Origin: Candidatus Thorarchaeota archaeon
GTDB taxonomy: Archaea; Asgardarchaeota; Heimdallarchaeia; Hodarchaeales; Hodarchaeaceae
Length of the DNA stretch: 32,000 nt
Reading direction: 5' to 3'
NCBI GenBank assembly: GCA_048882505.1
Contig: JBHLRO010000002.1
Span: 330,001-362,000, forward strand
Of the stretch, positions 1 to 32,000 are shown piece after piece. A program made the position numbers and the translations under genes. Numbering within the stretch: position 1 is the stretch's first letter; each line of letters begins with the position of its first letter. The notes beneath the pieces are model-generated. The model was not told the DNA's origin, ran no database searches, and worked only from the letters and a program-made list of their open reading frames with translations.

Positions 1-570
1 AACATCGATTTGACTCCATATTCACAATTAATCATCAAAGTTAAAGATCCTGAGAATGTAGGTCAGTTAGAAATATTAAGAGATAAAATTCTGGAAAAGC
101 TTGATAATGTAAGGTCAATCGAATTTTTCTATGATTATCGTTTGTCTCTCAACATTGTTATGGGAGTATTCAATGCAGTAGTAGGGGTTTTTCTTATTAT
201 TTCATGCTTGATTGCAGGCACTTCTGTTTTTACCACTATCTTCATCAATTTCCAGGAAAGGAAACGGGAAATCGCTACCATGCTTTCCTTGGGTTTATCT
301 GATCGTGAATTCCTAATGATGATGACATTGGAAAATATTGTGCAAGCCATCGTTGGGATAATTCTCGGAATCCCCATCGGTTTATGGATGGCAAGTTGGC
401 TGCTGGATAATGTAATTCGGGTGTTTTACTTCCAGATTCTTATTCATCAAAGCACCTGGATCCTGTTATGGGGTGGAGTCCTCCTGGTTGTATTAATGTC
501 CCAACTTCCGGCAATCAAGCACAGTATTCAAATGGATTTAACAGAAGTAGCGAAAGAATTAACAACTTGA
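1..570 (+). CDS. FtsX-like ABC transporter permease, C-terminal part (5'-truncated by the window edge)
   Basis: Frame 1 is open from base 1 to TGA at 568-570. It has the typical FtsX/MacB signature 'INFQERKREIATMLSLGLS...MMTLENIVQAIVGIILGIPIG' and several hydrophobic helices. Confidence 0.85.
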   Translation, partial: NIDLTPYSQLIIKVKDPENVGQLEILRDKILEKLDNVRSIEFFYDYRLSLNIVMGVFNAVVGVFLIISCLIAGTSVFTTIFINFQERKREIATMLSLGLSDREFLMMMTLENIVQAIVGIILGIPIGLWMASWLLDNVIRVFYFQILIHQSTWILLWGGVLLVVLMSQLPAIKHSIQMDLTEVAKELTT

Positions 571-677
571 TTTCGGATTTCTTTTCTGACCTGTAACTTC
601 AAAAACCCGTGTCCATCAAGGAAGCTTTGAAAGCAATTGATTCGTGTTAAACTATTTATTCAAAAATATAACTTGAG

Positions 678-2198
678 GTGATAAAAATATCATTCACTGG
701 CTTTTTGAATGGCTATTGTCGGAAATATGGCACCTGGCTTATGTTTATCCTTCCAATAATCATTCTGTTTTTCATGCTGACGGGAAACTTTGAACCTGGA
801 AGGGGAGAACTAGCTATTGCGGGCATTTTCTGGGTAGCACTAGTTCTAAACGCGATCGCTTTTAGTCTTCTCGGATTTTTAAATCATAGGGCGTTTTCTA
901 ACGAAACAAAACGAAAAACCAATGAGGGATTTCCCATTGAGAGTTTAGAAGGTTTTTCTTCTGTTTCGGGATACGTTTCTTCAACTCGTGCCTCAACCAC
1001 TCTGATCACGATTGTTGTCTTCCTTTCGTTGGCTTTGTACCTTGTGGCAATTTCAGTTATCCCCACGTTGGAGCAATTATTGGTTTTATTTCCCGGATTA
1101 GCCGATTCTCTTCCAGCGGATCTTGTTGACAACCTTAAAACCCTCTTAAGACCCGTTATTCTGTTTTCCGCTTTAGGCTTGGTATTAATTGCGCTGGGAA
1201 TACTATTGATTCTTGAAATCCCCGAAAAACCAGCTTTTGAAGTAGGAGCGTTTTTGAGAGTTTTTCAACCTCGTGTAACGCCACTCAGTCTTGATAATCT
1301 TCTTTCTGATAGTATTCAAGCATTTCTTGATCCAATTACGAAAATGCGTTTTGATGAATGGACGGATTCAATCGCTATGGCATTACGCAAGGATTTCGAA
1401 CCTTTGCTCCCTCCACAAACCAGAATGGAACGGGCCCGTGAAAAAATACTTCTGTTGTTCTATTTGCGAAAGAGAATGCCTCTCCAGCTGCCAACAAAAG
1501 TTTTCGAGGATGAACTTACAGAAATCATTCGGGCGGAACACTTGAGAAGTCTTCAGGAAGGGGAAGCCTCAGGAATTAATTTTTCAGTATTTAATGAGAT
1601 CTTTGATCGCCTCCATAAACGAATCCCAGAGGTATTCGCCACAATCGACCGTTTGATAATAGAACTTACCGACAATCTTGCTAATTTTATGGAAAATGAA
1701 GATATCTGGGTTTCGATTTCTGCCCCTGTAAAGGTAAGTGGAAATCGGCATCCATTTCGAATTTTAGCGTTTGCACTGAATCGAAACACGATGGAGTTTA
1801 GCCAAAAGAAAAGGCCCGTTACTTTTCACTTACAAGGTGCCCAGAATTCCTTTATGGAGAGGATTGAGTACGTCTTTTCGTTGGATGAAGCAGAACGTAT
1901 AGACATTGCAGAAACTCAGCTTCCTTTCGTAAGTTCAAAGGGGAATGACATAATTGGAATTTTAAGCCGTATTTTGCAGATAGGTGACGCGGTTTGGTTT
2001 ACTACGTCTCGAAGTGCATTTAGATCTCATATCTTTCATCTGTCCATATCCGAAAAGGGACGAGGAGCCATTTTTGGCGAAACAATCAAAATTGATCTAG
2101 TTAGAGATCTTGGATTCTACATACGGGCATATGGTGGACGTCTAAGCGCGTTGACAGGAGTGATTTTGCCCTTTTTCTCATTTCTATTCCCATTTTGA
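678..2198 (+). CDS. Hypothetical polytopic membrane protein (about 5 N-terminal TM helices, large soluble domain, hydrophobic C-terminal tail)
   Basis: 506-aa ORF with hydrophobic segments in aa ~20-180, a soluble helical then beta-rich region, and the tail LSALTGVILPFFSFLFPF. The start is uncertain because the GTG lies inside a GAGGTGA SD-like motif. Confidence 0.8.
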   Translation: MIKISFTGFLNGYCRKYGTWLMFILPIIILFFMLTGNFEPGRGELAIAGIFWVALVLNAIAFSLLGFLNHRAFSNETKRKTNEGFPIESLEGFSSVSGYVSSTRASTTLITIVVFLSLALYLVAISVIPTLEQLLVLFPGLADSLPADLVDNLKTLLRPVILFSALGLVLIALGILLILEIPEKPAFEVGAFLRVFQPRVTPLSLDNLLSDSIQAFLDPITKMRFDEWTDSIAMALRKDFEPLLPPQTRMERAREKILLLFYLRKRMPLQLPTKVFEDELTEIIRAEHLRSLQEGEASGINFSVFNEIFDRLHKRIPEVFATIDRLIIELTDNLANFMENEDIWVSISAPVKVSGNRHPFRILAFALNRNTMEFSQKKRPVTFHLQGAQNSFMERIEYVFSLDEAERIDIAETQLPFVSSKGNDIIGILSRILQIGDAVWFTTSRSAFRSHIFHLSISEKGRGAIFGETIKIDLVRDLGFYIRAYGGRLSALTGVILPFFSFLFPF

Positions 2199-2465
2199 CC
2201 TCATTTATGCTATTAAGAACCATAGTTTTCCCTCCAACTCGTGAATTTGGCCGATATTTGGGATAAATGTGACTCTAATTTGAATATATTCTTCACATTG
2301 TCTCGAGATTATCTTTACACGCAATTAGATGGAACTCTGAGATTCTGGTTTGAAATAAGATAAACTTCTCATAAAATTTTATGCAGAAAACTCTTCAACT
2401 CCCAAGGAACCTAAGTTGTCCCAACCTTGTGCATAACAGCAACTAATCGAGCAATAACGTATATT

Positions 2466-5216
2466 TCAACTTAAAATTCTTAGTTGATCCTCTAGTAGAG
2501 ATTTTTTGATCTCCAGTTCTGACAATTTCCCCTTTTCCCGTTCAACAATTTCAGGAGGCGCCCGTTTCCCGAAAGGACCATTCAGCTTATAAGTGGTAGC
2601 AGAAATATCTTTCGTGATTTTGGTCAAATTTATTTCGATTCGCTGTTTCTCCTTTTCCAAATCTATAATTTCTTCAAGGGGGACATAGGCAGTAATTTCC
2701 GGAAGAACTACCCGTGCTGCCCGCTGGGGAGAATCCAAAATTGATGACATGACTAATTTTTGAGGATCTAGTTTTGCAAGTGCCACAATTTCCTCTCGGG
2801 TTGCTTCAAAGGCTGGCGCATATTCTCCGGGATTTATAAGAAAAGGAATCTTGGCCCCTAGATTCACATTATAGTCCCCGCGAATTCTTCTGATCTCACG
2901 AATTAGCTCCATGGTAAGAAGAAATTCCTTTTCTAGATCAATATCAATGAGGTCATCACGGTATTTTGGCCATTCGGTCACGATCAAGGCAGGTTGAACC
3001 CGTATTGAGTTTGGAAGTCGCTGCCACAGTTTTTCAGTAACGAATGGCATGATAGGATGGAGCAAGCGAAGAGTAGTGTCTAAAACATGAAGTAAAATAA
3101 CCTTGGGAGCGACTTTGACCTCCTCATTGATTCCATGGAGCCGAATCTTGCTGATCTCAAGATACCAGTCGCAAAACTCACTCCAATAAAAGTTTTTTAT
3201 GTCACGAGCGGCTTTTAGGTAATCCATTTCTTCTATGGATGCAGTTACCGATCTGACGGTCTGATGTAATCGCGATAATATCCACTTATCAGCGAATCTC
3301 AGAGTTGGAGCGATTTCATCCAGAGTTGGGAATGTTTCTCCTTTTTGGACATGGCTGAGGACATATTTAGCAGATTGCCAGACCTTATTGGCAAATCGAT
3401 GAGCCGCCTCAAGTTGTCTGGGATCAAGATTGATATCAATACCTGGAATGGTGTTCGATATCAGAACAAAACGTAAACAATCCGCTCCATATTCCTTAAT
3501 TATATTTAATGGATCATATTCTTCCACATCTTCCATAGATTTACTTATTTTCCGCCCTCGTTCATCTCTGATAATTCCATGCAGATATACCGTACGATAA
3601 GGGGTTACTCCTGTTAATTCATTGCCCAACATCATTTCTCGAGCGACCCAGAAAAAAAGGATATCATAGCCAGTTTCCCTGGTATCAGTTGGATAGAATC
3701 GCTGAAAATCTGGGTGTGAGGTGTCCGGCCAATGGAGGGTGGAAAAGGTCCACAAACCACTTGAGAACCAGGTATCCAGAACGTCCTCTTCTTTAACCAA
3801 ATTCTTACTGCCACACCTGGAACATTCAGCAAGTTCGTCCACATTCGGAGATGGGCAGATTTCTTCCGAACAATCTTCACAGTACCATATGGGAATCCGA
3901 TGACCCCACCAGAGCTGACGAGAAATACACCAATCTCTAATGTTTTCCATCCATTGGAAAAATCTTTTTTCCTCCCTCTTAGGAATAATTACTGTTTCAC
4001 CTTTACGGACTTTCTCCATAGCCGCCTCTGCCAGGGGTTTTGTTTTTACGAACCATTGAATTGATACTCGTGGTTCGATCACAGTAGCACATCTTTGACA
4101 ATGGGGTTCTGTATGAACGTATGGTTCTATCTTAACTAGCAGTCCCTCCTGTTCTAGATCTTTCACAATAGCTGTTCGACCTTCCTCCCGTTTCATTCCG
4201 GCGTACGGCCCTGAAACATGTGGAAGTAGACGTGCTTTTTCATCTAAAACTGTTACGACATCTAAATCATGTCTTACTCCGATTTCGAAGTCATTTGGGT
4301 CATGTCCTGGCGTGACCTTCAGAGCTCCTGTTCCAACTTCGGGATCGACGTATTTGTCTGAAAAAATGGGGATCTGCCGGCCTAATATTGGGAGAATGGC
4401 GTTTTGGCCAACAAATTTCGAGAATTTATTGTGATCAGGGGTTGTAGCAACTCCTGTATCCCCTAATAGAGTTTCAGGACGAGTAGTTGCCACAACAATA
4501 AATTCTTTTGCTCCTTTTGCCCAATTTCCACTACCCCATTCTGATTTGGGGCCTTTCCAGGTAGGCGTCAAAACTGGGTATTTTATATACCAGAGATGGC
4601 TTGAAGTGTCCTTCGGTTCTGTTTCTAGATCAGAAATGGCCGATTCGCAACGTGGGCACCAATTGACCATGTATTCGCCACGATAGATCAATCCCTTCTG
4701 ATATAAGCGGTAAAAAGCTTCACGTACTGCTCTTGTACAGACTTCATCCAATGTGAAACGTTCACGGATCCAGTCACTACTCATCCCCATCTTTTTTGAT
4801 TGCTCCGTGATTCGAGCATGATAAATTTCCTTCCATTCCCATACTTTTTCTACGAACTTTTTTCTCCCGAGTTTTTTTCTCTTAATCCCTTGCTTTAAGA
4901 GTTCTCGTTCTACAACGCTCTGTGTTGCAATTCCTGCATGGTCTGTTCCAGGCATGAACAGCGTTTCTTTTTGCTGCATCCGAGCGTACCGGGTCATGAG
5001 ATCCTCAATGGAAATGGTCATCGCGTGACCTTGATGGAGACGACCTGTAATATTTGGCAGCGGTATAGTAATGCAAAATCTGGGACTTGTCTCCCGATCC
5101 ACGAGGCCTAGTTTAATTTGTGTCTCTGGACGAAAAAATTCATTGGACTCCCAGAACTTGTAAATTTCCTCTTCGAATTCACTGGGATCGTAAGCCTTAG
5201 CTAGCTCTTTTTCCAT
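2466..5216 (-). CDS. valS: Valine--tRNA ligase, bacterial-type with C-terminal coiled-coil arm
   Basis: HIGH variant HQGH (5025-5036), KMSKS variant KISKS (3537-3551), GTDHAGIATQ, TTRPET, DWCISRQLWWGHRIP, DVLDTWFSS, FCDWYLE and a C-terminal arm ending APPEIVEREKGKL. Confidence 0.97.
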   Translation of the reverse strand: MEKELAKAYDPSEFEEEIYKFWESNEFFRPETQIKLGLVDRETSPRFCITIPLPNITGRLHQGHAMTISIEDLMTRYARMQQKETLFMPGTDHAGIATQSVVERELLKQGIKRKKLGRKKFVEKVWEWKEIYHARITEQSKKMGMSSDWIRERFTLDEVCTRAVREAFYRLYQKGLIYRGEYMVNWCPRCESAISDLETEPKDTSSHLWYIKYPVLTPTWKGPKSEWGSGNWAKGAKEFIVVATTRPETLLGDTGVATTPDHNKFSKFVGQNAILPILGRQIPIFSDKYVDPEVGTGALKVTPGHDPNDFEIGVRHDLDVVTVLDEKARLLPHVSGPYAGMKREEGRTAIVKDLEQEGLLVKIEPYVHTEPHCQRCATVIEPRVSIQWFVKTKPLAEAAMEKVRKGETVIIPKREEKRFFQWMENIRDWCISRQLWWGHRIPIWYCEDCSEEICPSPNVDELAECSRCGSKNLVKEEDVLDTWFSSGLWTFSTLHWPDTSHPDFQRFYPTDTRETGYDILFFWVAREMMLGNELTGVTPYRTVYLHGIIRDERGRKISKSMEDVEEYDPLNIIKEYGADCLRFVLISNTIPGIDINLDPRQLEAAHRFANKVWQSAKYVLSHVQKGETFPTLDEIAPTLRFADKWILSRLHQTVRSVTASIEEMDYLKAARDIKNFYWSEFCDWYLEISKIRLHGINEEVKVAPKVILLHVLDTTLRLLHPIMPFVTEKLWQRLPNSIRVQPALIVTEWPKYRDDLIDIDLEKEFLLTMELIREIRRIRGDYNVNLGAKIPFLINPGEYAPAFEATREEIVALAKLDPQKLVMSSILDSPQRAARVVLPEITAYVPLEEIIDLEKEKQRIEINLTKITKDISATTYKLNGPFGKRAPPEIVEREKGKLSELEIKKSLLEDQLRILS

Positions 5217-5514
5217 AGTTATCGTGTTTACGGATACTTTAATAATTATTGTCGTATACTGAATCTATCCCAGTAGAAATGGACATTGCTGGGTACTTCA
5301 AAAAACTGGTGATGAAATCTTGGAATTTCATGTACGGAGGGATTGATCAGACTAACATCCCCGAAAATCCAAAAAATGTGCGATGAGCCCAACTACAAAA
5401 TTCTCCAGTCCTTCTTAAAAAGAACAAATGCAATGTTGAAGCGAAACATCATATTAATTTCAATGCCGACAGCAGCTCAATAACTAGACGGTATTATTTT
5501 TAATCATGAACAAG

Positions 5515-5540
5515 GAAAAAAGAAAAAGGGAAAAAATTGG
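5515..5540 (-). terminator. Oligo-T terminator candidate for the histone gene
   Basis: Minus strand reads TTTTTTCCCTTTTTCTTTTT about 15 nt after the histone stop codon, as expected for archaeal intrinsic termination. Confidence 0.55.
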
Positions 5541-5553
5541 TTTAAATAATTAA

Positions 5554-5784
5554 TTATTTGCTTGCTGCCAGCCGAATATCTACTTCTTTGACAGTTCTAC
5601 GTCCTGAGTGTTTTGCAATATCCACTGCATATCGCGAAACATTCATTCCATAGTCGGTTAATACCTCATTCAATCGATAAACCGCATCAGCAGATACACG
5701 GAATGCACCGGCGTCGCGAATCACCTTTTCTACTCGTGCCCTGGCAAAGCCTGACTTCCGTCTTGCTTTAGTTCGTTTGGACAT
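5554..5784 (-). CDS. Archaeal histone (HMf family) with short basic N-terminal tail
   Basis: DAGAFRVS and HSGRRTVKEVDI match the HMfB motifs DAGAERVS and HAGRKTIKAEDI. An AGGTGA SD lies 6 nt upstream of the ATG, with a TATA box upstream and an oligo-T tract downstream. Confidence 0.96.
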   Translation of the reverse strand: MSKRTKARRKSGFARARVEKVIRDAGAFRVSADAVYRLNEVLTDYGMNVSRYAVDIAKHSGRRTVKEVDIRLAASK

Positions 5785-5860
5785 TTACTTTCACCTTTTT
5801 TCCATCTAGTGTGTTGTGGGCCTGTTAAAAGAGCCACAGAAAACAGAAATACCGTCATTA

Positions 5861-5880
5861 TTTATAAATTTTATTTTTTT
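5861..5880 (-). promoter_or_regulatory. BRE/TATA promoter candidate for the histone gene
   Basis: TTTATAAA at 5861-5868 is preceded on the minus strand by an A-rich run, about 77 nt upstream of the ATG. Confidence 0.55.
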
Positions 5881-6292
5881 TCTTCTGAATGGTTTTTCCT
5901 AATATATATCAGTTTAACAGGTGCTCTAAGTAAACAAGAGTTCTATAATATGCTATTAGCCTCCAAATGTCATCTCATGGGTCTTTCAATTAAATGCTGT
6001 TAAATCATACGGTATTTGATGGTGAAAATATAGATCATAGCCATCTTATGAAATCCTTATGCATCCTGAATGAAAATACTGAAGCACGCTGGTTTTTCAA
6101 CCTTTTTAACGAAATAAGAATGTACTAGTACATGATTAACCAAGTGAAATATGCAGGCCACCATTTCCTCGTTTTTATTATATATTGTTTACAAGGATAC
6201 AGTACGAAACCAGACTGGGCACGTTTCCCATGCTGGGCTGCGAACAGCCAATACACATCTCAATCTTGATTGCTACGTTAACTCTTAAAATT

Positions 6293-6307
6293 GAAAAGGT
6301 TAAAATA
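6293..6307 (+). promoter_or_regulatory. BRE/TATA-like promoter candidate for the acidic micro-ORF
   Basis: GAAAAGGTTAAAATA resembles a purine-rich BRE plus TATA, about 40 nt upstream of ATG 6348. Confidence 0.4.
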
Positions 6308-6347
6308 CGGATATATTTGAGCGGGTTTCTTAGTTCATGGTTCTCCT

Positions 6348-6542
6348 ATGTATAAGGACAGGGACAATATTGTGAAAAAGCGTGGTAGATATAAAATGAG
6401 TAAAATTAAACCCACTAAACGGATTATCGAACCAGATGAACATGCTGGGAATGATAAGGAGGAGGATTCTGAGGAGAATTACGATGAGGACGACGATGAA
6501 GATTATTATGAGGATTATGACGAAGATTATATCAGATACTAA
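6348..6542 (+). CDS. Small protein with basic N-terminus and D/E/Y-rich acidic tail (start 6348 or 6396)
   Basis: Stop-free frame with 21 Asp/Glu and 6 Tyr in the last 37 aa. Mixed synonymous codons (GAT/GAC/GAA/GAG) suggest protein-level selection rather than slippage. Confidence 0.65.
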   Translation: MYKDRDNIVKKRGRYKMSKIKPTKRIIEPDEHAGNDKEEDSEENYDEDDDEDYYEDYDEDYIRY

Positions 6543-6680
6543 AACGAATAATGATTAGCTAATAGATATGGGATTGAATCTGATTTTGAACGTAGCTGCC
6601 TTAAAACTAAGTCGGGAGAGTTTGAAATTGGATTTCTTTTAATACTGGCTGTTGATTAGATCTCAATGGTGCGGAATAGT

Positions 6681-6851
6681 ATGGGCAAATCCAAACGAAA
6701 GAACCCTTCACCGAGAAATCCTGATGAATCCAAGAAACAATCGAAGAATAAATGGAGTCGTTTTTCCTTGATTTTTTCACTTTACTCAAATCCTCTCGTT
6801 TTAATGTCAGGGGATTCTTATTTTTTTTCCTATTTCATCATTAGCAAATAA
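6681..6851 (+). CDS. Possible small protein, basic N-terminus and hydrophobic C-terminus (start 6666 or 6681)
   Basis: MGKSKRKNPSPRNPDESKKQSKNKWSRFSLIFSLYSNPLVLMSGDSYFFSYFIISK. Support is the ORF only. Confidence 0.3.
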   Translation: MGKSKRKNPSPRNPDESKKQSKNKWSRFSLIFSLYSNPLVLMSGDSYFFSYFIISK

Positions 6852-7017
6852 TAATCTAAATTCTGGATGAGAAGGTCACTGGACTGAGTCCTGTCGGCTT
6901 AGTTGGTAAAGCAGGAGAAACGTATGAAAAGAATTCAGTACAAGTGGTTACCTCATTCGTTTTCCTTTGGGTATGCCGCTTCGTCGATTCGGGAAATTTC
7001 ATGGATTGTGGTAGTTT

Positions 7018-7179
7018 ATGAAGATGGCAGATAGGAAAGTGAAATCTATTGAAAAGGAATTGCAGATTATTGATAGACATTTGAGGACTATAACTGGTAT
7101 CAAATCTCGTCAGAAATTACTGAAAAGAAAATTAGAACTGAAAGATGAACTTAAACGAATAAAAAAGAAAAAAGGATGA
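7018..7179 (+). CDS. 53-aa basic helical-hairpin/coiled-coil microprotein (DUF465/YdcH-like motif)
   Basis: Hand-translated, below the ORF-track cutoff: MKMADRKVKSIEKELQIIDRHLRTITGIKSRQKLLKRKLELKDELKRIKKKKG. It has a heptad pattern and is followed by a T-rich tract near 7207-7218. Confidence 0.65.
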   Translation: MKMADRKVKSIEKELQIIDRHLRTITGIKSRQKLLKRKLELKDELKRIKKKKG

Positions 7180-7296
7180 CCTTTAGCAAGATAAATGAAG
7201 TTTGGCGGCAATCCACCTTTTAATCTGCTTTTTTTTATATCTGATCGAAATATCAGAAAAAACGAGAAGAATCAGATCTTGAGTTCAATTCATACC

Positions 7297-8376
7297 TTAA
7301 AACCATTTTTTCGTTCGAAAATAGGTTATCATTGTAATTACTACAATCAGCATTAATAATAGTGTCAATGGATAACCAAAAATCCATTCTAGTTCTGGCA
7401 TGTATCTGAAATTCATTCCATAAATTCCTGAAATAACTGTTAATGGAATTGTAATGGTAGCAATGATCGTTAGAACTTTCATTATCTCATTCATTCTGTT
7501 ACTAGTACTAGAAAGATAGATTTCCATCATTCCGTTGATCATATCTCTCAGGATTTCTAGAGTCTCTATGATTTGAACAGTATGATCATAAATGTCACGA
7601 ATGTATCGGCGAGTGTTCATTTGAATCAGGTTTGAACCAGCTCGTTCTAAACGACTCACAACATCTCTTAAGGGCCATATTGCCCTACGCAGATGCAGCA
7701 GATTCGTTTTGAGCTCATAAATGGTATGTAAGGTCTCCGTGTTCGGGTTTGAAATTAGGTCGGTTTCTAACCTTTCAATTCTATTACTAAGCTTTTCCAA
7801 AACCACGAAATAGTTGTCTACGATTAGATCGAGGAGGCTATAAAAGAGATAATCGGAACCTGAGTGTCTGATTTTCCCTTTATAGCTCTTAATTCGGTTT
7901 TTTATTGGATCAAAAAGTTCATTAGGAGCTTCCAAAAACGTAAGAACGTAATTTTTGGTTAGAACCATACTAATCTGTTCTACTGTGATTGCATCATATT
8001 CGGGGAGATAGTCCAGCGTTTTTACGGTGATAAAGATAGTTTCGGTATATTCATCGAATTTTGGTCTTTGATCAGTGTTTAATATATCTTCAATCAGAAG
8101 GGGATCAATAGAAAAAGTGTTACCGATCTCCCCGATTACTCTTATATCATGCAAGCCATCGATATTGATCCAAAAAACTTTTCTTTGCTCTTCAAACCTT
8201 GTAACCTCCCTAATCTCATCTAAACCAATTTCCTCAGAATTATCCTTATCATATCGAAGAAGTGTTAGTGTTGTTTTGTCCGTTTTTTTGCGACCAACGA
8301 ACACGGGGGTTCCTGGAGGCAGCCCTAACTTTTTCGTCCTTCGTTTAATCAATTGTGTCTTTCTTAACAAGCCCAT
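7297..8376 (-). CDS. corA: CorA magnesium/cobalt transporter
   Basis: GMN motif in GIYGMNFRYMPEL, two C-terminal TM helices, EDILNTDQRPKFDEY, and the N-terminal GLPPGTPVFVG. Confidence 0.96.
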   Translation of the reverse strand: MGLLRKTQLIKRRTKKLGLPPGTPVFVGRKKTDKTTLTLLRYDKDNSEEIGLDEIREVTRFEEQRKVFWINIDGLHDIRVIGEIGNTFSIDPLLIEDILNTDQRPKFDEYTETIFITVKTLDYLPEYDAITVEQISMVLTKNYVLTFLEAPNELFDPIKNRIKSYKGKIRHSGSDYLFYSLLDLIVDNYFVVLEKLSNRIERLETDLISNPNTETLHTIYELKTNLLHLRRAIWPLRDVVSRLERAGSNLIQMNTRRYIRDIYDHTVQIIETLEILRDMINGMMEIYLSSTSNRMNEIMKVLTIIATITIPLTVISGIYGMNFRYMPELEWIFGYPLTLLLMLIVVITMITYFRTKKWF

Positions 8377-8432
8377 CTAGGTCCCAAAAATGGTATTTCT
8401 AACTTGATTGTGTATGTATCACCAGTGTGACA

Positions 8433-8570
8433 TTATTTTCCGCAAAAACCTTCAATTTCCGTTCGTAATCTTTCTCTCAGTTCAATGAATCTTGGATTTC
8501 TGGATTCTCTTAGTGCTTGAAAAAGCATCCACGCGTAGTAAAGATCTTGATACGATTCGACTTTTTTCAT
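8433..8570 (-). CDS. 45-aa micro-ORF, or 3' part of a longer TGA-interrupted frame (8433-8771)
   Basis: MKKVESYQDLYYAWMLFQALRESRNPRFIELRERLRTEIEGFCGK, preceded by a GAGGT SD-like motif 7 nt upstream. Confidence 0.45.
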   Translation of the reverse strand: MKKVESYQDLYYAWMLFQALRESRNPRFIELRERLRTEIEGFCGK

Positions 8571-8779
8571 CGAAAGAACCTCATCAACTGCTGAGCTTTT
8601 TGTATTTAAATACTGTCGTAGGACTACGAACAGTCACTCAGAGGATACATATTCTTTATCGTTTCATGTTACATTCGGGGTTTCAAATAATTCCCAATCT
8701 TCGGATTGCCTTACTATTAGCGCAATTAGGTCTTTGGTTCAAAGATTTGTGACATGAAGACAAATTATCATCCGATTTC

Positions 8780-9622
8780 TTAGTGAAACTTTGATATTAT
8801 GTCATTTCTGAAATCATGGATATTTTCTATTAATAAATGTGTATTTAGAGTTTCGATGATGAATCTAAAGAACATTCTGTTCCCTAAGGATTCAAGATAA
8901 TATTCGGGGGTGTAACCGAAAACTCCAGCGTAAATTTCACACACCTCAAGTATATTTCTTTTTGAAACCTGGATATCACCTATGGGGGCTCCCCAGAGAA
9001 AAGTATAACGTATTGTTCGTTCTTCGAGCAAGTACCTAGCCAAATCCCGAAATCTATGTATCACTAGGTCCTTAGACTGCCTGTCTAAACCTTCTGCCCC
9101 AATAATCCTTTTCTTTTTCCCATAAAAGAGCTTAAGGTTTGATTTTACGACAACCCTGTTAGGAATATGGTAATAAATTCCGTTTATGGTCCTGATTTTG
9201 GTATAGTTTAAGGATAGCTCTTCCACAGTTCCTCTGATATCTGCTCCTACTTGGAGGAAATCGTTGATGCTGAAAGGCCGAAGAAATAACAAGTAAACCC
9301 CTGCAATAAAATTACTTACCCATTGGACTGATCCAAAGGAAACTAGGGCCCCAATCACTGTTGAAAATCCAAATATAGATTCTATAGAGTATTCAAAGAT
9401 AACTAGGGACGAATAAAAAATAATGACAAGTGTACCAATTCTAACAAGCAATTTTAAACTATTGACCATGTCCAAAGAGATTCTGGCATTTTTAACCAAA
9501 TATCTACCTATAAATACTTGAAGTATTCGCTGAACAGTTAATACGAATAAACTAATTCCGACAATCAAAGATATCTTGATCCCTATGGTGAAAAGGAATT
9601 CCGTGTGATCTTGAAAAATCAT
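8780..9622 (-). CDS. MscS-family mechanosensitive channel-like protein (B)
   Basis: SNFIAGVYLLFLRPFSINDFLQVG...GTVEELSLNYTKIRT...IPNR. Start re-placed at ATG 9622, which forms an ATGA overlap with the upstream stop and has a GGAG SD; the ORF track start 9688 is probably an over-extension. Confidence 0.88.
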   Translation of the reverse strand: MIFQDHTEFLFTIGIKISLIVGISLFVLTVQRILQVFIGRYLVKNARISLDMVNSLKLLVRIGTLVIIFYSSLVIFEYSIESIFGFSTVIGALVSFGSVQWVSNFIAGVYLLFLRPFSINDFLQVGADIRGTVEELSLNYTKIRTINGIYYHIPNRVVVKSNLKLFYGKKKRIIGAEGLDRQSKDLVIHRFRDLARYLLEERTIRYTFLWGAPIGDIQVSKRNILEVCEIYAGVFGYTPEYYLESLGNRMFFRFIIETLNTHLLIENIHDFRNDIISKFH

Positions 9623-10500
9623 AAAGATATCTCCTGCTGTAATTCTTGATAAACTGCTGTTGCAATTCGCTCCATAAAGTATGGCCACACATTAAAAATG
9701 GTATATCCATCAATTGCACGAATAATCAGGTAAATTTCCTGTCTAAAGTCGTGTCGTCCAAGATAATACTCTGGTTTGACCCCAAACACAGATCCAAACT
9801 CATTACAGACGTGATTCACACCTTCCCTTACTCGTTTGATCGATATAGGGGGAGTAGTGATATCTAGTTTTAACTCAATCATCTTTTTATAGGTCACGAA
9901 TTGCCTTGATAAGCCCGAGGACGTTGTAAAATTCGAATTTTCGGTTCTTTCTGTAAAGTTCAATAATGAAGTGTTTAGTAGATTTCCATTTGGGATCTTG
10001 ACTATCGTCCTGTCCATTGTGGTCAAACGAGTGAAATTAATCCCAATCTCTTCAACTATTCCTTCAATCCCTTGTGTTTTTATAAAATCACCCACTCTAA
10101 ATGGTCTGGTAGTTAAAATGTACATTCCCCCTATAAAATTGGCGGCAACTCCTGTAAACGACACGCCGATAGCAGTGGCTAGAATTGCCATTGAACCAAG
10201 AATGATTTCGAACTGAACTCCCAGGTTTGAGAGTAGAAGTGCGGTAGCTAAGAGTAAAATTGTAAATTGTGAGAATGCAACAAGTACCAGTAATCCGTTT
10301 TTTACATCTGCATTGATACGGGGTGTTTTTTTGAATATATATTTGAATGCCCTACCCAAGATCCAAACCAGAATGAAAATAACTATGTAATCTTGAACGG
10401 TAAAAGCTGTCAGAACTGCTTGTAATCCTTCCAAGGAGGGAATTTGGCTTATGATTTCTACCATCTCCTTAAACTGATTATTGTATATTGGTTTCTTCAT
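9619..10500 (-). CDS. MscS-family mechanosensitive channel-like protein (A)
   Basis: ANFIGGMYILTTRPFRVGDFIK...GIVEEIGINFTRLTT...IPNG. Start at 10500 (overlaps the nhaA end) or 10464. Confidence 0.9.
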   Translation of the reverse strand: MKKPIYNNQFKEMVEIISQIPSLEGLQAVLTAFTVQDYIVIFILVWILGRAFKYIFKKTPRINADVKNGLLVLVAFSQFTILLLATALLLSNLGVQFEIILGSMAILATAIGVSFTGVAANFIGGMYILTTRPFRVGDFIKTQGIEGIVEEIGINFTRLTTMDRTIVKIPNGNLLNTSLLNFTERTENSNFTTSSGLSRQFVTYKKMIELKLDITTPPISIKRVREGVNHVCNEFGSVFGVKPEYYLGRHDFRQEIYLIIRAIDGYTIFNVWPYFMERIATAVYQELQQEISL

Positions 10501-11851
10501 GTTTTTTCTGAGCTCTTATCCCCATATAACGTAATATTACAAATCCTACGATTCCAGATATAAGCGAAGCAGTGATTATTCCAATTTTTGCCATGATTAA
10601 ATTGGTTGGGCTAATTAATGCCAGACCTGCAATAAACAATGACATCGTAAAGCCAATTCCACCTAAACACGAACCCCCATATATATAACTCCACGTCAAA
10701 CCTGATGGTAGGTCAGCCAATCCGATTTTTACTGCGATCCATGAAAATAGAGATATTCCTAGTGGTTTTCCTAGGATTAAACCAATGATGACTCCTAAGC
10801 TCACTGGCTCAAAAAACATCTCAAGATCGATCCTTTCAATGGTGATACCTGCATTCGCAAAGATAAACAAAGGCATAACAGTAAATCCTACCCAATAGTG
10901 AAGAGCTCGTTCAAAACGTTGTAAAGGAGTTTGAACATCTAAAACCGCTAGCTCTAACGTTTTTAAAGCTGCCAAATGCTGTCGATTTAAGAGGATTTCT
11001 TTATCGCGACCTCCTGCTGCTTTAAATCTATCCAATATTGATTGTCCCTCCTGAATGAATTCCTCTGGATTCATTCTAGTTTGAGCTGGCACTGTTAGTG
11101 CAACGAGGATCCCTGCAAGTGTTGCATGCAGACCACTTGAGAACATAAAATACCATAGCAATATACCTAATATTCCATATACAATATGATTTTGAACCCC
11201 TCGCTGATTAATTATAAGCAGACAGAGAAACAGCCCTGCGGCAATCAACAAGAATGTATAATCAAGCTTTTGAGAATAAAATACCGCTATTACTAATACG
11301 GCACCAATGTCATCTACTATGGCGAGGCTTGTGAGAAATATTTTCAAGGTATGGGGTACTCTTGTACCTAAAAGCGCCATCACGCCGATCACGAATGCAA
11401 TGTCAGTAGCCATCGCAATTCCCCACCCTCTAGCTCCACTTGGATTATTCAGATTTATAAGACTGTAGAGGATTGCAGGCATGATCATTCCTCCCATTGC
11501 GCCAGCTATTGGCAATAAAGCTTTTTTAGGCGATTTGAGTTCTCCTACAAGTAACTCTCTTTTGATTTCAAGTCCGACTACAAAGAAAAACAAGGCCATT
11601 AATCCATCATTTATCCAAAGATGCAATGGCTTCCCGAAAGTGAAAGAACCTACCGTGATTTCGAGATCCACTTCCCATAGCTCAAAATAGTCATGTGAAA
11701 GTTGAGAGTTGGCGATTACCAGTGCTAGTACGGTGCATATCACGAGCAGAATACCACTAAAGGCTTCTGTTTTCAAGAAATCCTTGAAAGGTCTTCGAAG
11801 CATGATTAATGGGCTTTTAGTTTGTTGAATTCGTATGGAGCTCGATTTCAT
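10478..11851 (-). CDS. nhaA: Na+/H+ antiporter NhaA, long-loop type
   Basis: WINDGLMALFFFVVGLEIKRE, ATDIAF, LAIVDDIGA (catalytic DD), GLHATLAG, GKPLG and GIGFTMSLFI. Confidence 0.97.
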   Translation of the reverse strand: MKSSSIRIQQTKSPLIMLRRPFKDFLKTEAFSGILLVICTVLALVIANSQLSHDYFELWEVDLEITVGSFTFGKPLHLWINDGLMALFFFVVGLEIKRELLVGELKSPKKALLPIAGAMGGMIMPAILYSLINLNNPSGARGWGIAMATDIAFVIGVMALLGTRVPHTLKIFLTSLAIVDDIGAVLVIAVFYSQKLDYTFLLIAAGLFLCLLIINQRGVQNHIVYGILGILLWYFMFSSGLHATLAGILVALTVPAQTRMNPEEFIQEGQSILDRFKAAGGRDKEILLNRQHLAALKTLELAVLDVQTPLQRFERALHYWVGFTVMPLFIFANAGITIERIDLEMFFEPVSLGVIIGLILGKPLGISLFSWIAVKIGLADLPSGLTWSYIYGGSCLGGIGFTMSLFIAGLALISPTNLIMAKIGIITASLISGIVGFVILRYMGIRAQKKHEETNIQ

Positions 11852-12184
11852 AACTTTTCATTCCAGATCGGTATTCCCTAACAAAATTCTATTGAATTCC
11901 TTCAAACACAGACCTACAGTACAACTTTCATCCTTTTTTCCGTGAAATTCAACTACTTTTTCTAACGGAGTGCTATCCTAAATCTCCAATCATTTGCAAT
12001 TCGTTTCGTTTCCAGATTTATAATCATCGATCGGGGTGCCCAATGCCTTTCAATCTTCTTCAATCTTAATGGGGTATGTCTAGTGGCGCGATCACCCCAT
12101 CAGATTAACTATCAGCAAGAGATCGGGAGGAATTTTTTTAATATGGAGTGAATAGAAGTTGATGTTAAATTCGCACCATCTTAA

Positions 12185-12478
12185 GGTTTAATTTCACTTC
12201 ATCAAGCAGGAATATTTTCTAATCACGATTTATATAAGGTTCAGGTTCATACTGCCGAAAATTATGAAGGTTTGGAGCTGAACCAACTATCTGTAAAAAA
12301 TTTTGTTCGTTTTCATGGAAAAAATCCACAATTCTACCTGTTGCGGTGTTTAAAAACGCTTTTCGATCTAACGCTGGGAGAAATCCGTTTAGAATGTCAT
12401 GGCTGAATAAAAACCTGATTGGGCATCGTATTCACACAAGATCGAAAAGGATTTTCCTTTAGGAAGTTATACGATTAA
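12185..12478 (+). pseudogene. Possible decayed reading frame
   Basis: 98-codon stretch with only two in-frame TGA (12404, 12416) before TAA and no proper start, in an otherwise unexplained 780-bp gap. Confidence 0.25.
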
Positions 12479-12632
12479 CAACAACAGCTCTCAACTTAGG
12501 ATTTGAGTAAACTTTGTCTTGTATTACAAAGAATTGGAGATATTAGGAATTTTACAATATCCAAAAAGAGATTGTTTGCTTTAGTAGTACCTACGGAAGC
12601 TTTTAATAAGAAGTAGTGATCATGGAACATTT

Positions 12633-14087
12633 GTGAATAATTCGGAATTATTTGAGCTTGAGGATCGGTTCAAACGGCCCGACACGAGATTGACGGGGTT
12701 ATTCTTAGCTAATTTCGTTGAAAGCGTTGGTAGAGGAGGGGTAGACCAATTTATGCCCATATACGCGCGCGCAATTGGAGGATCAATAAGCGAGATAGGA
12801 TTAATGACTGGGTTGTTTTCCCTTGCAAGTTTGTTCCAATTTTTTTGGGCTTATTTATCACATAGACTTAGAAGACTGAAAATCTTTGTTGTGTTAGGTT
12901 GGATTGGAAATTCACTATTATTTATACCCATGATGTTGCTTAAGACTGGTCAGATGACCGTTTTAATTATCATTCGGGCGTTTCAAGCGATTTTTCATTC
13001 CTCTGCCGCCCCAACCCTGGGTTCTATATTGGCAGAACAGATTCCTCTGCGGGAACGCGCGTCGAGAATTACTTTTTTTACACGAATTGGGCTTCTGGGT
13101 GTCTTTTTGGGTACTTTAGCAGGAGGTACCTTGATCAGTTTTATTACAGATAGTCTAGAGTTTGAATTGGAGACCGCATTTTTGATCGCATTTGGTTGGA
13201 CAATCTTTTTGGGATTCCTTTCGTCTGGTTTATTTCATCTAACTGTTTACGAAAATCCGTCTATGAAAAGAATCGGCCCTTCTGATATAATCGAGAATAG
13301 CATTATCTATAATTCTACTCCCTCTCGTTTGGATTTCTATAAAATCGCAAAAATTTATCTTACTAAGTTTTCAAATTTTTGGGTTTTTTGTAATTTTGCG
13401 GGAATATACTATTTTGCGGTTTATCTTGCTGGTCCATTCTTTGTTATACTATCGATTGAGATTTATGGCTTTTCCTTTTTCATGGCATCTATTCTTACTA
13501 GTGTCACCACAGCTGCCCAATTCCTTGCAAGTTTGTATATAAGTAAAGCTCAGCTTTTAGATAGGTATGGACGTAGATTCCCGTTATTGATTGGAATCGT
13601 CTTGGTTTCTTTTGCAACTATCTCAGTAATTATCCCGTACTACCTGAACGTCCCCACATTCTTGTGGTGTATAATTTCTTGGATCATTCTAGGATCTGGT
13701 TGGGGAATCGTGAATGGATCGATTTCCGTTTTTTTACTGGATCTCATCCATCCACAATACCGTCTCCCTCTTATTGCGGCCTACAATACCATAACAGGTT
13801 TGACAATGTTCATTGGTGCCTTAGTCGGAGGTATCCTTACAGAAATACTACAGAATGTTGTTTCAATCTTTATGATACGATCCATGCTTACGCTGTTTAC
13901 GCTTGCCCTTTTAGCCAGAGTTAAAGAACCTATGTTTCCAGGATCTATCGTACATATTCGGCGCAACTTCTTATTCAAAGATTTTAGGTCTAACGCAGGA
14001 CAAGGTCCCGAATTAGTACCCACTCCTGTGAAATCTCGACAATCTGCTATCTGGAATAGGCAACTCTTTCGAAAGACGAGTAAATAG
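12633..14087 (+). CDS. MFS transporter
   Basis: Two blocks of about six TM helices with motif A-like loops AYLSHRLRRLK and QLLDRYGRRFP. Confidence 0.92.
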   Translation: MNNSELFELEDRFKRPDTRLTGLFLANFVESVGRGGVDQFMPIYARAIGGSISEIGLMTGLFSLASLFQFFWAYLSHRLRRLKIFVVLGWIGNSLLFIPMMLLKTGQMTVLIIIRAFQAIFHSSAAPTLGSILAEQIPLRERASRITFFTRIGLLGVFLGTLAGGTLISFITDSLEFELETAFLIAFGWTIFLGFLSSGLFHLTVYENPSMKRIGPSDIIENSIIYNSTPSRLDFYKIAKIYLTKFSNFWVFCNFAGIYYFAVYLAGPFFVILSIEIYGFSFFMASILTSVTTAAQFLASLYISKAQLLDRYGRRFPLLIGIVLVSFATISVIIPYYLNVPTFLWCIISWIILGSGWGIVNGSISVFLLDLIHPQYRLPLIAAYNTITGLTMFIGALVGGILTEILQNVVSIFMIRSMLTLFTLALLARVKEPMFPGSIVHIRRNFLFKDFRSNAGQGPELVPTPVKSRQSAIWNRQLFRKTSK

Positions 14088-14110
14088 GCCAACAACAAAT
14101 CGAAAGGAGG

Positions 14111-15031
14111 CTAATGCCCATATCTTTCCTTCGTTTCATCATAATTCTTCGACAATGCGGTGAGAAACTCCCCCGATATATCCAACAGCTTGGTTGCACT
14201 GTTCGAGATCAAATTAACCTGGAAAGTTGTATCCAGTCTGTTGCGCGAATAGACGAACCATGATATAGGCTCAGATAGTTTTTCCCTAAATTCCTCACCA
14301 GTTTGTTCTATGGCTTTTACGGACCAGACGTGTTTTTCATCCGAATTAGCGCCCCACATTAAAGGATACACAAAACGTAATTTCTGATCCTTTTTGAGGA
14401 TTAAAGAATCTTCAGTGGTTCGTGTGTTAACGATGGATTGCCCCAAAAATTTGCTATTCGAAACCAGCATGGTATTGCCAGTGGGCAACGTGATTTTAGT
14501 ATAGTTCACGGTAATCTCTTTTACACGTCCTTCCACTTTACTATCAGGAAGAATGATATAATCTCCGATCAGGAAAGGACGTGTTGCCATAATGTAGAGC
14601 CCTGCCAAGAAGTTACTTAAGGTAGTAGTCGAAGCGAATCCAATGGCGGTTCCTAAAATTGCTGAAATTCCCAATAATGTCCCTTGAAAGGCAGGAAAAT
14701 TGTTTAAATAAGCAATAATACAGAAAGGTACGATTATCATTCTGCCTAGCACTCTTAACGTGTTGATAACAGTTTTGGTCATTCTTGGGGTTATTACTTC
14801 AAGCATTGAACCCCAGATAAGCAACAACACCATAGCAATTAATATCCAAAACAACAACTGCACAAATAAGGTGAACAGGATTCTATAAGTGCCAGGAACC
14901 GTTGAGTCATCCACAAAAGTGGCCAATGGTGTGTCGTAGCCAAGGCTATTGATCGAGATAATGAGTATAATAAAAATCAAAAAGATAAGTGAGTAGAATA
15001 GTTGTGTCTTATTTATCTTCATAGTAATCAC
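14111..15031 (-). CDS. MscS-family mechanosensitive channel-like protein (C)
   Basis: LSNFLAGLYIMATRPFLIGDYI...EGRVKEITVNYTKIT...VSNS, with an extra N-terminal TM/signal segment. GTG start with a GGAAGGA SD, or ATG 15022. Confidence 0.88.
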   Translation of the reverse strand: MITMKINKTQLFYSLIFLIFIILIISINSLGYDTPLATFVDDSTVPGTYRILFTLFVQLLFWILIAMVLLLIWGSMLEVITPRMTKTVINTLRVLGRMIIVPFCIIAYLNNFPAFQGTLLGISAILGTAIGFASTTTLSNFLAGLYIMATRPFLIGDYIILPDSKVEGRVKEITVNYTKITLPTGNTMLVSNSKFLGQSIVNTRTTEDSLILKKDQKLRFVYPLMWGANSDEKHVWSVKAIEQTGEEFREKLSEPISWFVYSRNRLDTTFQVNLISNSATKLLDISGEFLTALSKNYDETKERYGH

Positions 15032-15334
15032 GTCCTTCCTTTGATGATTTCATAATTTCCATTTTCCAGACGAGTCTTCATCTTTTCTCTTGGATATCAG
15101 TCTTGACCAGCCATAGAAAATGGCAAAATACGGAAAATTGACCCCTATTTCTATGTTGATCAGTACCTAACGTCACACTTCTTAGATAATCCGCTGATAG
15201 GCGTTATTTTTTGAAAATATAAATATCTACCACCAGCAGGATGAGTGGTTTTTTGAATTTCATTGGTATAGAGAATTAAAAAGAAACTATCACTGCTTGT
15301 TATACCGTGAAAGAATACGAAACGGGATGTTTAC

Positions 15335-16465
15335 ATGAAGATTAACTTTAAGCGAATAGAAAAAGCCCAACAATTAATGGTCAAAGAGGGGATGGTTGGA
15401 ATAATGATAATGAACTATGATGACTATCGCTACTTTTTTGGGGACATCAGAACCCAACCTAGGGCCATCATACCAGCTAGTGGAGAGCCCATTCTGATCA
15501 CTTTTAAGGCAGAAGAACCTGAATTGAAAGAGACCCTTGGAAATGTTCCTGTTAAAATTTTTTCCCACGTCGGAGAACAGATCATGGATGTAAGAACTTC
15601 GTTCAAAGGTATAATACAGAATCCTGACATCCAAGCGATTATCCAATCAAATACTAAACCAAGGGTTGGAATGCAAATGTTCTTTCACACGCCCGCTTTT
15701 TTGGTCGATTTATTTAGACAAGTAAATCCTAAACTCGAATTGGTTTCGTCCGCCCCCGTAATGGATGAATTACGGATGGTTAAGGAACCTGATGAAATTA
15801 AATTAATGAACAAGGCTCAGGTAATTGCAGGAAAAGGCATGGATGTTGTTGGGGAGATCTTACGACCTGGAATCACGGGTCATGAACTTGCAACGGAAGC
15901 ACTCTATGTTATGATGAAGGAGGGAGCGGAAGGAACTAGTACTCCCATTTATGTAAATGCGGGAAAACGAAGCTGCTGGATTCATGGAAAAATAGATAAA
16001 TATCCGATTCAGCAAGGAGATCTGGTTGTAGTTGATTTAACCCCGCAATTTGAAGGTTATTGTGCGAATTTGACTCGGACATTCACCATTGGAAACGGGG
16101 ATGATCAAACAAATCGATTGATCGAGACCTACATCGAAATGAAAGAAGAGACTCGCCTCATGCTAAAACCTGAGGTGACTCCCAGAGAGCTAGATAGTTT
16201 GGGGAAAAAAATTTGCCAAGATCGAGGGTTTGGGGAGTATCATATCGATGGGATCTCCCACGGCATTGGTTTACGATTTGAAGAGACTCCTGCATCTACC
16301 ATTGTCAAAAAACATCGTAGTGTCCAGCTCCGCGAAAACATGACGATGACTATTGGCCATACCATACTTGCCATCCCTGGAGTGGGAGGTGCAAGGTTTG
16401 AGGATGTCTATCAAGTAACTCCAGACGGCGGGAGAATATTACATCCTTACCCTCTAAATGGATAA
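15335..16465 (+). CDS. M24 family (Xaa-Pro peptidase/creatinase fold) protein with non-canonical metal site
   Basis: Creatinase-type N-domain plus pita-bread motifs WIHG, VVVDL..GYCANLTRTF, HGIGL and RFEDVY. Confidence 0.88.
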   Translation: MKINFKRIEKAQQLMVKEGMVGIMIMNYDDYRYFFGDIRTQPRAIIPASGEPILITFKAEEPELKETLGNVPVKIFSHVGEQIMDVRTSFKGIIQNPDIQAIIQSNTKPRVGMQMFFHTPAFLVDLFRQVNPKLELVSSAPVMDELRMVKEPDEIKLMNKAQVIAGKGMDVVGEILRPGITGHELATEALYVMMKEGAEGTSTPIYVNAGKRSCWIHGKIDKYPIQQGDLVVVDLTPQFEGYCANLTRTFTIGNGDDQTNRLIETYIEMKEETRLMLKPEVTPRELDSLGKKICQDRGFGEYHIDGISHGIGLRFEETPASTIVKKHRSVQLRENMTMTIGHTILAIPGVGGARFEDVYQVTPDGGRILHPYPLNG

Positions 16466-16531
16466 TAATCCCATCATTGGAAGCACAAGTATCCGTTAAT
16501 AAAAAAAGGACTGATCGAATTAGGTGAGCAT

Positions 16532-16678
16532 ATGAACAACCAAGAATCAAAATATCATGAACTTTTAGACAGTTTAAAAGAATTTTATGAAGAGTGTGGC
16601 GAGGAGCTTCAAGCATGCTATGAAGAAGCTCATGATCTGCTAGTTGAAATTTTAACGAAACATGGGATTCTCCCGTGA
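16532..16678 (+). CDS. 48-aa acidic helical microprotein
   Basis: Hand-translated: MNNQESKYHELLDSLKEFYEECGEELQACYEEAHDLLVEILTKHGILP. It has an AGGTGA SD 4 nt upstream and fills the gap between two co-oriented genes. Confidence 0.75.
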   Translation: MNNQESKYHELLDSLKEFYEECGEELQACYEEAHDLLVEILTKHGILP

Positions 16679-16693
16679 GAACAGGTGTAACCC

Positions 16694-17902
16694 TTGGCTC
16701 TTCTCTCGATTGAATCTATAACAGAAGCCAAGAAAATCTTGAATAATAATGTAAAGCGCACTCCCTTGAATCACTCGACCACTTTTTCTAAAATGACGGG
16801 GTGCGAAGTTTATCTCAAACACGAGAATCTTCAAAAGGCAGGGTCGTTTAAGGTACGAGGGGCATACAATAAAATCGCTCATATAGATGAATCAGTAAGA
16901 AAAAAGGGAGTAGTTGCTGTAAGTACGGGTAACCATGCTCAGGGTGTGGCTGTGGCAGCAGCCATGTTTGGAATTCCCTCAACGATTGTGATGCCCAAGG
17001 GTGCACCTATTCCTAAGATAGAGGCCACTAGAGGATATGGTGGTGTGGTTGAATTATTTGGTGAGAGTTTTGAGGAAGCTTATTCACGAGCCTTGGAAAT
17101 TGCAAAAAATCGTGGATTGACAATGATCCATGCATTTGACGATCATCATGTCGCTGCGGGCCAAGGGACAATTGGTTTGGAAATTTTAGAAGATCTTCCA
17201 GATATTGATTTGCTAGTTTGTCCAATAGGTGGGGGAGGGTTAATTTCTGGGATAGCAAGCGGAATAAAAACTACGAATCCGTCCTGCCGAGTGATAGGGG
17301 TTCAAACAGAGGAAATGAACGCAGCATACCAATCAATCAAGACAGGAAAATTAACTTTAACGGGAAGGGGTAACACTATTGCTGATGGTATCGCTATTAA
17401 GAGTCCTAGTGAATTTACGTTTTCAATAATGAAATCTCTCGTTGATGATGTTGTTATTGTTAAGGAAGAGGAGATTGCGGAGGCGATCCTCCTTTTAATG
17501 GAGCGTTGTAAATCCATAGCAGAAGGAGCAGGGGCCGTTTCCTTGGCAGCTCTTTTGAACCACGACATCGCAAAAAAGGGGGAGAAAATAGTACTAATTG
17601 TAAGTGGAGGGAATATTGACAGTACTATTCTAGGTAAAATTATAACACAAGGCTTACTTAAGTCGGGAAGGTATCAAGAACTAAAAGTCTTGGTTGAGGA
17701 TAAGCCTGGTCGTTTGGAGGCATTATTAGAAATAATCACATCGCTTGAAGCCAATGTTGTAGATATTGATTTCGACCGGTATTCGGCCAAACTTCCTTTT
17801 GGTTACGGCATCATTCATCTGGCTCTTGAAACCAAAAATCAAGATCATTCTACAGATATCGTTCAAGAAGTAAAAAAGTCTTATCAGCTTTTAAGTGAAT
17901 AA
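16694..17902 (+). CDS. ilvA: Threonine/serine ammonia-lyase (PLP fold II) with C-terminal ACT domain
   Basis: KHENLQKAGSFKVRGA (PLP Lys), STGNHAQG, PIGGGGL, EGAGA, SGGNID and ACT domain EDKPGRL. TTG start with an AGGTG SD. Confidence 0.93.
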   Translation: MALLSIESITEAKKILNNNVKRTPLNHSTTFSKMTGCEVYLKHENLQKAGSFKVRGAYNKIAHIDESVRKKGVVAVSTGNHAQGVAVAAAMFGIPSTIVMPKGAPIPKIEATRGYGGVVELFGESFEEAYSRALEIAKNRGLTMIHAFDDHHVAAGQGTIGLEILEDLPDIDLLVCPIGGGGLISGIASGIKTTNPSCRVIGVQTEEMNAAYQSIKTGKLTLTGRGNTIADGIAIKSPSEFTFSIMKSLVDDVVIVKEEEIAEAILLLMERCKSIAEGAGAVSLAALLNHDIAKKGEKIVLIVSGGNIDSTILGKIITQGLLKSGRYQELKVLVEDKPGRLEALLEIITSLEANVVDIDFDRYSAKLPFGYGIIHLALETKNQDHSTDIVQEVKKSYQLLSE

Positions 17903-17953
17903 ATAATCCTGGTGGAGCAATAGGGATATCTCGAGGACAAAAAATGTCCTGAA

Positions 17954-18145
17954 TCATATTACCAGGTCGAAGAGCAAATAAAATTCAGTCAACGCCATTT
18001 CGAGCGACTTTTTGGCATCAGGCCGTGCATTCTTAAAAAATCGCTTAACTCCATCGAATCCATCCGGCTCTTCGAGATCTCTGAATTCATTAGCATCCCC
18101 AAAGGCGGTTTTAGAGGGTAAGAATGGATTTAAGGGCTTTTTGGG
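17954..18145 (-). pseudogene. Start-less 63-codon protein-like fragment
   Basis: Open from after TAA at 18146-18148 to TGA at 17954: PKKPLNPFLPSKTAFGDANEFRDLEEPDGFDGVKRFFKNARPDAKKSLEMALTEFYLLFDLVI. Family not recognised. Confidence 0.25.
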
Positions 18146-18323
18146 TTAAAATGCACTGATTAAGACTTCAGACTATCAAGAAAGTGAATGGACGATTAAG
18201 TATAGCCAAATCGCAATCAGGGTATCCAAAAGAAGATAATAAAAGGGACTCCGACTACGAATTTCCTCGTTATCATATCCTTCCCATCAGTAACAACATG
18301 CAATATATTTCGAATATTAGAGT

Positions 18324-19085
18324 TTGTCGAATGTTTGGGACGATCTTGTCATGTCACACTTGAAACAAATCGTTTATACTCCGATTCGTGCACTTCTACT
18401 CGATTTTGATGGAACGATAGTGGATACCAAGCGTTATTATTTCGAATTGGCGGCCTATTACTTGCGTAAAGATCCCGAGGAACTGGTGCTCCTGGCAGAT
18501 GATCTAGGTTTCTCAAAACTCGCCCCTACAGTACGAAACGTCAAATGGAGAATTGTTACGACCGTATATCAGGTTGCACGGGCATTAGGTATTGGCCGCG
18601 CCAAAGCCTTGGGCGCAGTAAATTATGTTCGCAAAAACCATTTGACTCAATTCTCCAATGCGCAGCCCACCTCTGATGCTGTATTTGCCCTAAAACAGCT
18701 TTATACTGCAAAAGTCAAGCTTGCAATAGTTAGTCACACGTCTCGGAGAAAAATCCAGATCTTCCTAGAAACTCACCTCAAACGTACCCCATATTTTGCA
18801 TCAGGTCACATTCTGGCGGCGGAAGATCTTGGTAAGAATAAGGAAGATGGAATCGTTCACTTTTTAAGAAAATGGGAAATGACCGATACCCCTAGAGAAA
18901 TGGCAATTGTGGGAGATCTCGGTGGTGATATCATTGCCGGTAAAAATGTCGGAATCACTACTATTGGGCTAACAACTGGTTTTGGTCTTAGGCCAATCTT
19001 AGAACAGACCAACCCCGATGCGATCTATTCATCACTCCTTGAATTGGAAAAGCACATTCATCTCTTCTTTATTGAGGAAAGATAA
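18324..19085 (+). CDS. HAD-superfamily hydrolase (phosphoglycolate phosphatase-like)
   Basis: Motif I DFDGT, motif II IVSH, Lys in GKNK, and motif IV IVGDLGGDIIAG. Start TTG 18324 or ATG 18351. Confidence 0.9.
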   Translation: MSNVWDDLVMSHLKQIVYTPIRALLLDFDGTIVDTKRYYFELAAYYLRKDPEELVLLADDLGFSKLAPTVRNVKWRIVTTVYQVARALGIGRAKALGAVNYVRKNHLTQFSNAQPTSDAVFALKQLYTAKVKLAIVSHTSRRKIQIFLETHLKRTPYFASGHILAAEDLGKNKEDGIVHFLRKWEMTDTPREMAIVGDLGGDIIAGKNVGITTIGLTTGFGLRPILEQTNPDAIYSSLLELEKHIHLFFIEER

Positions 19086-19100
19086 GAATAGTTTTGGATT

Positions 19101-20615
19101 TCAGTCCATCCACCCTTTAGCTCTAGATATGGCCTTATTCCAGAAGCGAATCATCTCCTGTCTTTTCTGAGCATCCATTTTGGGTTTAAAAACTTCATCT
19201 ATAACCCATGTATCCCGCAGCTCTTCAAGACTATCCCAATATCCTATAGCAAGACCTGCAGCAAACGCCGCTCCCAGAGCAGTTGTTTCTTCGATTTTTG
19301 GCCGTATACATTCAATTCCCAGCAAATCAGCTTGGATCTGCATAAGGAGGTCATTTTTAGACGCCCCTCCATCAACCCGTAAAGACTCCAATTTTAGGCC
19401 GCTGTCTTCCTCCATGGTTCGGAACACGTCATAAGACTGGAGTGCTATGGACTCCAAGACAGCTCGAGCGATATGAGCTCGATTACTGCCACGAGTCAAC
19501 CCAAATAATGTTCCACGGGCGGTTGCATCCCAGTAAGGCGAAAACAAACCAACAAAGGCGGGTACAAAATAGACCCCACCATTATCAGGAACCGAACGGG
19601 CTAATTCCTCGCTTTCCACCGCGTCTGAGATGATTTTCAACTGATCCCTAAGCCACTGGATCGCAGCACCAGTAATAGCTACACTACCTTCTAGTGCATA
19701 CTTAATTTCATTACTACCAAGTCCGTAAGCCACAGTAGTAATGAGTCCTGATTTTGAATGCACTATCTTATTACCAGTGTTCAGAAGTAAAAAATTTCCT
19801 GTTCCATAGGTATTTTTTGCATCACCAGGGCTAAAACAGGTTTGCCCGAATAACGCGGCCTGCTGGTCCCCTAGATTTCCTGAAACGACGGGATTCCCTG
19901 ATAAACCAGAGATAAACGTCTGCCCATATGTGGAGGCATCACTAGAGGGCTTTATTTCTGGAAGCATGTTCATTGGGATCCCCATATTGTCACAGAGTTC
20001 CTGATCCCAGCTTAAGGTTTTTAAATCCATTAGCATGGTACGGGAGGCATTGGAGACGTCGGTCACGTGACTCCCCCCAGTAACACCGCCTGTTAAGTTC
20101 CAGATGATCCAGGTGTCAATGTTTCCGAACAGAAGTTCCCCTCTTTGCGCTTTGACTTGGGCATGCGGAACATGGTCCAAGATCCAACGTATTTTGGGCC
20201 CAGAGAAATAAGTCGCAATTACCAAGCCCGTTCGTTCTTGAATCAGAGGATCCAATCCTTCCTCTTTTAGAGTTTGACAAATTTCCGCGGTTCGGACACA
20301 TTGCCACACAATGGCGTGATAAATCGGGGTGCCGGTTGTCCGATCAAAAACAACAGTTGTTTCGCGCTGATTGGTAATCCCAATTGCGGCGATATCCTTT
20401 AAGGTGATTCCTGTTTTTTTTAGTGTTTTACGAATCACAAATTGGGTGTTATTCCAGATTTCCAGCGGATCATGTTCTACCCAGCCCGGACGAGGAAATA
20501 TTTGCTTATGTTCCCTATAATGTGATCCCATAAGTTGGCTTTTGTGGTTAAATAACATGAAACGGGTTCCAGTTGTACCCTGATCAACCGCCCCAATGTA
20601 CCTCTCTGCTGCCAA
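19101..20615 (-). CDS. glpK: Glycerol kinase
   Basis: AVDQGTTGTR, GITNQRETT, YFSGPKIRW, TDVSNASRTML, GDQQAALFGQ, KNTYGTG and LRVDGGAS. Start re-placed at TTG 20615 with AGGAG 10 nt upstream (ORF track gives 20672). Confidence 0.97.
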   Translation of the reverse strand: MAAERYIGAVDQGTTGTRFMLFNHKSQLMGSHYREHKQIFPRPGWVEHDPLEIWNNTQFVIRKTLKKTGITLKDIAAIGITNQRETTVVFDRTTGTPIYHAIVWQCVRTAEICQTLKEEGLDPLIQERTGLVIATYFSGPKIRWILDHVPHAQVKAQRGELLFGNIDTWIIWNLTGGVTGGSHVTDVSNASRTMLMDLKTLSWDQELCDNMGIPMNMLPEIKPSSDASTYGQTFISGLSGNPVVSGNLGDQQAALFGQTCFSPGDAKNTYGTGNFLLLNTGNKIVHSKSGLITTVAYGLGSNEIKYALEGSVAITGAAIQWLRDQLKIISDAVESEELARSVPDNGGVYFVPAFVGLFSPYWDATARGTLFGLTRGSNRAHIARAVLESIALQSYDVFRTMEEDSGLKLESLRVDGGASKNDLLMQIQADLLGIECIRPKIEETTALGAAFAAGLAIGYWDSLEELRDTWVIDEVFKPKMDAQKRQEMIRFWNKAISRAKGWMD

Positions 20616-20797
20616 ACGCCTATAACTCCTCATTTGGTGATAGGTTAAAAAAAACCATTTCCACTGATACACAGTGATTTTGATGTGTAAGGTATTTTTC
20701 CTAAAAAAGATAATCAGTCATTCTCGCAACGATTAAACGATTATATTTTTCCCAAATTGATGGACTACTCTCGTATTCAGATTAATAGCTATTGACT

Positions 20798-22633
20798 CTA
20801 ATTCAATGCGAGCTTTGAAAGCATTGGTTCTCTTACAGTTGGTTTGACCGCACCGAGTTCATTTAAATCTCGCAATTCGTACAATTTGGCTCGACTCTCA
20901 ACGAAATCCTTTTCATTTACGAACGCAGTTCGATTTATTGCTCTCCCTGTTGGAAGAGGATCCTTCATGTGTCGGTATGGTAGAACATCATACTCGATGG
21001 GGCTTTTTTCGTATTCCCGTTCATTGATAATCCGAGTAAGTAACCAGATTTGGTGCGCTTTAGATCTGAGATCCTTGGTGGTCATGGTTTCCCCTGTGAA
21101 TCCCTCCATCATTTTAACCATGTCTGCTATCTCAAATGTAGGTTTTATGTAATCTACAAACGCACACATAATGAGTGAATCATATAGTATCTTTAGATCT
21201 TGGTTTTCCACCAAGCTTTCCATTACTGAGACTGCACTCTCTTCCGGAACTTTTCTCGTGGAAGGCCAGCCTTGTAGATGTGATCCACCCAGGGGTGATA
21301 CCGCGTATGAAATCCCTAAACCCAATCGGCCTCGCGGATCCCAGGCAGGCATTTCAAGTCCTTTCACATGGACTGCCCATTTATCACTTCCTCCTCCGAA
21401 AACGGCCGCAGCACGCTGAACACCTTCGGCTAGGATCCCCCCCACGCCTTGACGGAGAGAGATTTTACGGATCAGATCGAGGGCCCCTTTTCCATCACCA
21501 AATTGAATTTGTTCAGTTTGAAATTTGCGCGGGACCGCGTCTCGTTGGGCACATTCCATGAACCATGCAATGACTCCCCCCGTGGATATTGTGTCCATCC
21601 CGTAAAGCTGGCAAAGATGGTTAAGGTGAAGCAGTGTTTCCATGTCATTGATTCCTAGATTACTCCCCAATAAGCCTAAGGATTCGTATTCAGGATGTTG
21701 AATGTAACCACTTGCCCATTCATAAGGTGAATCAATTACGAGAGAACAGGCAATAGGACAGCGATGGCATGGACGTTTCTTTAAACGAACACCATATCTT
21801 TCTTCAATTAAGTAACCATCAACAGCCCCTTCTGTTTCGCCTCGTTGGTAGTTTTGAACGGGAAGCATATCCAACTCATTCGCAATCTCAACCGCTCCTG
21901 ATGTTCCGAGTCTGTAAAAGGAATGTTTTCTATTGGCTCGGGCGCGAATCGTAATATCTCTTTTCAACTCACGTATAGGACCTTCATTAGCAAGAGGGAT
22001 ATCTAATGAACCTCTAACGCTAATGGCTTTTAATTTCTTGGTACCTAATAGAGCACCGATCCCTCCACGTCCTGCATTTCTGAATAAATCACTTGTTGTG
22101 CATGCAATACTAACTAGATTTTCCCCAGCTTGTCCGATAGAAAGCACCTTTGATTTCAAGTCATGTCGGCTGTGCAATGTTTCTTCTGTCTCATGAGTAG
22201 TTAAACCCCATAAATCAGCAGCATCTTGGATAACAATCTGGTTATTCGATACTTCTAGCCACACAGGAGAGCGGCTGGCACCCTTAACAACAAGAGCATC
22301 AAATCCCGCATATTTCAGCTCGGGGCCCAAAAATCCTCCTACGTGAGAATCAAGGAATAGTCCAGTATGCGGAGATCTGGTGACAATGACATATCTGCCA
22401 GCAATGGGCATCATGCCCTGAGCAGGTCCCGTCGCCAATATAAACACGTTTTTTGAATCCAGTGGATGGATTTTAGGTGGTAAAAGCTTATACAAAAACC
22501 ACGCTCCTAGCCCCTTCCCCCCTATTACGTGTTTGACAGCATTCCATGGCGTTTCTTCAGTCCAAACCTTTTTTAGGCTAAGATCCACAAACGCTATATT
22601 TCCCGCATACCCAGAGATCAACCGAGTCAACAA
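20798..22633 (-). CDS. Tungsten-dependent aldehyde:ferredoxin oxidoreductase family protein
   Basis: DSHVGG, AGRGGIGALLGTKKLKAI, CxxCxxxC (CHRCPIAC), EYES, DTIS, WDPR and a fourth Cys in SLIMCAF. Confidence 0.95.
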   Translation of the reverse strand: MLTRLISGYAGNIAFVDLSLKKVWTEETPWNAVKHVIGGKGLGAWFLYKLLPPKIHPLDSKNVFILATGPAQGMMPIAGRYVIVTRSPHTGLFLDSHVGGFLGPELKYAGFDALVVKGASRSPVWLEVSNNQIVIQDAADLWGLTTHETEETLHSRHDLKSKVLSIGQAGENLVSIACTTSDLFRNAGRGGIGALLGTKKLKAISVRGSLDIPLANEGPIRELKRDITIRARANRKHSFYRLGTSGAVEIANELDMLPVQNYQRGETEGAVDGYLIEERYGVRLKKRPCHRCPIACSLVIDSPYEWASGYIQHPEYESLGLLGSNLGINDMETLLHLNHLCQLYGMDTISTGGVIAWFMECAQRDAVPRKFQTEQIQFGDGKGALDLIRKISLRQGVGGILAEGVQRAAAVFGGGSDKWAVHVKGLEMPAWDPRGRLGLGISYAVSPLGGSHLQGWPSTRKVPEESAVSVMESLVENQDLKILYDSLIMCAFVDYIKPTFEIADMVKMMEGFTGETMTTKDLRSKAHQIWLLTRIINEREYEKSPIEYDVLPYRHMKDPLPTGRAINRTAFVNEKDFVESRAKLYELRDLNELGAVKPTVREPMLSKLALN

Positions 22634-22762
22634 AAGCCACCCCGTCGTTCGAGATAACCTAATTTAAAAGATTTGGGAAGTGTAATTCGGATTTCAAGGT
22701 AAAAAGAGTTCTTCCTTGCATCTTCTTCGTTTCCAAGAACTAATTTGCCTAGTGTATACAAG

Positions 22763-23992
22763 TCAACCAGTCAAAATGGAGAAGAAGTTCATGATCCAAG
22801 GCCGAATTTCTTTACGGAGAGCTATCATCTCTAGATCATCAGAGGTTCTAAGACTTCGATTAATAGAACATAAAAACAGCTTAATCTCATCAAATTCTAT
22901 TCGATCAATTGTTACAAAGAATTTCTTACTATGGCTGGCAAATGTCAAAGATTTATGCTTCTCTGGACTTTCATAGACTTCTTTTCGAATGTTCTCCATG
23001 ATTTCCAGGAAAATCTCTTCATTTTGTTTGTCTGTTAATTGATTAGTCCATTCTGCTGCAATAAAGCAGGCTTCCGTCATCAGATAACTGGCAATGATCC
23101 CATGTGATTCACAGTAAAATGCCAGAGAATCTGAAAGAATTTTGCTGAGAGGCGAAACATCAGCAAAAATCCTAGAAAAAAGGTACACCAATCCTTCGAC
23201 ATCGTAAATACTCGTTCGTACAACACGATATCTAGGTAACCCATGCTTGACAAAAACTGGGTTTATTTTGCCTAGAATAGTATCAATTGAGCTGTTGAGA
23301 GAGTTTTCATCAAGATTTGGATCGTATTTATGCAGAGTTAGGTATATTTTGGGAAATTCCTTTAGGTATTTGAGTTTAATCAAAAGTTCATCAAGATATC
23401 GAGCATTTTCAACTGCCAAAGTTGCGTTCTGAGAATCTACGACATAAAGCAAGAGCATAGTATGCGATAAATATTGCCCCGGAGCACTTAAGTACATATC
23501 CCGAAATCTTGATTGCCCTCCTAAATCCCAAACCGCAATCCTTAGTCCTAAGAATGTCAGGTTTTCGAGAGATAAACCTAAAGTCGGACGATCTACAGGG
23601 GTCGTTTCCTGTTTCTGCAGGGTCCGAATAAGACTACTCTTACCTGCGGCACTTAATCCCGCAATACAAATGCGACGAGTGGTTAAAACCCCAGTACCTT
23701 GCACATAATCTTTAATAATAGATGCAGCTAGAGTCCACTTCTCTAAAAGCTTGGGTTTTATACCTAGTTCGCTTGAGCTGGTAATATCTAGATGAGCTAA
23801 CTCAGCAATCGTTTTAACATTAGCTTTACGTCTTAATTTTTTCGCATAAAAGGTACCAATTCCATAAATAGCCTGAGCAGATAAATTTACGAGCTCTTCC
23901 CGAGTATAGTCTTTAATGGGTTTTTCAAGGTGTTTATTCATTATTAGGCTTTTTATTCTGTCGGGAATATCCTCTTCTACATTTCTCTGCAA
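22763..23992 (-). CDS. Fusion protein: N-terminal HhH-like domain + Rag/Arf-like small GTPase + C-terminal roadblock-like domain
   Basis: G1 GLSAAGKS, G2 PTLG, G3 WDLGGQ, G4 HKYD, G5 TSIYD. N-terminal IYGIGTFYAKKL...TIAELA...LLEKW; C-terminal alpha-beta-beta-alpha-beta-beta-beta-alpha pattern. Confidence 0.88.
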   Translation of the reverse strand: MQRNVEEDIPDRIKSLIMNKHLEKPIKDYTREELVNLSAQAIYGIGTFYAKKLRRKANVKTIAELAHLDITSSSELGIKPKLLEKWTLAASIIKDYVQGTGVLTTRRICIAGLSAAGKSSLIRTLQKQETTPVDRPTLGLSLENLTFLGLRIAVWDLGGQSRFRDMYLSAPGQYLSHTMLLLYVVDSQNATLAVENARYLDELLIKLKYLKEFPKIYLTLHKYDPNLDENSLNSSIDTILGKINPVFVKHGLPRYRVVRTSIYDVEGLVYLFSRIFADVSPLSKILSDSLAFYCESHGIIASYLMTEACFIAAEWTNQLTDKQNEEIFLEIMENIRKEVYESPEKHKSLTFASHSKKFFVTIDRIEFDEIKLFLCSINRSLRTSDDLEMIALRKEIRPWIMNFFSILTG

Positions 23993-24328
23993 ATTAAATC
24001 ACTGAGGTTTATTATTATTGAGACGTAATCGCTAAAAACCTTTAAAGATAAATCTAGTGATTTTCTAACGTGAAGGGGAGGATAATTTTCAAAAAAAAAA
24101 GGGCTTCTTATAAGACTACTGTCAAGAATTATGAGAAATGACCACGCGTGAATTTATACTAGTACACTTTTTGTATCTATGAGATATTAGTTTTCTTTTG
24201 ATAAATAAACAAATAAGAACACAAACTATAAGAAATAAAACATTGGAGATCTCTATTTTTATGAATTAAATGATAGAGAAAAAAGAAAAGAATTATTGCA
24301 GAAAAGATGGGTAGCTTCTAAGGAAAGG

Positions 24329-25411
24329 TTACGAAACGTCCATAATTCCATCCCCAGTTATGGCAAACACCGTTTCATTCTCGGGGAGTAAGGGTGAGTC
24401 CGCAATCCGAGCTATTCGCCGTTCTCCTTTCGATTTTCTTAGATAAACACGAGTCTGGCTAGCATGAGCTACGATATTTCCCCCGACAGGAGCAGTTGGG
24501 TCACCAAAAAACATATCTGGTTTACTATGAACCTGATTCGTGACGATTACTGCAACACCCCCTACTTCTGCAATCTTTAGGAGAGTATGGATGTGTTGAT
24601 TGAGTTTTTGCTGCCTGCCTGCCAGAGTTCCCCGTCCCACGTATTCTGCTCGGAAGTGGGCAATCAAAGAGTCTACTACGAGTAAACCAATTCGTTCCGT
24701 CTGCATATCTCTGGCCACCTTCTCTGCTAAAACCATTTGATGATCAGAATTATACGCTCTCCCATGAAAGATATTTTTCAGGGTTCCCTTGATGTCTAGT
24801 ACGCCATCCCATCGTTTTGCCATATTAAGAATTCGTTCAGGGCGAAAGGTGCCTTCTGTATCGATGTAAATAACCTTTACCGAGGTGTCATCAGTTTTTA
24901 AGCCTCCCATTTCTCTAGGTAATTGAGCCGCCACACATAGCTGGTGGGCTATCTGGGTTTTTCCAGTCCTAAATTCTCCATAAAATTCAGTCATGGATCC
25001 AGTTTCTACCCCTCCACCAAAAAGATCATCGAGGTTTGCCGATCCTGTGGTGATTTTTAACATGTTTCTGCGGCGTTCCAGGATTTCCTCGGCGGAAATG
25101 AATCCGAAATCGAGCGCATCTCGGGCAGCTTGAATTATCTTACGTGCACTTGCTTCACCCAGATTCCCTACTGCCACTAGTTCACCCACAGATACTGTTG
25201 CCAATGCGGCCATAGTTCCAAATCCTGAATCTTGTAGCTTTTTGGCTGTTGCAGGACCTATACCTGGTAAATCGGAGATGCTCTCGATTTTAGGTTCCGT
25301 TGTTGTAGTGTTAACGCTTGATGTGGATCCAGATGTTGTTTGGAGTGGCAGCTCTTCTTGAGTAGTGCTCTTTCCTGTGTTTTTATTACTTGTCTTTTTG
25401 CGTGGGGGCAT
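24329..25411 (-). CDS. radA: RadA (Rad51/Dmc1-family) recombinase with S/T-rich N-terminal extension
   Basis: HhH N-domain LPGIGPATAKKL, FxxA motif FISA, Walker A GEFRTGKT, YIDTEGTFRPER, LLVVDSL, FRAEYVGRGTLAGRQQKL, VTNQV and GGNIVAH. Confidence 0.97.
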   Translation of the reverse strand: MPPRKKTSNKNTGKSTTQEELPLQTTSGSTSSVNTTTTEPKIESISDLPGIGPATAKKLQDSGFGTMAALATVSVGELVAVGNLGEASARKIIQAARDALDFGFISAEEILERRRNMLKITTGSANLDDLFGGGVETGSMTEFYGEFRTGKTQIAHQLCVAAQLPREMGGLKTDDTSVKVIYIDTEGTFRPERILNMAKRWDGVLDIKGTLKNIFHGRAYNSDHQMVLAEKVARDMQTERIGLLVVDSLIAHFRAEYVGRGTLAGRQQKLNQHIHTLLKIAEVGGVAVIVTNQVHSKPDMFFGDPTAPVGGNIVAHASQTRVYLRKSKGERRIARIADSPLLPENETVFAITGDGIMDVS

Positions 25412-25971
25412 TACAAACTTCGCCTCAATCTGCTATTGGGTCTTATAGTTATGATTTTATGGTGATTCGACGTTTTTAAGCAAACAGAGTGAATGATGAA
25501 AGAATTCCTCAGATTATACAAGGTTTAAAATCCTTAAAGGACATAGGTCGTTCATCGCGGCACGTTTTCCAATCGAGAATCCAACTCCTAGGAGGTTCCT
25601 GCGTGATCATGTGAAAAATGTTATATCCACCAGGTTAATGCACGATCCTCTCTTTTATATCTGATGTCGAAGAATTGGGGACATTTTCGTCATTTTCGAT
25701 GATCTCCCTCAGTGGTTGTTTGGTTGGCAGAAAAGGCAACTTATGGTTTAACTAAAGCAATCATTGCTGGATGTCAAACACGAACTAAATCAAATAAATC
25801 CGGGATAAAGCTCCATTATCACAGGGCCTTTATACCTTTTTTCCATCCATAATCATCTCTGCCTACGATATAGTTGTTTAGATCCCAAAATAGCGTCATA
25901 AAATCTGCCCTCATGCCCTCAATAGGAAGGAGTATGATATTCATCACTTTCAGTTATGTCTCTAACTCACT

Positions 25972-26145
25972 TTCTATGGAGAGGAATCTCGAATCTAAAC
26001 GAATAAAATAAGGGAAGGCTTGATCAATCCCTGGAGAAAACTCTGGATCGCAAGCAAGTTCATAATAATCTTAGAAGAGGCCTTTTCCTTGATGGTTTGG
26101 AATTTTTTTATAGTTCTCATGAGAGGAATCCTAGTTCCATGGGAA
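25972..26145. repeat. Three TTCY-N3-GRRA dyad elements (ORB-like) upstream of cdc6
   Basis: TTCT-ATG-GAGAGGAATC (25972-25988), TTCT-CAT-GAGAGGAATC (26114-26130) and TTCC-ATG-GGAA (26135-26145). The first two share 14 of 17 nt at an offset of 142. Confidence 0.45.
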
Positions 26146-26289
26146 AACCAAGAATCGTTTTTACATTTTTCAACACTGACTCGCAAACTATTTTGAAAAT
26201 ACCCATGAACGCCTTTTTATCCTCGCAAAGAAATGCACTACTCAAACATGAATCTGACCCACAGTTGAGCAAACCTTAACCGACAAAAT

Positions 26290-27594
26290 ATGGAAAATGA
26301 CCGTGGGAAAAAAATGTCAACATTTAGCGAATTGTTCGGATCCACTACATCCGTTTTTAAGATGGGAGATCCGAACACAGGTGAAATGGTAGGGGAGATT
26401 GCTTTTAGTCCGCAATTCATTCCTCATAAGATCCATCATCGAGAAGAGGAGATGCGGACACTTGCTAATCTCTATCGATCCATTATTACCAATCCTGTAT
26501 CCTCATCCCGAAAAGTTGTACTATATGGGCCAGTGGGGACGGGAAAAACCCTGGTTTCACGAGCCTTTTGTAATGATTTAACGAATCATCTATATTCAGA
26601 ACATCAACCTGGAAATCCTCTATTTCGATTCTTTCACATCAACTGTCGAAAAACCAAAACCCCTCATCTAATTCTAACAACAATACTTCGGCTTCTCATT
26701 CCCGGTTTTCCGCTCCGTGGATACAGTGTAGAAGAATTGTTACGAATTTTCACCATGTTACTTTATGAGCAGAATTTCGTTAGTTTGCTTGTGTTAGATG
26801 AGATTGACTATCTCATTTCTGATGAACGAACCGATTTCCTGTATGCACTAAGCCGGTTGGAGGAAAGTCATCCATACCGCGAGACGCCCAGCCAGAGTAA
26901 TCGTGGCACAGAATCCCGATTTAACCTCCTGGCCATCACGCGCGACCCCAATTTTCGCCACTACCTGGATTCCTCCACAGCTTCCTCCCTAGGCAAGAAC
27001 TGGATCACGTTCGCTCCGTATACGCGTTATCAGCTTTTTGATATCATAGATTATAGGGCAAAACAAGGATTAAGGGAAGAAAGTTATACTGACGAGCTCA
27101 TAGAAACTATCGCTGGTTTGTCCGAGGAATATGGGGATGCCAGGTTTGCGATTGAACTTCTATGGCGGGCTGCGAAGGTAGCAGACCATAACAAGGTCAA
27201 TGAGATTTCTGCTGAACATGTGCGACAAGCCATGGTTAGTGTTCAACCCGTGGAAAAATCGTTCATAGAGGATCTGAACACGCATCAAAAGATCCTTCTT
27301 CTCAGTATTGCTCAATTACTTAACAATGATGATATGAAAAATCGTGTCACAACACCTGAAATTAAAGCAGCGTATTCAGCGTTATGCGAACAAGCTAGAA
27401 TTCGGCCAAGGCGGCAGACGCAAGTTTGGGCGTACATTAAGGACCTTGCTCGCTTGGGGCTAATTCATCAAACCGTAGAAAACCGTCATCATAAAAATGG
27501 GCGATCTCTGGGACGTGTTACGTCAATCCAAATCCGTGATATCCCTACTACCGAGATCATTGAGAACCTCCAACATCTCGTTGAACAGCAATAA
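26290..27594 (+). CDS. cdc6: Orc1/Cdc6 replication initiator
   Basis: PHKIHHREEEM, Walker A GPVGTGKT, HINC, Walker B VLDEID, sensor-2 GDARFAI and a C-terminal winged helix. Start 26290 or 26314. Confidence 0.95.
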   Translation: MENDRGKKMSTFSELFGSTTSVFKMGDPNTGEMVGEIAFSPQFIPHKIHHREEEMRTLANLYRSIITNPVSSSRKVVLYGPVGTGKTLVSRAFCNDLTNHLYSEHQPGNPLFRFFHINCRKTKTPHLILTTILRLLIPGFPLRGYSVEELLRIFTMLLYEQNFVSLLVLDEIDYLISDERTDFLYALSRLEESHPYRETPSQSNRGTESRFNLLAITRDPNFRHYLDSSTASSLGKNWITFAPYTRYQLFDIIDYRAKQGLREESYTDELIETIAGLSEEYGDARFAIELLWRAAKVADHNKVNEISAEHVRQAMVSVQPVEKSFIEDLNTHQKILLLSIAQLLNNDDMKNRVTTPEIKAAYSALCEQARIRPRRQTQVWAYIKDLARLGLIHQTVENRHHKNGRSLGRVTSIQIRDIPTTEIIENLQHLVEQQ

Positions 27595-27751
27595 CCAATT
27601 GATCTCTGAGTGATCAGAAATAGATCATATCTACCCTGGCTAAAAACCCGAGATCCAAGCTTATCACCCCTCCAGTAATAGGCCTAGTAAGAACATATCC
27701 TGTTTACTCAATGTTGCTCTAGCTCCCTTGGTTGTCAATCGACAAGCCTTC

Positions 27752-27937
27752 CTACTCTTGTATGAAAGTTGAGAGAAATCCAGAGAAGAAGATGCCTTTC
27801 ATATCAATTTCCTCAATTAGACTTTTTCTCACCCCATATGGACGATATAGATTTTTTCTTTGATCGGGAACAATTTTAAAGTATAAGACCCAGAGAAGTA
27901 CGAAAGTGAATCCAAATGGGAAGATTATTCCCATCAT
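27752..27937 (-). CDS. Possible small single-pass membrane protein
   Basis: 61 aa with hydrophobic N-terminus IIFPFGFTFVLLWVLYF followed by basic residues; divergent from the next gene across a 46-bp AT-rich gap. Confidence 0.45.
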   Translation of the reverse strand: MMGIIFPFGFTFVLLWVLYFKIVPDQRKNLYRPYGVRKSLIEEIDMKGIFFSGFLSTFIQE

Positions 27938-27983
27938 CCAGATGTATGAATCTTATAAATTAAAAACGTAGATTAACAAAAGG

Positions 27984-28589
27984 ATGCAGAGAGAGATGGT
28001 CAGGCTCTTCCAAAAATCAGGGAAGAAAAACACAGCGAACTTTAAGTTTAATACTTCCTTGCATTTAAAGAATTTACCGCTTGAAGAATATGCTCACGTC
28101 ATTTACGCCTTTTATAAGGGTTTAACAGAATTAAATAACTTTTTAAAAGAATCTCTACTCGAAGATTATATTTCATTTGGGACATTTGATCGGATCTCAA
28201 AAGAACTTAAAATAGTAAAGTTTCGTCAGTGCAAAATCCCGAATATTCCATCTATTAAGACATTATTCTATTCGAAAGCGGTAGAACTAAAACCTACTGA
28301 ACCCGACTTAAATGATGTGGCTGTCCCTATTCTAAGTGAAGTACCAAAGCAGGAAGTCACTTCAGGATTACCCTCAACGGAGTCGAAGCTTCCCGTCAAA
28401 TCACTTCCTCCAATACGTTCAGGAAGTCCAACGATACCTAAGATATCATTTTCTCAAACAGAAGCCAAATCAGTTCTGGGATCAAAAACATCCCCAAGGG
28501 AGAGCGATCGCGCTACCGGTATTGCGATTCTGCGGAGACAGATGTCTGACGAGCTAAAAAAAATACGTACCATTCTTCCTAAGAAATGA
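27984..28589 (+). CDS. Hypothetical protein: folded N-domain, P/S/K-rich linker, C-terminal amphipathic helix
   Basis: 201-aa ORF. TTATAAA (27953-27959) about 25 nt upstream is consistent with a leaderless transcript. Confidence 0.8.
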   Translation: MQREMVRLFQKSGKKNTANFKFNTSLHLKNLPLEEYAHVIYAFYKGLTELNNFLKESLLEDYISFGTFDRISKELKIVKFRQCKIPNIPSIKTLFYSKAVELKPTEPDLNDVAVPILSEVPKQEVTSGLPSTESKLPVKSLPPIRSGSPTIPKISFSQTEAKSVLGSKTSPRESDRATGIAILRRQMSDELKKIRTILPKK

Positions 28590-28671
28590 ATTCTTGGTTT
28601 TTTTACCCCGAAAAGCAGTTATTGTTAAGCTTTTTTGCTTTGTGTGAATCAATATCATGTAAGGGAACCCC

Positions 28672-29502
28672 TTGATAGAAACAGCAGATCTTTTCAGCAT
28701 TCTAAAAGCGATTGTGGTTACAGGCGGTTTAATTCTTAATGCCTTTCGGGGAAGGGTAGAAAATGTACCCAAAAAGTCAGACTTGCCCGCTGACAAAGTA
28801 AAGGAAAGTTCAACTGCTCATACACTGGTTGACGATCTGGTACAGGAGATTGCTCTCGAAATTCTGTATACCAGTCTACCTGAAGTCAGGATAAACGTAG
28901 AAGAAGTGACATCGAGAACTGAATTGTTTAGGGATAATAAATCTAGTTTATGTTTTCATCTTGATCCGCTTGATGGAACCCTAGCTTACCTAAAGAACCG
29001 CGATGATTTTGCAATCGGAGCAGCCTTCTCACACGATTTGCATTTTGTTGCTGCTGCCATCTATTTTCCGGTACTTGATCGACTTTATTATGCTGAAAAA
29101 GGGCAGGGAGTTCGATTGTTGACAGGTTTAGGGTCTGAACTAGTTTTTTCTAGACCTAATAAAGCTGAGCGCAGATATGTACAGAAGAGATGTGATGATC
29201 TTCTTCCAGTCGTTCAAGAAATGGGCCTGCAACCATTTGATACGCTAAGTGCTCACCATGGAATGATCGCTATTGCTGAAGGTAATGCCCGTGTTGAAAT
29301 GTACCACATGGCGAGCCCTCACGATTTTGGCATCCCCAAGGTAATCGTGGAGGAAGCAGGGGGAATCTGTACAGATCTAGATGGGAATCCAATCGTTTTT
29401 ACTCCAGATTTCAAACGCTTACCTTATTTTCTTGCCTTCTATGACAGAAAAACCTGTAATGAGTTCTTCAGGATTTTCAAAAAAGCAGATAAACAATTCT
29501 AA
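28672..29502 (+). CDS. Inositol monophosphatase/FIG superfamily phosphatase
   Basis: DDLVQ, VEE, LDPLDGT and HDFGIPKVIVEEAGG (W of the usual WD..A motif replaced by H). Confidence 0.88.
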   Translation: MIETADLFSILKAIVVTGGLILNAFRGRVENVPKKSDLPADKVKESSTAHTLVDDLVQEIALEILYTSLPEVRINVEEVTSRTELFRDNKSSLCFHLDPLDGTLAYLKNRDDFAIGAAFSHDLHFVAAAIYFPVLDRLYYAEKGQGVRLLTGLGSELVFSRPNKAERRYVQKRCDDLLPVVQEMGLQPFDTLSAHHGMIAIAEGNARVEMYHMASPHDFGIPKVIVEEAGGICTDLDGNPIVFTPDFKRLPYFLAFYDRKTCNEFFRIFKKADKQF

Positions 29503-29523
29503 AAACCAACTAGTAGATATAAC

Positions 29524-29844
29524 CTAATCTCTTTTAATATCGAGATTAAAAGTGAATCCCAAAGGATGTTTTAACCAATAGTCACCATCCCCCCAACGAA
29601 CAACTTTACAGCCGCTATCAAGGCACTCTTCTTTGGTTTTCTCGATATCATCGACCAAGACTTCCATTATGATGCTGAATTCTGATCCACTGGTTAGATA
29701 AAGATTATATCCTTTTGTTTTTACCTTATAGGTATCCTGTTTTTGTTTGGTTACTTCTTGTCTAAGAATATTCCTAAAGAAATCGATTAGTGATTCTAAA
29801 TCGGATACCTGCAAAGCGATATCCTTAGTAATCATATAGCTCAT
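29524..29844 (-). CDS. VOC/glyoxalase family protein
   Basis: IALQVSDLESLIDFFRNIL, VLVDDIE and LKHPLGFTFNL give a paired beta-alpha-beta-beta-beta pattern. Confidence 0.85.
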   Translation of the reverse strand: MSYMITKDIALQVSDLESLIDFFRNILRQEVTKQKQDTYKVKTKGYNLYLTSGSEFSIIMEVLVDDIEKTKEECLDSGCKVVRWGDGDYWLKHPLGFTFNLDIKRD

Positions 29845-30201
29845 ATCTCAAGCCTCAAAAAAAAAAGAAACTCCATTGATTAAAAGAAATCCATTTCAAG
29901 CAAAAAACGGGTGGCTTAGACAGGAAGCGAAATCGGAGAAAAAGGAGGGCAGGATTAGTTAACTAAGATTCCTATGGAACCCAGAACTCGGTCGGAATTA
30001 CGATAATAACAAAAAAATATTCACTTTATTTGTTCATTCTTACCAGATAGGAATCATTTATTACTCTAAAGCCATTTTAGAATGTATTTTCGATAGTTAT
30101 GGAAAGTTAGCAGTTCATAAATTCGAAAAATTCATCATTAATATCCTTATACGAAAAATGCAGTTCATTATATGATTTGGAAAAATTGGAGGAAATAAAT
30201 A

Positions 30202-31746
30202 TTGATGGAAAATCCGAATAAGAAACAAGAATATCCCTTTTTGGATGAACTTGGAATAGAAGAAGTCAATTCTGGAGCTAGTTTTGGACCAGGAAATTGG
30301 ACACCTACTGAGGGCAGAGATCTGTTAGAAGTTATATCTCCAATAGACGGAGGTATCATTGCAAAAGTAGCGCAAGCTAATGATGCTGATTATGAAATAA
30401 TTGTTAAAGCCGCCACAGAAAACTTCAGACAGTGGCAAATGCTGCCTGCTCCCAAAAGAGGAGACATTATCCGACAATTTGCGAATGCAATAAGAAAACT
30501 AAAAGAGCCCCTTGGCAAATTAATCACCTTAGAAATGGGAAAAATCGTGCAAGAAGGAATGGGTGAAGTTCAAGAAGTAATAGATATCGCTGATTTTGCG
30601 GTTGGTCTTTCTAGACAGCTTTATGGTGTTACAATGAAATCTGAAAGGCCAATGCACAGAATGTTTGAGCAATGGCATCCATTAGGAGCTATCGGAATTA
30701 TTACGGCATTTAATTTTCCTATGGCGGTATGGTCTTGGAATGCTATGATAGCTGCTGTTGCAGGCGATACCATGATCTGGAAACCTTCCTCAAAAACTCC
30801 ATTATGCGCAATTGCCATTCAAAAGATTGCCAACAAAGTTATGGAAAAAAATGGAGTAAAAGGGATTTTCAATCTTTGTATAGGAAAAGGGTCTGAAATC
30901 GGTGAAAAACTCATTGGCGATCATAGGATCCCATTGATTTCATTTACGGGGAGTACAAGAATGGGAAGACGTGTTGCTGAGGTCACTGCCAAAAGGTTAG
31001 CTCGTTCTATCTTGGAACTTGGAGGTAACAATGCCATAATCGTTATGGATGATGCAGACTTAGAATTAACCGAAAGAGCTATTATCTTTGGAGCCATAGG
31101 AACAGCGGGACAGAGATGTACGACGACTAGACGCATCATTGCTCATGAAAAGATAGTTGATGAACTTACGGACCGATTAGTCAAAGGTTACCAACAAATC
31201 AAAATCGGAAACCCATTAGAAGACGGGATTTTAATGGGACCTCTGGTAGATGGGTCTGCAGTGGAAGAAATGCAGGTGGCATTAGAAGAACTTCCGAATC
31301 AAGGAGGAACAATCGTGTATGGTGGGAAAAAGCTTGATGGTAAGGGTTATTACGTGACTCCTGCCATTATTAGAGTGAATGATAATGTTCAGCGAGTCTG
31401 CCATGAAACTTTTGCCCCAATCCTATATATAATGCCGTTTAGGAACATTGATCACGCTATTCGACTTCACAATGGGGTACCTCAAGGGCTTTCCTCAGCT
31501 ATCTTCACAAACTCTCTAAAGGCTACAGAACGGTTCTTATCTGCTATGGGAAGTGATTGTGGCATAGCAAATGTAAATATAGGTACATCGGGTGCCGAGA
31601 TCGGAGGGGCCTTTGGTGGAAACTGGGATACAGGTTGGGGCAGAGAAGCTGGATCTGATGCTTGGAAGGGTTATATGCGTCGACAGACCAATACTGTTAA
31701 CTGGAGCGATGAATTACCGTTAGCTCAAGGTATCAGATTTGGATAG
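30202..31746 (+). CDS. Aldehyde dehydrogenase family 7 (antiquitin / piperideine-6-carboxylate dehydrogenase-like)
   Basis: ITAFNFPMAVWSWN, WKPS, SFTGST, LELGGNN, catalytic Cys in AGQRCTT, ETFAP and IGTSGAEIGGAFGG. GGAGG SD at 30188-30192; start TTG 30202 or ATG 30205. Confidence 0.95.
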   Translation: MMENPNKKQEYPFLDELGIEEVNSGASFGPGNWTPTEGRDLLEVISPIDGGIIAKVAQANDADYEIIVKAATENFRQWQMLPAPKRGDIIRQFANAIRKLKEPLGKLITLEMGKIVQEGMGEVQEVIDIADFAVGLSRQLYGVTMKSERPMHRMFEQWHPLGAIGIITAFNFPMAVWSWNAMIAAVAGDTMIWKPSSKTPLCAIAIQKIANKVMEKNGVKGIFNLCIGKGSEIGEKLIGDHRIPLISFTGSTRMGRRVAEVTAKRLARSILELGGNNAIIVMDDADLELTERAIIFGAIGTAGQRCTTTRRIIAHEKIVDELTDRLVKGYQQIKIGNPLEDGILMGPLVDGSAVEEMQVALEELPNQGGTIVYGGKKLDGKGYYVTPAIIRVNDNVQRVCHETFAPILYIMPFRNIDHAIRLHNGVPQGLSSAIFTNSLKATERFLSAMGSDCGIANVNIGTSGAEIGGAFGGNWDTGWGREAGSDAWKGYMRRQTNTVNWSDELPLAQGIRFG

Positions 31747-31753
31747 ACAAATC

Positions 31754-32000
31754 CTATTTCAAAGTTTGATCATATAAAGCAGCTATAGGGTCACCTAGCA
31801 TTCTCCTTCTATCTAGTACATCTTTCTTTTTCAAGTTCATATCAAACTTCCATGGGAATTCCCTTTGCGCTAGAGAGAGATGCTTTCCTACGGCACCATC
31901 TAAGTACCTAAAGAATTTGTCAATATTAGACTTTGAGGTAATAACTATAAACCAATGTAGATTCTGGGGGTATCGCTTATCGATTTTGTGATGGATTTGG
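31754..32000 (-). CDS. 3' end of an unknown gene entering from the right edge (not in the ORF track)
   Basis: Frame open from 31999 to TAG at 31754: QIHHKIDKRYPQNLHWFIVITSKSNIDKFFRYLDGAVGKHLSLAQREFPWKFDMNLKKKDVLDRRRMLGDPIAALYDQTLK. It converges on the ALDH stop with a 7-bp gap. Confidence 0.7.
   Translation of the reverse strand, partial: QIHHKIDKRYPQNLHWFIVITSKSNIDKFFRYLDGAVGKHLSLAQREFPWKFDMNLKKKDVLDRRRMLGDPIAALYDQTLK

Follow-up and report, generated by a model that had tools for sequence, protein, structure and literature searches.

Tailed histones have already been published from Asgard archaea, and the characterised work concerns a long-tailed type. Henneman et al. (2018) described tailed histones in Heimdall LC_3 and modelled the tail as leaving the hypernucleosome via aligned minor grooves, with an exit helped by three arginines adjoining the fold (PMC6136690). 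The long-tailed HMpB.1 and HMpB.2 (Hod-HC1), HLoB (Lokiarchaeum) and LC_3 HA all carry a disordered K/R-rich extension on a nucleosomal fold. Cho et al. found long-tailed HLoB and HMpB to be very abundant and methylated on tail lysines, and a GNAT and a sirtuin to act on such tails (bioRxiv 10.64898/2026.07.02.735847). Post-translational modifications have been demonstrated for the long-tailed type only. For HHoB of Hodarchaeales LC_3 (PDB 9QV5/9QV6/9QV7), the wrapping of DNA into hypernucleosomes was shown by cryo-EM (10.1101/2025.05.24.653377); both HHoB and HMpA of Ca. Margulisarchaeum peptidiphilum HC1 are tail-less (MAG/MSG-F...).

Whether the tails of eukaryotic histones, and the marks that they carry, descend from Asgard tails is an open question. 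In "Nucleosomes at the Dawn of Eukaryotes", Asgard tails were described as alternating small and positive residues in a manner "reminiscent of H3 tails"; no tri- or tetramers common to Asgard and eukaryotic tails were found, the two being "not obviously homologous", and AT-rich leaders were proposed as a source from which tails may readily arise (PMC10919886). Direct evidence of descent would have come from an ARTK/ARKS-like tail had one been conserved in a Hodarchaeale. An initial annotation of the window, the whole stretch of 32,000 nucleotides analysed here, had described an H3-like tail on a small archaeal histone, as a possible modifiable proto-tail or H3-tail precursor. We found this protein to belong to a group of short-tailed histones that is not treated as a separate group, nor studied experimentally, in the literature cited here. 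Supplementary Table 2 of 10.64898/2026.07.02.735847 gives six histones for HC1, a cultured Hodarchaeale, and the short KRKAG tail is absent from all of them.

A nucleosomal histone preceded by a short basic tail

The gene (Table 1) lies in an assembly of 4.3 Mb (83 contigs, 94.6% complete). Its ORF translates into a 76-amino-acid product that begins with MSKRTKARRKSG, then FARARVEK; after the tail the protein runs on as FARARVEKVIRDAG.... In the Pfam search it matched both PF00808 (archaeal histone/CBF-NFY, E=9e-12) and PF00125 (core histone, E=4e-7), each above the cut-off. The top match among solved structures (phmmer against the PDB) was the Hodarchaeal HHoB, determined by cryo-EM (9qv5/9qv6, E=2e-25), with 45 of the 66 aligned residues identical (68%, counted by hand on the alignment). 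It was followed by HPhA, HMfB and HMfA at E values of about 1e-10 to 1e-11. The HMfB match (E=9e-11) aligned residues 16-74 of the query with 6-64 of HMfB, and we took from it the register used below, in which residue n of HMfB is n+10 in the window protein. An AlphaFold2 model computed with 50 relatives as input displayed a confident histone fold (mean pLDDT 88.5, and more than 90 over the fold) with three helices.

Table 1. Features of the histone locus and related genes in the same genome. Positions without a prefix are those of the window; C and G000 prefixes denote contigs and the genome.
Feature	Position	Strand	Description and basis
Histone gene	5554..5784	(-)	231-nt ORF, 76 codons + TAA stop, monocistronic; ORF list, PF00808/PF00125, HHoB matches
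N-terminal tail MSKRTKARRKSG	5749..5784	(-)	Codons 1-12, disordered, net charge +6; sequence, AlphaFold model, tail-family alignments
Histone fold	5557..5748	(-)	alpha1 15-24, alpha2 32-59, alpha3 67-75; AlphaFold model, HHoB/HPhA/HMfB alignments, invariant columns
Purine-rich leader GAGAAAAGGTGAAA	5785-5803	(-)	Ahead of nearly all Hodarchaeal histone genes
Shine-Dalgarno GGTGA	5791..5795	(-)	6 nt ahead of ATG, inside leader GAGAAAAGGTGAAA
TATA-like box TTTATAAATA	5859..5868	(-)	~80 nt upstream of ATG, putative; read from sequence
ValRS gene	2466-5216	(-)	Adjoins histone gene
Small ORF	6348-6542	(+)	Basic N-end, acidic C-end studded with Trp/Tyr
Tail-less histones (several)			MSG-F..., MAGG-F..., MATS-F...
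Divergent histone paralogue	C15:18715-18903	(+)	
Histone doublet	G000:C32:6946-7362 (L003/L005)	(+)	~143 aa, two folds, Pro/Ser/Lys linker
Histone-fold protein	G000:C3:4302-4487 (L008)	(-)	359 aa: N-terminal histone fold, middle domain, very basic C-terminal tail
HDAC-family gene	G000:C15:15201-16058	(+)	2.6 kb from the divergent histone
HDAC-like gene and GNAT gene	C1:388383-389048, C1:390859-391134	(-), (-)	1.8 kb apart

The criteria for a nucleosomal histone are, in HMfB numbering, R19, the R52-K53-T54 "RKT" loop, L46, H49, D59, L62 and a small residue at G16 (PMC6136690). The corresponding DNA-binding and tetramer-interface residues are present in the window protein (R29, R62-R63-T64, I56, H59, D69, L72, and G26), most of them invariant in its family. 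By fold and key residues it is thus an archaeal nucleosomal histone of the HMfB/HHoB type (PF00808). The dimer-dimer residues of HHoB (Y44, I48, H51, R54, D61, and K68; 10.1101/2025.05.24.653377) are kept as Y52, I56, H59, R62, D69, and K76, so that closed or open hypernucleosome wrapping is expected of this protein; likewise, its 68% identity to HHoB suggests that it would wrap DNA as dimers stacking into (hyper)nucleosomes. HMpB.1 and LC_3 HA differ from it at the tetramer interface by an H-to-N replacement, the window protein keeping H59.

The fold is preceded by twelve residues, of which six are Lys or Arg, with RTK at 4-6 and RKS at 9-11, in that order. The N-terminus is 10 residues longer than that of HMfB and nine longer than those of the tail-less paralogues in the same genome (MSG-FARARVEK). 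Compared with HHoB and HMpA, the window protein has nine extra, basic residues between the Met and SG. In the model, residues 1-10 have a mean pLDDT of 50 and secondary structure begins at residue 15. The Pfam and PDB matches, the model and the context of the start codon (see below) thus bear out the initial description, coordinates included, and show the protein to be an archaeal (Asgard) histone with a real, translated, basic and disordered N-terminal tail.

Paralogues and taxonomic distribution

We identified eight histone-fold genes in the genome; a basic N-terminal tail is encoded by the window gene alone. The second fold of the doublet on contig C32 stops early (...DIMV); the doublet is kept as frames of 142-158 amino acids in many congeners, and doublets of Hodarchaeales were mentioned previously (PMC10919886). 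The 359-amino-acid protein on C3 probably corresponds to the fusion of a histone with Roadblock/LC7 that the same work reports from Hodarchaeales.

The closest named records were metagenome-assembled genomes, namely Candidatus Heimdallarchaeota isolate TM2S.58 (histone 97% identical), Hodarchaeota, Hodarchaeum mangrovi and B3_Heim. We searched the genomes of 60 relatives and recovered close homologues from each of the 21 other species in the GTDB genus, as well as from the two genomes of a second family of the order; there were none at E<=1e-10 in the 37 genomes from five other families of the class. This distribution fits the published picture in which nucleosomal histones are a feature of Hodarchaeales among Heimdallarchaeia.

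A family of short-tailed histones

Searching 5.8 billion proteins, we obtained 83 relatives, to which whole-genome searches added others. They fall into three classes: tail-less proteins (M-S/A/T-G-F...), long-tailed proteins of the published HMpB/LC_3 HA type (MAKKK...AAPAKK..., 14-28 residues), and about 35 short-tailed proteins from Hodarchaeales genomes and metagenomes, with 8-12 residues ahead of the Phe. The consensus of the short-tailed class is M-[VTAP]-K-K-[TPSGA]-K-R-K-A-G, and that of its 12-residue subset M-x-K-[KR]-[TSG]-[KR]-x-[KR]-R-[KR]-[AGS]-G. Position 2 is always a small residue, and removal of the Met is expected. Among 22 short-tailed proteins, K3, K8, R9, K10 and A11 were at least 90% conserved and G12 was invariant. 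The window protein is 67-83% identical to 21 short-tailed members, carries K3, R8, R9, K10, G12 and GAFRVSADAVYRLNE, and thereby conforms to the group (consensus MxKKxKRKAG-FASARVEK...GAFRVSADA.YRLNE), whose hallmarks are a basic arm of 7-11 residues ending in [KR]-R-[KR]-small-G and the fold signatures GAFRVSADA and YRLNE.

The long-tailed histones belong to the same order or superphylum as the window species, and share with the window protein a basic cluster beside the fold and a small residue at position 2, with removal of the Met expected. Their tails are nevertheless of another kind (about 16-32 residues, rich in K, A and P, more than 30% Lys), the window tail having 11 residues after Met removal and three Lys (27%). 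For this comparison, HMpA and HMpB were read from the sequences of the published supplement. In the tree based on the fold only, the tail-less proteins formed one supported clade (97/91) and the seven core long-tailed proteins their own clade (100/99), with the window protein outside. The short-tailed proteins, including that of the window, formed an unresolved grade in this tree, which has few columns.

Tails of 8, 9, 10 and 12 residues were scattered over the tree, and "small-basic" dipeptide units seem to have been gained and lost readily, judging from these sequences. Nor did the fold-only tree support the view that the tail, or its 12-residue length, arose only once, being short on columns and having the 12-residue tails dispersed in it.

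The comparison thus leaves a well-defined family of short-tailed paralogues, conserved across one Hodarchaeal genus and recurring in metagenomes. Its tail is the smallest of its kind and would make it easy to test what the archaeal hypernucleosome gains from a minimal histone tail.

A proposed DNA-contacting arm and an alternative signalling platform

We favor, with a probability of roughly 0.8, the reading that the window protein is a short-tailed Hodarchaeal nucleosomal-histone paralogue whose tail is a basic, DNA-contacting arm, RTK and RKS being lineage-specific and not inherited H3 motifs. The family pattern can be written small-K-[K/R]-small-[K/R]-(small-[K/R])-R-[K/R]-small-G, with 7-11 residues after Met removal. 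Selection would maintain a pattern in which small and basic residues take turns, with the K/R-R-K triad next to the fold kept most strongly, and let the small positions drift freely. The fold would dimerise and, like HHoB and HMfB, wrap DNA into hypernucleosomes, which could consist of this histone only or include the tail-less paralogues as well. The arm would leave the N-terminus of alpha1 beside the DNA, with [KR]-R-[KR] lying in or across the minor groove between gyres, by analogy with the model of the longer LC_3 HA tail (PMC6136690), and only about five residues could protrude past the DNA. The likeliest role of the arm would be to strengthen or tune wrapping and compaction by adding about six positive charges per monomer. 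The histone list of the cultured HC1, in which short-tailed paralogues do not appear, counts against this overall reading. Acetylation or methylation of lysines might provide a secondary control, by analogy with the long-tailed HLoB and HMpB, and it is possible in this sense that the short tail is modifiable.

The tail could instead be mainly a signalling platform, with K3, K6 and K10 reversibly acetylated or methylated, rather than a structural arm. The long-tailed Asgard histones do carry abundant methylation of their tail lysines, such tails are substrates of LoHAT2 and LoSIR2b in vitro (10.64898/2026.07.02.735847), and the family consensus is dominated by lysine and not arginine. We also detected 37 GNAT matches (about 35 genes), two SIR2 genes and three HDAC-family genes in the genome. 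GNAT and SIR2 are the enzyme classes that act on Lokiarchaeal histone tails in vitro, yet they are, like HDAC, ubiquitous in prokaryotes, as our control genomes confirmed. Moreover, the tail is only 7-11 residues long in the family, and its best-conserved part, the fold-proximal KRK, should sit in or against the DNA. In the lineage of the window, the replacements K4R and K8R keep the charge but remove modifiable sites, so that we favor a role based on charge over one based on marks, and a mainly signalling function appears unlikely, if still worth considering.

Two proximities were observed among these enzyme genes: the HDAC-family gene on C15 lies close to the divergent histone paralogue, and an HDAC-like gene and a GNAT gene are close to each other on C1 (Table 1).

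Likeness to the H3 tail

In the window tail, as in the H3 tail (ARTKQTARKS...), small residues alternate with basic ones and, in this lineage only, RTK and (R)RKS occur in the same order. With the expected removal of the Met, the numbering of R8-K9-S10 also coincides with that of H3, where these three residues stand more than 30 residues away from the fold; in the window protein they touch it.

We compared the window tail, and composition-preserving shuffles of it, with the established sequences of eukaryotic core-histone tails. The exact order RTK...RKS occurred in 0.39% of the shuffles and the loose form [RK]T[RK]...[RK][RK]S in 4.2%. In local alignments to H3, 7.6% of the shuffles scored as well as the window tail (p 0.076), and 24.5% matched at least as well any of the four core-histone tails (p 0.245). 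The score of the window tail against H3 (26) was the same as that of the family tail TKKTKRKAG, the family ranging from 14 to 26. The rarity of the exact arrangement and the coincidence in numbering of R8-K9-S10 both count against the reading of the likeness as a coincidence. Given about 31 distinct tails in the family and a choice of several famous eukaryotic motifs, a single match of this kind is not surprising. Among the frames of at least 100 amino acids in the genome (1.48 M residues), RTK.{0,4}RKS occurred 0 times and the loose form seven times; this genome-wide rarity says nothing about a K/R-rich tail.

It was the alignment of orthologues that decided the question. Among the 31 distinct tails, and among the 12 congeneric species with a short-tailed gene, RTK...RKS was present only in the window and in one sister (G016, loci L018/L047), which also carries MSKRTKARRKSG, is syntenic for the ValRS gene and differs from the window histone by two amino acids. 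The other congeneric tails were of the type MVKKTKRKAG, MTKKPKRKAG, MAKKAKRKAG, MAKRPKRKAG and MAKKKKAG. The H3-like positions are those that drift: R4 is usually K, T5 is exchanged with P, S, G or A, and S11 is A in nearly all other members. RTK and RKS would then be draws from the family pattern, by K4R, a T at a variable small position and A11S. What the orthologues keep is essentially a generic basic composition, an outcome that the initial annotation had named as refuting its reading; the small/basic alternation and the fold-proximal KRK are conserved and the H3 motifs are not. The caution of the initial annotation that short basic peptides converge easily proved justified; the conservation of RTK/RKS in orthologues, which it had proposed to check, did not hold, the exact string being limited to the window species and one sister. 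The H3 likeness looks like a lineage-specific coincidence within a generic small/basic pattern, in line with the literature, in which Asgard tails are seen as similar to eukaryotic ones in composition only.

A functional convergence, in which the tail of this lineage drifted or was selected into a look-alike of the H3 tip, with RTK and RRKS, and R8-K9-S10 at the mature positions of H3, read or written by lysine-modifying enzymes in the manner of H3K4/K9 and, at the extreme, a foothold from which the H3 tail grew, seems to us very improbable. SET domains (PF00856) were not found by profile search in this 94.6%-complete genome, the positive control being detected in M. acetivorans. Chromo (PF00385), PHD (PF00628) and MYST (PF01853) domains were not found either, but these are weak blanks, as the prokaryote controls included no positive control for them. 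Among the genes whose presence the initial annotation had proposed to check, GNAT was the one recovered, SET, chromo and PHD remaining undetected.

A true evolutionary relationship to the H3 N-terminal tail, as its relative or precursor and with RTK standing for K4 and RKS for K9/S10, is hardly credible. The order of the motifs, their rarity in the shuffles and the mature numbering of R8-K9-S10 speak for it, but no other member of the family has the motifs, 11 congeneric species among them, and T5 and S11 are the least conserved positions. In addition, S11-G12 match the "MSG/MAG" with which the tail-less paralogues begin and abut helix 1, which places the "S10-like" serine at the edge of the fold, just two residues before that helix, and not in an exposed tail. 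The H3 tail has roughly 35-40 residues before its alpha-N helix, versus 11 in the window protein, which has no alpha-N helix (no helix before residue 15 in the AlphaFold2 model). The only eukaryotic PDB matches of the window protein were two H4 chains (7wlr_B and 9lox_B, E about 2e-3), with no H3 chain among the phmmer matches, and the alignment score to H3 was not significant. The lack of detected SET, chromo and PHD domains and the published k-mer analysis, with no shared tail tri- or tetramers (PMC10919886), point the same way. The specific relationship to H3 put forward in the initial annotation thus appears already largely refuted by the alignment of orthologues, which keep MxKKxKRKAG.

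Start codon, leader and upstream elements

An in-frame TAA directly precedes the ATG (at 5784), and there is no in-frame ATG, GTG or TTG between codon 1 and the next possible start, a GTG at codon 21 within helix 1, as the initial annotation had correctly noted for the region ahead of the fold. The leader, GAGAAAAGGTGAAA(N3-6)ATG, precedes nearly all Hodarchaeal histone genes, both tail-less and short-tailed, with the same spacing (loci L017-L126). The start is secure because the TAA is followed by the ATG, GGTGA is located at 6 nt, the next start is inside helix 1 and the leader is shared with the paralogues. Across 10 genomes, the codons for K-R-K-A-G vary synonymously (AGA/AGG, GCA/GCT/GCG, and GGT/GGC) and the amino acids are unchanged; the tail is thus translated and under purifying selection. 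Between the window and its sister, the tail codons are identical in nucleotides and the whole gene differs by six codons (four synonymous and two non-synonymous), a comparison that is uninformative on selection of the tail.

The possibility that the tail is an annotation artefact, with the true start downstream and a tail-less protein, is practically negligible. Over-extended starts reading through the purine-rich leader do exist in database relatives (e.g., ...EKKVKRK-MAG in P0043, P0044, and P0038), but here no in-frame start lies between codons 1 and 21, the TAA stands just before the ATG, GGTGA is at the canonical 6-nt spacing and the tail is kept at the protein level with synonymous codon variation.

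Public "tailed" histones such as P0038, P0043, P0044 and P0033 have ...EKKVKRK-MAG or ...RKGDKI-MSG ahead of the fold. These extensions are probably not real tails; their sequences suggest over-extended start calls in which the ribosome-binding leader was translated.

The tail-coding insert (e.g., AAA AAG ACA AAA AGA AAA) matched the shared leader GAGAAAAGGTGAAAAGAAAA at 14 of 19 positions when right-aligned by hand, with GGTG opposite GACA. This match hints at a birth of the tail by duplication or capture of the leader, which we do not claim, the match being indistinguishable from Lys/Arg codon bias. A leader-derived tail would fit the "easy come, easy go" idea of PMC10919886.

Further upstream, TTTATAAATA is inferred from the sequence to be a putative archaeal promoter element, and from this box down to the ATG the sister genome has almost the same sequence. 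A scan for sigma-70 promoters and terminators gave background counts, with a model that is not applicable to archaea.

Neighborhood of the histone gene

The histone gene adjoins a ValRS gene with a C-terminal tRNA-binding arm (PF10458, E=4.5e-10), and this adjacency is kept in the sister genome. On its other side, the window contains a small ORF (Table 1) without Pfam matches, like the other small ORFs of this kind (31-64 amino acids), which are located 0.5-1.5 kb from the short-tailed histone gene (also at L055, L056, L057, and L047). Their orientation is not conserved, and in the sister locus L047 the frame is cut to a 20-amino-acid stop-to-stop piece. Such small ORFs were present at four of the 13 short-tail loci (64 kb) and in the window, versus 0 of the 67 other histone loci (370 kb).

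Follow-up and report, generated by a model that had tools for sequence, protein, structure and literature searches.

An acidic, tyrosine-rich micro-ORF beside a tailed archaeal histone gene is probably a fast-changing member of an Asgard microprotein family

Does a very small acidic gene beside a tailed archaeal histone gene encode a protein dedicated to that histone? The question is raised by a stretch of 32,000 nucleotides (the window, in which all positions below are counted) from a Candidatus Thorarchaeota archaeon, whose archaeal order is thought to be the closest to eukaryotes. The window carries on its minus strand a gene for a tailed archaeal histone (5554..5784; 76 aa, net charge +10.6, 12-residue basic tail; PF00808, E=9e-12) and, divergent from it, an acidic open reading frame (ORF) in which an earlier note had seen a candidate minimal histone chaperone. 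Tailed histones are a trait of the Heimdall group and a key unknown in chromatin evolution (PMC7776873). As histone chaperones are reported to be virtually absent from prokaryotes, and are held to be eukaryotic inventions (bioRxiv 10.1101/2021.11.30.470311), a prokaryotic chaperone niche is open. We find that the acidic ORF is probably a gene of a fast-changing kind within an Asgard-wide family of microproteins, and that the evidence does not single out the histone among its basic candidate partners.

The frame described in the earlier note, 6348..6542 on the plus strand, was confirmed, and its 64-aa translation has the quoted acidic end with Tyr. The described distance of about 560 nt from the divergent histone gene is also correct, with 563 nt to ATG 6348 and 611 nt to an inner ATG at 6396. 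Likewise the length of 48 to 64 aa holds, the inner start giving 48 aa and the outer one 64 aa. The shorter gene (6396..6542, plus strand; 48 aa and a stop codon) encodes the basic N-terminus that had been claimed, MSKIKPTKRII (head charge +4), followed by the claimed acidic tail, a D/E stretch carrying six Tyr (positions 29, 37, 38, 41, 45 and 48). Altogether the 48-aa product contains 21 D/E, 6 K/R and 6 Tyr, with neither Trp, Phe nor Cys, ends in IRY, and has a pI of 4.05 and a net charge of -15.4; it was given no confident fold (pLDDT <50, taken from a complex prediction). A tandem repeat (6462..6530, plus strand; 12-nt unit GATGAAGATTAT, 24-nt super-unit) underlies the tail, which is built by about three copies of the 12-nt D-E-D-Y unit at 6495-6530. 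The in-frame upstream extension of the 64-aa form (6348..6395, plus strand) is more likely a 5' leader: it contains an RBS-like GTGGTAG at 6382-6388 and is 83% identical to the corresponding DNA of a species of the same genus, G016, with codon changes that are nonsynonymous in six cases and synonymous in one. Given that ATG 6348 reads ATA in G016, the 48-aa form is the conserved form.

To judge how unusual the frame is, all stop-to-stop frames of at least 25 aa in the 4.3-Mb genome of the host (G000) were counted. Only 11 of 94,983 were hyper-acidic (at least 15 D/E per 25 aa), and three of these 11 are micro-ORFs of one architecture, namely the window ORF and two paralogues. Because such frames are extremely rare genome-wide, the acidic ORF is not a chance product of composition.

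Direct conservation could be followed in a single relative. Protein queries revealed a homologue in one of the 21 other species of the genus, G016, and the 1.5-kb spacer is also alignable with G016 only (88% identity). The DNA of the ORF is 84.7% identical between the two genomes, within the range of the surrounding spacers (83-90%), while the nearby genes reach 97.4% (histone), 96.6% (CorA) and 93.8% (a 53-aa ORF at 7018). The substitutions are distributed over the three codon positions as 3, 5 and 13. This third-position excess (P=0.007) is seen in the ORF's own frame and in neither of the other two, and a third-position share as high occurred in just 6 of 439 spacer control windows. The single indel measures 3 nt and is in frame. 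On the basis of the third-position excess and the in-frame indel we read 6396..6542 as a coding sequence that starts at 6396 and would be under weak, composition-type constraint. In the G016 copy Cys replaces Tyr29, a TAG stands at codon 31 and the original stop has become CAA; the predicted G016 product is therefore only 29 aa long and has no aromatic residue. Most changes beyond this TAG remain synonymous, which suggests that the G016 stop arose recently. Searching the protein database with the 48-aa query returned the window's own 48-aa and 64-aa forms alone, and no further relatives emerged when metagenome and genome contigs were scanned with back-translated queries. One Logan contig, a second assembly of the same sequence that probably stems from the same population, contains the identical 64-aa frame. 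Contigs of four related metagenome runs cover 5574-6271 and 6833-7300, and none lies on or bridges 6293-6780.

The candidate promoter of the earlier note is plausible as far as its sequence goes: a promoter-like block (6280..6322, plus strand) with a TATA-like TTAAAATA at 6300-6307 is almost invariant between G000 and G016 and may serve the acidic ORF. Variable sequence follows, and then comes another almost invariant block made up of GTGGTAG, ATG 6396 and the first eleven codons; the block of RBS, start and head is about 98% conserved. The 6280-6322 block could not be aligned with the promoter and palindrome of the canonical relatives described below. A scan for bacterial-type promoters and terminators was uninformative, the host being an archaeon, and Rfam returned only chance matches below threshold over 5000-8000. 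The heptamer GTGGTAG, found 7 nt before ATG 6396, recurs ahead of the 53-aa ORF at 7008-7014, 3 nt before ATG 7018 and 9 nt before ATG 7024; GGTGA, not GTGGTAG, precedes the histone and the canonical cassette ORFs. On the histone side of the spacer, the 316 nt upstream of the histone start (5785-6100) are 94% identical to G016, the highest value among the spacers here, and are also covered at about 90% by contigs from two other metagenome runs. This conservation could stem from a long promoter or leader, or from an element not yet recognised.

Looking beyond direct homologues, we found that the window ORF fits an Asgard-wide family of very small proteins, each with a basic head and an acidic tail bearing aromatic residues. 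Its members are ORFs of about 25-80 aa in which a short basic head is joined to a tail dominated by D/E, features that the window ORF shares. It lacks the periodic Trp of the family (W-[DE]4-5-W) and has Tyr instead; as some members, e.g. those at loci L092-L094, mix Tyr with Trp, the missing Trp may mark a variant rather than exclusion. At the DNA level, the pattern W[DE]4W[DE] was present in 60 of 400 Asgard genomes (about 80 matches, compared with 1 for the reversed control), and W[DE]4W in 17 of 83 genomes of the class. Among 30 fetched loci, the pattern sits in a tiny ORF of 24-91 aa in all but one. Matches to W[DE]4W[DE] are concentrated in family f31, genera g78 and g79, where about half or more of the genomes have 1-3 matches each, often as overlapping repeats; these genera are the richest place for studying such proteins. 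The head of the window protein (TKRIIE) resembles that of the histone-cluster copy in another species of the genus, G015 (TKKIIE). A family profile matched the window ORF at E=6e-12, a score that is partly circular because the window ORF and its G016 homologue were among the seven rows of the profile; moreover, the peptides are short, acidic and of low complexity, and likeness among such sequences is a poor guide to homology. None of the members queried matches a Pfam family, including DSS1/Sem1, a canonical paralogue drew no candidates from a database of 5.8 billion proteins, and a literature search on DSS1 in Asgard archaea and on archaeal acidic or lysine-rich microproteins found no paper on the family.

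Within the genus, the Trp-type members have a characteristic arrangement. The two paralogues in G000, 36 and 47 aa long, lie in tandem on contig C1; in both, the head is rich in K/P and the tail consists of E runs and then W-D-D-E-D repeats. A 21-aa Lys-rich ORF precedes each of them by about 55 nt; the four ORFs all carry a GGTGA RBS, and a SAVED-domain gene (PF18145, 4e-21) adjoins them. W-type loci in this genus invariably (6/6) include a Lys-rich micro-ORF with a Shine-Dalgarno sequence, and a two-gene cassette with a Lys-rich peptide of 19-23 aa is the normal arrangement of the family here. The C1 cassettes (G000:C1:425610-426590, corresponding to 7610-8590 of locus L039) are 96-100% identical, spacers included, to those on contig C83 of G016, whereas their flanking spacer and the neighbouring 340-aa gene are only about 84% identical between the two genomes. 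This identity reflects either very strong constraint on coding and non-coding sequence or recent transfer or gene conversion.

The window ORF resembles these canonical cassettes in its size class (30-50 aa), its short K/P-rich head, its D/E tail and its periodic aromatic residues, and W-type copies are found in the histone cluster of G015, G021, G019 and G012. It differs from them in having Tyr for Trp, in its upstream region, in the lack of an intact Lys-rich partner and in its divergence, being about 85% identical between G000 and G016 where the canonical cassettes are 97-100% identical. A Lys-rich-like ORF does follow it (6681..6851, plus strand), of which the first 24 aa have a charge of +6.5 before the frame reads on into hydrophobic sequence. 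Conservation in the region is lowest here (79% identity to G016), and the changes show no third-position bias (4, 5 and 6 by codon position). Judged by these features, ORF 6681 is a possible decayed remnant of a Lys-rich partner that lost its stop. The order of an acidic ORF followed by a K-rich one is also found in G019.

We also asked whether the acidic ORF accompanies the histone across the genus, a synteny check that the earlier note had proposed. Orthologues of the tailed histone share 72-80% identity. The most conserved neighbour of the tailed histone is the 53-aa ORF (7018..7179, plus strand), an apparently unannotated frame whose basic, coiled-coil-like product has a charge of +12.6, 94% identity to G016 and no match in Pfam. 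Ten of the 22 genomes of the genus carry it; its homologues adjoin the orthologous histone, in divergent orientation, in G015, G007, G009 and G002, and adjoin the acidic ORF in G012. The 53-aa product may be a small chromatin or transcription factor. The cluster of the genus comprises the 53-aa ORF divergently upstream of the tailed histone and a TFS/RPB9-like zinc-ribbon gene downstream. In G015 the TFS-like protein (L040:10298-10642) has 115 aa and two zinc ribbons, an RPB9-type one at the N-terminus and a TFIIS-type one at the C-terminus, each matching below the Pfam cut-off; orthologues occur at loci L041, L042, L043, L046, L047 and L057, directly downstream of the tailed histone in most species, and the gene is missing from this position in G000 and G016.

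The synteny check gave a divided answer. An acidic ORF is part of the cluster in six species and absent from it in three (G007, G009 and G002), and the six clusters that contain one show five different positions and orientations. In G000 and G016 it separates the histone from the 53-aa ORF. The G015 copy lies beyond the 53-aa ORF and comes with two Lys-rich ORFs as well as the canonical promoter and palindrome, and that of G021 is located downstream of the TFS-like gene. In G019 the acidic ORF stands between the TFS-like gene and a second histone and precedes a Lys-rich ORF, and in G012 it stands between the TFS-like gene and the 53-aa ORF, in a 3-kb locus without a histone. Half of the acidic-ORF loci in the genus are located away from the histone cluster, with copies in G000 and G016 (the SAVED locus), G002, G007, G009, G011 and a second locus of G019. 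The seven remaining histone paralogues of G000 all lack an acidic micro-ORF as a neighbour, and at about 20 family loci outside the genus no histone was found within 1.5 kb. The linkage of acidic ORFs to the histone cluster is thus real and far from random placement, but it is confined to this genus, and the acidic ORF is not obligatory for the tailed histone. The linkage could reflect shared ancestry combined with local rearrangement.

The neighbourhoods of family loci are rich in extreme polycations. Outside the genus, a recurrent neighbour is a protein of about 280-288 aa with a pI of 10.8, a charge of +28 to +31 and no Pfam family, which was seen beside acidic-Trp micro-ORFs at 7 or more of about 26 loci in several families of Asgard archaea (examples are L089:236-1099 and L078:1948-2811); a single query did not find it in G000.

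The explanation that we favour, with about an even chance of being right, is that 6396..6542 is a real, fast-evolving Tyr-type member of this family acting as a generic polycation binder. Its 48-residue product would be an intrinsically disordered polyanion in which Tyr replaces Trp. It may bind very basic partners electrostatically, with the aromatic residues as anchors, and this binding would neutralise or sequester those partners in competition with nucleic acid, by analogy with DSS1 or prothymosin-alpha. Candidate partners are the flanking 53-aa protein (+12.6), Lys-rich peptides and the tailed histone (+10.6). The cassette of G000 and G016 would be partly eroded, its Lys-rich partner decayed, its Trp lost and its tail truncated in G016; the decayed ORF 6681, the loss of Trp and the G016 truncation together suggest an old cassette whose acidic gene is still coding in G000. 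Against the same reading stand the identity of the ORF to G016, which does not exceed that of the spacers, a G016 product devoid of aromatic residues, and the lack of Trp, of an intact Lys-rich partner and of the canonical promoter or palindrome.

In a rival reading the ORF would be a pseudogenising copy of a once functional acidic/Lys-rich cassette, with constraint relaxed in G000 and G016 and no current role. Its divergence is spacer-like (84.7%, compared with 97-98% for the canonical paralogues of the same two genomes), G016 has acquired a nonsense codon, lost ATG 6348 and changed the stop codon, the putative Lys-rich partner has lost its stop and any coding pattern, and every Trp is gone. 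We nevertheless regard such decay as rather unlikely, given the third-position enrichment in the ORF's own frame only (P=0.007), the in-frame indel, the roughly 98% conservation of the RBS, start and head, the mostly synonymous changes after a G016 stop that looks recent, and a frame that is intact in G000 and in the second assembly of the same sequence. Still less probable, and very doubtful in our view, is that no gene exists here and that the frame opened by chance within a GA-rich tandem repeat of a long AT-rich spacer. The 12-nt tandem repeat of the tail, the spacer-like divergence, the lack of a Pfam family and database entries limited to the window's own sequence would all agree with a chance frame. 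They are opposed by the extreme rarity of such frames in the genome, where the other two of this architecture are clear cassette genes, by substitutions that are codon-phased relative to G016, and by the finding of this architecture in the corresponding cluster of other species.

A dedicated minimal histone chaperone or DNA mimic, whose Tyr-capped acidic runs would bind the dimer or the tail of the tailed histone, draws on the divergent arrangement at about 600 nt, on acidic ORFs that recur by the orthologous histone in five further species despite rearrangements, on an analogy with eukaryotic histone chaperones, which use acidic runs followed by aromatic residues, and on the open niche in a group for which tailed histones are a trait. 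The comparative results do not support this proposal of the earlier note: the closest relative, G016, has no Tyr at all, the histone cluster of three species contains no acidic ORF, no two lineages place and orient the ORF alike with respect to the histone, and the approximately 20 family loci outside the genus have no histone within 1.5 kb. In addition, half of the loci in the genus lie elsewhere, e.g. by the SAVED-domain gene, the seven other G000 histone paralogues lack such a neighbour, the constant partner of the family in the genus is the Lys-rich micro-ORF, and the acidic ORF is flanked by two other very basic small ORFs that are equally good candidate partners. We therefore consider a dedicated chaperone improbable. 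A complex prediction with two histone chains and the microprotein scored 0.00 and, its controls not having been run, counts neither way on binding. The narrower proposal that the family was recruited in this one genus as a chaperone or antagonist directed at the N-terminally tailed histone appears slightly less probable still.

Under the favoured reading of a generic polycation binder, the window ORF is a rapidly evolving, Tyr-type addition to a widespread family of Asgard microproteins for which we found no describing paper and whose queried Trp-type members are absent from the protein database. A polyanionic peptide gene that has kept its association with the tailed-histone cluster despite several rearrangements is also a testable candidate in chromatin evolution. 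The minority reading as a chaperone would matter if binding of the peptide were confirmed; recruitment of the family to the tailed histone, if true, would give prokaryotes their first histone chaperone, one that foreshadows in function the acidic/aromatic motifs with which eukaryotic proteins bind histones.

Several known systems invite comparison with the window ORF. A leader peptide or attenuator was considered and set aside, as no downstream gene is consistently co-oriented. LysW and ArgW are small archaeal amino-group carriers with an acidic tail containing an aromatic residue, LysW combining a zinc ribbon with a C-terminal EDWGE motif for substrate attachment. The window ORF has no Cys and hence no zinc ribbon, no EDWGE-type end and no lysine-biosynthesis genes nearby, and a carrier of this type was rejected. 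With Chz1, Swc5, APLF and the tails of Spt16/Pob3 it shares D/E runs that end in an aromatic residue, but the motifs of these eukaryotic chaperones reside within larger proteins, mostly target H2A-H2B and have no sequence homology to the window ORF. DSS1/Sem1 is a small, acidic, disordered adaptor of eukaryotes and a DNA mimic, with PCI proteins, BRCA2 and RPA as partners. Neither the window ORF nor five relatives matched its HMM (PF05160) at E values up to 10, and identification with DSS1 was set aside; a literature search found no paper linking DSS1 to Asgard archaea. The likeness is one of kind: the predicted product is tiny, probably disordered, strongly acidic and has aromatic residues within acidic runs, and its mimicry of nucleic acid is presumed by analogy. 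Both DSS1 and prothymosin-alpha are disordered polyanions that clamp basic partners through charge and compete with nucleic acid, and the polyanion-polycation pairing of prothymosin-alpha with H1 resembles what the acidic microprotein and its very basic neighbours would do.
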